The notes beneath the pieces were generated by a model. That model was not told the DNA's origin, searched no databases, and saw only the letters and a list, made by a program, of their open reading frames with translations. The position numbers and the translations under genes are program-made. Below, one piece after another: positions 1-64,000 of a stretch of 64,000 bases of DNA; position 1 is the first letter of the stretch; each line of letters begins with the position of its first letter. The DNA is taken from assembly GCF_009914755.1 (NCBI RefSeq), contig NC_060927.1; one strand, written 5' to 3'. Source of the stretch: the human T2T-CHM13v2.0 reference genome, Homo sapiens.

Positions 1-904
1 ATAAGCTTTTTGATGTGCTACTGGATTCAGTTTGCCAGTATTTTATTGAAGATTTTTGCATCCATATTCATCAGGGATATTGGTCTAAAATTCTCTTTTT
101 TTGTTGTGTCTCTGCCAGGCTTTGGTATCAGGATGATGCTGGCCTCATAAAATGAGTTAGGGAGAATTCCCTCTTTTTCTATTGACTGGAATAGTTTCAG
201 AAGGAATGGTACCAGCTCCTCTGTGTACCTCTGGTAGATTTTGGCTGTGAATCTGTCTGGTCCTGGACTTTTTTTGGTTGGGAGGCTATTAATTATTGCC
301 TCAACTTCAGAGCCTGTTATTGGTCTATTCAGGGATTCAACTTCTTCCTGGTTTAGTCTTGGGAGGGTGTATGTTTCCAGGAATTTATCCATTTCTTCTA
401 GATTTTCTAGTTTATTTGCGTAGAAGTGTTCATAGTATTCTCTGATGGCAGTTTGTATTTCTGTGGGATCGGTGGTGATACCCCCTTTATCATTTTTTAT
501 TGCGTCTATTCGATTCTTCTCTCTTTTCTTCTTTATTAGCCTTGCTGGTGGTCTATCAATTTTGTTGATCTTTTCAAAAAACCAGCTCCTGGATTCACTG
601 ACTTTTTGAAGGGTTTTTTGCGTCTCTATCTCCTTCAGTTCTGCTCTGACCTTAGTTATTTCTTGCCTTCTGCTATCTTTTGAACGTGTTTGCTCTTGCT
701 TCTCTAGTTCTTTTAATTGTGATGTTAGGGTGTCAATTTTAGATCTTTCCTTCTTTCTCTTGTGGGCATTTAGTGCTATAAATTTTCCTCTATATGCTGC
801 TTTAAATGTGTCCCAGAGATTCTGGTATGTTGTGTCTTTGTTCTCATTGGTTTCAAAGAACATCTTTATTTCTGCCTTCATTTTGTTATGTATCCAGTAG
901 TCAT
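1..904 (-). mobile_element. L1PA (about L1PA5-7) inverted 5' segment, ORF2 from the end of the endonuclease region toward RT; continues left of the window
   Basis: ORF 27..956 is L1 ORF2p ([24 protein letters not shown]...KSPGPD...[10 protein letters not shown]). Confidence 0.95.
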
Positions 905-1696
905 AAGGAAGACATTTATGCAGCCAACAGACACATGAAAAAATGCTCATCATCACTGGCCACCAGAGAAATGCAAATCAAAACCACAAGGAGATACCAT
1001 CTCACACCAGTTAGAATGGTGATCATTAAAAAGTCAGGAAACAACAGGTGCTGGAGAGGATGTGGAAAAATAGGAACACTTTTACACTGTTGGTGGGACT
1101 GTAAACTAGTTCAACCATTGTGGAAGACAGTGTGGCGATTCCTCAAGGATCTAGAACTAGAAATACCATTTGACCCAGCCATCCCATTACTGGGTGTATA
1201 CCCAAAGGATTACAAATCATGCTGCTATAAAGACACATGCACATGTAAGTTTATTGCGGCACTATTCACAATAGCGAAGACTTGGAACCAACCCAAATGT
1301 CCATCAATGATAGACTGGATTAAGAAAATGTGGCACATATACACGATGGAATACTATGCAGCCATAAAAAAGGATGAGTTCATGTCCTCTGTAGGGACAT
1401 GGATGAAGCTGGAAACTATCATTCTGAGCAAACTATCGCAAGGACAGAAAACCAAACACTGCATGTTCTCACTCACAGATGGGAATTGACCAATGAGAAC
1501 ACTTGGACACAGGGTGGGGAACATCACACACCGGGGCCTGTCGTGCGGTGGGGGGAGGGGGAGGGGTAGCAGTAGGAGAAATACCTAATGTAAATGACGA
1601 GTTAATGGGTGCAACACACCAACATGGCACATGTATACACATGTAACAAACCTGCACGTTGTGCACATGTACCCTAGAACTTAAAGTATAATAATA
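905..1696 (+). mobile_element. L1PA 3' segment (ORF2 C-terminal CCHC region and 3'UTR), sense half of a 5'-inverted insertion
   Basis: ORF 806..1489 contains [18 protein letters not shown]...; L1 3'UTR G-rich tract and the end GTACCCTAGAACTTAAAGTATAAT. Confidence 0.95.
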
Positions 1697-2608
1697 CTGC
1701 TAATATTTTGATTCTGGGAGAACCAGTCTACATTTTTCTATGTTTATTTATATCATGATTTTGTATCTCAATCCTATTGTGGTCTACATTTTTAGCTTTG
1801 TCATTTTTTCTTTATCTTTCTGGAGTCAATTCATTTTTATAATTAAAATTTTGAAGATGCATATGTCCTTGAATATCCTTTAATCCAACAATCTCATTTA
1901 TTTATATGGGGAAACTCAGGTAGGGATAGTGTGTTGACCAAGGTCTACACCTGTGTAGTTAAAGGGAACTAGGCTTTAGGTCTGACTTACTCTTTGCTCC
2001 TGCAATGTTGCATTTCTTTACTGTCTTGGTTATATATCATATACCACCAGTGTTCTGGTCTTCTGTAAGTATATCTGTCCAAACTACACACAGAACTTTC
2101 ATTCAAGATACTAGTGTTTGATTGTTTGTTCCTACACCACTCTACATTTTCCCCAGTAGAGTACATCCAAAGTAGCAGGGTGGACCAAATAATCTCAGGC
2201 AAAACAATAAAAATTCTTATATAAAATAGATAATTTAGAGCCTAAAATCTTGAATACAGTCACTCATTATTTGTCATTACTGCTGTAGTTACCTGAACTA
2301 AATCTTACCTGCCCCCTTTTAGTCCACTCATAAATTTTCTCAAGTTCTCCCTGTGGTGTGTCTCCACTGGCCTACCTAGCATTTCATTGCCCAGAAGAGT
2401 ATACCTGATTACATAGAAATTTTACTCTTCTAGATTACTTAGAAAGTACTGAAGAATAATTCTGACATCAATTCTATTGATGTGTCCTACACACATCAAG
2501 AGTTCCTATCCTATGTAAATTTATCATGGCTATTGTAAATAATAAGTCTAAAAACCATTATGACTCACCTCAGAGTTCATAGTAATTTGAGAATAACCTT
2601 AGAAGATA

Positions 2609-4969
2609 CAGGAATACCTCGGAGATACTACAGATTCAGTTTTAGACCACTACAATAAAGTGAGTCACGCAAATGTTTTGGTTTTCCACTGCATGTAAGT
2701 GATGAGTTTACCCTACACTATCGTCTATTAAGTGGGCAATAAGCATTACATCTAAAAAAAACCACATATATACCTTAATTTAAAAATACTTTATCACTAA
2801 AAAATCCTAAAGATCACCTGAGCCTTCTGCGAGTCATCTTTTGTGGGTGGAGGGTCTTATACCTTTATGTCGATGGCTGCTGATTGACCAGGATATTGGT
2901 TGCTGAAGGTTAGGGTGGCTATGGCAATTTCTTAAAACAAAACAACCATGAAGTTTGTCACAATGCCTGACTCTTCCTTTCACAAAAGATTTCTCTGTAG
3001 CATTTAAGGCTGTTTGATAGCATTTTACCCTGGTAGAATTTCTTTCAAAATTGGAGTCAACCCTCTCAAACCCTGTCACCGCTTTCAACTAAGATTATGG
3101 AATATTCTAAATCCTCTGTTGTCATCTCAACATAGCAGCTTCACCAGAAGCAGATTCCTTCTCAAGAAACCACTTTTTTTGCTCATCCATAAGAAGTAAC
3201 TCCTCATTCATTCATGTTTTATCATAAAGACTGCAGCAAATCAGTCACTTTTCAGGTTTCACTTTTAATTCTAGTTCTCTTACTATTTTCACCACATCTG
3301 CAGTGACTTCCTCCACTGAAGTCTTGAGCCCCTCAGAGTTATCCATGAGGCTTGGGATTAACTTCTTCCAAAATCTTGTTAATGTTGATATTTGGACCTC
3401 TTTCACAAATCACAAATGTTCCGAATGACATCTAGAATGGTGAATCCTTTCCAGAAGGTTTTCAGTTTACTTTTCCCAGATCCATCAAAGGAATCACTAT
3501 GTAATGGCAGTTACAGCCTTATGAAATGCATTTCTTAAATAACAGGACATAAAAGTAGAAATCATTCCTTGATCCATGGGCTGCAGAAATGGATGCTGTG
3601 TCAGTAGGCATGAAAACAACATTCATCTCCTTGTACATCTCCATCAGAGCTCTTGGATGACTAGATACATTGTCATTAAGCAGTAACATTTTGAAAGAAT
3701 CTTTTTTTCCTGAGCAGTAGGTCTCAACAGTGGGCTTCAAATATTCAGTAAACCACGCTGTAAACAGATGTGCTGTCATGCAGACTTTTTTGTTCCATTT
3801 ATAGAGCACAAGAAGAGTAGACTTAGCATAATTCTTAAGGGCCCTAGGATTTTTGGAACGGTAAAGCAGCACTGGCATCCACTTAAAATCACCAGCTGTC
3901 TTAGCCCATAACAAATGAGTCAACCTATCCTTTGAAGCTTTGAAGCCAGGCCATCGACTTCTCCTCTCTAGCTAAGAAGATTCTAGATGGCATCTTCTTC
4001 CAATAGAAGGCTGTTCTGTCTCCACTGAAAATCTGTTGGTTAGTGTAGCTATGTTCACCAATGATCTTAGCTAGAGGTCTTCTGGATAATTTGCTGCAGC
4101 TTCTATATCAGCACTTGCTGCTTCACCTTGCACTTGAATGGTATGGAAATGGCTTCCTTCCTTAAGCCTCATGAACCAACCTCTGCTAGCTACAAACTTT
4201 TCCTTGTAGCTTCCTCACCTCTCTCAGCCCTTACAGAACTGAGTGACATTAGGGCCTTGCTCTGGATTAGGCTTTGCCTTAAGAAAATACTGTGGCTGTT
4301 TTGATCTCTATTTACTTCTTTGTGTGTTCACTGGAGTAGCACTTTAAATTTCCTTTGACAACTTTTTCTTTGCATTCACAACTTGGCAAACTGTTTAGCA
4401 CAATGGGCCTAGCTTTTGGCCTATCTCAGCTGTTGACACACTTTCCTCACTAAGCTCAATCATTCTAACTTTTGATTTAAAGGGAGAGTATGTGTGACTC
4501 TGCCTTTCACTTGAACACTTAGAGGCTCTTGTAGGGTTATTAAATGGCCTAATTTCAATATTGTTGTGTCTCAGGGAATAGGAAGATCCAAGAAGAGGGA
4601 GAGAGATGGGGATTGGCTGATTGGTGGAGCAGTTGGGACACACACATTGATCAATTAAGTTCAATACAAACTTCCAAAACAATCACAATAGTAACATCAA
4701 AAAAATTACTGATCACAGATCACCATAATGAATGTAGTAACAATGAAAAAGCTCTAAATATTGCAAGAATTACCAAATGTGGCACAGAGACACAAAATAA
4801 ACATAAGCTGTTGGAAAAATGGCACCAAAGTAAGCATAGCCTGTTGGAAAAACAGGCTTAGTCAACACAGAGTTGACACGAACGTTTTATTTGTGTATAT
4901 AAAAAAAAAAAAAAAAGCATTACCTGTGAAATGCAATAAAGTGAAGCTCAATAAAACAATGTATGTCCA
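2609..4969 (-). mobile_element. Tigger1 DNA transposon, near full length, decayed transposase
   Basis: TA-flanked TIRs (TA|CAGGAATACCTCGGAGATA ... CAATAAAACAATGTATGTCCA|TA); ORF 3519..3923 carries Tigger DDE-region motifs [13 protein letters not shown] and [18 protein letters not shown]. Confidence 0.93.
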
Positions 4970-6946
4970 TACTTTAATTAATCTCAGGTAGTTGTAATAC
5001 TATATTCACTTCAGATGTGTCTGAGGATAAGGCAACTTAGAAGAAAATGCCTAGCACATGGGCAGATAAATAGATGCACTGACCTTATTTATGTCTATTG
5101 TTATTTTATAACAGGAAAATAAGTTTAAAAATCATTGTTACAAATATGGAATCTGCTAGTTATCATAATTAATTACAATAGATTTTATAAATAAGTAGCC
5201 TACTGCTTTCAAATGAAAGAAATACAAACTTTTGATGAGCTTGGATTCTAGAACACTTGCTTTTGTTGCCCATCTCCTACTCATTTTCAATTCCATGTTT
5301 TCATCAATTCCTATTCTGTAACACATTCTTATACTCTTTCAAAAAATATTTTCTAACCCTTTCCTTATTTTCCTTTGTTTTTTATATCTCAATCTTCCTT
5401 TTACTGTTCTTTTCTTTACTTGCTTTCTGGAACACCTTTTCTATCTCATCACCTGCTTTTCTCGTGTCCAGATACTCTTACCCCCCGCCCCAAAATATTC
5501 AGTCTGTCTGAGTCTGCATATTGCTCACTGGCTGCCCCAAATATCCTGTTTCAACTCTCAATTAAACAGTTCCCCAGAGTTACTAAATCACTGCTTCTTC
5601 TGGCCTAGCCAACATGCTGCCACTCTTACTTATCTCCCTACAAAGCTACCATTCTCACTTAATCTAGCCAAGTGGTAGAGGAATAGAATGTTCACATTAG
5701 CTCATACTAAAGTAAATGGATAATATCTTTACCACCCCCATCCTACCCTATACTCTCAGGAGGACAATGTTTACTAAATAACTTCAATTGGTAAAATTTC
5801 ATACAAATTAGGTAAAAAACTGAGATTGGGGATGTGTGTGATAGAGTTAGGGGGAGACTCACCTTTAAACATACAAAACAATTGATTCCCTAATATATTC
5901 CAGTCTTGGAATAGGCAACAAATTAGTTCATAAGAAAATACTGATCCTTATTGGGCTTTCCTGATTCTACCTGTTTCCTAAGGTCTGATTCAGCTATGGC
6001 TGAATTTGAAATTCTAATGACAGGAAGAAATAGAAAGAAGGGGGTGTGCCAAAGGTTTATTCCAATTTCCAACATCTGAATGCAGATAATATTGTCAGTC
6101 ATGGGGTCCTGGAACACTGAAGCTTCAGTGCTGGAAAAATGAGAGGTCTGATATTCTCCTGAGTTATGGATTTAGGCAATCAGAAAGATCTTAAAGTTGT
6201 CCATCTCATATCTGTTCATCTCTCTCCTTCCTCTATCTGAATATGGAAATACTGTGATTACATGAAAGTAATACTAATTACTGTTTATGGCTAATTACCT
6301 CATGGTACAGTAACAAACATCAAAATGCAGTTAGCTTTATTGTAAGCTTTACCTTAATAAAACACTATATTTTACTCAAGTGTTTAATCTTTATAGTTCT
6401 GTACATATAGCAGGTTTACTTTACTAATTAAAACAACAATAGTAATAACAACCAGAGGGAACATTAGAAATGCCCAATAAATACTGGTTGTATGAATTAA
6501 TGAATATTATGTTTACTTAAAGTGGTACACGGCACTCAAACATTCACTGAGCACCTACTATATGTACTTTATTTTATTTGGGGGAAGTAGTGCTGCAGAT
6601 GTCACTGACAATTTGTTATGAGGATGGAGGAGGGCTTTATGCTGCCTTTAGAAGAACCTCACTAATACCCCTCACCCTTCACCAGACCCACAATGTTTCT
6701 ATCTCTAGATTTCCTTTAGCTATACAACCAAGTGGAAAATTGATTCTCCTTCTTCAACCCCTTGGATTACCCAGTTTTATTCTGGTCATCCATTAACTAA
6801 CTAGTCATCCACATACTAACTAGTATGTGCTTTAAAGCTGCATCTGTACACAGTTACAGCTTCCTTAGAAAACAAGATCACCATTTGGAAACACTGCTCC
6901 AAAATTAGAATACAGAGTATCATATCAAATAGAATGGCATCATCAA

Positions 6947-7342
<396 letters not shown>

Positions 7343-7496
7343 TCAAAAACAGTAACAATAGCGATTTACAAAGACCGTGAGAAAGTACTACTTTGTGATC
7401 ACAGCCCAGTTTCAGAATGGGTGCTAAGACAGAGCATTTGAACACTTTTTAACAAGGGGCCATACCTCAAAATGATAGCACTTTCAATAATATACT

Positions 7497-7598
7497 TAGT
7501 ATGCGTAAGCACACTCTGTAACGTCTGCACAAGGATGAAAATTGCCTACTAATACATTTCTCAGAACATATCTGCATCATTAAGCAATACATGACTGT
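7497..7598 (+). mobile_element. Tigger3/MER7-like terminal fragment
   Basis: Ends CATTTCTCAGAACATATC...TTAAGCAATACATGACTG, resembling the recalled Tigger3 terminus. Confidence 0.6.
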
Positions 7599-7828
7599 GT
7601 TTACAGGGTCCACTTTTTCACTGATACTCACAGAATCACATAAGCACTCTGATAACCACAGAGACCACACACTGTATCTATACACATTACATCCAAATAC
7701 AAATGCATTCTCCAAACCCTCAAAAACATAAATGTTCAAGACACACATATTTATATCTAATGTGCTGGGCAAACATAAGATTTTAAAATACCAAAATAAA
7801 AGTCTTCTTTTTTTTTTTTTAAAAGAAA

Positions 7829-8257
7829 CTTGGAACCAACCCAAATGTCCAACAATGATAGACTGGATTAAGAAAATGTGGCACATATACACCATGGAAT
7901 ACTATGCAGCCATAAAAAATGATGAGTTCATATCCTTTGTAGGGACATGGATGAAATTGGAAACCATCATTCTCAGTAAACTATCGCAAGAACAAAAAAC
8001 CAAACACCGCATATTCTCACTCATAGGTGGGAATTGAACAATGAGATCACATGGACACAGGAAGGGGAATATCACACTCTGGGGACTGTGGTGGGGTCGG
8101 GGGAGGGGGGAGGGATAGCATTGGGAGATATACCTAATGCTAGATGACACATTAGTGGGTGCAGCACACCAGCATGGCACATGTATACATATGTAACTAA
8201 CCTGCACAATGTGCACATGTACCCTAAAACTTAGAGTATAATAAAAAAAAAAAAAAA
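7829..8257 (+). mobile_element. 5'-truncated L1HS Ta-subfamily insertion with poly(A) tail and TSD AAAAGAAA
   Basis: Diagnostic ACA at 8149-8151 (GATGACACATTAGTGGG) and G at 8234 (AACTTAGAGTATAAT); TSD 7821-7828 and 8258-8265; TTTT/AAAA endonuclease site. Confidence 0.92.
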
Positions 8258-9136
8258 AAAAGAAAGATATGATACATATGAATAAAGGAAATATATTTCT
8301 TTCTTGGTCACATAAAACTCTACATCTCCCTTTTTTGTTTTCTAGCCTGAGTATGCTTACTAATCAATATATCAACTATTTCTTGTTTTTTTTTTTTTTT
8401 TTTTGTAATGAATTGTACACTTTTTATGCTCAGTGTAATAAGAAAGTCACATCAGCAGAGGCGGTGTGACTGAATGAATGAATCACTTAGGTCTTAATCA
8501 AGGAGAAAAGAAAACTGAACACAGAAATAGTGAAGAAATAGTGACTATCCCAAGGTCTCCCAGAAACCACAATGCACAAAGTTCGTTTCCCTTTCAGTAT
8601 TATCTCAGCAGCAGCAATGGTGCCAGTCTCAGAGGGGATGGAAATTTCCTTGTGTCTATTGTTTAAGTTCTTAGAAAGGGTTTATAGGGCTCTACTTTTC
8701 CTCCTGTTTGGAAGACAACTGAATTTACACAAATATAGCCAATTCATTCCAGGTTTAAAAAAACTTGATACAAACTCTTTGGAAGCAAGAAATGCTACTA
8801 TTTTGTTTCAGATCCAAACCTAAAAGTTAAATTGTACATTTGTCCAATTAGTGATAAACTTCACTCACTGAACTCTCTGTAACTTCTCATGTGCCAACAT
8901 TATATTCTGCTAAAAATTAAAGAAGCTATGTCTATTGGAAAACTTTTACGTGCTACTCTTCTGTTCAAAACCATGTAAGTAGTGGCCAGTAAGTTAGAAA
9001 GGATGCTCTTTTCACCTACCTAAGTACTTAATATGTCCGTTTTTGTCCTCCACAGATTTTAATTAATAGAATGTCATTTCACACCCAGGGTGTAGCTTTC
9101 CTAGAACTGGTGAAGAGGCTAAGTGTTTGGAGTTAC

Positions 9137-9323
9137 CTTGAGTGGTGAAGTTGAAGAGTGCAGGTGTGTCTCGCCCATTTGGTAGTTTGACATTTGGGTC
9201 CCGTAATTCATCAAAAAATGAATGTGCACAAGCTTCCAGTGGTGTTAGTCGGGCAGTTGGTGTATACTCCAGCAGACGGCTACACAGTGCAATTGCCTCC
9301 GGTGGAGTTCGGGGTCGGAAGAC
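9137..9323 (-). CDS. GSK3B: GSK3B coding exon, 187 nt: [62 protein letters not shown](E)
   Basis: Translation; polypyrimidine tract plus gcAG acceptor (ct 9324-9325), donor AAG|GTAACT (ac 9135-9136). Confidence 0.98.
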
Positions 9324-11129
9324 CTGCAGTACAAAAAAAGGGAAAGAACAATTAATGTTTTATTTTAAGAATCTAAGCAAATACCCTGTGAATAATGACT
9401 TAATTCCCACCATGTACAGAAACATGGTTGCATTTGGGAAAGGACCTTCTAGAATGGAAAGAGTTAAATGCATATGATTCACAGGGGTGAATTGCTAATT
9501 AAAGATTATATGAGAAATGCTCAGAGAAAAATCTATATATGCTAATCATAAAGTAATAACAATCAGACATGCATACAAAATATGACAGGCACATGGGAAA
9601 GGCTGAGTTCTGGTGGCAAGCACAACTAGAAAAATATTTTTTAAATTTTAAAGTTTTCACTGCTATGGCAGTAAATAAAAGATTGCCTCTTTTGCATTGT
9701 TTTTTTAGCCGAACAATTGTTAATGATGAGCAGCACTGTTCGAAAACTTGGCAATCAAACAGAAGAGAAAGAAGAGCTATTTACTCTAGGTCTATAAATG
9801 CTACTGATTTGGTATTATTTCCAATAAACAGAGCCTACCATTATTTGAAGAAATTCTTGAATACCTAGAATTTGATAAAATGTCCTGCATTTTTTTTCTC
9901 AAGTAGGTGTTACCATGAATGTGGCCAGATTTCCCCCACTTGAATGAATATTCCAGGGTTTTAATCAAGGAGAAAAAAATGTATTATTCATTAAGAATGA
10001 TTAAGACAAAGAAAAAGTCAACTGAAGGCTATATTGAAGAAAAATTCAATTAAATTAATCTACTTAAAGGAATAGATAGCTTTCTACTAATTTGTGTCTT
10101 AAATAAAGCTAATAAATACAAAAACTATAAAAATATTCTTCATTCTAAATTATGGCCACCTACAGAATAAAAATAAAAAGGTAAGGATAGAAATAAACAG
10201 ACGAGAAGCCTTTGAAATTAAAGAAAAATGAAACATATATCCCTCGACAGGAAGAACATACAACGAAATAAAAGGTGTGACGATGGAGGTGGGCAGAGAA
10301 GTAGACACTTATAAATGGAGGGAAACGGACCCACAAGTGAGAAAAGCCCACGCAGATTGTGACAGGGCATGGAGCAGCCTGGAAGGCTAAGGTTTCCTCG
10401 TAAGAATGGCTCATGTAACATTTGGTTGTTCACTTATGCTGACAGTTAGTAGAACTAGTTACAACTACAGAGCTCATTAGACTTTCCAGAGATTATTTAT
10501 GAGTGCTGTCTACAGTGAAAAGAGGATTGTATTTGTTTTTAATTTACTATTGAAAAAGACATTTTCCATGAAAATTGAGAAATTAGGTAAAGTAGGCTCT
10601 TAGGAAATTATTTCGGAACATAAAGAAAGGCCTTAGTCAATTTCTTGGTTATGTTACAAAGAAACCTTTTTGTAAGGTCAAAACCTGCCTTATCTTTATT
10701 CTTTTGAATACTCTGACTCGCCTCAGTCAAGGAAACCTTAGAGTTACTGTCGAATTTGAAATGTTTAGCTCTTCCACTGTTACTGGTCCCCTCTCTTGCT
10801 CCCAAGGTCCATAATCATATACAGAATGTAAAAAGAAAATAATCAGTGGGAAAACTCAGAAAATTTTCGTAAAAATATTAAACAGTATTGGCATATTTTA
10901 TCCCTGAAGGCAAGTTTGCTTCTGTTTGATAGTATATGGATTTATTTTGCTAGCTAATCCAAAATGTTTTTGCACCAATATGGCAGCACATAAGTGGAAT
11001 TAAAAGTAGCACCAAAAGTAGAAATAAATATCTCCCACTAACATTCAAATGTAGGATGGCTGGATGCTGAGTTATTTTAAATAAAAAAATTTCTTATTTT
11101 CAAAGATTTTGTGTTAAAGCTATTAATAA

Positions 11130-11485
<356 letters not shown>

Positions 11486-12306
11486 TATTTCCAGTATTTT
11501 TTTAAGTCACCCATATCTTTTGGTGTTTTACTGCCTACAAGTGATCATCCATATCGGTACTAAGACATTTATTAGCGTATATTTGTCAGGGAATCCTAAC
11601 TCATAAAGTTCAAGAGTTAAAAACAATGAAGAAAATAATACATGTCAAAAGCCTACATTAAAATCAAGATTTAACCTGCCTTTACAAAAACTATACACTG
11701 TCATTTTAAACCCTTGAGAGATTCTTGATGAGAAAAGCCTAGGTTCAGTACTCTGTGAATAAAGGTTAAGTGGAAAATTACGTGGGGTCAAAACCCAGTA
11801 TCTCCCACAGTTCAGATTTCTGACCATAATACAGGGTGAGTTAGCATGTAACTTCTAAAAATTATAGGGCAAACTAGAAACTAGCTCATCTGAATTATTT
11901 TTGCTTCTAAAGAAAAGGAAACCACCAAGAACTGAAATTTGTCTTTTAATTAAAGAAGCTTCCGCTGTCACTTCTTTCCTTACTCACTGAAATTGCTTAA
12001 CACTCAGACCTTTGGTTTCATGGATCTTCATCAATATTTATTCTTGTAATAGAAATAATAATTTTAAAACCCCACAATTCCTAAACTTCAGCCTAGATGT
12101 CAATGAATCACCCAAGAGGCTGACAATCTAAATATACTATAAGTGAAACCTATGCCATACAGTGAATAAAAACAGAAATCACAGCTACTTACATTGTTTA
12201 CTATTACATTTCAAGAATGAGTAATTATTTAGCCTCTCAAAGAAGATTTCCCCCAAGTTTTATAGACCTGCCCTGAAATTTTGGGAAAAAAAAATTAAGT
12301 ACATAC

Positions 12307-12345
12307 CCGCACTCCTGAGGTGAAATGTCCTGTTCCTGACGAATC
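12307..12345 (-). CDS. GSK3B: GSK3B alternative 39-nt cassette exon (exon 8b/9), DSSGTGHFTSGVR, the 13-aa insert of neuronal GSK3beta2
   Basis: GAT TCG TCA GGA ACA GGA CAT TTC ACC TCA GGA GTG CGG between tttAG and GTATGT; phase 0/0; matches the known beta2 insert after K303. Confidence 0.96.
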
Positions 12346-12961
12346 CTAAAGATGATAATGCAGTGAAATAATCCAAACAGGGGAAGTCAATCCAAAAGAG
12401 AATAGTCCAGCAAGGAAAAATATATCCAATGTTATAAGAAATCCATGGTGTGGGGGGGGACATAGAAAATGTTTATACAGTTATAAACTTTAAACATCAG
12501 TCTTCACAGTAGCAAGTCCAAGTTTTAAAAATTATTTCACCACAGTGTATGCAAAAAAATTTTTTTTGATTGTGCAATGGTGAGGCACAGTAAAGAAACA
12601 TTTTAATTTTAGTTTATTATGTTCCAATGCCAGTGCGTTTATTAAAAAAATACAAAACCAAAAAAAGTTAAAATCAAAATGAAATCTAGAAGTAAAGTTC
12701 CCAAAGTAAAATGGTCTTCTATGACCTGGATTCATCATCCACAGACATGGCTGGGAGGGGGCATATTAGCCTGCTTTTAAAGTTTCAAGTTCCCAATATG
12801 CTACTTTTTTCTCTATTAATGTGTTCCAGTTACACAGTATAAACATTTTTTTGCTAAGTTATTAGTGATGAGAGGAAAGTAATAAATATATTTAAGTTAT
12901 ATTACTATAGATTTCAAGCCAGATACTTTCAATTTGTGTGAGCTAAGAAGGATCAGGCCAC

Positions 12962-13092
12962 CGCGGATTATTCTCCATTTTGGATTGACTTCTCTGCTAA
13001 AAGATGTTTCTTTGCTGACATTCTCATTATCTTAGGACTCATCAGGAAATTGACATATCACCTCAGGAGTGCGGGTATTAACTTACTTTTTC
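12962..13092 (+). repeat. Inverted copy of the GSK3B 39-nt exon with its flanking splice-site regions (partner arm about 12287-12411)
   Basis: 13036-13074 matches the exon sense sequence at 33/39 nt; 13058-13078 is a perfect 21-nt reverse complement of 12303-12323; 12978-12992 is a perfect 15-nt reverse complement of 12383-12397. Confidence 0.93.
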
Positions 13093-13765
13093 TATTGTGG
13101 GCTTTGCCCGCTCATACCCTTGCACCCGGTACTTAGGAAAAATAAATAGAGAACATTTTTTCCTCTTTGGAAAAACTCTCTGAAAAAATAAATCCTACAT
13201 CTTCCAGCACTACAAATTAAACACAGTTCCATCTGCAAATATGCCCAATTCACCCACCAAAAGCTAAACAAAATATATAAAATTAACAATACAACTAAGG
13301 GACAGTCACAGTTACAGGTGACAGGCATAGTAATGTATACCAACACCTAGGCACAACGGAGCCAAATATGCAAGGGAGGTAGCAGGGTCTATTATGTCTA
13401 GGTATTGAGAACAAAAAATGGCAGAACTCACCAGTATCTGTGAACTCCCCTGGCTATTCTAAGAGAATTTAACATTCTTTTAGGATAGTTTCCAGTGGGG
13501 GAATTAAATATTTTTCAAAAATAAATAATCCGCGGATTACTTTTAGTCTGCAGACTAAAATTTAGTACACAGATTAAAATCTGGCCCATCAGAATAAATT
13601 CTCTCATGAACTAAAACACAACCAGGTGGACAAAAATAGAAAACCAGACTGAAAGAACTGAGAGCACAAAATAAGACTCAACTGGGCCAACTAACAATTA
13701 GTACGCAGACTAAATATGGCCAGCGAAGTATGCAGCAAGGCCACAGAGATCCCAAAACACCCCTT

Positions 13766-13901
13766 TAAAAACAAAACCAAAAGTAAATAAATAAAACAGA
13801 ACAAAATAAAACAAAGCAAAAAATAAGAAGAAGAAGAAAGAAAAGAAAAAGAGGAAGGAAAAAAGAAAGAAAAGAGAAAGGAAATACTGAAAAGAACCAA
13901 A
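13766..13901. repeat. A-rich low-complexity tract (about 135-nt U-rich tract on the GSK3B sense strand)
   Basis: Almost entirely A with interspersed G/C/T. Confidence 0.85.
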
Positions 13902-14739
13902 ACACTGACATGAACTTTTAAAGTGATTCAAATACTACCTCACCTATGCAGCAACTCATTTTCTTAAATTGAAACAAATATCAACTCCCATCACAAATAC
14001 TAGCCCATAGAAGAAACTAACAGAAAAAAATCATTTTTTCAAAAAGAAAGTTTCTGCAGTATTGAACAAATGCAAAGAAGTCCTTAAATGAAGAATTATT
14101 CAAAATAAATTTGCATTTGGGTAACTAAAAAATGACAGAGGCAATTTCTGCCCTACATGTCCTAGAATAGACTTTGTCCTTCAAATTTCAACCTGGAGCT
14201 AAGTGTTGTGACTGAATCTCAAGCACTTTAAAAAGGCCATTTTTAAACAATCACATACACCATACTAAGACCTATGGTTAACATGGATCTCACAGCATCA
14301 GCTCTTAGCAACTCTATTGTATTATGTAGCCAATCAGAGCAATGTAAAAATGTCCATTTTAAATGGCTGTTGGCAGTGATAATTAATCTAACAGAACACA
14401 GAACAAGAGCCATGTCTGTTCCAAATAGCTATTCCTCATTAGTTTTTATTACTATAAATGTACAACACTCATCCTATATCCTGGTCATATACAAAATATA
14501 AGCATCCAGTTTTAAAAACTAATAAACCATGAATACTCCTAAAGAGCAACTCCAATATTGACTCTCAAGTAATCTATTAATCATCTGAAATTATATGCAA
14601 TTTGTAAACCTAAACATAGGATTAAAAGTGAGACAATGCCATGGATTGTTGAATAGGTAATTATGTTAACTAAGAAAGAAATCAAGTCTACTTAAGTGCT
14701 CATATGTAGCACATAATTCAATAATTACTTAACAAATTA

Positions 14740-15011
<272 letters not shown>

Positions 15012-15364
15012 CTAATGATGCACTGACATACAAGGTAATCCAATTCACTTTAAGTACTATCAAAAATGATTACCAGAGGCTACTGAAAACAACTTTCAGA
15101 GTCCTCCTCCCAAGTAAAATTGCTATCTATGAAGTTGGCATCTAACAGGGTAGGATACACAAACTGAATTCAGCTCAAGTCTACTGCATAATTTTCTAAG
15201 CCTTTTCGTTAAGATACCAGTTCAGGTAAAGAAGGTTGAGCATAAGAAACACAAAGAATCCTTTCCTTAGCCATGACAAATCTAACATCCAGTGAATTTC
15301 AGCTGTACTAATTAAAAGCCTTATCGAGTTTTCCCAAGTTCTACTATAGGTAAGAAAAGTTATA

Positions 15365-15555
15365 CAGTAAATCTTCATTTAATGTCATTGATAGGTTCTT
15401 GAAAACTGTGACTTTTAGTGAAACGTATAATAAAACCAAATGTTTTCCCTCATCAACGCTGAATGAACCAACATTATTTGAGGACCTATTGTGCATAACT
15501 TCACTTAAAGTTGCAGTTTCTAAGCACCTACTAACGATGTTAAATGACTGGCTGT
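15365..15555. mobile_element. MER6-family (TcMar-Tigger) short hairpin-type element
   Basis: TA|CAGTAAATCTTCATTTAATGTCATTGATAGGTTCTTGAAAACTG with an inverted counterpart CAGTTTCTAAGCACCTACTAACGATGTTAAATGA..CTG|TA. Confidence 0.65.
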
Positions 15556-18038
15556 ATATATGTAGATATCAGCATTTAACTATGTAACATAATTTCTCTC
15601 CCTCACATCATGTGCTGATGAAATAGTACTACATGCCTACACAGGAGTGGGATTTGCCAAATGTCCGCTTATCCAATTTAATCTTTCATTGTTCACAAAA
15701 CAATTATTACAGTCAGGTTGGCTCTCCTATGAATATAGAAATATTTTCTTTTCATTCAGCTCTCTCCACCTTGAGAGATATTCACCCAGGCTATAACAAT
15801 TCCTAACCTTTTCTACACCTAGGCAAATCTTAAACCTCCCCTTCAACATCCCACCTCATGTATTATCCCTAAGTGGGGGTTCCTTTTTCCCTCCACCATC
15901 CTCACTGGAAGTCTGCCTTGTAACACCTACAGCCATGTGGAACACCTCTGAACACTTACAGCACAGAATTAAGTATACGGTTACATAGTATCTCACATTA
16001 TTCAATACTTGCTTCAACTAAGCTTTTCAACTGTCAGCTTTTCAAGGACAAAGACTATATATTTTACTTCTTTTGCATGCTTTATGGTACCCAGCACAGC
16101 ACTGGTTACATAGAAGATACAAGATTTAAAGAATAAATGATAAATTAAAAATAGAATTTTGTCTTCTTTTCAAATCCACCCCAACCTCATCCTTTGCCTC
16201 CCACAAGCAATCTGAAAATTATGTCTTACTTAGTATTCTTCCTTTTTCACATTATTCCTTTCACATTTGGATTAGCCACCCTAAAAGCTGGATTTTAATG
16301 TGGGTTTCCAGCAAACAAATAAAAATATATAGCCAGTAGAAATAAAAAAGTGAGGTCTACTAACATAGGAAAGTGGCTTTAGAAAGGGAGAGGAAGTGAT
16401 TATTATAGCAATAATAAGGATGTGGGTAGAACTTTCAGTAGAGAACATACTATATGTATTTGTGAGGCAAGTGAGAATGGTCTAGGTAGAATGTTCAGGG
16501 CAGAGGGGGGTTGAATAATAATATAAAAATTGATTTACCATAAGCAATAGAACAAAACAGACAAGTGGCAAGCTTAGGAGCCAATAGAAATCCCCAACAT
16601 GGTTTTATGCTTTCTGGAATACATGTGAATGAAATGAGTAATGCAGAGAGACCAGAAAAGGTAGATAGAATGGATGTGAAAGAAAACTTTGGCAGCAATT
16701 TTTGTTTTGTGCCCTCTAGGCCTCTCTGAAGGCATTTTAATAATACATTGAACAACGGTTAAAACAGGTAGGTTTACCAAGTTCTGAAAATTCTATTGAA
16801 TGGCTCAGGGGAAAAACTGTAGCATTATGGACAAAGTCTTAAAAAGAAATAAGTACAGTGGGGCTTTTTGGTTCAGCTGTAAGCATAGAGAATAAGTAAC
16901 TTTTTCAGTCAAAAATAATTCCTTTGAAAGCTGAAATGACCTGAGAATTCAATTTTCTGCTTACTCTGTTAGCCAGTTAGAAACACTAGTATTGATTCAC
17001 TATGAAGCATATTGACAGTGTTTTAGGAAATCAAGTATGCAAGGATTAATTTTTGTGAATAATGCTTTCTGGGAGACTTACCAAATGACCTATGGTCATA
17101 CAAAAGCTACAGACACTTTACTATTAAGTATTAAACTACCATATATGCCAACAACTTGGCAACAAATATTTTGAAGTAATTGGCATTCATATTAATGCTA
17201 TTATTATAAAAAAGCAATGAGGAATTGCTATAATATATATGGTATAATTTGGTAGGTACTATAGGAGTTATGTGGTAGGATAATCATAAAGAACTTAGAC
17301 AATGAGAAAATATTTCATGGGAGAAGTGAGATTTGAGAACTTAAGAAAGGTTAAGAGTTGGTAAGCAGAGAAGAAAAAAAGAACATTCTAAGACAGTGGA
17401 AGGGGGAGTAGAGAGAGGGAAGGGAGACACTAGCAAGAGGCAGAAATGAATGTGGCTTCTCTGGGGAACAACTAGGAGACAATCTGACTAAACCAGAAAA
17501 TCCAGCATGGCTGCATGGTCCCTTCAAAGTGAGCTACAAACTGGACAACACTCCAATACGTAGCCAACATATTAAATAGCACTAATGTAACTGTTAAGAG
17601 ATCAGCAGGCCTTAGGATTGTAATCTACTTCCTTCTACTAACCAGTTATTACTTTATTCTTTCGTTACTCTGAAAGAATAAAACAGACATCTGTGTTACC
17701 TAACTGACCTCACAGGATTGTTTATTACTAGGATAGAGGAGAAATGCTTGTCATAAAGAAATTTAAACAAGGTAGCAGGATCAGGCACTCGAAAGTGGGC
17801 GGGAAGGCACCTCATACACCTACTATGATATAACCTTATTAAAAATCCTTAATCAACCCTAACTAGACACTAAACTTTCAAATTCATTGCCTAACAACAT
17901 GCATTTAAGGATACAGGAAGCTGTAAAACTTGGGAAAGAGCCTGGGTTCAAGAACTAGATACCTCAAGAAGGTTGGGAATAGGACAAATACTAAATACTC
18001 TATTTTTCTGGAAAAGAAAGGCAGAAAAGATCAAGAAC

Positions 18039-18146
18039 AGAGTGACTAAATAATCTGCCACCCAAATTGGGACCTTCCTGAGAGTGAAGAGGCAAGCAAT
18101 TAATAATTACACTGGACAAGCATAAACTGGCACATAAGATCACCCT
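18039..18146 (+). mobile_element. MER81-like hAT-Blackjack MITE
   Basis: CCAAATTGGGAC..TGAGAGTGAAGAGG..ATTAATAATTAC..TCACCCT matches the recalled MER81 consensus. Confidence 0.6.
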
Positions 18147-19928
18147 TGTCATTATATGTATTTAACGCTAAATTTTCCTAAAGGCTATGAGGAATCAGAG
18201 AAGAATTTTAAATAGGAGTGACAGCATCACATGTGCTTTTTAAAAAAGCCAACTTTGACAGAAATGAGGAGGATGGATTAAAATGATGTGAAACCAAAGG
18301 ATGGAAATCAGGAGGTAGGAGGTTGTTTTTAATAATTCTATGATATGATGGTGGCCTAAACTAAGGTCAGGGCAGTGGAGACAGAGAAGACAAATCAGAA
18401 AACTCCATTGGAGTGCTACATCCTTCACATTTATTCAAAACTAAAGTAATCCTTTATATGTATATTATGGCTGTATTTTCAAAATAATCCTGAGAAAAGA
18501 CACAGCAGATAATCGCTATCTTACAAAAGAAAAAAGCTGAGGCATAAACATTAGGAGCAGTGTTTAAACTAGATTCTCACTCTGTATATAATAGCCCATC
18601 ATTTAACCACACCTGCACATACTAAATGCAGAATTTAAATTTCTTCTCTTCTTCCAACCAATCTCTGTCTCTGCTTAATTCTCAATCTACTATTGCATCA
18701 CTTCCTTTTCTTTCCATGTGTTTTTCTTCTTTGCAGTGTACAGCGTACACCAAGGCATAGGTCTTCATCCCCTCACCTCCAATAATAATCCTTGTTTCAG
18801 AATATTAGCACCTATTTCCTTTCCTACTAAAGCCACAAGTGCTTTATTAATGAATTATGTTGCACTGGCTATTGCTATTTATGTAATAGCCCAGGGCAAC
18901 TTATTGGAGTTTTTAATTCTCAAGATTTCTGCCATACACCACACTGGGATCATCTCAGTGTTATTTTTCTGCTATTTCTTTTACACACCTGTATCCCCTT
19001 ACCTCAATGTTTCCACAAAAGACATTTTCTCTTTTGGTCTTTATTTCTGTCTACTTTTTTTTTTTTTAGAACACCAGGTCCCAATCTTGGGGATATAGCT
19101 GCACAACACTGCAGCACAGGAAACCAGGGTTCACATGTCCACAGCTTCAGGAGATAGGACTAACAGAAGACAGCAACAAAGGTAAAGTGGTTCCTGTTTC
19201 CAGACTCCTGTTTACCTGCCCTCCAAGGGCAAAATGGTCTTCTCTTTGGAGGACATTCTATATGGTTTTTAAATGACTCAATTGGCTGCTTACCCTAAGA
19301 GCATTTCTCAAGTTGCTGTCCACTATCACAGTGGTAGGGAAAGGAGTCTGAGTTCCCTCTAGGAATTTTAAGTTTTGCATTTTAATTCTTATAATAACCT
19401 ATTTAAAAAAACCAACACAAGCATATTCTCAATCATCTAGATGACAGAGAAAAACAATAAAATTTCTGCATCTGAATTTACTTTTTTGTTTACAATCCCA
19501 GTAACACCCACTCTAGTATGCACAAATGAGGAACCAACATAAGTGCACTTATTACATAATGCATGTGTATGAAGTGAAAACCAAATTATGTCAAAAAACA
19601 CCAGACGAATGAAAGGTTCACAGTCCTTTTAATAGACAAAAAAGATGGGAGAACTGAGTCATTATTCTACACATGGTACAGGAATGGAAACCTAAATAAA
19701 TGTGCTTTACATAGACGATTCAAGTTTGAAAAGCATTAGTATAAGATATAAAAACATCAAGAATTGAAGAGGGCAAAGGAAGATTTACAGCATACATATT
19801 TAGTACAGCTCTTTCATTAGCTGCATTTTAATTATAATCAACCATTCCTCACATTCTACTCTAGCTAATACTTGCGTTAGAGAGATATAATTCAGGGGGA
19901 AAATGCAGAATTTGACACACACTAAATA

Positions 19929-20243
19929 CAGTGTCCCCTCCCTTTTATCTACAGGGGATATGTCCCCAAGACCCTCATGTGGATGCTGAGACTGCAAGTA
20001 GTACTAAACCCTACATATACTGTTTTTCTCTATACATACAGTGATAAAAGCTTACTTCATAAATTAGGCACAGTAAGAGGTTAACAACAATAACTAATAA
20101 TAAAATAGAATAATTAGAATAATATCTATAATAAAATAATGTGAATGTAGTATCTCTCTTAAAATATCTTATTGTACTACATCACCGATTTCAGACAGAG
20201 GCTGACCAAATGTAACTGAAACCTTAGATAAAGGAGGACTAGT
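19929..20243 (+). mobile_element. MER44A-like (Tigger7) element
   Basis: TA|CAGTGTCCCCTCCTTTTATCTACAGGGGATATGT...GATAAAGGAGGACTAGTG termini. Confidence 0.75.
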
Positions 20244-21218
20244 GGCAGTCTTGATAAAATAATAATAATAATAATGGAGGATGGGGACTGTTAAATAGGA
20301 TCTCATGGACTCAATTTCAGCTTTATATTTGTCAGAAACTCTATAAGGAGGATAATATGTGATGAATACTTAGATTACACCAAAAAAAGAATTTTTCCCT
20401 TTCCTCATAAAAATAAATTATTATTAAAGAAAATATGAAAGTTTGAAAAGGTAGAACAAAGAAAATAAAATCATGCACTTTCTTCTTACCCAAACTACTG
20501 TTGGCATTTTGGAATATTTCCCTGTATTTATTTAATACACAGAATTCTCTTTGTTGTTTTTCTCTTAACATGGCTGAAGTCATAGTATACTACAAATCAC
20601 TTACTATAAACAATTTAACTTGCAATAACTATAATGGACTCAAACTGTAATGCAGCCTCTAAATCCAAGTAGGCCACCTGAGATCTTCTGGGTTTAGAGC
20701 CAGGTGAGAGTCCCTAAATATCTTCTGACCCAGATTTAAAATAAGCCTTGAATACAAAGATCAAAGAACACTTTTGAATCTCAGACTACTTAGTGCTTAC
20801 CATAAACTTTTAAAAAAGGGAGGCAAGATCGTGGTCTGTTGGCCAGGTTGTAGTAAAAGTTACAACCTATAATTCTGGCACTAAAATACTATTGAGGTCT
20901 TTGATTCTAAATAGGAAATAAATAATTAGTAACGAGAATTTTCTGAAGATAGATAATGAGATTATAAGAACTTGAAGAAAAAGTAACTGGAATCATAATA
21001 TATCTGATTAAGAGAGAGAGAGAGAAAGAAACATACTTTGATTCTACAGAGGGTAAATTATTTCACCTATAGCCCTAAATGACTTCACCTCGAATTATAA
21101 AAGATCTATAACTAAATGAATTTAATTGTATATAAAATGAATTGTTATATGTACATTTTAAAATACAGTAAGTCTCTCCTTAAAATACGTATTATAAAGT
21201 CGATCATTGGTAACCCGT

Positions 21219-21219
<1 letters not shown>

Positions 21220-21250
<31 letters not shown>
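21220..21250. repeat. (CA)15 microsatellite
   Basis: Direct observation. Confidence 0.95.
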
Positions 21251-21253
<3 letters not shown>

Positions 21254-22109
21254 GTTTAATCCCGGCTTTGTCACAAGCCATCCATGTAATCTTGGGTAAG
21301 TCACTTTGAATCTTTGGTCAGAGTTTCTGAACTTGTAAAATGAGGAAGCTAGAGATTCACTCTACTTATAAACCCTACTGAGAAATTCTATTTTTTTTCT
21401 GTTCATACTTAATCTCACAAATCAAACTAAGGTGAAAACACTTTTTAATAAAATCTCTTTTAAAATCATTCCAATTAAATACCAAAGGAAAAAAAAAAGT
21501 TCCCTGGTACATTAGCAACTATGCTGTTTAGAACTGGTTCTATCTAATGTTAAGGTTGGGTTTTTCCAAAGGCTAGTGACATCCAGTTAACATATCAATT
21601 GTTTTTAATGTATACTCCCAGCAAGATTACATTTGCTTTCTAATCTTGTTTCCAAAATGCCAGTAGGAAAGTAAACAAGAGAGGAAAAACACAAAATGCC
21701 ATCTATAATAAGATATATGTTTTAACAGTTTAAAAGAATAAAGAAAATGTTTGAAATGTATGATATGCTATATGATATTAAACTATACACCTCTATGTAA
21801 ATAAACTTCTGAATTTTAGGTTGTCAAAATTTTATATAAGATCCTACTCCTAAATCAAATTCTGTACTTTAATGATATAAGTACACTGCCCTTACCTTGC
21901 AAATAAAAAACCAGGCTAGAAACTATCTACAGGAAATCAATGAGGATGAAACTATATAAAGTCAATGAAACACTCAAGTACATCTATACAACTATCTTTA
22001 CATGCAGAACTGCTTGTATTCATGCAACTATCTGATCTCAAAATAGTTTAAGAACAATGAGAAACCTGTTTTAGTTAACTACTGATTAATATACTTAAAA
22101 AAAAATCTA

Positions 22110-22211
<102 letters not shown>

Positions 22212-22344
22212 CTAGAAAGAAAGCAAGTTATTGCCATCTTTTCCTATATATTTACAAATTTAGTCTCCATGTTTTCAGGCATTGGATTCACTGAAAAAAG
22301 GAATTCCCAAGTTAAATAAAATACGTAACTCATTAAATAGAGCA

Positions 22345-22730
22345 GTGCCATGATTTGAGTATGTCCCCCAAAGCTCATGTGTTGGAAACTTAATACCCAA
22401 TTCAACAGTGTTGAGAGGTGGGATGTTTAAATGGTAATTAGGTAATGGCTCTGCCCTTGTGAATGGACTCATGTCATTAAAGTGGAAGCAGGATTGTTAT
22501 TTCAAGAGCAGGCTGGTTAGAAATGTAAGTTTGGCTCCCTCTCACTCTTGCCTTGTCTTGACTTTCTGCCTTCCAATATGAGATGATACAGCACGAAGGC
22601 CATCACCAGATGTGGGCCCTTTGACATTGGACTTTCCAGTCTCTAGAACAGTGAACCAAGTAAATTTCTATTGTTTATATATTATCCAGTCTTTGGTATT
22701 CTGTTATAGTAGCACAAAACAGACAAAGGC
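22345..22730 (+). mobile_element. MST-type (MSTC/MSTD) MaLR solo LTR, about 130 nt from the 96-nt exon acceptor
   Basis: TGCCATGATTTGAGTATGTCCCCCAAAGCTCATGTGTTGGAAACTTAAT start; GGACTTTCCAGTCTCTAGAAC; GGTATTCTGTTATAGTAGCACAAAACAGAC end. Confidence 0.8.
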
Positions 22731-22964
22731 AAACAAACTTTGTGAAAGCCTTTTATCTGTAGCTGACTACAGATTCCATGCTGTATTACCATAGACAGAC
22801 TTCTATGATAACAATAATGTTAAATTTGGGTCATAAAAAAGATTACCATACTCAAAAATATTCAAGTAAAAATCAGATATCTTTATCTAGAAAAACTATC
22901 TATTGCAATAATCACATCTGAGAGTATTTTTTCTTCACTTAGTTCAGTATAGCCAAAGATTATA

Positions 22965-23267
22965 CAGCTGTCCCTTGGTATTCAGATTGTTTCAGGAGCC
23001 CCCGAGGATACCAAAATCAAGAGATGTTCGAGTCCCTTATATAAAATGGCATAATAGTTGCATATAACCTTACATCCTCCTATACTTTAAATCATCTTTA
23101 GGTTATTATAATACTTAACATAAATGCTATATAAATAGTTGTATTGTTTTTAAGTTGTATATTATTCTTCATTAATGTATTTTTAAATTGTTATTTTCTG
23201 AATATTTTTGATCTGCAGTCGGTTGATTCTGCAGATGCGGAACCTGTAGATATGGAGGGCCAATTGT
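22965..23267 (+). mobile_element. MER2 (TcMar-Tigger) element
   Basis: TA|CAGCTGTCCCTTGGTAT...GGATACCAAAATC...GATATGGAGGGCCAATTG|TA. Confidence 0.8.
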
Positions 23268-23819
23268 ATTATCGATATATCAGGCAAAGTTTATTTTAAA
23301 ACCGTCAACAATTCATTCAGTCGTTGAATAGTGTCCCTTGTATACAAGGAACTATGTTAGGACCTTTGGAGGATACAAAGAACAAGAGATTTCCTGCTAC
23401 CATAAACTTACATATTTGTATGTCAAAAAAGTATAATTACAGTACACAACAAAAATGTATTGAGCACTTCATTGTCTCTAGAGCTATACTAGGTACTGAA
23501 CAAAAGAAAGTACATGGACCTGGCTGTACAAGATGGATGACAGGAAGAAACATTAAATGCTAAAAATTGAGGACTTTGAAGAGAAATACCACATATTACT
23601 CATCTTTATAAGACCGTGTATAAATCAAATTTATTGAAATAAAATATTAAACCAGTTACAGTTCAAGAATAACTGCACAGAAGTAGAAGAATGTAATGGT
23701 AAGTACTAGATTTGTGGTGGCAACCAGTGAATAATCAGGCATAATTCTGTAACCATTCAGGGCAAAGTGAGAATTTGTTATGTTTTTGTTGTTGGTTCTA
23801 ATTCTCTAGACACTGCTAA

Positions 23820-24740
23820 AACTTTCAGAACTTCATTCAAATTTTAAAAAGTTTGTTCTTTAAAAGACACTCTTAAGAAAATGAAAAGGCTAGTCACGAA
23901 CTTTGCAGAATATATTTGCAAAATATATTCTGCAAAGGGCTTGTATTTACAATATATAAAGAACTCTTATAATTCAAAAATAAGACAAACCAATACAAAT
24001 CAGTAAAAGATATGTACAGACACTTCACCAAGGATGACAGAGAGATGGCAAATAAGCACAAGAAAAGATGCTTGGCATCATTAATCATTAGGGAAATGCT
24101 AATTAAAACAAGATACCACCATATACCCAATAAGAAGGCTAAAATTAAAGACTATGTATAACAAATCTTGGCAAGGATGTACAGCAACTGAAGCTCTCAC
24201 CATTGATGGTGGAAATGTGAAATGGTATATAGCACCTTGGAAAACAGTTTGGAAGTTTCTTAAAAGTTAAACATATACATATCATACAACCCATCATTCT
24301 CACTCCTAGGTACATACCCAAGAGAAATGAATGCACATGTTCATACAAAGACTTGTATACAAATATGCATAGCATATTTTTTTTAACTGCTAAACAGTAG
24401 AAACAAACCAAAATGGCATCATCAAGTAAATAAATGGTACATAGCCATACAGTAAAACATTACTCAGTAATTTAAAAAGAACAACATGGATGAATCTAAA
24501 AATAATTAAGCTGAGTGAGAGAAGCCAGACCAAAAAGAGTACCTAAAGTATAATCACATTCATATGGAATTCTAGTAAATTTTCTATCTATAGTGACAGA
24601 AGATCTATAGTTTTGAGAAGCAAGATTACAAAGGGACACTAGGAAACTACTGGGATTATGAATGTTCATTATCTTGGTTTCACGGGTGTAAGCGTATGGA
24701 AAAACTTATCAAGTTGAATACTTTAAATATGTGCAGTTTT
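23820..24740 (+). mobile_element. Old L1M (L1ME/MC-type) 3' region, resuming at about 26170-26212 after a nested insertion
   Basis: Degenerate ORF2 3' and 3'UTR motifs; TATGTG(C/T)AGTTT duplicated at about 24728 and 26172. Confidence 0.7.
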
Positions 24741-24744
24741 AAAA

Positions 24745-26168
<1,424 letters not shown>

Positions 26169-27422
26169 CCCTATGTGTAGTTTCTTGTATGCCAATTACC
26201 CCTGTAATAAAAACTTTCAGAAATTATTTAACTATTAGAATACATAAAGTTTGGGTAAGATAGATGGAAGGATATTCTGAGCTACAGAATTATTCACTGA
26301 TATAAATCAAAAAGGAATCTAGTTAAAAATAAACCGACCTTTAACTGTGTATAAGGTAATTTCTGAGCAAACTCCTAATGTTATTGGAAAGAAAATAAAA
26401 AGGTGACTGTAAAAATAATCTAAATTATTAACACTTATTCTAACCCCTATTTCTAACATTGTTCTGGGGATATGTGCATGTGTATGTGTATACATGTACC
26501 TGGTGAGAGGGTGAGGAGTGAAGAATGAGGGAGTAGTACTAATAAGCTTATCAACAATTCCGTCACATGCAACTCTATTGGATTCTTTTGAGAGCTGAAA
26601 ACAAACAACAGCGGCAATGACATGAATAAATGAGTGTTTATAAGTGTATACCTTCAGTGACCCTACAACTTACTGATTTCTATTTCAAGCTATATACCCT
26701 AACAGAGAAATTCTTATACCTCTAAAGCAACATTGTTCATAATAATAAAATACTGCCGATAAAAGCAAAAATCCAACAGTAGAATTAACAAATAAATTGT
26801 GGCATAGTCATACAATAGCATACTAACTAGCAATGAAGATGACTAAACCAGAGCTACACATACCTTTATGGATGAATCTCACACAGTGGTGAGCTTTTAC
26901 TCAACAATGAATGCACACAACATGACTGCCTTAAAGTTCAAAATCAGACAACACTATAGTTTACATAGTAAAACTGTGTAAAAATAAATAAAAAACATAA
27001 GTATATTCATCATTAAAATCAAGTACAGATTATCCAGTTTAACAAAGAGGATGTGGAAAAGGGGGCTGTGACTGGGATGGGGCAAAAGTAATTCTTCTAG
27101 CTCTAATTCTTAATATGAGTTGTAGTTACATGAATATTTACTATTGTACTTAAAACAATATATTTGCATATACTTTTTCATTTTGATATATTTCGAAATA
27201 ACCAAAATGACACTTCAGAAATGCCCACTCTTGAATCAGTATTTGTTGTACAGCCATCCTCTACATATTCAGTACTTTGCTAACATAAGACACAGTACTA
27301 ACTCTTGTGATGTCCATTAGTAAATGTATCCATTTACTGTGTGAACAGAAATCACATGGACTTCTCTTCTTAAGCATTCGGCTAACTTTCATAGAGGTTA
27401 TGGGGGATAATTCAAGAGTTAC

Positions 27423-27798
27423 TGATATGGTTTGGCTATGCCCCCACCCAAATCTCATTTTGAATTGTAGCTCCCCTATTTCCCTCATGTCATGGGAGGG
27501 ACCCAGTGGGAGATAACTGAATCACGGCAGTAGTTTGTCCCATGCTGTTCTCATTATAGTGAATAAGTCTCACAAGATCTGATGGTTTTATAAAGGGGAG
27601 TTTCCCTGCACAAGACAAGCTCTCGTCTCTTGACTGCCGCCATCCATGTAATATATGACTTTGCTCCTCCTTGCCTTCTGCCATGATTGTGAGGCCTTCC
27701 CAGGCATGTGGAACTGTAAGTCAATTAAACCTCTTTCCTTATTAAATTATGCAGTCTGGGGTATATCTTTATCAGCAGTGTGAAAACGGACTAATACA
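27423..27798 (+). mobile_element. THE1-family MaLR solo LTR with 5-bp TSD GTTAC
   Basis: TGATATGGTTTGGCT...GAAAACGGACTAATACA; GTTAC at 27418-27422 and 27799-27803. Confidence 0.92.
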
Positions 27799-29185
27799 GT
27801 TACAATGTATAATGTAAAAGTCAGGATGTTCCCTGAAATGAAAGTTTTACAATTCTTGTTTTTTTTTTTTACTTATAACCTAAGAATATTCCTAATAGAA
27901 GCAAATCTGTGAAATACACAATAAAACAGTTGAGAAACATATGCTTATATACACGGTATGCTTAACATATAAACTTTTAATAATTTATTTAAGGTATACC
28001 ATGTGTGTGTACTCACTCTCACATCCTTCTCCCTAAATTCACTGTCTCACAGCCACTTAGATCTAAACATTTTACCTAATATTATGTTAAGGAAAATTTC
28101 AAACAAAAAAGTTGTGAAAGTTTTACAGTGAACACCAACCCACTATATCCACTATCCATATTCTCCAACTAACATTTTACTATATTTGGTTCATCACATA
28201 CACAACCCTCTATCCACACATCAATCCACCTATTTTTTGATGCATTTCAAAATAAGTTGCAGGTATCAGTACACATCAGCATGCATATAATTAAGGTTTG
28301 ATATTTACAACTTTTTATGTAAGTATGTTTTTTACATACCTTGAATCCTCCTTTAATATATACCAGAAAATGCACGTAGAAAATCTTTACCACAATGGGA
28401 AATAATCTGCTTTGATGAATAGTGATGATATTTAAAAAGTATTTTTTTTCTTCTGCAACTCATTCCTTTATAAAGATTAATACACTTTTACCATCAGTTT
28501 TGCTGTTGATTTGCATTTATTTCACCTGGGTTCCCCACTGGTTAAAAAAAGGTTTCTTTATTATATTTACAATCAGTGGTCAGAGTTTTAACTAGCTATA
28601 TTCTTTACCTTCAAAATATAGTTATCAGTGACTGTTAAGAGGCTTTAACTACCAACCTGTAAATAGAATTGTTGGTGTATTCACTATAAATTATTTTAAA
28701 AAGCAATTAACTAAAAAAAGGTCTGTCAGCACAAAATGGCAAAGAAAATCCTATTCATCCATTTACCATCACATGACTGAATCACGAAGGCTATTACATG
28801 GGAAACAGAGATCCTAACATTACAGTATGTTCCACGTTTAATTCAACTACTATCATTTTTCTAGTCTTTTTCTTACTGTATTTTAAATCTTAACACCAGG
28901 TTCTCCTTAGGGTGGCTGACAGTGGGATTTACAACATATTAAAAAATACTAAAAATTCAAAAAGCTCTCAAATTTGAAACACTGAAGAATATTTTATTAT
29001 GACAAGGTCCTCACAATATAGGAAAAAAAGCACTTATTTCTGTTGGTGACTTCTAATGATAAACCAATTAAAACAAAACATTAGGGAGCAATTTAAAAAT
29101 GCCTACTATCCTTAGACGTGATCATGAATGGTCCCCAAAAAAATTATTAAAAAAAAGAGGAAACTAGATGAGAGATTTTCTAGTT

Positions 29186-29364
29186 CAGGGGTCAGCAAAT
29201 GTTTTCTGGAAAGGGCCAGACAGTAAATATTTAAGGCTTGTGGGACACAAAGTCTCTGTCACTACTCAACTCTGCAACATGAAAACAACCACAAACAAAA
29301 GTTTATTTACAAAAATGGGTAGAAGACTGTGTTTGGCCCCTGGACCCTACTGTGTTGACCCTTG
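29186..29364 (+). mobile_element. MER58A-like hAT-Charlie MITE
   Basis: CAGGGGTCAGCAAA...AAAGGGCCAGACAGTAAATATT...TTGACCCTTG flanked by an NTCTAGTN 8-bp TSD. Confidence 0.8.
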
Positions 29365-30577
29365 ATCTAGTACAAACATTTTTAAACATGAGAAAAACAG
29401 ACCCAGAAGGAGTACCTTTTCAGAGGTCATAACTAGAAACAGAGCTAGAAAGTAATTTAAATCTTATCAGTGGTAAACAAATTTTAGGAGGTGGCATCAA
29501 AGAATCTGGTTATTGAATGTGGCTGGAAGGTAAACAATTTCAGTAGTTGTGAAAAATCTTGATGGTATTAGGCATGAAGGAGTAGATCAGAAGAGAAAAT
29601 AATATTTGAGACCAGACATTCAGGAAGAACCAGAAGGAGATCTCCACCAAGTGGTGAACATTAGATATATTACTTAGAAGAGAGCTTGAGGCTAAAAGAA
29701 CTGCTTTGGTAGTACCTGCGGTATAAGTGCTAGGTGGCTGTGACAGTGTATAACAGGCAAAGCAGACAAAGAAGAGTGCTAAAGATGGGCATACAAATAT
29801 ACAGAAAAAAGAGAAATTGAAACAGAAGGCTGAGTTAGAAGTACAAGGAGTTGGGTGAGGTCCCATAAGACAGTGACACCATGGGGGCAAAGGAAGGCGA
29901 ACACTTAAACGACAGAGAAGTATCTTATGACACAATGAACCCAGGCAAAAAATACAGCCCAAAAGGTGTTCACTGCAGGTGGCCACTAAGGTTTCCTTTC
30001 TGATCTTGCTGAGGTCACGGGAAGAGCAAGCCGACCATAATCACCTGACATGAGTTTAGTGGAATTAAGTTTTCCTTTCAAAGTACTGCCAGTGAGAGAG
30101 AGAGGAGAGAACAAAGAACAAATATTTATTAAGCACATAGCATGTAAGAGCAGTGTGCTAGACACATCAATTTTCTTTTCTCATTTGAATTTTACAGATA
30201 CAATATTATCCTCTTTTACATGTGAAAAACCTAAGGCTGACAGAAGTCTCAAGGTTACAATTTGTCAGTGGTAGATAGGGATACAAATGCATGTGTCACT
30301 GACTCCCTAAAATGGTCTATCCAATGTTAAGGGCAGAAAACAAGGAAGAGTTTTTACAAAATAACATTTAAAAAGTCATTTTCTTAAACTACAGTGATTA
30401 TACCATAAAAAAGAAACATGAATCCTTTTGAGTTGTATAAAATATATAAAGGTTTTGTAAGATCACGAGGTTATAAACAAGTTTCAAAAGTTAAATAGAC
30501 TTTTTGGCAACTTAAAAAAAACCCTGATTTAAATAAAATCTACCCCTATCATGGTAATTCAACTTAATAAAATGAAC

Positions 30578-32725
30578 ATCAACATTATACCGAATGGGCA
30601 AAAACTGGAAGCATTCTCCTTGAGAAGTGGAACAAGACAAGGATGCCCACTCACCACTCCTATTCAACATAGTACCAGAAGTGCTAGCCAGAGCAATCAG
30701 GCAGGAGAAAAAAATAAATGGCATCCAAATAGAAAAATAAGTAGTTAAACTATTTTCTTTGCAGATGATATGATTCTATACCTAGAAAGCCCTAAAGACA
30801 AAGGTTCCTGCCAAAAGGTTCCTGGAACTGATAAATGCCTTCAGTAGTTTCAGGATAAAAAATCAACAAATGAATAAGTAGCATTTCTATACACCAATAA
30901 TGTTCAAGCTGAGAGCCCAATCAACAACACAATCCTATTTACAATAGCCACAAATAAAATAAAATAAAATAAAATAAAATAAAATAAAATAAAATACCTA
31001 GGAATACCTCTAACTGAGAAGGTGAAAGATCTCTACAGGGAGAACTACAAAACACTGCTAAGAGAAATCACAGATGACACAAATGGAAAAGCATTCCATG
31101 CTCATGGATTGGAAGAATCAGTACTGTTAAAACGGCCATACTGCCCAAAGCATTCTACAGATTCAATGCTATTCCTATCAAACTACCAATGTCATTTTTC
31201 ATGCTATTCCTATCGAACTACCAATGTCATTTTCCACAGAACTAGAAGAAACTACTCTAAAATTCATATGGAACCAAAAAAGAGCCCATATAGCCAAAGC
31301 AATCCTAAGCAAAAAGGACAAAGCCAGAGGCATCACATTACCTGACGTCAAACTGTACTATAAGGCTACATTAATCAAAACAGCATCATATTGGCACAAA
31401 AACAGATTCATAGACCAATGGAACAGAACAGAGAACCCAGAAATAAAGCCACACACAGCCATCTGATCTTCGTCACAGTCGACAAAAATAAGCAATGGGG
31501 AAAGGATTCCCTATTCAATAAATGGTGCTGGGATAACTGGCTAACCACATGCTAAAGAATGAAACTGGACCCCTATCTTTCACCATATACAAAAAGTGAC
31601 TCAAGATGGACTAAAGATTTAAATATAAGACCTCAAACTATAAAAATTCTACAAGAAAACCTAGGAAACACTATTCTGGCCATTGGCCTTGAGAAATAAT
31701 CTATGACTAAGTCCTCAAAAGCAACTGCAATAAAAATAAAAATTGGTGAGAACTAATTAAAGAGTTTCTGCATAGCAAAAACAACTATCAACAGAATAAA
31801 CAGACAACTTACAGAATTGGAGAAAACAGACACAAACTACACAACTGACAGAGGTCTCATATCCAGAATCTATAAGAAATTTAAAACAAATCAACAAGCA
31901 AAAAACAAATAACCCCATTAAAAAATGGGCAGAACACGTGAACAGAAACTTCTCTAAAGAAGAGATGTAAGTGGCCAACAAACATGAAAAAAATGCTTCA
32001 CATCACTAATCATCAGAGAAATGCAAGTCAAAACCACAATGAGATATCATCTCACATCAGTCACAATGGCTAATTAAAAAGTAAAAAAACAACAGATGCT
32101 GGTGAGGCTGCAGAGAAAAGGGAACACTTATATGCTATTGGTGGGAATGTAAATTAGTCCAGCCACTGTAGAAAGCAGTTTAGAGATTTCTCAAATAACT
32201 TGCTTGACCCAGCAATGCCATTACTGGGTATATATCCAAAAGAAAAATTGTTCTACCAAAAAGATACAACCATTTGCATGTTCACCACAGCATTCTTCAC
32301 AATAACAAAGACATGGAATCAACCTAGATGCCCATCAACAGTGGACTAGATAAAGAAAATGTGGTACATATACACCATAGAATACCATGCAGCCATAAAA
32401 AAAATTACGTCCTTTGCAACAACATAGATGCTGCTGGAAGCCATTATCTTAAGCAAATTACTGCAAGAATAGAAAAGCAAATACTGCATGTTCTCACTTA
32501 TAAGTGGGAGCTAAACACTGGGTAATCATGGACATAAAGACGGCAATAATACAAACTGAGGACAACCAGAGCAGGAAAGAAGGCTGCAAAACTAACCACT
32601 GGGTACTATGCTCAGTACCTGGGTGAAAAGATCATTCATACCTCAAACCTCAGCATCACCCAATACACCCAGGTAACAAACTTGCACATGTACCCCTGAA
32701 TCTAAAATAAAAGTTGGAAAAAAAT
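30578..32725 (+). mobile_element. L1PA15-17/L1PB-type 5'-truncated LINE-1 (RT to 3' end), with internal (TAAAA)n at about 30955-30996
   Basis: Frameshifted ORF2 motifs [20 protein letters not shown] and [20 protein letters not shown]; 3' end GTACCCCTGAATCTAAAATAAAAGTTGG. Confidence 0.88.
31166..31235. repeat. 35-bp tandem duplication inside L1
   Basis: ATGCTATTCCTATC(A/G)AACTACCAATGTCATTTT(T/C)C x2. Confidence 0.9.
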
Positions 32726-33943
32726 ATTTTAAACTGTTAATAACAGAGGTCTTTAGCAACAGAAGAATACTATGAAGAAACAGTCATCTAACTGGCTAAA
32801 CAAGATAAAATTGAGTATAAAAAATCTAAAACTTATTTTAAAATGCTTTGTGAAATATACTTAATAGAATGCCATGCAAAGGCTTGCATGGTATTATTAT
32901 TTTTTTAAAAGGCCATTATAGACTTCTGCATCTAGCTGTGATGAAATAACGAACACTGAAACTGCCCTCCAGGTGTAAACAACTAAGAAACTGGCTGACA
33001 AACAAAATTCAACATTTTTAAAGAAGTAGGAAAATATAAGAAGAGAAAAAATCAAAAGTCAGTCAACAGACACAGATCCAGAAATGACAGAGAAGACAGA
33101 ATTGGCACATAAGGACTTTAAAATAGCTATTATAACAAGGAGAGAAATAGAAGATATAAAAAAGAACCAAATGGAAATTGTACAGTTAAAAAATACAGTA
33201 TGTGAAATTAAAACTTCACAGGAGAGGATTAACAGGTTAGACACAGGGAAGAAACTCAATCACTGAATTAAAAAAATAGCAATAGAAACTATCAAAGCTG
33301 AAGCATGGAGGGAAAAAACATGTACACATGTGACTTGAGTCTGATGGTGGGAAGTATGGGGTGGGAAGTAGGGCAGATGCAGAAAAACTATTTGAAGAAA
33401 CATTACCAAAACTTACCCAAATTTTATAAAAACCATGATTATCCCACAAACACAAGAAGTTCAATGAACCTTAATGAGGACAAATACAAAGAATACTATA
33501 AAAACTCATAATCAACTGATAAAAGCCACTCACAAAGTGAAAATCTTCAAGAATGCCAGAAACACATTATAGACAGGGTATATACAGGGTATCAACAGTT
33601 GACTTCTTAACAGAAACAATGAAAGCCAGAAGAAAATAGAGATCTCTCCAAAAACTGAAGGAAAAATAAACCCTGGAAACCAAGGGAAACCAATTTCTGC
33701 ATCAAGTGAAAATATCCTTCAAAATACATTTTTAGGCAAACAAAAGCTAACCAAGTTTGTCACCAGCAGATCTTCACCACAAAAAAGTAGTTCAGGATTA
33801 AAGAAAGACTTCTGAAATGGGCATTCTGATCTACACAAAGGAATAGAGAGCACCAAAAATGGTAAATATGTGGTTAAATGTATGATATTTCCCCCTCATT
33901 AAAAAATTCCTCTTGAAGAAATTGTTTAAAGCAAAGTAACAAC

Positions 33944-35052
33944 TGTTGCGGGAAGTCAGGGACCCTGAACACAGGGACCAGCTGGAGCCACGGCAGAGGA
34001 ACATAAATTGTGAAGATTTCATTTTAATATGGACATTTATCAGTTCCCAAATAATACTCTTATAATTTCTTAAGCCTGTCTTTACTTCAATCTCTGAACA
34101 TAAATTGTGAAGATTTCATTTTAATATGGACATTTATCAGTTCCCCAAATTAACAGTTCTGTAATTTCTTATGCCTGTCTTTACTTTAATCTCTTAATCC
34201 TGTTATCTTCATAAGCTGAGGATGTACGTCACCTCAGGCCCACTATTGTGTTAACTGTACAAATTGACTGTAAAGCACGTGTGTTTGAACAATATGAAAT
34301 CGGTGCACCTTGAAAAAGAACAGAATAACAGCAATTTTCAGGGAACTAGGGAAGACAACCATAAGGTCTGACTGCCTGCAGGGTTGGGCAAAATAGAGCC
34401 ATATTTTTCTTCTTGCAGAGAGCCTATAAATGGATGTGCAAATAGGGAAGATATCGCTAAATTCTTTTCCTAGCAAGGATTAATACTCTGGGAAAGAAAT
34501 GCATTCCTTGGGGGAGGTCTATAAACGGCTGCTCTGGGAGTGTCTGTCTTATGCCATAGAGATAAGGACTGAAATCCGCCCTGGTCTCCTGCAGTACCCT
34601 CAGGCTTAGCAGGGTGGGGAAAAACCCCGCCCTGGTAAATTTGAGGTCAGACCAGTTCTCTGCTCTCAAACCCTGCTTTCTGTTAAGATGTTTATCAAGA
34701 CAATACGTGCACTGCAGAACATAGACCCTTATCAAAAGTTCTGCCTTTTGTCCTTTGTCCTGTTTCCTCACAAGCATGTGATCTTTGTTCTGCCTTTTGC
34801 CCTATGAAACATGTGATCTTGGGACCTACTCCCTGTTCTTGCATCCCCTCCCCTTTTGAAATCCTTAATAAAACTTGCTGGTTTTGCGGCTCAGGTGGGC
34901 ATCACGGTTCTACTGATATGTGATGTCACCCCCGGAGGCCGAGCTGTAAAATTCCTCTCTTTGTACTCTTTCTCTTTATTTCTCAGCCAGCTGACACTCA
35001 TGGAAAATAGAAAAAACCTATGTTGAAATATTAGGGGCGGGTTCCCCCTATA
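33944..35052 (+). mobile_element. MER11 (HERV-K11/HML-8) solo LTR with 6-bp TSD AACAAC
   Basis: TGTTGCGGGAAGTCAGGGACCC start, internal direct repeat of AACATAAATTGTGAAGATTTCATTTTAATATGGACATTTATCAGTTCCC, AATAAA at about 34867; TSD 33938-33943 and 35053-35058. Confidence 0.92.
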
Positions 35053-36198
35053 AACAACAAATATTGTAAGGATTATAACATGTAGAATTAAAAAGTATGA
35101 AAACTATAGCACAAAGAACAGGAAGGGGAATGGAAATACTGTCACACGGTTCTTGTTTTCTATATGACATGGTACATTACTACTTGAAGACTGACTGTAA
35201 TATATTGATGCATATTTTAAATCCTAGACCAACCTCTAAAAATGCAACAAGGAGGTATAGCTTAAAAGCCAATAGAAAAAATAAAAACCACTGATTTAAT
35301 CCATAGGTGGCAGTAAAAGAGGGGGAAAAACAGAGCAAAGGAAAGATGGGATGAAAGGAAAACAAATACGAAGGTGCAAAACTTAAACTCAACCACAGTG
35401 ATAATTACACTGAATGTAAATAGTCTAAGTACTTCAATTACAAAGGCAGAAATTGTCAAACTCAATTAAAAAACACCTAACTATATGTCTGTAAGAAATG
35501 CACTTTAAATTAAAACACATAGAGTAAAAGTAAAAGAATGCAAGAAGTTATACCATGCAAAATCATAAGAAAGATAGAGTGCCTATATTAATATTAGAAA
35601 ATGAAGACTTCAGGATAAGAAAATTAAACAAAAATAAAGAGGGGCATTTCCTAATGATAAAAGTCATTTTAAGACTAAATCTAAAATTATTGAGAATACC
35701 ATGTGTTGATGAGAATGTGAAGCACTGGAATTCTGATGTGTTGTTGGTGGGAGTGTAAAATAGTAAAACTGCTTTGGAAAATAGTTTGGTAACCATACAC
35801 TTACCATATGATCAGCAATTTCAGCCCTACTTTTTTATTCAAGAGAAATATAAACATATGTCTGCAAAAACACCTGTAAACAAACATTCATAGGAGCTTT
35901 ACTCATAATAACCAAAACCCCAAAACAAGTCAAATGTCCATTCATAGGTGAATGGATAAAGAAATTGTGGTATACTCATAAAACAGAATACAACTTAGCA
36001 TAAAAAGGAACAAACAGGTGATACAGGCAGCAACACTGACGAATCTCAAAAACATGGTACTGAGCAAAAAAAGCCAGATACAAAAGAAATATATGATTTC
36101 GTTTATGAAATTCTAGAATAGGCATCTGTAGTGACAGAAAATAGATCAATGATCACCTGAGACAGAAGATGGGAAACTGACCACAAAGGAGAATGAAC

Positions 36199-36281
36199 AG
36201 GGTGACCAACCATCCCAGTTTGCCTGGGACCATCTTGGCAAACCCCTCAGTCCAGGCAAACTGAGACATTTGGTCATTCCA
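36199..36281. mobile_element. MER94-like hAT-Blackjack MITE
   Basis: AGGGTGACCAACCATCCCAGTTTGCCTGGGAC ... CCAGGCAAACTGAGACATTTGGTCA inverted termini. Confidence 0.7.
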
Positions 36282-38712
36282 GGCTATAAAAAGAAACATT
36301 TTTAGGGTGATAGAAATGTTCTAAATCTTGACCAGGGTAGTGGTTATATGGGCATGTTTGTTGGAATTTACTAAACTGTCATTTAAAATGCCTATATTTT
36401 ATTACATATAAATTATATTTCTATTAACTTGATTTAAAAAGTAAAAAAAAAAAAAAAAGGGACCATTATGTAATTTGTGTTGCCTTTACTAAATGCAAAC
36501 AGAAGTTTAACCTTCTTAAATTGCTATTTATAAGGCTAGCATTAAAAGTATCAGAATCTGTCAAACCCTAAAATCAGAACTATTTTATATACAATATGCA
36601 TATTTTTTAAGAAAGCAAAGATGAGACATAATCAAGAGGCATTTAAAAAACTTTTCAGCCTCTGAAGTTATTCACATTTCAAAACGTTTACTTAGAGCCT
36701 ATTCCTCAAGAAGCTCTAGGGCAGAGAGACTTGTACGTAAATCAACAACAATCAGGTGACAATAGTATAGCAAAGTAAGTATAGGTAATGTGTGAGGTGA
36801 AAGTGCTACACTGCACTGGAAAGAGGAAGGGATTCAGGAAAGGTTCTGGAAGGGGAGTCAAGAGCTGATTTTACTTAAGGAATGTAGCAGGCAAATGAGT
36901 AAAAAGTACATTCTATGCACACTAGATGTGTAGGTGAAAAACAGCATTCTAAAAGAGAATAAGGACTGGATTATAGATGGATGATATAATTAAAGGCTAA
37001 AAGGTAAGCAAGTGATAGATATGAAGAGCAAAGATTCAGAACGCATGACTATCTTTAACACCACAAACATAAGACATTTTAACAACTATCCTATTTCAAC
37101 CTCTGAGTATATCTTTAGGTTTTATATTAAGTTTTTATTAGGTTCAGAGTATATTTCTACCTGATTTACTCCAGCTGAATTCTACATTTGGAACTTTTGA
37201 AACAGAATAATTGAATAATTTTATAGATAAAAAAGATGTTTGACAAATTATCATTTCATACACAAAACAAGTCTTAGGGTTCACTTGAATTTTAAGAGAT
37301 GGAAATTTTTTTTCCTCCAAAACGTTTAGACTAAAGACATATATTTTGAGTAATTAATACTTATTCCTGGATTTCCTGAAAACTGAGTCCTTTTTTGACT
37401 TAAAGGAAATTAAACTAGATGGAAATGCTTTATGCACTCTTCTGTAAGTGTATTTCATACAAAAGAGGGGGGAATTTTAAAAATTATCACACCAATGGGA
37501 AGGGAACATATTCTCAGTTATCTATTACTAGAACTCATGATCTTTTCATTTGTTGCAAAAAGCATCAAGATCAGCCTGCCCCACCCCTTTGGGGATGTTG
37601 TTCATCCCCTTACTATTAAATCAATCAATTTATCTGTTCCTGGCCCTACCTAGTTAGAAATTTATCCAAACACTGAAAAATATCAACACAGGAATTATGA
37701 GTTGATAATTACTGTCTTCAAAGAAGTACTACGGCCCAAGAAGCACCTCACAAAAAGCAACTGACAAGCTCTGAAACGCTAGTATTTCTTCCACAACGTT
37801 GTTTATTTTATAGTTCAACACCAGAGGTCGCCAAACTTCAGCAATAGAGGTGCATGTGTAGCCTTTAAGAGCGAAGTAAAAGAAAACCTATTAGAAATGT
37901 CGCTACTCCGCTTAAAATCCTGCAATTGCTTCCAACTGCTTACAAGCTAATGTGATCTGGCCACTGTCAACAGCTCCAGTCTTCTCCTTCCTGGTAAACT
38001 CATATTCTATCAACCCCACCAGGCAGAACCTTAAGCGACAACCATAAAGAAACACACCAAACCTAGTTTTACTAAATATTTATCCACTCCCTTCCGCTCC
38101 CTATCTGGTAAATACTTTTTCATGTTTCAATATTCAGCTCAATGGTTAGCTCTCCTAAGAAGGCTTTCCAGACAGCACTACTCTGAGTGAAATGCTTCTG
38201 CCTTTGTATTCTGCTCAGACATCTGGAATAATACTGGGCTTGCCCTATTGCCCTCAGTTCCTCTCCTCCCATCCATCAGTCTCTGAAGCCCCTGAAGGCA
38301 AGAAACCTCTAAGTTCTTGCCCAGCACCTAGTAAAAACTGTTCACTAAATTAACGCATGTAGTTAATGTGGTATGCACCTTGAAAGACTAAAGGGATGTA
38401 TGGCTAGGCTTATAGATAATGAATTCAATAAAGGTTTTAAAAATGAAATTATATAACACAACATAATCATTGTATAAATGGTTGAATACCTAAACATCTT
38501 CATTTATTTTCTGCATATGGAATTTGGAGTGTTGGGTTGTGTTAGATTGGCTGCTATATCCTCAAAAGGACAAATTTTTCTAAATAGAAAACATGTATTC
38601 TGTTTCAAAATATCAGTCTAATGACAATAGAATCACTATCATTTTCACTTATAGAGGACTGATATGAAATGTCATCTCCTCTGGCATTTTCCTACAATTT
38701 ACAGATTTTACT

Positions 38713-38995
38713 ATTTATTTTTTGAGACAGAGTCTTGCTCTGTCAGCCTGGTTGGTGTGCGGTGGTGCAATCTTGGCTCACTGCAACCTCTACCTCCCAG
38801 GTTCAAGTGATTCTTGTGCCTCAGCCTCCTGAGTAGCTGGGATTACAGGTGTGCTCCACCACACCCAGCTAATTTTTATATTTTTAATAGAGATGAAGCT
38901 TCCTCCTGTTGGTCTTGAGCTCCTGGCCTCAAGTGATCCACCCATCTCAGCCTCCCAAAGTGCTAGGATTTACTGCATGAACCACCGCACCCAGC
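38713..38995 (-). mobile_element. Alu (old S/J type)
   Basis: TTTTGAGACAGAGTCTTGCTCTGTC...CTCCTGGCCTCAAGTGATCC...CCGCACCCAGC. Confidence 0.9.
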
Positions 38996-39584
38996 AGGTT
39001 TTACTTTTTAAATCTACTAGTTGTAGGTAGCTAAAGTAATAAGCTCAATAATGCAGATTTTACCCAGTTTATACCTCTCCCCTATACTATATGATTACAA
39101 GTTGGTATAAGCAACCATTTTCTTGGGGTGCAATATTTCTCTCTCAGGGTTTCCTTCTAATTTCCAAAAGGCAAAGAGCAAAAAGGTATAGCTGCAGCAA
39201 TATGAGTCTTAAAGCCCCATTAAGAACTTCAGTGATTTTCATCATTTTTCAGAGCAGCAAGCTGTCACATTATTTGAGCACAAGTAAACAATTTGGGTAA
39301 AGTATTTATTTAAACTAGACAGAATGAACTACTAAAGGAGGGTCCCCCCGTGTGCCTATACTCTATTTCATTCACTCTTTCTTGCCTGTCATTTAACTCA
39401 AGTTGATCAGCTCTCCTTCCCTTTTAGGGGGCAATCGGGGTGGATGGTACAACTCTGAGAAACCCTTTAGAGTCCTTTGCAAAACTATAGTCAGGGTTTA
39501 TTGCCTTCCTTAAGATGCAGTGGAAATGACAAAGACATTCTTTTACAGATAGATGTGCTCACTTTTGCCTTAAAAAAAAAAAAA

Positions 39585-41885
<2,301 letters not shown>

Positions 41886-43436
41886 TTCATTCTTTTCTTA
41901 CTAAATAAAAATTTATACTTGGAAACAAATCATCTTCCTCCCCGCCAAAAAGTTTTGATTACGTAAACTATTGAACATAAAGTGAAAAATTCATTTTTGG
42001 TTGATACATATTCATAGGAGTCAAAAGACCTTTTTTTCTAGGTGAATTTCAGCTAAAGTGGTATTCTCAAGGAAGCAGTATAAAATAGAAAGGGGGGTAT
42101 ATGAATCTCTTGGATTAAAAAAAAATACATGTAAAAATCTGTATACACATCAACCAGTTTTACTTTCCTTCGAGAATCACTAACACTATAGTTCTTTGTA
42201 GCATCACAAGCCAAGATTTCCTTCATACTGTCTTAATATCTTATACATCAAATAAACAATAAAATATTGCTTTATAAATATGAAATAGCATTCAGTATAC
42301 TTTTAAAAACTAGAAATGCCCCTTTCTACAAGATTGCTAGTTTCTTATACTTTTCCTACTAGCCAACTATTAAGAATCATTGGTGTCAAACATTTTAACC
42401 TTTTATTGCAAAAAAGGAAGCAAGAATTCCTTAGTAAAACATAGATCCTGAAGTCAGGGGTCTAGCATATGCATGCTATCAACCTGACAGATTTCTGTCC
42501 CTGTCCCATCTCTCACCTGCCCCTTCATATACTTTATAGATTTCTCCAAAGAAAATGTATTAAATTGAGGCCCTGAAATTAGGTCAACACACAAAATAAC
42601 TCAAAAGGCAACCCTGCACAAGAATCTGCAGTTGATGACTACAGGGTATTATATCCCAGGAAAAGTAATCATATGGATGGTCCTTTGACTCAGGTCCTAA
42701 AATACAACTATAAATAAATTAGTTTTGAAGTGACAATGTCATGAAACTTCAGTTTGTCTGGAAAAAAGTTTCTTTGTATAAATAAAACATCACTGGCAAA
42801 TTAGTAAATAACTACACTGCATATTCTGGGAAAAGTAACGATTTCAAATGGATGCCATTATCTGCAAGTCAAAAGACAAACTGAGCTACATCGCCAGGAG
42901 TTATTTTTCCATGCCTAGGCACACATACTTTTAAGTATACAGGGATTTAACTAAGTATGGGTAAGTTACTGTAGACCAAATACAATTTCATAATATTAGT
43001 TAAAATTAATGTTTCTTTTGGTCTATGGAAAACATTATACTAATGTTGAGCAGTTATTGCATTAGAATAATTCTTTTAATGCCTCCGTTTTTCTTATTTT
43101 AAAAATGTTGGCATCATATCGTATGTGTAATACCCACTTTCTACAGGTGGTTATTATTAACTGTAGTCTTATTTCCTTGTACTATAATAGGGGAAAGATG
43201 TTTACCCTGGAGTTCTTGGGAGAGCTACGGGAAGGCCAAGAATCACCTAAAGTTGCATACAAACTGTTTGGTATTTATTCATTTTTCTGGGGGGAAGTGT
43301 CCACTATTACTAATAGATTTTCAAAGTAGTCCATGATTTAAAAACTATTAAGAGCTGCTGCTCTGATCAGCAATAAATGAAAAAATTTAACTGATAATAC
43401 AAGAACAAATTAAGTACCAACTAACACAATCAGTCA

Positions 43437-43525
43437 GTCAAGACAGCGCCACTGAACTTCCAGCCTGGGTGACAGAGCAAGACTCTGTCTCAAAAAAAAA
43501 AAAAAAAAAGAAAAAGAAAAAGAAA
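43437..43525 (+). mobile_element. Alu 3' fragment with A/(GAAAAA)n tail
   Basis: GCGCCACTG..CCAGCCTGGGTGACAGAGCAAGACTCTGTCTC(A)n. Confidence 0.85.
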
Positions 43526-43668
43526 GATTGTCTGACAATGAAAATGTTAAGTCAGGAAACAAGAGTGTAGGTACACATGGGCACTGAACAAACTATAGGA
43601 CAGGACAGGGATAATTAAAATCCAAAATATTTGCTAAATGAAGATGGTGAAAATAAGGTTGAACTGTA

Positions 43669-44034
43669 CAGAAGCTCCTTGATTTAAAATGGGGTCATAT
43701 CATGGCAAACCCATACATAGTAAGCTGAAAATATCCTAAGCTGAAAATGCAAACAATATGTCCAATCTACTGAAATCACAGCTCAGCCTAGACTACCCTT
43801 AAATGTGCTCAGCACAATTACATTAGCCTACAGTTGGGCAAAATAATCAAACACAAAGACTATTTCATGATAAAGTGTCAAACATCTCATGTAACCTATT
43901 AAATATTGTCTTAAAAATGAAAAACAGAATGGTTGTACAGGTACTCAAAATACAGTTTCCACTGAATCTGTGCTGCTTTCCCAGTATTGGAAAGTCAAAA
44001 AATCATTAAGCCATCCTAAGTCGGGGACTGTCTG
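43669..44034 (+). mobile_element. MER47A-like (Tigger5) element
   Basis: TA|CAGAAGCTCCTTGATTTAAAATGGGG...AAGCTGAAAATATCCTAAGCTGAAAATGCA...TAAGTCGGGGACTGTCTG|TA. Confidence 0.8.
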
Positions 44035-44388
44035 TAACTGAAAGCAAAGCAAAGGAATTGTGGGGACCATGTGTAATTGAAAGCAAAGCAAAGGAACTGA
44101 CCATTACAATGGTTGAAACAGAATTAAACCTAAAGATACCTCAAATTGATTTCACTACTGTAAGATTTAGGGGTTGCATCACTAATTTGCTGGTAGACAC
44201 AAATTTTTACAATATACATATAATAAGTAATAAACACAACTCAATGGGTTCTGGGTATCAAGTTGACATTAAGGATCATATAGTTTTTCCCGAAGGTACA
44301 AAATTCCATGAATAGAGGCTATAAATTGAGCTACAGATGAATCAGATGGTTTTTCCACCACCCTACTCTTCCTGTATATACGGTAATA

Positions 44389-45068
44389 CAGTAGTTTCCC
44401 CTTAACTGTGGAGGATATGTTCCAAGACTCCCAGTGGATGCCTGAAAACATACGTAGTACCAAACTATATACTATGTTTTTCCTATACATACATACCTAT
44501 GATAAAGTTTAATTTATAAATTAGGCACAGTAAGAGATTAAAAGCAACAACAATTAAAATGATATACTGTAAAGTTCTGTGAATGTAGTCTCTCTCTCAA
44601 AATATTTTCTTGTACTACACTTATCCTTCTTGTTGTGATGATGTGAGATGATAAAATGCCTATGTGGTAAGATGAAGTGAGGTGAATTACACAGGCCTTG
44701 TGACATAGCCTTAGTCTACTAATGATCTTCTGACTGTACACCAGGAGGAGGATCATCTGCTTGGAATGATCCTGGATCAGTGAGCCATAATAATGTCCAT
44801 GGCTGGATGTCAGGAGCAAATGATGTCGATGACTAACGGGCAGGTAGTGTATACAGCATGGATATACTGGACAAAGGGAGGATTCACGTCCCAGGAGGAA
44901 TGAAGCAGGACAGCATGAGATTTCAGCATACTACTCAGAACAGCATGCAATTTAAAACTCATAAATTGTTTATTACTAAAATTTTCCACTTAATGTTTCT
45001 GAACTGTGGTTGGCTCTGGGTAACTAAAACAGTAGAAAGTGATACCTGTGGATATCAGGAGACTACTG
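44389..45068 (+). mobile_element. MER44 (Tigger7) longer variant
   Basis: TA|CAGTAGTTTCCCCTTAACTGTGGAGGATATGTTCCAAGACTCCCAGTGGATGCCTGAAA ... GGAGACTACTG|TA. Confidence 0.82.
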
Positions 45069-45107
45069 TAGTAACAGTAATAGTAGTAGTAGTGATGCTT
45101 ACTTCTT

Positions 45108-45190
45108 AGGGTTAATATAATAATTAAGTGTGGTAATGAATGTAAAGTGCTTAACCCAGTGCCTGGCACAAAGTAAGGTCTCACTGAGTG
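45108..45190 (+). mobile_element. MIR 3' fragment
   Basis: ATGTAAAGTGCTTAACCCAGTGCCTGGCACAAAGTAAG. Confidence 0.65.
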
Positions 45191-47487
45191 GCAGCTTTTA
45201 TGATGAGCAGTCATTTCCCAATATTGGAAAACGTAGAACTCTGAGGAGCCAGGGATCCACTGATCTTTTTGTCTAAATTATACCACAAACAAGCATCAAA
45301 TTGAAAGCCTAGGAAAACAATTATTTAGACAAACATTTGTAACAAAAATGTAACTCTCAACTTCTGTAGAACTGTTTTTGTTTACTAACAAAAACAAAAA
45401 ATTGAAAGCAACTACTTTTTCATAAGTCCTGCAACTGTAAAAAGATATGATTTCTTAGAAAAAATCAACATCACATAGTAGTAAAAAGCAAAAAATAAAA
45501 ATTCTCTCCTTTTCCCCTTCCCTTAATTCTATTCTCCATTGTAGAATTTGTAGGTCCTTCTAAATCTTTTTCTACGGATAGGCATCATAAGAAATGAAGC
45601 CCGCCCATCTACTTGGCTCCCATAGCACAATCAAAAGTTTATTTGCATCTGTGTTGTACTTTCAAATTTCTTACATAAAATTTCAGTTACAGATAACTGA
45701 AATTACTAGCTCTTCCCTGTGTAAAAGCTATCTACATAGATATCTAGGTTGGTTAATTAATGTTAAGAGAAAACTAAACAGTAGTTTAGTAAAGCTGTAT
45801 TACAAAAGAAATTAAGAAAATTTAATTGCCTTATAAAATAATTTTATTATTGCAAATAATTTAAGTATCAATATATTTAATGTCAAGCTTTTTAGAGAAG
45901 ATATACCCAAATTCTAAAGGCCAGTTACAAAAACTATGAAAGCTATACTGAAATTCTATTATCAAGAGGTGTAGCATTGACTAATTCTGTCCTAAAACTC
46001 TTCTATTCAAAAGCAATAGTCAAATTATTACTATAGCATAAGTAAATGTTTATGATATAAATGAAACTATCTCTGTAGGAATTTTAATATTTAAAATTAA
46101 AAAATTCTACAAATGGTTGGTTTATTTTTAAATTGTTAGTTTTGTGATAGTTTAATCCAGAAATTAAACTCTGGACTGAAATTCATCTTACCTTATTTGA
46201 AATTTATGTTTTAAAGTTTGAAGAGTAGAGGGGAGAAATTATTAGTAAAACTTACAGCTTTCCCAGGTCCAAAACTTCCTAGATTGCTTATATGGAATTT
46301 CTGGGGGACACCTGTCATTTATGTAAGAAAGTTAATAATCAAACTTACGAAAACCAATACATCATGTAAACTTTTTGAAACACAATGCTGTATCACTTTA
46401 CCTTAATGCTGTTATTTTCAGCATCAATTATGTAATTCAAAATACAATCATGCAGTGGAATCTATGTAGTCATTAAAAAATATACTTAATTGTTCAGTTT
46501 TTAAAAGTCTACAAAGCAGTAAGATGGTATTTTTATTTAAATAAAAAGAAAATATAGTATATGAAAATATTTATAGAAGTATTTTTCATGATGTGCTAGA
46601 ACAGTAAGTGATTTTTGTCTATTTGTCTGTGCTTTCTCAGTCTTCTGCATTGAGCATATAAAATCTAAGACTATGTAGTTATAAAAAAAGTAACTGTCAT
46701 TAAAAATTATCACCTTCACCAGCATTATACAAGCCTGCACAGGACTCTCTTCTACAAAGCTCCACTGCTATGGCCAACTGCAGAGGTGCCAAAGGACAAT
46801 GTTGTATGTCAGTGAACATTACATTTGGCAAAATTCCTGGTAGAGATTTTCCAAAAATATTTTATTTTTTCCCATGTATCTGGAACTATATCATATATTT
46901 CTTGAGGTTTTTATATTAAGGAAGAATTTAAAGGAAAAAAAGCACATTGTCTGAGAAGCCCCTAATGGAATTTGTCTTTTTACAAATGCCGTGAAAATCC
47001 AAGCATTTTTGATATGTAGAGGTCAAATGGCATAATGAAATGCTGATCTGACAATTCTATGCATGAAATTAACTTCAGAAAGTTAAATACTTGTGTTTTT
47101 CATGCTTAGAAATGATTTTCCATGACTTTCAAATCTGTTCTTATACTTTTAACTTATTCTAAAGATAATGTATTTGGATTTTATTCTAAATATTTTACAA
47201 AAACCTTATTAGAGGGCAGTGAGGAAAATTAAAAATGTTAGCTAGAATGAGATACAGTTCGTTTAATTAAACTGTTTTACTCATGCTGTAAATTACTGGC
47301 ATGGACATCTGAGTCAATAAACAACATACACAACAACCACATTAACTTTTCTTATTAATTCCCAGCTTATTTCAAATTCATGAATGGACAATGGTTTAAC
47401 AAGTTAATTCAATACAAACCTTAATTGAAAATTATTTTGGTGCCCTCAGATATTAAAACATAAGAATAAAAAAAAGTCCCTGCTCAG

Positions 47488-47533
47488 AAAGTTTATAAAA
47501 TAATGAGGCAAAAGTTTATAAAATAATGAGGCA
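47488..47533. repeat. 23-bp perfect tandem duplication
   Basis: AAAGTTTATAAAATAATGAGGCA x2. Confidence 0.85.
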
Positions 47534-48092
47534 AGTCTACCACATAAAAAAACTTCATAAAGCTTATTATATGATTATCCACTTTCTTTTTTTTGCTTAA
47601 ACTTAAATTCAGAGAAGAGTTATCCATTTTTCCAGGGTTAGTTTCCCCCAGATACTCTCTTATGAGGTTTTCTAGAAAGAAAATGAAAAGAAAGCAGAAA
47701 AGAACAGTTTAATACGAGTTCCCTACTTATCATAAGCACTAAGGGTGCATGACTATTACCTTAAAAAACGTGAGAACTGAACTGGGCATTTATGAGACCA
47801 CCTTTAAGAAAATTTCAAATCTATTCTTAAAGTCATGTTTATCAGTACATGAAAGTATTTGTTTAAAATACAGAACGTCTTAATAACATTTAACTTTGAA
47901 AACAAACACATATAACTTCTCTTTTCCAACTTAAATCAGGAAAACTAGAATAGCTAGATCAGCATTTCTTAGGAATTTTTATTCAAATGAAACCTCATAT
48001 ATATTTAACATTTGAAGAACAGATGTTAGCAATAATAGGAAGGAGGGAGGGAGGGAGGCAAGCAGGAAGGAAGGAGAAAGAAAAAGATTTGA

Positions 48093-48394
48093 TATTTATT
48101 ATTTATTTATTTATTTGTGACAGAGTCTGACTCTGCCGCCCAGGCTAGAGTGCAGTGGTACTTGGCTTACTGCAACATCTGCTTCCCAGGTTCAAGCAAT
48201 TCTCCTGCCTCAGCCTCTGGAGTACCCAGGACTACAGGTGTGCGCCATGGCACCTGGCTAGTTTTTATATTTTTAGTAGAGACAGGGTTTCACCATGTTG
48301 GTCAGGCTGGTCTTGAACTCTTGACCTCAAGTGATCTGCGCACCTCGGCCTCCCAAAGTGTTGGGATTACAGGTGTTAGCCACCACGCTTGGCT
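48093..48394 (-). mobile_element. AluS element
   Basis: (TTTA)n tail, CACCATGTTGGTCAGGCTGGTCTTGAACTCTTGACCTCAAGTGATC. Confidence 0.9.
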
Positions 48395-48398
48395 GTGA

Positions 48399-48712
48399 TA
48401 TTTATTATTTATTATTTTATTGATGGACTCGTTGACACAGTCTCGCTCTGTCACACAGGTGGAGTACAGGGGCATAATCTTGGCTTACTGCAACATTTGT
48501 CTCCCGGGCTGAAGCTACCCTCCCACTTCAGGCTCCCAAGTAGCTGGGGCTACAGGCATGTGCCACTATGCCTGGCTAATTTTTCTATTTTTTGTAGAGA
48601 CTGGGTTTCGCCATGTTCCCTAGGCTAGTCTCAAACTCCTGGGCTCAAGCAATCCACCCACCTCGGCCTCCCAAAGTGCTGGGGTTACAGGCGTGAACTA
48701 CGGCCCCTGGCC
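48399..48712 (-). mobile_element. AluJ element, head-to-tail with the preceding Alu
   Basis: TTTTGTAGAGAC...CTCCTGGGCTCAAGCAATCC J-type features. Confidence 0.88.
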
Positions 48713-51004
48713 GGACCAGTAAGATTTGGGGCTACATTAAACACACACACACAACACTCTTATGAAGTTTATTAACCTTCATGCAATAAGACTTAGAACT
48801 ATACTAAACATATACACACTTGCACAAAATACAAAGCCTAGAGCCTCCGTGCAATGTGTGGTAACTTCCAGTCAATAAATGGATGGTAAACTACTACTGG
48901 TAATTCCATCTATCCTGGGCAGCCACGGTCAAGAACATAGAAGGCACCTAGAAACCAGATATCCCAAAATGCCCTGGATGCTTGGAAATACTTACAGTTC
49001 TCTTATCTTATATCATTATCAAAACTTTCTATAAGCAGTGATTTTGGAACTTACTTACTATAGTAAGGTGATAAGTACATTTCTTAAGTATAAATGCAAG
49101 ATGACAGCATAGCACATAAATGATGAGTGTTTTATTTCAGAGTTGGCCTGCTACTACATATTGATCACGGACCATTTTGGAAAAAATAAGCACTTAATGA
49201 AAATGAAGTCTGAAATTATCAGTAACAAAATATATTAATAGCAGGTAGCATAAAATAGTATTAGCAGAAAATGAATTACAAGGACTAACAAAAAGTTGTA
49301 CAAACAAGCTCTAGACTTAAAGATTTATAAGGTATTACGGCAAGCATGAGATAGGGAATTATCACAGATGCTCACTTAGCTTCCTCAGAAATTCTACTTG
49401 CATTATGTATGAATTAAAATTAATGACAAATCGCCACAAAATTCTAAAATATAATCAGTAGAGAAATGATACAATTGTAATGAGCTAAACATATATGACA
49501 AATAGAATAGCTAATATGCCCACAGAATTGTAGCATGGTGATGGTGAGCTCAAGTACGTCAAATAAAAGCCTAGGGACAGGAGAAATGCTGAATGGTTGT
49601 GTAAGAGCAGAGACCAGGAAACTACAGCCCATTGTCTGTGTGAAGCCCATAAGCTAAGAATTAACAGATTTGCCATCAATTTGATGATTAGAAAGTACTA
49701 ACTTTGAACATCAATTAAGAGAAAGGTTATATTTCCCCAAAAAGAACTCAATTCTTCTGGTTAGTAGAGCTGTATTTAAAAATAAAAATAAAAAAAAGAC
49801 TCAATTATTATACCTCTAACTTCATCAATAAAAAAATTTGTGAAAATGTGTTTTCTCTTTTGTTACTGAGTACCTATATGATATCCTCGATTTTGCCTTT
49901 TGGCCCACAAAGCCTAAAATATTTTATCTAGTCCTTTACAGAAAAAGTTGGCCAAGCTCCGTATTCAAGCATTAATTTACATGATGGGGTAGGCTTTTAG
50001 AAAATAAAGAAAGCAAACTATTCAAATTTACATCTAAGTGTAGCACAGAAATGAAAAAGAAAATAGTTCTGTTAACAAGTGTAAAAGATTAGATAGGAAA
50101 CTCAAAAATGGTACCAAAAAGAAGATGCAAATACCACAGTGGTCTAAGCTGCAAATTGTAAGAAATTATATGGATAATAAAGAAGATCGCTTATTACACA
50201 CTAGTCTTTTCAACCATACTTGCACACACTGACATCTAGCAAAACCACCTTTGATTTTTAAAATTCCTATTTTTATAGAATGAAGTACAAGGATTTGAAA
50301 AGAACTTGATCACAGTCCTATGTTCAACTGGTAGAAGCTACTGAGGAGTTACAGCTCAGTACAATAAAAACTAAATTCAAGCTGTCCAATACAGAATAAG
50401 CTGCATCCCTAAGTAGTAATCTGATGCTGGAAGTGTTCAAGAAAATACTAGAAAACCATTTGTTAGGAATGTAACTAAAAGGTTATTTTATTGTACATTG
50501 GACAACATGACCTCTAAGGAGATTTTTCAATTTTACAATTCTATGCAAAATTTGGGATATCACAAACAAAGCCCCAGAGACAGTAGGTGTTGTTGCTTTG
50601 TCCAAACTGAAACCTTAGAATGAAACAATCTAGTGATATAAATCTAGACACTAGGTTTTTTTTTTTTTTTTAAGTAAAGGGACTTCCTTTAAGATCTCAA
50701 ATATTTAAAACTTAAAAAAATTACATTTAAAAACTCAATTAAAATCTCAGCTCTACTGTTCTTAAAAGAAAACATATATTCTAAGATAATATTTAAATAT
50801 TTGTTAATAAAGGTGTATGTATGCAAAGCTGAATGAAAGCAGAAGCTGTGTCTGAGCAAAACCAGACATATCTTTATTCAGCTTTAAATAAAATTTAAAA
50901 TAAATAAAATTATATTAAATTCATATAGACCCAATAAATAAAATTATATTAAATCCATAAGTCAAAATTTTGTTTCTATCAATGATCTAGCCAGACAGGT
51001 AGGC

Positions 51005-51175
51005 ATTCATTCTTTCATTTTATAAATACTGAATAAATATAAATAGTGACCAAATACAAGTATCTCCTATGTGCTCCACAGAGTATTAGGAGCAGGGAGT
51101 ATACAGTGAGCAAAAGCAGACACAGCTTCTGCTTTTATTCAGCTTACATACATTTTAGTGAGCTTATAGTCTAAT
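51005..51175 (-). mobile_element. L2 3' end fragment
   Basis: CATTCATTC start, CCTATGTGC...AGGAGCAGGGAGTATACAGTGAGCAAAAGCAGACACAG...GAGCTTATAGTCTA. Confidence 0.6.
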
Positions 51176-51427
51176 TTTGCTTTTAAGTACTTTAAATAAC
51201 AGATATATACCTTTCTTGCATCAGATATACATAATAGCTTTTCTAGGATCATACAAGAGAAGAGTAACTCAAATAAAAACCAAAAGGCTGGGGGGGCGTT
51301 CTTATACCCACTTTATAGCTGAACTTGCTACGTGACCTTGGATTGCTTCCTCCATTTTTTAAGTTTCTCGTATGTGTACATGTGTGATATATATTATTAA
51401 AGTAGCACAAAAATTCCTTCCAGTTCA

Positions 51428-51649
<222 letters not shown>

Positions 51650-52217
51650 TCACAGGAAAAGATTATACAATCCAAAACAGAGAAAAAGTCATCAAACTTC
51701 CTTAATGTACTTTTTAATTAAATGTTAAACTTACCAAAGAGGAAACCAGACCAATAAGAATATTCTAATAAAGGGTAAAGTCTATTATTATCAAATTTCA
51801 GGTATTCAAGTCTTCAAATAACTAGACAGAGGATTACAGTACCAAAGCTATGGCAGGACTATCTATTTATCTTACTTAAAAATAAGTCAAAGTGACACAA
51901 CGTCTGCATATTAGTAGGTACTTACAGAGGAGCAGCAAGGAAAGGTTCAATCTCTCCCAGACACTGGGCTTTAAGTCAGTGCAAATTCTGAGGAACACTT
52001 TTAAGACTTTAAATGGTTGATTTTTATGTTCTACGATGACTGACAGAAAAATGTGCTTAAATATATCATTTTTAAATAAAATGGAATAGCAATGATGGAG
52101 GAATACATTTTACTTCATAAATTATAAAAATAATCCACTTTTAAGTCAAAATGAAAACCTCAATCCGGAGAGAAAACTCTAAAAATTAACTCAATTAATA
52201 CACTTTAAAAATACTTT

Positions 52218-52343
52218 AAAGTATACATCCTGGTTTACCCAGGATAGTTATGGTTTATATGTTGTCCTAGGATAATTATTAGTAACACCTCTTTCTCTCT
52301 CAAAAGTATTATCGGATTAGAAGATAAACCGTACGGTCACTCT
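52218..52343 (-). mobile_element. MER81-like MITE
   Basis: CCTGGTTTACCCAGGATAG...ATAATTATTAGTAACACCTCTTTCTCTCTCAAAAGT...GGTCACTCT. Confidence 0.6.
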
Positions 52344-54704
52344 ATTTTAAAGCCCGCTATTAAGACTTCCTACAAGAAAAGGCTGCTTTTTAGCTTCCAG
52401 ATTTCTGAGATTCCTAGGTTTTTAATGTACCAACACTCAAGTGCTTTAGGGAGACGAATATGAATCATTGCTGGACTTTACCACCTACCAGTACGGAAGG
52501 AGAAGAAGGAACAGTAAATGGTTGACAACAAAAAATTTTAAAGGTCTGATGTGGTGAGATGTACTATCAAGAGAGACTGGAAATCGTTGCTCCAGTGACT
52601 ACTTTTTATTGACCTAGAAAAATGACATAGTATCATTTAACAAACTCGAGTTGATTTTGTCCAGTCCTAACTTAATAACCAAGACATCTATTCTGCAAAT
52701 ATAGACCAAGAGTCCTATTTAATATATTAGGAAATTGCTAAATTAAGCACATATGAAAACTTGTTAGGGAATCTTTACTCAAAGCCAATAGTAATACTAA
52801 CTGTTATAGTCAAGCGGAAAAGATGTATCTCCTTATTTATGTAAATGCTTATTTTAATCTAAGTTTTAAAACATCCCTTTACCTAGTTAATAAGATGGAA
52901 GGTAATATGCACTCAACTTTTTTCCTCTCTAATACGGAATGATTCATCTCAGATACAAGGCTGAAAAAATTGTAAGGGAATAATTATGCCTTCATAAAAA
53001 ACAATAGGAAACACTTTCTTAGGTAAGATTTAGCTACAAATATGGAAGACAAAAAGTAAAACATCAAGGAATACTCTTGCCTAGAAGTTATCACAGAAGA
53101 CTGACACTCAAAAGATTCAGGTGACAACTATACTAGCAGCCCTCAATTCATGTTACATCAGTCAAGTTAGTAAAAACAAGGTACTTATCAATCACTTTCT
53201 GGAGGACACTAAAATCTCTTCTGCTCTTACTTCAAAGGACAAATGGATGAAATTCTCCAGATAGAATAAAACTTCAACTAAATAGAAGGTACCGGAAAAA
53301 TAGAAATAGTGCTTTGGCACACTGAATTTTAGTTAGTTGGGGTTAAAGCCAGAATAGCATTTTGTTTCATATTTAACTCGGGTTCATGTTAAAGTGATCT
53401 TTCAAGACCATCTAGTTTAACACACTTATTTCATAGATAAGGAAATTAAGACATGATAAAGTTAAACGACTTGCCCAAGGTAAAGGTACTGAATAGTAGA
53501 GCTAGGCCTGGAATCATTCTCAATTCCCAATCAAAACACCACTCTCTTGAATAACTGTCTCACTGTCACAGAATAACAGCTTCTTCAAGGGTCTGTCTGT
53601 AAGTTCAATTCCTTGTTCTAAGGAAGCCTTTTGTTCTCATTCTGCCATTTGTCAGTAAGATAATATAATCAGAGACATCAGCTTTACCTCTGGCTGTATC
53701 TAAATATGACAATAATCTTGTCAGAAACAGTTACTCTTTCATTTCAAACATTACTGTTAAAAACATTTAAAAATGTAACAATATTAGTATACTTTTTGGG
53801 AGGGTCTGTTTAAAAACATTACAGTCTTAAGAGGCAAGTATCCTAAGTTTATAATGGGAAGCCAAACCTAGGCTTGCTAGGGTTCAAAAGACTCCTGTTT
53901 ATATAACTGTTCCTTAATGTGTGAGATGATGTGTTAACTTTTTGAGAACAATCAAACTGCCTTTATTTTAGGTGTTTCTGGCACAGCTCACACCAGTATC
54001 TTATATACAGATAATCAGTATCATATATTTGAATAAAATGTAAAGCAGCTGGAAAATCCAATGACATACCCAAAGACAAGGGGCTGAAATTTGCTCTTGG
54101 GGAGAGTCAAGTCTAAAAATGCCACAAAAGAATACCACCTTTCATTTCTACAGTATTTTCACTAACATTTTATTTAAGCCTCACAGCCACTCAGAAAAGA
54201 ACTGTCAGTAATCTCCACTTTACTTCAAGTGACCTGACACTCAAACCCAGGTCGACCACAAGCAAAATATTCTTTGTACTATTTTTCATCTGTCCATTCA
54301 TATATGCCATGTACCACAGCCATACTAAGACTCTGAGAATTACATACACATACATATACACATTATTATGCTCTCTACCCTCTGGTAAAGCAGATGTCAA
54401 AGTGTGGTCTACAGAGGACACTTTGTACTCTTTGCACCTGGGTCCTCTAGACATTTCTAGATGTCCCAGAGGGCAAAACTCTTTTCATAAGAATACACCT
54501 TCACTGGGTTAACATTTGTACTGAGGGTACAAAGGAAATGGTGGGTAAAACTGCTGGCCTCTTGGCAGAAATCAAAATGTGCTTTGGCATTTTGCCATTT
54601 GGCAAAATAAAAAATGATAATGTGTTTCTGATTAGGGTGTTTGCTTGTATCAGAGAATTTCTATTTATATCAAAAAGACAAAAAAACTGTCACAAGGTCT
54701 GTTC

Positions 54705-55182
<478 letters not shown>

Positions 55183-55256
55183 TAGCTTCCTATTCATGTC
55201 CAGCTGATCATGCTCTCTCTGTTCACTCCTGGCTAGTGGGCTAAGATGTAGTAAAA

Positions 55257-55629
55257 GAGAAGGTCAATAATGATTAAAGCTAATGGTCTCTATTCAGTTC
55301 CTTCTATCACTAAACATCTTGGGTGACGACTTGAGAAGGTCAATGATGATTAAAGCTAATGGTCTCTATTCAGTTCCTTCTATCACTAAACATCTTGGGT
55401 GAAGACTTGAGAAGGTCAATGATGATTAAAGCTAATGGTCTCTATTCAGTTCCTCCTATCACTAAACATCTGGGGTGAAGACTTGAGAAGGTCAATGATG
55501 ATTAAAGCTAATGGTCTCTATTCAGTTCCTCCTATCACTAAACATCTGGGGTGAAGACTTGAGAAGGTCAATGATGATTAAAGCTAATGGTCTCTATTCA
55601 GTTCCTTCTATGACTAAACATCTTGGGTG
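55257..55629. repeat. Minisatellite, 76-bp unit, about 4.9 copies
   Basis: Units start at 55257, 55333, 55409, 55485, 55561; consensus GAGAAGGTCAATGATGATTAAAGCTAATGGTCTCTATTCAGTTCCTTCTATCACTAAACATCTTGGGTGAAGACTT. Confidence 0.97.
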
Positions 55630-55978
55630 CATACTTCTGCAGAATCAGTGCATCTAGCAAAACTACTAGTGATTTAAGCTGATTTTATATTAAATAATGG
55701 AGATGGCATGAAGGAAATGTTAGCAATATGGCCATACTATCACTTTCATTATTAACTTAATGAAATAACATTAATTAATAAATTATCCAACTAGTATAAT
55801 CATGCTCAGAAGTATTTCAGGAGGATTTTAAATAAGAAAGTAAAAAAAAGTTACTTAGAATTAATTTAAATTCTTAAGGTAAAAGCTATTAGCTTTATGA
55901 TTCTAACAGTCCAAGGAAGAAAAATAGAATAGTAGGTATACCTTAAATTCTAAAAAGTAGAATTTGAAAAATTCTATA

Positions 55979-58250
55979 CAGGCATACGTCAGAGATGTTG
56001 CAGAACTGGTTCCAGACCATAACAATAAGACACAATAAAGCAAGTCTCACCAATTTTCTGGTATCCCAGTGCATATAAAAGGTATGTTCACTCTATACTG
56101 TAGTCTATTACTTGTATAATAGAATTGTATAAAAACATAAATGTAATACATTAACTTAAACACACTTTATTACTAAAAAAAAATGCTAATGATCATCTAA
56201 GCCTTCAGTGAGTTGTAATCTTTTTGCTGGCAGAGGGTCTTGCCTTGATGTCGATGGCTGCTGACTGATCAGGGTGGCAGTTGCTGAAGGCTATACGATG
56301 TGGCTGGAGTAATTTCTTAAAGTGACAATGAAGTTTGCCACATCAACTGACTCTTCCCTTCATGAAAGATTTTTCTCTAGTAGGAGATGCTCTTTGATAG
56401 CATTTTACCCACATTAGAACCACTTTCAAAATGGGAGTCAGTCCTCTCAACCCCTGCTGCTGCTTTATCAACTACAATTATGTAATATTCTAAATCCTTT
56501 GTTGTCATTTCAACAATATTCACAGCGTCTTAACCACTAGTAGATTCCACCTCAAGAAACCACTTTCTTTGCTCATCCATAAAAGAAGCAACTTGTTTAT
56601 GTTTCATCATGAGATTGCAGCAGTTCAGTCACATCTTCAGGCTCCACTTCTAATTCTAGTTCTCTTGCTAGTTCCACAACATCTGCAGAGACTTCCTTCA
56701 CTGAAGTCTAGAATGCCTCAAGGTCACCCATGAGGCTTGGAATCAACTTCTTCCAAAATGTTGTTCATGTGATTGAGTCACAAATGTTCTTAGTGACACC
56801 TAGAATGGTGAATCCTTTCCAGAAGATTTAAAATTGACTTTGCCCAGATCCATCAGACTAATCACTATCTAGGGCAGCTATAGCCTTACAAATGTATTTC
56901 TCAACCTTTGGGTGACCAGTTGCACTGTCCATAAGCAGTAATATTTTGAAAGAAATACTCTTCTCTGGAGTAGTAGGTCTCAGCAGTGGGCTTCAAATAT
57001 TCAGTGAACCATGCTATAAACAGATGTGCTATCATCCACTCATTGTTGCTCCATTTATGCAGCACAGGCAGAATACATTCAGCATCATTCTTAAGGGCCC
57101 TAGGATTTCTGGAATGGTAAATGAGCAGTGGCTTGCACTTAAAAGTCACCAGCTACATTAGGCCCTCACAAGAGAGTCAACCTGTCCTTAGAAGCTTTGA
57201 AGCCAGGCAATGACACTTCTCCTCTCTAGAAGAAGTCTTCCATCTCTAGAAAATCTAGAGATGAAAGTCCTAAACGGTATCTTCTTCCAATTCAGTAGAA
57301 GGCTATTTGGTCTCCATTAAAACTCTGATGTTTAATGTAGCCACCTTCATCGATGATCTTAGTTAGATCTTCTGGATAACTTGCTGCAGCTTCTACATCA
57401 GCACTTGCTGCTTGCCTTGCACTTTTATGGCATGGTGCAGCTTTTTACCCTTAATCCTCATGAAATAACCTCTGCTACCTTCAGATTTTTCTTGTGTAGC
57501 TTCCTCACCTCTCTGTCTTCACAGAATTGAAGGGAGTTCAGGCCTTGCTGGGTTAGGCTTTGGCTCAAGTGAATGTTGTGGTTGGTTTGATCTATCCAAA
57601 CCACTAAAACTTTCCCTGTAACAGCAATAAGGCTGTTTCACTTTCTTATCATTCATCTGTTCATTGGAGTAGCACTTTAATTTCCTTTAAGAACTTTTCC
57701 TTTCTGGTCACAACTTGGCTAACTGTGTGGCACAATTTCGATATGCCTTCCTTGCTCAGCTTAATCATTTCTAGCTTTTGATTAAAAGTGAAAAATGTAC
57801 CTTTCACTTGAACACTTAGAGGCAACTGCAGAGTTATTAATTGGCCTAATTTCAATATTGTTGTCTCTCAGGGAATAGGGAGGCCTGAGGATAGGAAGAG
57901 AGATGGGGAATGGCCAGCTGGTGGAATATTCATAACATACACAACACCGATCGATTAAGTTTGCTGTCTTATATTGTTGTGGTTTGTGGCAAACCAAAAC
58001 AATTACAATAGTAACATCAAAGACCACTGATCATAGATCACCATAGCAGATACAATGAGAATGTTTGAAATGTTGCAATAATTACCAAAATGTGACACAA
58101 AGACATGATGACACAAAGACATGAAGTGAGCACATGCTCTTATAAAACTAGTGTGGGCAGACTTGCTTGACTCAGGGTTGACACAAACCTTTGAGAGGTT
58201 AAAAAAAAAAAAGCAGTGCCTGGAAAGTATAATAAAATGAGGTATGCCTA
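55979..58250 (-). mobile_element. Second Tigger1, near full length with an internal deletion near 56900
   Basis: TA|CAGGCATACGTCAGAGAT ... AATAAAATGAGGTATGCCTA|TA; ORF 56901..57149 NPRALKNDA...[17 protein letters not shown]; colinear with 2609-4969. Confidence 0.93.
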
Positions 58251-58365
58251 TACATGTTTGCATCTCAAGCTTTAAGAAAAAAAACATTATGGGATATATC
58301 CATCTTTCCATGGAAATAAAAGTACAGATTAGTAGTACTAAATTACCAAAATCAAGAAGCAATTA

Positions 58366-58545
<180 letters not shown>

Positions 58546-61134
58546 TTAAATCTAAACCTTAAAGAACTTAGACTGCTATCCTTTCACAGTATCAAATGAT
58601 TTTATAAGATTCACATCATTTGAATCATATATGAAAAAGAAAATGTAAACTGTAACTATCTCTAATAAAAGAAATTTACAATTTTATCACCTTGCTCTGC
58701 AAAAAAGAATAGCAATTTTTAAAGAAAGCGTTTGTCACCTAAGAAGGCACCAAAAGCAAAAAAGGATAAGTGTTGAATTTCTTCTGATCCTCTGTTCCCC
58801 AAATTCCACCTCTAAAATACAAAGAAGCAAGGGCAGAAAAGAGGTACCTCCCCCACCAAAAAGCATGACAATGGATTCTAAGAATGAATACTCCTCACCC
58901 AATGTATTTCTTTAAAAAGGGTGAGAAACTGGCCACTGTCTTGCATTTTGACTTCTGACTCACGGCGAATATTTCAAGGCTTATAGACTCAATCTATTTT
59001 TCCATATCTTGGTCAATTTATTAACCACATAAACATTTATTACCCAATAAATTATAAACAGGCCCTTCAACTTCAGGGCAGAAATGATTCACTGCCTATA
59101 AATTCTAACTCTGCTATAGTAAGTATAATTGCATGTTTTCTTATTCCAATTTTCCTACTAAAATACTTCATTGCATGTATTTTAAATATGAAGTATAATA
59201 AATTACAATTAATTTCTTTTGAGATGTCGCCCAAGATAATCCAAAGACAGAATAAAATAAACTGCTGTAGAAGCCAGCCATTCTGACATACATTAATAAT
59301 AAAGATAAATAAAGGGACAAAATGCAACAAAATCAAAACAGTAAAACAGTAAGTGCCAAAAAAAAAAAGTAAAGGTACTGGAAAACCAGGGTAAAGACAG
59401 ATGAAAGTAGTCACAAGGATTTCAATGACTGGGATTTCTTTTCTTCCATTTATTTCTAGTCAATGATGACTCTAACCTTAACTTCTTTTTCCTTCATCAC
59501 TAGTTTTGAAGTTTGTTTTTTAACCCTCTCCCCAAGTACTGACATACAATAACCATTTCATAAATTAATAAATACTAATCCCTGTTTTTAGGCTGCATGA
59601 AAATTATGACATTTAGTTTTCAGCATAATTGATAGGAGACTGTTATATCTTCTAAAGGATGCTTTTTAATTAACAAGATAGATGCTAATTATGTTCAGAA
59701 AATTCATTACGAGACAAAACGTTAATACCCAAGCTTTGTAGCCTGAAGTTTTTTCACTACCTGATGGAGCTACAAAAACGGAGCAGCCTCTCTTACAGAG
59801 GAGACTGGTTTTAACTACTTCCCAATATTGTGATCACATCTAGCTTTTTGTTCCTAAATAGCCCAACTAGTTCTTTAGCTACTTTTTGGCCCCTTTTCAT
59901 CTAGTAAAAAAATAAGAAGAAAGTAATAGTATTTTGTTCAAATTACCAATCTGATAATGTACAGTCCAAAGTGTTTCCCAAACTCCATCTGACCAAACCA
60001 ATTTTGTTAAAAACAAAAAAATCAGAGGGTTTATAAAAATGAGCTATCAAACAAGCGAAATCCCTCTTCCAAATTTATCAGAATAAAGCTATTTTATGTC
60101 CCAAGAGAATGGGCTGTACCAAGTGTTTTGACACTATATGAGAACAGAAGCTCTTCTAACCTTGGTGTCTCAGTCTGTCCCTACCAAGTCAGTCACTCTC
60201 AATGGTGAAGACACCCCATTAACAATAAAACATATCTGATTTGGGCAGTTTTTCCTATAGACAAGTAGTAGTGCTTTGTTTCAAACACCAGGTAAGAGTT
60301 TTACTATCTTTCACCCTTTTTAAAAATAGTTCAGGGAACAGAGTCATGGCCTGCAAAGTGATAGGTCATCTGAAATTAGAAAACAGTAAAATGAGGACAG
60401 TCTGAAAGAGGACACATTGTGAGACTAAGAAAAATTAACTCATGACAGAACAGATTTACTTATTTTTTAAAGGATCTGTCTCAAGAGAAGCCTGTGGAAA
60501 ACATATCCTATGTTAAACCCCAAATTTAAACTGTGAATTGATGTAAAAGTATTACAAAGGGATAGGAACACAGGTATTAACAAGTGTGGGGCAATATGTT
60601 ATCTATAGAGCTATGGTGAAAAGAATCTGTAACAAGGGTGAAAAAATTAAATTGGAGAGAATCCAAATTATGTAAAGATGTCTTAGGGACCATGAGGAGA
60701 GAGATTAGGTGATTACACCAGTGAGGAAGTAGCGGGGTAACTGCCTGAGTTACATGGGAATGTAGGCTTGACTACATGTTAAAAGGTTAGATCAGAGAGG
60801 CACAAAGTACTGAAAACTGAAAATGGAAAGAATAAAGTTGTATTACAAATTCACAGTATATTACCAAGAAATGAGCTTTTAAAAGCAGAAAGTTTGATGA
60901 AATTTGCAGGAAAAAGGGTGGAATAAAAGGTTAAATTATAGAGGAAAATGAAGAAAACACTGCATTGTTTTTTATCTCATCCCTGAATTGAGGTTAATTG
61001 TGAAGTTAAAAAGATACACAGGAATGTATAATAATCAATATTTTGAAAAAATTTAGTTCTTACTGAAAAAGGAGTATATATACCTAATGTAAATTCAAAC
61101 AATACTAAAATACAATCAATGAAAAAGTGAGTTT

Positions 61135-61640
61135 CCCAACTACATTATATTCCCAAAGATCCTTTCTCAGGCAATCAAATATTATGGATTACGTACCATT
61201 TCAGAAATAAGCCACACATGTACTTGTGTATATATGTGTGTGTGTACATATATATATATATAGTCACATTCTGTATGTTTTTAAAACATAAAAGGTGGCA
61301 TACAATACATATACTCTTGATCTTGCTTTCTTCATTTAATGTTTCCTAGACATCATTCCCTTTCAGTTCACAGAGAGTTGCCTCATTCTTTTTCATGGTT
61401 GCATGTATTACTCTGCATGTACCGTAATTTATTTAGCCATTTTCCTACTAATGGATGCTTATAAACAATGCTATAATAAAAATCCCTATATATACACTGT
61501 ATTGTAAATATGTATTCCTAAGGAAATAATTCCTAAAAGTTAAACTGTTAAATGAAGGAGTATATACATTTATAATTTTGACAGAAACTAACAAAACTAC
61601 TCTCACAGCTGCACTAGTTTATACTTCTTGAATAAGAATT
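61135..61640 (-). mobile_element. Degenerate L1ME 3'UTR fragments with (TG)/(TA) repeats
   Basis: CTCATTCTTTTTCATGGTTGCAT...ACCGTAATTTATTTAGCCATTTTCCTACTAATGGA...ATAAACAATGCT. Confidence 0.55.
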
Positions 61641-61739
61641 ACTGTGTTTAGGCTGATATTGCAAAAGGAATATATTTAAAAGAAGATAGTAGGGGGAGGA
61701 GGGGAAAAGGGAAGGGGCAGGGAGAGGGACAGTAGCTTA

Positions 61740-61910
<171 letters not shown>

Positions 61911-63599
61911 CTAAACAAATCAGAATCCTTAAGCAGTCAATAAAGTAACAGATTCTCAGAAAAGAACAGGTGAAATGCTATGGATTACTGGCACTCAATC
62001 TTCCTTTCACAAGTTTTGTGTCACTTCTGTATTAATTAGCTATTTCTATATGAATTAGCTAAACTGTCATTAACCATATGTACTATTCGCTTCATTCTTT
62101 AATAACTCAAAAGAAGAAAATTTTACAATGTGCTTTATAACTTTTAATTTTACTAACATCTCACATTACAAGCCTGCTAAGATGGGCTTTTATTTAAAAC
62201 ACAAATGAAAAGCTCAGAGAGGCACCCCAAATCATGAATAATCAGTAACTTTGGGCCAGAAACCAGGTCTCCTGATTTTTAAGTTTATAGTTCTTTCTAG
62301 TAGAGCATGCTGCTGAATGTAAACGTATTTCCAAAGTGTGATCTTTAGAATATTCTTCTGAGATGTCAGCCTCCAAGGTGATTGATACAGTGGTCTAGGA
62401 AAACTCATGTGGACTGAGAAAATCTGTAATCACTGCTCTATCAAGACATCAATAACCCTGTTAGTAGCATCACCATTCTTCCTGTTAATATCCTTCAGAA
62501 AAAGTATAATTCAAAATGACATTCAAAAACAGATGCCTGACTATTGACATCATCTTTCAAAAGAGAAGACTTTCTCAGTTTTCTTACCAAAAAGATACAC
62601 TGAGAAACTGGGTCTGCATGGAGTAAAGAATCAGACTCTTGACTGGAGGAGAGAGAAACTTCATGGACGAAGAGAGTATAATTTAAACCTTCTGTTTATC
62701 TCAAGGTCAGTGTTCTGATTCACTTTTAAACTTTTCTGGCTGTTTACCTTCTGACCTCTACCCCAAAGTTACACCATGGACAGAATTTTTGAAATGAGTC
62801 AAACCAAAGATAATAAATATCTTGGTAAAAAAACAATTAAAAAAAAAGATACTTAAAAGTCTAATGAAGCATTGACATATGGCACCATCTTTAAAAGCTA
62901 CTGCTAAGGCTTAGGTTAATTAAAGTTAACATGAAACCTACTTTCATTCTAAGAAGCATGGTGAAAACTGCAGACAGCTGAATTTTAGTACATCCTTGAA
63001 GTTAATGTGAACTATTAGCTGGAAAAGTTTATGTTTTCTTTAAAATGAAGCAAGATGTAAACTGTACAGATAAGATCTTTTATAAGGTCAGCATTTTGCC
63101 AACAAAGTTAAAATTAAGGCATTTAGGTATCCATGTAACATTTTTTAAAAACTTCATAGTTCTATTATTGTACCATCATTCACAGAATCCATTTCTAAGT
63201 CCTAAAGCTTACTGTAGGAGTTTAATTCATTACCACTAAAAAGATAACCTCCCATAAGAAACTGAGTTCATAGGCATAAATTTACTAAAAAAAGAGATTT
63301 TACTGTGTCAGGGTATTGATGTCTAGGTCTGCAAGAATCAGTGAAAACGAGTTTTCTTTTTTTTTTTTTAAAAAAAAAAGCTTAATCGTTTAAATGAGGT
63401 TAATTTTAAGATGTCTTTTTACTGTATTCTTTCATCTGAAAGATCTACTCTATCTTCATTGTTTTGAAAAGTTTATCTAGAAAAGTCAAGATAAAGAATG
63501 AAATATGCAATATTATATATTTGTTGTTATTTCACTTTGTAAAAGTGTATTTATAAGAAAGCTGAGAGGCTTTCTAGACTAGAATGATAGCAAAAACAA

Positions 63600-63766
63600 G
63601 AACAGAAAAACAACTTATCATGGGCTGGGCACTGTTCTAACTGCTTTATGTGTATTATTTCACTTACTCCTTATAATAACCTTATGTAATAAGTACTAAT
63701 ATTATTACCATTTTAAATATAAAATAACTGAGGCCCAGAGAGATTAAGCAACTTGCTCAATATCAC
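63600..63766 (-). mobile_element. MIR element
   Basis: GGCACTGTTCTAACTGCTTTA...AACTGAGGCCCAGAGAGATTAAGCAACTTGCTCAA. Confidence 0.75.
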
Positions 63767-63885
63767 ACACACACAATATTCTGTAGTGGTTTGAGTAAGT
63801 GCTTCTCTTTCAATTACTATTTATGTATTTTGCCATATTTTATTAAATAAAGGTGTAAAATATAATCATTAAATAGCTTGGTGGA

Positions 63886-64000
63886 GGCCGGGCGCGGTGG
63901 CTCACACCTATAACCCTAGCACTTTGGGAGACCAAGGCAGGCGGGTTGCCTGAGCTCAGGAGTTCGAGACCACCCTGGGGGCAACATGGTGAAACCCCGT
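63886..64000 (+). mobile_element. Alu left monomer, cut by the window end
   Basis: GGCCGGGCGCGGTGGCTCAC...GGAGTTCGAGACC. Confidence 0.92.

What the first reader, a model, noticed from the sequence alone, without database searches (positions are those of the whole stretch)
12287..13092. Intronic antisense copy of the neuronal GSK3beta2 exon that could zip up the exon and both splice sites
Seen: the + strand at 13031-13092 reads cttag|GACTCATCAGGAAATTGACATATCACCTCAGGAGTGCGG|gtattaacttacttttt. The real exon on the - strand reads tttag|GATTCGTCAGGAACAGGACATTTCACCTCAGGAGTGCGG|gtatgtacttaattttt. That is 33/39 identity with no indels, and a perfect 21-bp run (12303-12323 with 13058-13078) crosses the 5' splice site and retains a CpG. 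A second block (12383-12408 with 12965-12992, 15 bp perfect) covers the upstream pyrimidine/branch-point region. In the GSK3B pre-mRNA this segment is complementary to the exon and is transcribed about 700 nt before it. Both transition differences in the exon (T/C at position 3, G/A at position 6) give G-U wobbles on the GSK3B sense strand but A-C mismatches on the other strand. Known: this cassette exon defines neuron-enriched GSK3beta2, and long-range duplexes can mask splice sites. Inference: a cis 'anti-exon' keeps the exon skipped by default and is opened or remodelled in neurons. I do not recall this element being described, but cannot check the literature.
Basis: partly seen in the sequence, partly recalled or inferred. 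Interest (0 to 1): 0.92.

Follow-up and report, generated by a model that had tools for sequence, protein, structure and literature searches.

The report
Inverted intronic copy of GSK3B neuronal exon
About 700 bases upstream of the small neuron-enriched exon of the human GSK3B gene lies a single-copy, back-to-front duplicate of that exon and its splice signals, which should fold onto the exon in the RNA and hide it from the splicing machinery, giving a plausible and easily tested but still unproven reason why most tissues skip this exon.

Summary
Window 12290-12408 holds the 39-nt GSK3B cassette exon 12307-12345 on the minus strand, with both splice sites and the candidate branch-point region. 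Window 12965-13091 is an inverted duplicate of it: 51/60 complementary without gaps in the core, with gapped homology over about 120-127 nt. Both arms and the 556-nt spacer are unique in the human genome, so this is not a transposon. On the pre-mRNA strand the arms form 106 base pairs in the best fold (z = -10.8). The exon, the 3' splice-site AG, the first four bases of the 5' splice site and a candidate branch point are all paired, also in 1.6 kb of context. Shuffling the copy frees them. Function is not shown. The sequence-internal hints of selection are weak (P = 0.25 and 0.14). Divergence fits a neutral copy as well as a constrained one. No orthologous introns, crosslinking or editing data could be reached. 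Ten literature searches found no description. The main catalogue of conserved pairings excludes exons by design. One published ultra-edited EST overlapping GSK3B coding sequence is an unresolved lead. Verdict: a real, probably repressive exon-masking hairpin, and a new member of a known kind.

The parts
12307..12345 (-). GSK3B alternative 39-nt cassette exon (called exon 9 or 8b), encoding DSSGTGHFTSGVR; defines the GSK3beta2 isoform
   Evidence: Hub annotation (exon of other transcripts 12307-12345); translation; literature passages.
12287..12408 (-). Exon arm of the duplex. In order of transcription: branch-point-region block 12408-12381, polypyrimidine tract and 3' splice site 12380-12346, exon, 5' splice site and downstream flank 12306-12287
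   Evidence: Fourteen helices, 106 inter-arm pairs in the best fold. The 3' splice-site AG (12347-12346), the UGC at 12362-12360, UCUCUUUU at 12401-12394 and GUAU of the 5' splice site have P(unpaired) of 0.18 or less.
12965..13093 (-). Anti-exon arm: inverted duplicate of the exon arm. On the + strand it reads like the exon with AG and GT flanks; on the pre-mRNA (-) strand it is complementary to the exon arm and is transcribed first
   Evidence: The + strand reading frame has a stop (DSSGN*HITSGVR).
12409..12964 (-). 556-nt spacer that becomes the loop of the hairpin; single copy in the genome; no clear inverted homology inside it
   Evidence: only a self match; best inner inverted local alignment scores 27, and 6 of 200 shuffles reach it.
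12303..12323 (-). Exon-arm side of the perfect 21-bp helix (partner 13058-13078), covering the last 17 nt of the exon and GUAU of the 5' splice site
   Evidence: helix length 21, lowest pair probability 0.96.
12333..12350 (-). Exon-arm side of an 18-bp helix (partner 13031-13048, 3 G-U pairs) covering the 3' splice-site AG and the first 13 nt of the exon
12383..12397 (-). Exon-arm side of the perfect 15-nt complementary block (partner 12978-12992); contains UUGAC, a candidate branch point (A at 12387)
   Evidence: I2. (yUnAy match at 12390). P(paired to the anti arm) 1.00, and P(unpaired) 0.97 when the anti arm is shuffled.

Best explanation
An old, local, single-copy inverted duplication placed a copy of about 120-127 nt in reverse orientation 556 nt upstream in the same intron. 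The copied unit was the GSK3B 39-nt exon together with its 5' splice site, 3' splice site, polypyrimidine tract and candidate branch-point region. In the pre-mRNA the copy is transcribed first. As the exon arm emerges, the loop-proximal block (12381-12408 with 12965-12994) can nucleate pairing. The helix can then zip outward over the 3' splice site, the whole exon and the 5' splice site, giving about 106 base pairs. While this hairpin is closed, U2AF, U2 and U1 cannot reach their sites, so the exon is skipped. This contributes to the low default inclusion of the GSK3beta2 exon. Shown: the sequence anatomy, its uniqueness in the genome and its thermodynamic dominance in silico. Inferred: that it forms in cells, that it lowers inclusion, and that some neuronal condition relieves it.
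For: Inverted homology over about 120-127 nt with sharp ends. Only two copies in the 3.1-Gb genome and a unique spacer. The best fold of 841 nt pairs the arms: -249 kcal/mol against -174 +/- 6.9 for 20 shuffles, z = -10.8, with 0 of 20 shuffles as good. The core duplex is -84.9 kcal/mol on the sense strand and -74.7 on the antisense strand; the extended duplex is -139.6. In both 841-nt and 1601-nt contexts the mean probability of pairing with the anti arm is 0.89 for the exon, 0.78 for the 5' splice site, 0.80 for the 3' splice site with its pyrimidine tract, and 1.00 for the UUGAC block. In 3 of 3 shuffles of the anti arm the fold loses about 60 kcal/mol, and P(unpaired) rises to 0.97 (UUGAC), 0.63-0.64 (3' splice site region) and about 0.5 (5' splice site). 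The only alternative exon among the 6 in the window is the only one with such a copy. Kalmykova et al. 2021 report that conserved pairings are enriched at inactive splice sites and depleted at active ones (PMC8052449 passages). Established knowledge, recalled: splice sites held in stable helices are used poorly, and inverted repeats of this size and spacing form dsRNA in human nuclei, as editing of inverted Alu pairs shows.
Against: There is no evidence here that the duplex forms in vivo or affects splicing. Internal signs of selection are weak: G-U asymmetry 2 of 2 (chance 0.25), and longest run P = 0.14. Divergence is K 0.17 in the exon, 0.16 plus 12 gap columns in the 3' flank and 0.20 in the 5' flank, which fits a neutrally drifting copy. 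The loop is 556 nt. Before the exon arm is made, 76-79 of the 137 anti-arm bases are predicted to be paired locally, at a cost of 36-37 kcal/mol to free them, so kinetics may limit closure. DDX5/17 knock-down in MCF-7 and LNCaP cells raises inclusion, the opposite of what a helicase that opens the hairpin would give (PMC3936752 passages). U2AF65 depletion also raises inclusion, so other repressive routes exist (PMC4797308 passage). No opener in neurons was identified: GCAUG occurs 0 times in 11700-13700.
Confidence: 0.5

Rival explanations
1. Neutral relic. The inverted duplication is real, but the copy has drifted without constraint. In cells, bound proteins, co-transcriptional splicing and the 556-nt loop keep the duplex from forming often enough to matter. 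Exon skipping is set by other elements, such as the weak 3' splice-site region, a PTB-type pyrimidine tract and U2AF-dependent competition.
For: Equal divergence in the exon and flanks (K 0.16-0.20), many gaps in the 12350-12380 segment, and one of the two exon CpGs lost in the copy. Run length and G-U asymmetry are not significant. A local trap of the anti arm is predicted. U2AF65 and DDX5/17 depletions change inclusion without any reference to the hairpin. Recalled: early in vivo work found that hairpins with long loops were much less effective than in vitro.
Against: A duplex of -85 to -140 kcal/mol with a 21-bp perfect run remains today. Inverted repeats of similar size and spacing do pair in human nuclei (recalled, from Alu editing). 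Conserved pairings are enriched at inactive splice sites.
Confidence: 0.3
2. ADAR substrate. The copy acts mainly as an editing-site complementary sequence. The dsRNA recruits ADAR, and the consequence is A-to-I editing or ADAR binding, for instance at the 3' splice-site adenosine, which sits in a UAG triplet inside an 18-bp helix. Editing there would turn AG into IG and abolish the site. This does not exclude the masking model.
For: The architecture (an exon paired with an intronic inverted copy, helices of 18 and 21 bp) is that of known ECS hairpins. Carmi et al. 2011 list EST DW412140 in GSK3B as one of only 2 of 760 ultra-edited ESTs that overlap coding sequence (PMC3197674 passages). The anti arm has 23 paired adenosines with a 5' U or A, while the exon has 1 of 9. 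That would fit heavy editing outside the coding part.
Against: The position of DW412140 within GSK3B is not given in the main text, and the supplements were closed. The same paper says only the OLR1 EST had edited sites in coding sequence. GSK3B is not mentioned in the main text of a survey of human recoding sites (PMC8897444). The goat study lists GSK3B editing sites without positions.
Confidence: 0.12
3. The two arms are terminal inverted repeats of an old transposon, a chance match, or an exon of an antisense transcript on the + strand.
For: The + strand copy keeps AG and GT at its ends.
Against: The arms and spacer have no other copy in the genome. The match has E about 2e-11 genome-wide and 2.5e-15 in the window. 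The homology covers exactly the exon and its splice signals. The hub table lists no + strand gene here, and the + strand frame carries a stop.
Confidence: 0.03

Closest known systems
Repression of chicken beta-tropomyosin exon 6B by a secondary structure with the upstream intron (recalled from the literature, not read here)
   Same: A tissue-specific cassette exon and its splice signals are held in a helix with upstream intronic sequence, giving default skipping outside the tissue that uses it.
   Different: Here the complementary segment is a recognisable inverted duplicate of the exon itself. It is longer (about 106 pairs), has a 556-nt loop, and has not been tested.
[quoted passage not shown]
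   Same: Long-range intramolecular pairing in a human pre-mRNA within 10 kb, overlapping splice signals; such pairings are associated with inactive splice sites.
   Different: The PCCR catalogue was built from intronic regions only, reaching 10 nt into exons. An arm that contains the whole exon is outside its design. Conservation of this pair is unknown.
ADAR editing-site complementary sequences, e.g. GluR-B Q/R and R/G sites (PMC1920255 abstract in the listing)
   Same: An exon pairs with an imperfect inverted intronic copy, and the helix spans a splice site, so structure and splicing are coupled.
   Different: No edited site in this exon is documented in what was read. The copy lies upstream, not downstream. 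The pairing covers both splice sites and the branch-point region.
Inverted intronic Alu pairs that influence alternative splicing (PMC2533698 abstract in the listing)
   Same: Inverted repeats in introns form dsRNA and shift exon inclusion.
   Different: Alu pairs flank exons and are multi-copy transposons. Here one arm is the exon and both arms are single copy.
Intronic structures with concealed branch sites (PMC11162794 abstract in the listing), and the MAPT exon 10 5' splice-site stem-loop modulated by DDX5 (cited as reference 14 in PMC3936752)
   Same: Masking of a branch site or a 5' splice site by pairing; involvement of a helicase.
   Different: Those are local stems hiding one signal. 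This hairpin hides all signals of the exon at once. DDX5/17 depletion acts here in the direction opposite to simple unwinding.

Membership tests
Long-range pre-mRNA duplex that masks an alternative exon | Two complementary segments in the same primary transcript, on the transcribed strand | tested here: met
   Both arms lie in GSK3B on the - strand between exons at 22116-22211 and 9137-9323 (hub table).
Long-range pre-mRNA duplex that masks an alternative exon | Stability well above composition-matched controls, and dominance in the ensemble | tested here: met
   z = -10.8 with 0 of 20 shuffles as good. Pair probabilities are 0.78-1.00 in 841-nt and 1601-nt contexts, and are lost in 3 of 3 anti-arm shuffles.
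Long-range pre-mRNA duplex that masks an alternative exon | Pairing covers the splice signals | tested here: met
   The 3' splice-site AG, GUAU of the 5' splice site, the pyrimidine tract and the UUGAC candidate branch point are paired.
Long-range pre-mRNA duplex that masks an alternative exon | Conservation and compensatory changes across species | not testable with these tools
   No vertebrate genomes other than the window's own are held. Within-sequence proxies were inconclusive.
Long-range pre-mRNA duplex that masks an alternative exon | Duplex detected in cells (crosslinking, proximity ligation, probing or editing) | not testable with these tools
   Only an unresolved lead: ultra-edited EST DW412140 overlaps GSK3B coding sequence.
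Long-range pre-mRNA duplex that masks an alternative exon | Disruption changes inclusion and compensatory mutation restores it | not testable with these tools
   This is a bench experiment. None was found in 10 literature searches.
ADAR editing-site complementary sequence hairpin | Imperfect dsRNA between an exon and an intronic inverted copy | tested here: met
ADAR editing-site complementary sequence hairpin | A documented A-to-I site in the paired exon | tested here: inconclusive
   None was found in the main texts read.
Transposon-derived inverted repeat (terminal inverted repeats or inverted Alu-type pair) | Further copies dispersed in the genome | tested here: not met
   The arms match only each other and the spacer matches only itself. 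The search can miss very old, diverged families.
Published PCCR catalogue entry | Both arms within conserved intronic regions and listed in the catalogue | tested here: inconclusive
   GSK3B is absent from the main text and from the 3 supplementary files held. The full catalogue is a browser track that is not held. Exons were excluded by design.

The most novel reading that the evidence does not exclude
The copy is a conserved, selected 'anti-exon': an exon-derived, built-in antisense element that keeps the GSK3beta2 exon shut by zipping co-transcriptionally over its branch point, both splice sites and the exon body. It is relieved in neurons by a factor that binds or remodels one arm, or by editing. 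It would then be the first recognised example of a class (inverted exon duplicates acting as cis antisense silencers) that existing catalogues of conserved pairings cannot contain, because they exclude exons.
Probability: 0.2. Interest if true: 0.8.

Novelty: new member of a known kind. Interest (0 to 1): 0.55.

Why it matters
GSK3B is a central kinase in Wnt, insulin and tau biology. [quoted passage not shown] None of the papers read here says what keeps the exon out in most tissues. A single, well-delimited intronic element that masks the whole exon would offer a concrete handle. An oligonucleotide against the copy does not touch the mRNA, so it could raise GSK3beta2 without altering total GSK3B. 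More generally, it points to inverted exon duplicates as a source of splicing silencers, which the intron-only PCCR screen read here would miss.

Tried and rejected
(1) Transposon origin: rejected. Three whole-genome searches with the anti arm, the exon arm and the spacer found only the locus itself.

(2) A large degenerate palindrome spanning the whole 800 nt: not supported. The inner 556 nt give a best inverted local score of 27, and 6 of 200 shuffles reach it. Identity drops to about 45% just outside both ends of the arms.

(3) Known RNA family: none. Rfam gave 2 sub-threshold hits at E 0.31 and 0.92, neither on the arms.

(4) Tests of selection from the human sequence alone (G-U asymmetry, run length, CpG retention, divergence by compartment): all inconclusive.

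(5) Neuronal activator motifs: GCAUG occurs 0 times in 11700-13700. YCAY, UGC and UCUU-type motifs are present but not distinctive.

(7) Supplementary files: one look-up worked, and GSK3B was absent from the 3 held files of PMC8052449. The RIC-seq tables of PMC10573301 and the EST table of PMC3197674 were therefore not seen, and both may bear on whether the duplex forms in vivo.

(8) Locating the remaining GSK3B coding exons outside the window, to weigh where EST DW412140 might lie, was considered and dropped as costly and indirect.

(9) Orthologous introns: no tool here holds vertebrate genomes other than the window's own.

Full report
**1. The observation**

The window is part of human GSK3B, which is transcribed from the minus strand (hub table).

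- One search shows the minus-strand exon 12345->12307. It is flanked by ...ucuuuag and guaugu..., and it translates to DSSGTGHFTSGVR.
- The repeat finder reports the pair 12290-12349 / 13032-13091 (60 nt, 85% complementary, 682 nt between the arms). It also reports a perfect 15-nt pair 12383-12397 / 12978-12992.
- A gapped local alignment joins these into one inverted homology from 12290-12408 to 13091-12965.
- Exon against copy is 33 of 39 identical without gaps.
- The perfect run is 21 bp (12303-12323 with 13058-13078).
- Both transitions give G-U on the sense strand and A-C on the other strand.

**2. More than chance, and not a repeat family**

- Whole-genome searches of the window's own assembly with the anti arm, the exon arm and the spacer return only the locus itself. 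The arms hit each other at E about 2e-11, and the spacer hits only itself. The tool warns that it can miss common or very old families.
- Across the 64-kb window, the repeat finder lists 6 inverted pairs of 35 nt or more within 3 kb. One is this pair, three form a cluster at 38.7/41.6 kb and two belong to a poly-A/T pair at 8.2 kb.
- Of the six GSK3B exons in the window (each with 60-nt flanks), only the alternative one has a second match below E = 1e-10 (2.5e-15). The next best is a 33-nt low-complexity flank match of exon 6 at 7.7e-5.
- Homology ends sharply. The 32 nt beyond either end align at about 45%. The inner 556 nt show no convincing inverted homology: score 27, reached by 6 of 200 shuffles.

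So a unit of roughly 120-127 nt was duplicated in inverted orientation 556 nt away. The unit held the exon, 17 nt or more of the downstream intron and about 63 nt of the upstream intron.

**3. Structure on the pre-mRNA strand**

- Folding 12270-13110 (-) gives -249 kcal/mol, against -174 +/- 6.9 for 20 dinucleotide shuffles. That is z = -10.8, and none of the 20 shuffles is as good. The best fold and the centroid both close the two arms.
- The best fold has 14 inter-arm helices with 106 pairs. They include an 18-bp helix over the 3' splice-site AG and the first 13 exon bases, the 21-bp perfect helix over the last 17 exon bases plus GUAU of the 5' splice site, and 14-bp and 8-bp helices over UUUGGAUUGACUUC and UAUUCUCU upstream.
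- The core duplex is -84.9 kcal/mol on the sense strand and -74.7 on the antisense strand. The extended duplex is -139.6 against -135.4.
- Partition-function results are the same in 841-nt and 1601-nt contexts.

| Region | Mean P(paired to anti arm) |
|---|---|
| Exon | 0.89 |
| 5' splice site | 0.78 |
| 3' splice site with pyrimidine tract | 0.80 |
| UUGAC candidate branch point | 1.00 |

- In 3 of 3 random shuffles of the anti arm the fold loses about 60 kcal/mol. P(unpaired) rises to 0.97 for UUGAC, 0.63-0.64 for the 3' splice-site region and about 0.5 for the 5' splice site.
- The first AG upstream of the 3' splice site lies 142 nt away, so the branch point may sit anywhere in that zone, and the arm covers much of it.
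- Before the exon arm is transcribed, 76-79 of the 137 anti-arm bases are predicted to pair locally with upstream sequence. Freeing them costs 36-37 kcal/mol. The long duplex is still far more favourable, but a kinetic barrier is possible.

**4. Selection or relic?**

The human sequence alone does not decide.

- Two of two transitions being G-U on the sense strand has a chance of 0.25.
- A perfect run of 21 or more, given 9 mismatches placed at random in 60 positions, has P = 0.14.
- Jukes-Cantor divergence is 0.17 in the exon, 0.16 in the 3' splice-site flank (with 12 gap columns concentrated in 12350-12380) and 0.20 in the 17-nt 5' splice-site flank.

This fits a neutrally drifting copy of a constrained exon arm. 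It equally fits an older, constrained copy.

The exon is reported in human, rodents and pig (PMC3936752 passages; PMC3391277 passages), so the exon arm has been an exon since at least the boreoeutherian ancestor. By my recalled estimate of the human-lineage neutral distance (about 0.13-0.18 substitutions per site since that ancestor), a neutral copy with K of about 0.17 would be of similar age. This dating is an inference, not a measurement. No tool here holds orthologous vertebrate introns, so conservation and covariation remain untested.

**5. What the literature adds**

Ten full-text searches returned no paper describing this element. The library holds open-access papers and preprints only.

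- GSK3B is absent from the main texts of the PCCR paper, the RIC-seq paper, the PeerJ 2023 paper and IRBIS (term look-ups). It is also absent from the 3 held supplementary files of the PCCR paper.
[quoted passage not shown] It cannot contain the exon-bearing core of this duplex.
- The same paper reports that conserved pairings are depleted at active splice sites, enriched at inactive ones, and enriched in A-to-I sites, more so for stable structures (passages).
- DDX5/17 knock-down raises exon 9 inclusion in MCF-7 and LNCaP cells (passages). This shows that skipping depends on RNA helicases, but the direction is opposite to a helicase that opens the hairpin. It would fit only if these proteins help the long duplex to form, for instance by resolving the local trap of the anti arm. 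That is speculation.
- U2AF65 depletion also raises inclusion (passage).
- Carmi et al. 2011 state that 2 of 760 ultra-edited ESTs overlap coding sequence, one being DW412140 in GSK3B. They also state that only the OLR1 EST had edited sites inside coding sequence (passages). Ultra-editing needs a long dsRNA. The exon's paired adenosines have poor ADAR contexts (1 of 9 with a 5' A, none with a 5' U), whereas the anti arm has 23 with a 5' U or A (the ADAR neighbour preference is recalled). The EST could therefore come from this hairpin. I rate this a coin-flip lead, not evidence.
- The DZF-protein preprint (passages) and a recoding survey (look-up) do not mention GSK3B in their main texts.
- The goat study names GSK3B among edited genes without positions.

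**6. Mechanism proposed**

The anti arm is made first. When the exon arm emerges, its first-transcribed part (12408-12381) meets its partner at the loop-proximal end of the anti arm and can nucleate. The helix then extends outward as the pyrimidine tract, the AG, the exon and the GU emerge, in competition with U2AF, U2 and U1. Closed molecules skip the exon.

The anatomy and the thermodynamics are shown. Formation in cells, the effect on inclusion and any neuronal relief are inferred. I put 0.5 on the core claim that the duplex forms in cells and lowers inclusion. I put about 0.2 on the stronger reading of a selected, regulated switch.

Rivals, with the evidence and refuting results given in their sections:
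- a neutral relic without effect (0.3);
- an ADAR-centred role, which is not exclusive (0.12);
- transposon, chance or antisense exon (0.03).

**7. Comparison and novelty**

It works like classical structure-mediated exon repression (beta-tropomyosin exon 6B, recalled) and like PCCR-type long-range pairings. Its architecture is that of ADAR ECS hairpins. Membership in the functional class lacks the three defining tests that need other data: conservation, in vivo duplex and mutational effect. Membership in the transposon class failed.

It is best called a new, untested member of a known kind. Its unusual feature is that the masking element is an inverted duplicate of the entire exon unit.

Interest is 0.55. 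The object is striking and cleanly testable in an important gene, but its function is unproven and the mechanism class is known.

Noticed in passing
window 13081-13086 (- strand): On the pre-mRNA strand the anti arm contains AAAAA|GUAAGU, a perfect U1-type 5' splice-site hexamer. It is the complement of the region just downstream of the real 5' splice site. U1 binding there could compete with closure of the hairpin. Not examined further.
   Followed up: no
window 12346-12489 (- strand): The AG-exclusion zone upstream of the exon's 3' splice site is 142 nt long, which suggests a possibly distant branch point. The exon arm covers the proximal 63 nt of it.
   Followed up: partly
window 12360-12362 and 12394-12401 (- strand): A UGC lies 15-17 nt upstream of the 3' splice site; I recall this as the nSR100/SRRM4-type position. 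A UCUCUUUU tract (PTB-type, recalled) also lies in the exon arm. Both are predicted to be fully paired in the hairpin, so their binding and the duplex would exclude each other.
   Followed up: partly
window 12346-12348 (- strand): The adenosine of the 3' splice-site AG sits in a UAG triplet (the ADAR-preferred context, recalled) inside an 18-bp helix. Editing there would destroy the splice site. No editing data were available.
   Followed up: no
window 12452-12459: A run of eight G on the + strand, i.e. C8 on the pre-mRNA, lies about 110 nt upstream of the exon. PMC4797308 reports that alphaCP1/2 co-depletion left the four U2AF65-dependent control exons, which include GSK3B exon 9, unaffected or only slightly changed.
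   Followed up: no
window 38706-38995 and 41523-41843: There are three overlapping inverted-repeat pairs of 65-180 nt at 72-80% complementarity, 2.5-2.8 kb apart, in a GSK3B intron. They partly coincide with stretches masked as repeats (41535-41751), so this is probably an inverted transposon pair able to form dsRNA.
   Followed up: no
window 8237-8407: A poly-A / poly-T inverted pair (36-41 nt arms, 89 nt apart) lies about 730 nt from the exon at 9137-9323. It is low complexity.
   Followed up: no
window 13441-13565 (+) and 11828-11896 (-): Sub-threshold Rfam matches: SNORA27 at 22.7 bits against a gathering score of 64 (E 0.31), and mir-84 at 17.4 bits against 60 (E 0.92). Both are most likely chance.
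   Followed up: no

What the first reader, a model, noticed from the sequence alone, without database searches (positions are those of the whole stretch)
12400..12990. The interval between the arms is itself a decayed, colinear palindrome (about 800-nt fold-back)
Seen: nested inverted matches continue inward in order. These are GAAATCCATGG 12438-12448 with CTATAGATTTC 12905-12915 (9/11), AAAATGTTTATAC 12466-12478 with GTATAAACATTTT 12837-12849 (13/13), AGTAGCA 12508-12514 with TGCTACT 12799-12805, and CATTTTAATTTTAGTT 12599-12614 with AGTTAAAATCAAAATG 12666-12681 (13/16). The symmetry axis drifts from about 12690 to 12640. Similarity is highest at the exon and decays inward. Inference: an ancient fold-back duplication or hairpin-type repeat (MITE or Eulor/UCON-like) in which one arm was exonised, or the exon was duplicated, and only the exon-pairing part stayed constrained. 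This could explain the origin of the beta2 insert. The inner matches are short and AT-rich, so each is weak alone.
Basis: partly seen in the sequence, partly recalled or inferred. Interest (0 to 1): 0.7.

Follow-up and report, generated by a model that had tools for sequence, protein, structure and literature searches.

The report
Antisense exon copy in GSK3B intron
A conserved upside-down copy of GSK3B's brain-enriched 39-base exon lies 620 bases upstream in the same intron and is predicted to pair with the exon, likely hiding it from splicing; the DNA between the two copies holds only scattered short mirror matches, too few to show a decayed palindrome.

Summary
The four inner matches exist as stated, but the 556-nt interval is not a recognisable decayed palindrome. 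Gapped alignment, pair-HMM and folding are at shuffle level. Spacers between matches show no homology, and similarity ends abruptly at 12408/12965. A post hoc test gave 0-1 of 3000 shuffles and 5 of 466 real windows after grid correction.

The solid feature is the outer pair. 12965-13091 is an inverted copy of GSK3B exon 8b/9 with its predicted branch point and both splice sites. Two unnamed non-human records carry an orthologue of this arm, conserved over about 12922-13135 and not inward of it. The exon's peptide is invariant across amniote records. No dispersed repeat family was found, and GSK3A has no such arm.

Best reading: a long-range pre-mRNA duplex that likely represses the exon (0.6), with a mostly free loop. 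A relic 800-nt fold-back stays possible (0.25). Ten literature searches found no description of the duplex.

The parts
12307..12345 (-). GSK3B alternative exon 8b/9, 39 nt, 13-residue beta2 insert
   Evidence: annotation; translation; identical peptide in all 21 rows that hold it whole (19, 2 more)
12290..12408 (-). exon arm: predicted branch point region, 3' splice site, exon, 5' splice site
   Evidence: blastn E 5e-16 to the intron arm; alignment A2
12965..13091 (-). intron arm: antisense copy of the exon arm, upstream in the transcript
   Evidence: orthologue in P0126/P0127
12303..12323 (-). 21-bp perfect helix with 13058-13078, covering the last 17 exon bases and the first 4 intron bases
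   Evidence: the 21-mer occurs exactly twice in the genome
12334..12349 (-). 16-bp helix with 13032-13047 (two G.U on the transcript), covering the 3' splice site
12383..12397 (-). 15-bp perfect helix with 12978-12992, covering the predicted branch point (A at 12388)
   Evidence: the branch point is a match to a recalled consensus, not mapped
12922..12964 (-). conserved segment inside the loop with no partner on the left side; role unknown
   Evidence: at least 1 difference in 27 nt to P0126 at 12922-12948; no homology to 12409-12437
13092..13135 (-). conserved upstream element with a sense near-copy of the exon's 5' splice site; predicted competing hairpin with 13068-13078
   Evidence: conserved in P0126; pairing probability 0.93-0.95 before the exon's 5' splice site is made; z only -1.15, 31 of 500 shuffles
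12466..12478 (.). 13-nt perfect inverted match with 12837-12849, the strongest inner island
   Evidence: predicted pairing probability 0.17
12418..12605 (.). left side of five perfect islands on axis 12652.5-12657.5 (12418-25, 12466-78, 12508-14, 12524-30, 12599-605); partners lie in 12707-12893
   Evidence: post hoc; spacers at random level
12409..12921 (-). remainder of the loop, 32% GC over 12409-12964, no continuous self-homology
   Evidence: 12880-12921 not conserved in P0126

Best explanation
An inverted copy of GSK3B exon 8b/9 and its splice signals lies 620 bases upstream in the intron, is conserved in other genomes, and is predicted to pair with the exon in the pre-mRNA, likely hiding it from the spliceosome so that it is skipped by default. 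SHOWN: the two arms, their overlap with both splice sites, conservation of the arm, and lack of continuous self-homology in the loop. PREDICTED: a duplex of about 110 bp (-142 kcal/mol) whose three best helices cover the 5' splice site, the 3' splice site and the branch point. INFERRED: repression as the direction of effect; release in neurons by RNA-binding proteins, editing or folding kinetics; origin by an old inverted duplication of at least 125 nt. The interval between the arms is mostly a free loop. Its short mirror matches are largely chance matches in AT-rich sequence, with the 13-mer and its axis left unexplained.
For: Arms: E 5e-16; fold z -10.8, 0 of 20 shuffles; pair probability 0.90-0.93. 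Not neutral decay: 2 transitions and 7 transversions in the 60-nt block (p 0.008-0.025); both transitions are G.U on the transcript; mismatches are clustered, 417 of 20000. Orthologue: two hits in 1.84 billion proteins, E 2e-7 and 4e-7. Minimum differences to human are 1/27, 1/39, 5/48, 0/9, 1/12 and 1/15 nt over 12922-13135, against 21/42 just inward. Between the two records, 39 of 41 residues are identical in the arm and 55 of 74 in the flank, Fisher p 0.005. The orthologous arm needs at least 4 changes to the human exon arm in 51 nt (the human arm has 8) and keeps the same mismatch at 13057. Predicted unpaired probability with versus without the arm: 3' splice site 0.10 vs 0.66, branch point 0.00 vs 0.70. 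The isoform is minor and brain-enriched (PMC3391277, PMC4198110; passages). The exon responds to DDX5/DDX17 helicases (PMC3936752; passages and section 13).
Against: No experiment shows pairing or repression. DDX5/17 depletion RAISES inclusion, the opposite of what simple unwinding of a repressive duplex predicts; it fits only if the helicases help the duplex form. The 5' splice site is predicted paired with or without the arm (unpaired 0.22 vs 0.13). There is no overall preference for the transcribed strand: MFE -249.0 vs -252.7, and the inner half of the arms is better on the other strand. PCCRs generally avoid branch points (PMC8052449, passages). The orthologue is known only from chance translations, so nucleotide distances are minima, the taxon is unknown and no compensatory pair could be counted. 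The tight-axis islands argue against the loop being wholly free.
Confidence: 0.6

Rival explanations
1. One reading: 12290-13091 is one old fold-back duplication, and the inner islands on axis about 12656 are its remnants or selected helices of a longer irregular stem, with 12894-12964 as a one-sided bulge. This is compatible with the outer duplex being functional.
For: Five nested perfect islands, 42 nt in all, lie within 5 nt of axis: 0 of 600, 0 of 600 and 0 of 239 controls. Over a 12-setting grid, the corrected values are 0 of 3000 shuffles of each kind and 5 of 466 real windows. The two sides have nearly equal length (188 and 187 nt). Trimmed to the islands, the transcript-strand duplex is reached by 0 of 100 shuffles, the other strand by 14 of 100. 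Tests lose power beyond 1.0 substitutions per site.
Against: The statistic was chosen after seeing the list, and it was about the sixth kind of test tried. It is weak at several settings (144-296 of 3000 at minimum length 6 with W 20 or 40). Spacer identity is 9/36, 8/29 and 25/84, all at shuffle level. The untrimmed duplex is reached by 17-37 of 100 shuffles. Enforcing the islands costs 15.6 kcal/mol. The on-axis share of short matches is not enriched (25-96 of 300). No simulated fold-back gave this mix (0 of 250 in each of 10 settings).
Confidence: 0.25
2. The duplex is kept mainly as a double-stranded platform for ADAR or other dsRNA-binding proteins, and its effect on the exon is indirect or positive.
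For: Seven A.C mismatches on the transcript within the arms. Reviews state that ADAR1 drives GSK3B mis-splicing in leukaemia progenitors (PMC7043046, PMC13243261, PMC12187073; passages).
Against: No A.C mismatch lies inside the exon. GSK3B is absent from the searched supplements of the human recoding atlas (two files not searched) and of PMC5991522 (13 of 24 files not searched). The primary papers were not held, and GSK3B introns carry many Alu pairs that could explain an ADAR1 effect.
Confidence: 0.2
3. The element is an exapted hairpin-type transposon relic (MITE, Eulor or UCON kind) whose terminal inverted repeats are the arms.
For: The geometry is two 125-nt arms with a spacer. The exon is absent from fish-named rows, from the one amphibian row and from GSK3A. 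That such families date to this period is recalled, from no call.
Against: No other human copy by DNA search. The 21-mer with up to 3 mismatches gave 21 places, 2 of them the arms, against 21 for the control pattern. The second core pattern gave only the two arms. These searches are word-seeded and weak for old repeats.
Confidence: 0.1
4. The arm is a neutral inverted duplication kept similar by DNA-level template switching between the arms, without RNA function.
For: Patchy perfect blocks and no overall strand preference.
Against: The arm and its unpaired flanks are more conserved than neighbouring sequence, and one mismatch is shared with the orthologue instead of being corrected.
Confidence: 0.07

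Closest known systems
[quoted passage not shown]
   Same: A conserved intronic element complementary to a splice region of a weakly used exon; splice sites inside the double strand.
   Different: The partner is a copy of the whole exon with both splice sites and the predicted branch point, about 125 nt. The PCCR method leaves out exon sequence beyond 10 nt and reports avoidance of branch points.
ADAR editing-complementary sequences (exon-intron duplexes; examples recalled, from no call)
   Same: A long imperfect exon-intron duplex with A.C mismatches.
   Different: No editing evidence was found, no A.C mismatch lies in the exon, and the partner lies upstream and spans both splice sites.
Competing docking/selector structures (Dscam1, ATE1; search listing)
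   Same: Possible competition between a local hairpin (13092-13135) and the long-range duplex.
   Different: This is a single cassette exon, and the competing helix is not beyond shuffles.
Ancient palindromic repeats and MITEs (Eulor, UCON, MER; recalled)
   Same: Inverted arms around a spacer, old and conserved.
   Different: No dispersed copies were found, and the inner part is not continuously palindromic.

Membership tests
Conserved long-range splicing structure (PCCR kind) | Near-perfect complementarity within one pre-mRNA | tested here: met
Conserved long-range splicing structure (PCCR kind) | Both partners conserved across vertebrates | tested here: met
   exon peptide across named amniotes; intron arm in two unnamed records; taxon of those records unknown
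Conserved long-range splicing structure (PCCR kind) | Compensatory substitutions | not testable with these tools
   no orthologous DNA on hand
Conserved long-range splicing structure (PCCR kind) | Splicing changes when pairing is broken | not testable with these tools
   needs an experiment
Decayed fold-back duplication of about 800 nt | Residual homology between the anchors | tested here: not met
   power is full only up to about 0.6 substitutions per site
Decayed fold-back duplication of about 800 nt | Colinear inverted matches beyond chance | tested here: inconclusive
   chain p about 0.02-0.03; tight-axis p from under 0.001 to 0.01, post hoc
Decayed fold-back duplication of about 800 nt | Inner and outer parts of the same age | not testable with these tools
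   P0126 reaches only about 85 nt into the loop
MITE / Eulor / UCON repeat | Dispersed copies in the genome | tested here: not met
   low sensitivity for old repeats
MITE / Eulor / UCON repeat | Match to a Dfam or Repbase family; target-site duplication | not testable with these tools
   no repeat library; target-site duplication not examined
ADAR substrate (editing-complementary sequence) | A-to-I editing in the duplex | tested here: inconclusive
   not in the searched supplements, parts unseen; A.C mismatches present
Known Rfam RNA | Score at the gathering threshold | tested here: not met
   one match at E 0.43, outside the feature

The most novel reading that the evidence does not exclude
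The GSK3 beta2 exon was born from one arm of an amniote-age fold-back duplication, and its sister arm was kept for over 300 million years as a built-in antisense silencer. The silencer is wired as a three-part RNA switch: upstream decoy copy of the 5' splice site, antisense arm, exon. DDX5/DDX17 would flip it from the local hairpin to the long duplex, and the tight-axis islands would be the fossil or functional continuation of the stem.
Probability: 0.15. Interest if true: 0.82.

Novelty: new variant of a known kind. Interest (0 to 1): 0.55.

Why it matters
GSK3 beta2 is a brain-enriched isoform of a major kinase with reduced activity (PMC3936752, passages), and the papers seen name no cis element that controls its exon. 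A conserved antisense copy of the whole exon gives a precise element to mutate or block with an oligonucleotide. It also offers a testable link to two reported effects, DDX5/17-dependent skipping and ADAR1-linked mis-splicing. The inner-palindrome claim matters mainly for how the exon arose, and there the evidence is weak.

Tried and rejected
Mirror-orientation control of the chain score: 77 of 300. Rfam: nothing. GSK3A: the equivalent intron is about 427 nt with no inverted repeat. Word-indexed protein search for the arm's chance frame: no candidate. A profile search of the human genome for old copies could not be run, so sensitivity to repeat families is limited. Real-window controls come only from 264 kb around GSK3B. 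Literature: 10 searches gave no paper whose listing describes the duplex. GSK3B was not found in the supplements held for PMC8052449 (5 files, 246 thousand characters, too small to be the full PCCR catalogue), PMC10691357, PMC8897444 or PMC5991522; none was readable for PMC10573301. The two primary leukaemia papers were not held.

Full report
Setting. GSK3B runs on the minus strand. The alternative 39-nt exon (8b or 9) is 12307-12345 and encodes the 13-residue beta2 insert. The finding concerns the 556-nt interval 12409-12964 between two inverted arms.

Observation. The four inner matches are present at the stated places and identities. The outer arms 12290-12408 and 12965-13091 align at 75-76% (E 5e-16), and the 841-nt region folds at z -10.8. 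The inner interval alone folds at z -0.63, 28 of 100 shuffles.

Tests for continuous inner homology were negative. Three permissive local schemes were reached by 150-223 of 500 dinucleotide shuffles; two strict schemes picked only the 13-16-mer, 13-14 of 500. A pair-HMM anchored at the outer arms was reached by 30-122 of 150 controls. Similarity therefore ends abruptly; it does not fade inward. Simulated fold-backs were detected 60 of 60 times by alignment up to 0.6 substitutions per site, about half the time at 1.0, and 5-12 of 60 times at 1.3. A young fold-back is excluded and a saturated one is not.

Tests for chains of short matches were weakly positive. A chain score gave 2-30 of 120 or fewer depending on settings. 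Averaged over 12 settings it gave 6 of 300 shuffles and 7 of 239 GC-matched real windows, out of 452 windows before GC matching. Masking the 13-mer removed the excess (113 of 300); masking the best segment in both observed and controls gave 33 of 200. The interval has more short inverted matches overall, many in A/T tracts, and their on-axis share is not enriched.

One result goes against my reading. Five perfect islands (8, 13, 7, 7 and 7 nt) are nested on axis 12652.5-12657.5. No control reached this at W 10 (0 of 600, 600 and 239). After correction over a 12-setting grid the counts were 0 of 3000 for each shuffle type and 5 of 466 half-overlapping real windows. I defined this statistic after seeing the list. 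Spacers on this axis are at random level, and the untrimmed duplex energy is ordinary, although the island-trimmed one is not on the transcript strand (0 of 100). Neither uniform nor patchy decay reproduced tight islands together with a null-level alignment score (0 of 250 in each of 10 settings). I leave it unexplained and give the fold-back reading 0.25.

The outer pair. The intron arm is an antisense copy of the stretch from the predicted branch point to the 5' splice site. Its best helices are 21 bp over the 5' splice site, 16 bp over the 3' splice site and 15 bp over a branch-point consensus match at 12388 (consensus recalled). In the 60-nt ungapped block, 7 of 9 differences are transversions and both transitions give G.U on the transcript; over the whole arms the count is 12 transitions and 14 transversions, with no strand preference. 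The arm lowers predicted accessibility of the 3' splice site and branch point but not of the 5' splice site, which is predicted paired anyway.

Age. Of 120 proteins listed, 19 hold the whole insert and 2 hold part of it; a second search added 2. All whole copies are identical. They are named from placental mammals, a marsupial, birds and squamates. No fish-named row has it, nor does the single amphibian row; clustering at 90% makes absence weak evidence. GSK3A's equivalent intron is about 427 nt with no inverted repeat.

Conservation of the arm. A chance open frame crosses the intron arm. Searched against 1.84 billion unnamed proteins, it found two records, P0126 and P0127, whose flanks match the intron arm and not the exon arm. 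Minimum nucleotide differences from human are 9 in 150 over six blocks in 12922-13135, but 21 in 42 over 12880-12921, which is shuffle level (46 of 300 with one indel). The two records agree at 39 of 41 residues in the arm and 55 of 74 in the flank. Their arm is closer to the exon than the human arm is, which points to a near-perfect ancestral inverted copy of about 125 nt. Their taxon is unknown, and distances from peptides are lower bounds.

Repeat family. No other human copy was found by DNA or pattern search, and Rfam gave nothing. No repeat library was available.

Mechanism. The arm is transcribed first. It is predicted to pair locally with a conserved upstream element (13092-13135) until the exon's 5' splice site appears, then to switch to the long duplex. 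The local hairpin is not beyond shuffles and is a lead only. Repression by the long duplex is inferred from the signals it covers and from the isoform being minor and brain-enriched (PMC3391277, PMC4198110; passages). DDX5/17 depletion raises inclusion (PMC3936752; passages and section 13). That contradicts simple unwinding and fits only a chaperone role in forming the duplex; whether GSK3B was among the exons rescued by wild-type helicase is not stated in the text I saw. Reviews report ADAR1-linked GSK3B mis-splicing (PMC7043046, PMC13243261, PMC12187073; passages), but the primary papers were not held and no link to this duplex is shown.

Novelty. It works like a conserved long-range splicing structure and meets the two features I could test. 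It differs in copying the whole exon with both splice sites. Ten searches found no description. The full PCCR catalogue, RIC-seq tables and editing databases were not seen and may list parts of it.

Verdict. The conserved antisense exon copy is real and likely regulatory. Interest 0.55.

Noticed in passing
window 13210-13269: A further conserved patch 120 nt beyond the arm: at least 10 differences in 60 nt to P0126, next best placement 23.
   Followed up: partly
window 13086 and 13120 (minus strand): Two 5' splice-site-like sequences at and just upstream of the intron arm's start; possible decoys.
   Followed up: no
window 12360-12362 and 12861-12866 (minus strand): A UGC 17 nt before the 3' splice site, as in SRRM4-type microexons, and a QKI or branch-point-like motif in the loop (motif meanings recalled).
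   Followed up: no
window 13523-13579 and 13697-13715: Two adjacent 20-nt palindromes (18/20 and 20/20) and three 19-nt direct repeats; no other human copy found.
   Followed up: partly
L026 (G000:C10:18959709-18959828): A GSK3B-like processed pseudogene piece with stops that joins exon 8 to exon 9 without the 39-nt exon.
   Followed up: partly
window 24005-24331 / 25664-25998 and 50817-50854 / 51117-51153: Two other inverted pairs not labelled Alu-like, 68% over 342 columns and 92% over 38 nt; probably repeat-derived.
   Followed up: no
P0069, P0071, P0117, P0121: Several bird and squamate gene models place a further 29-37 residues after the insert; real extra exons or model errors.
   Followed up: no
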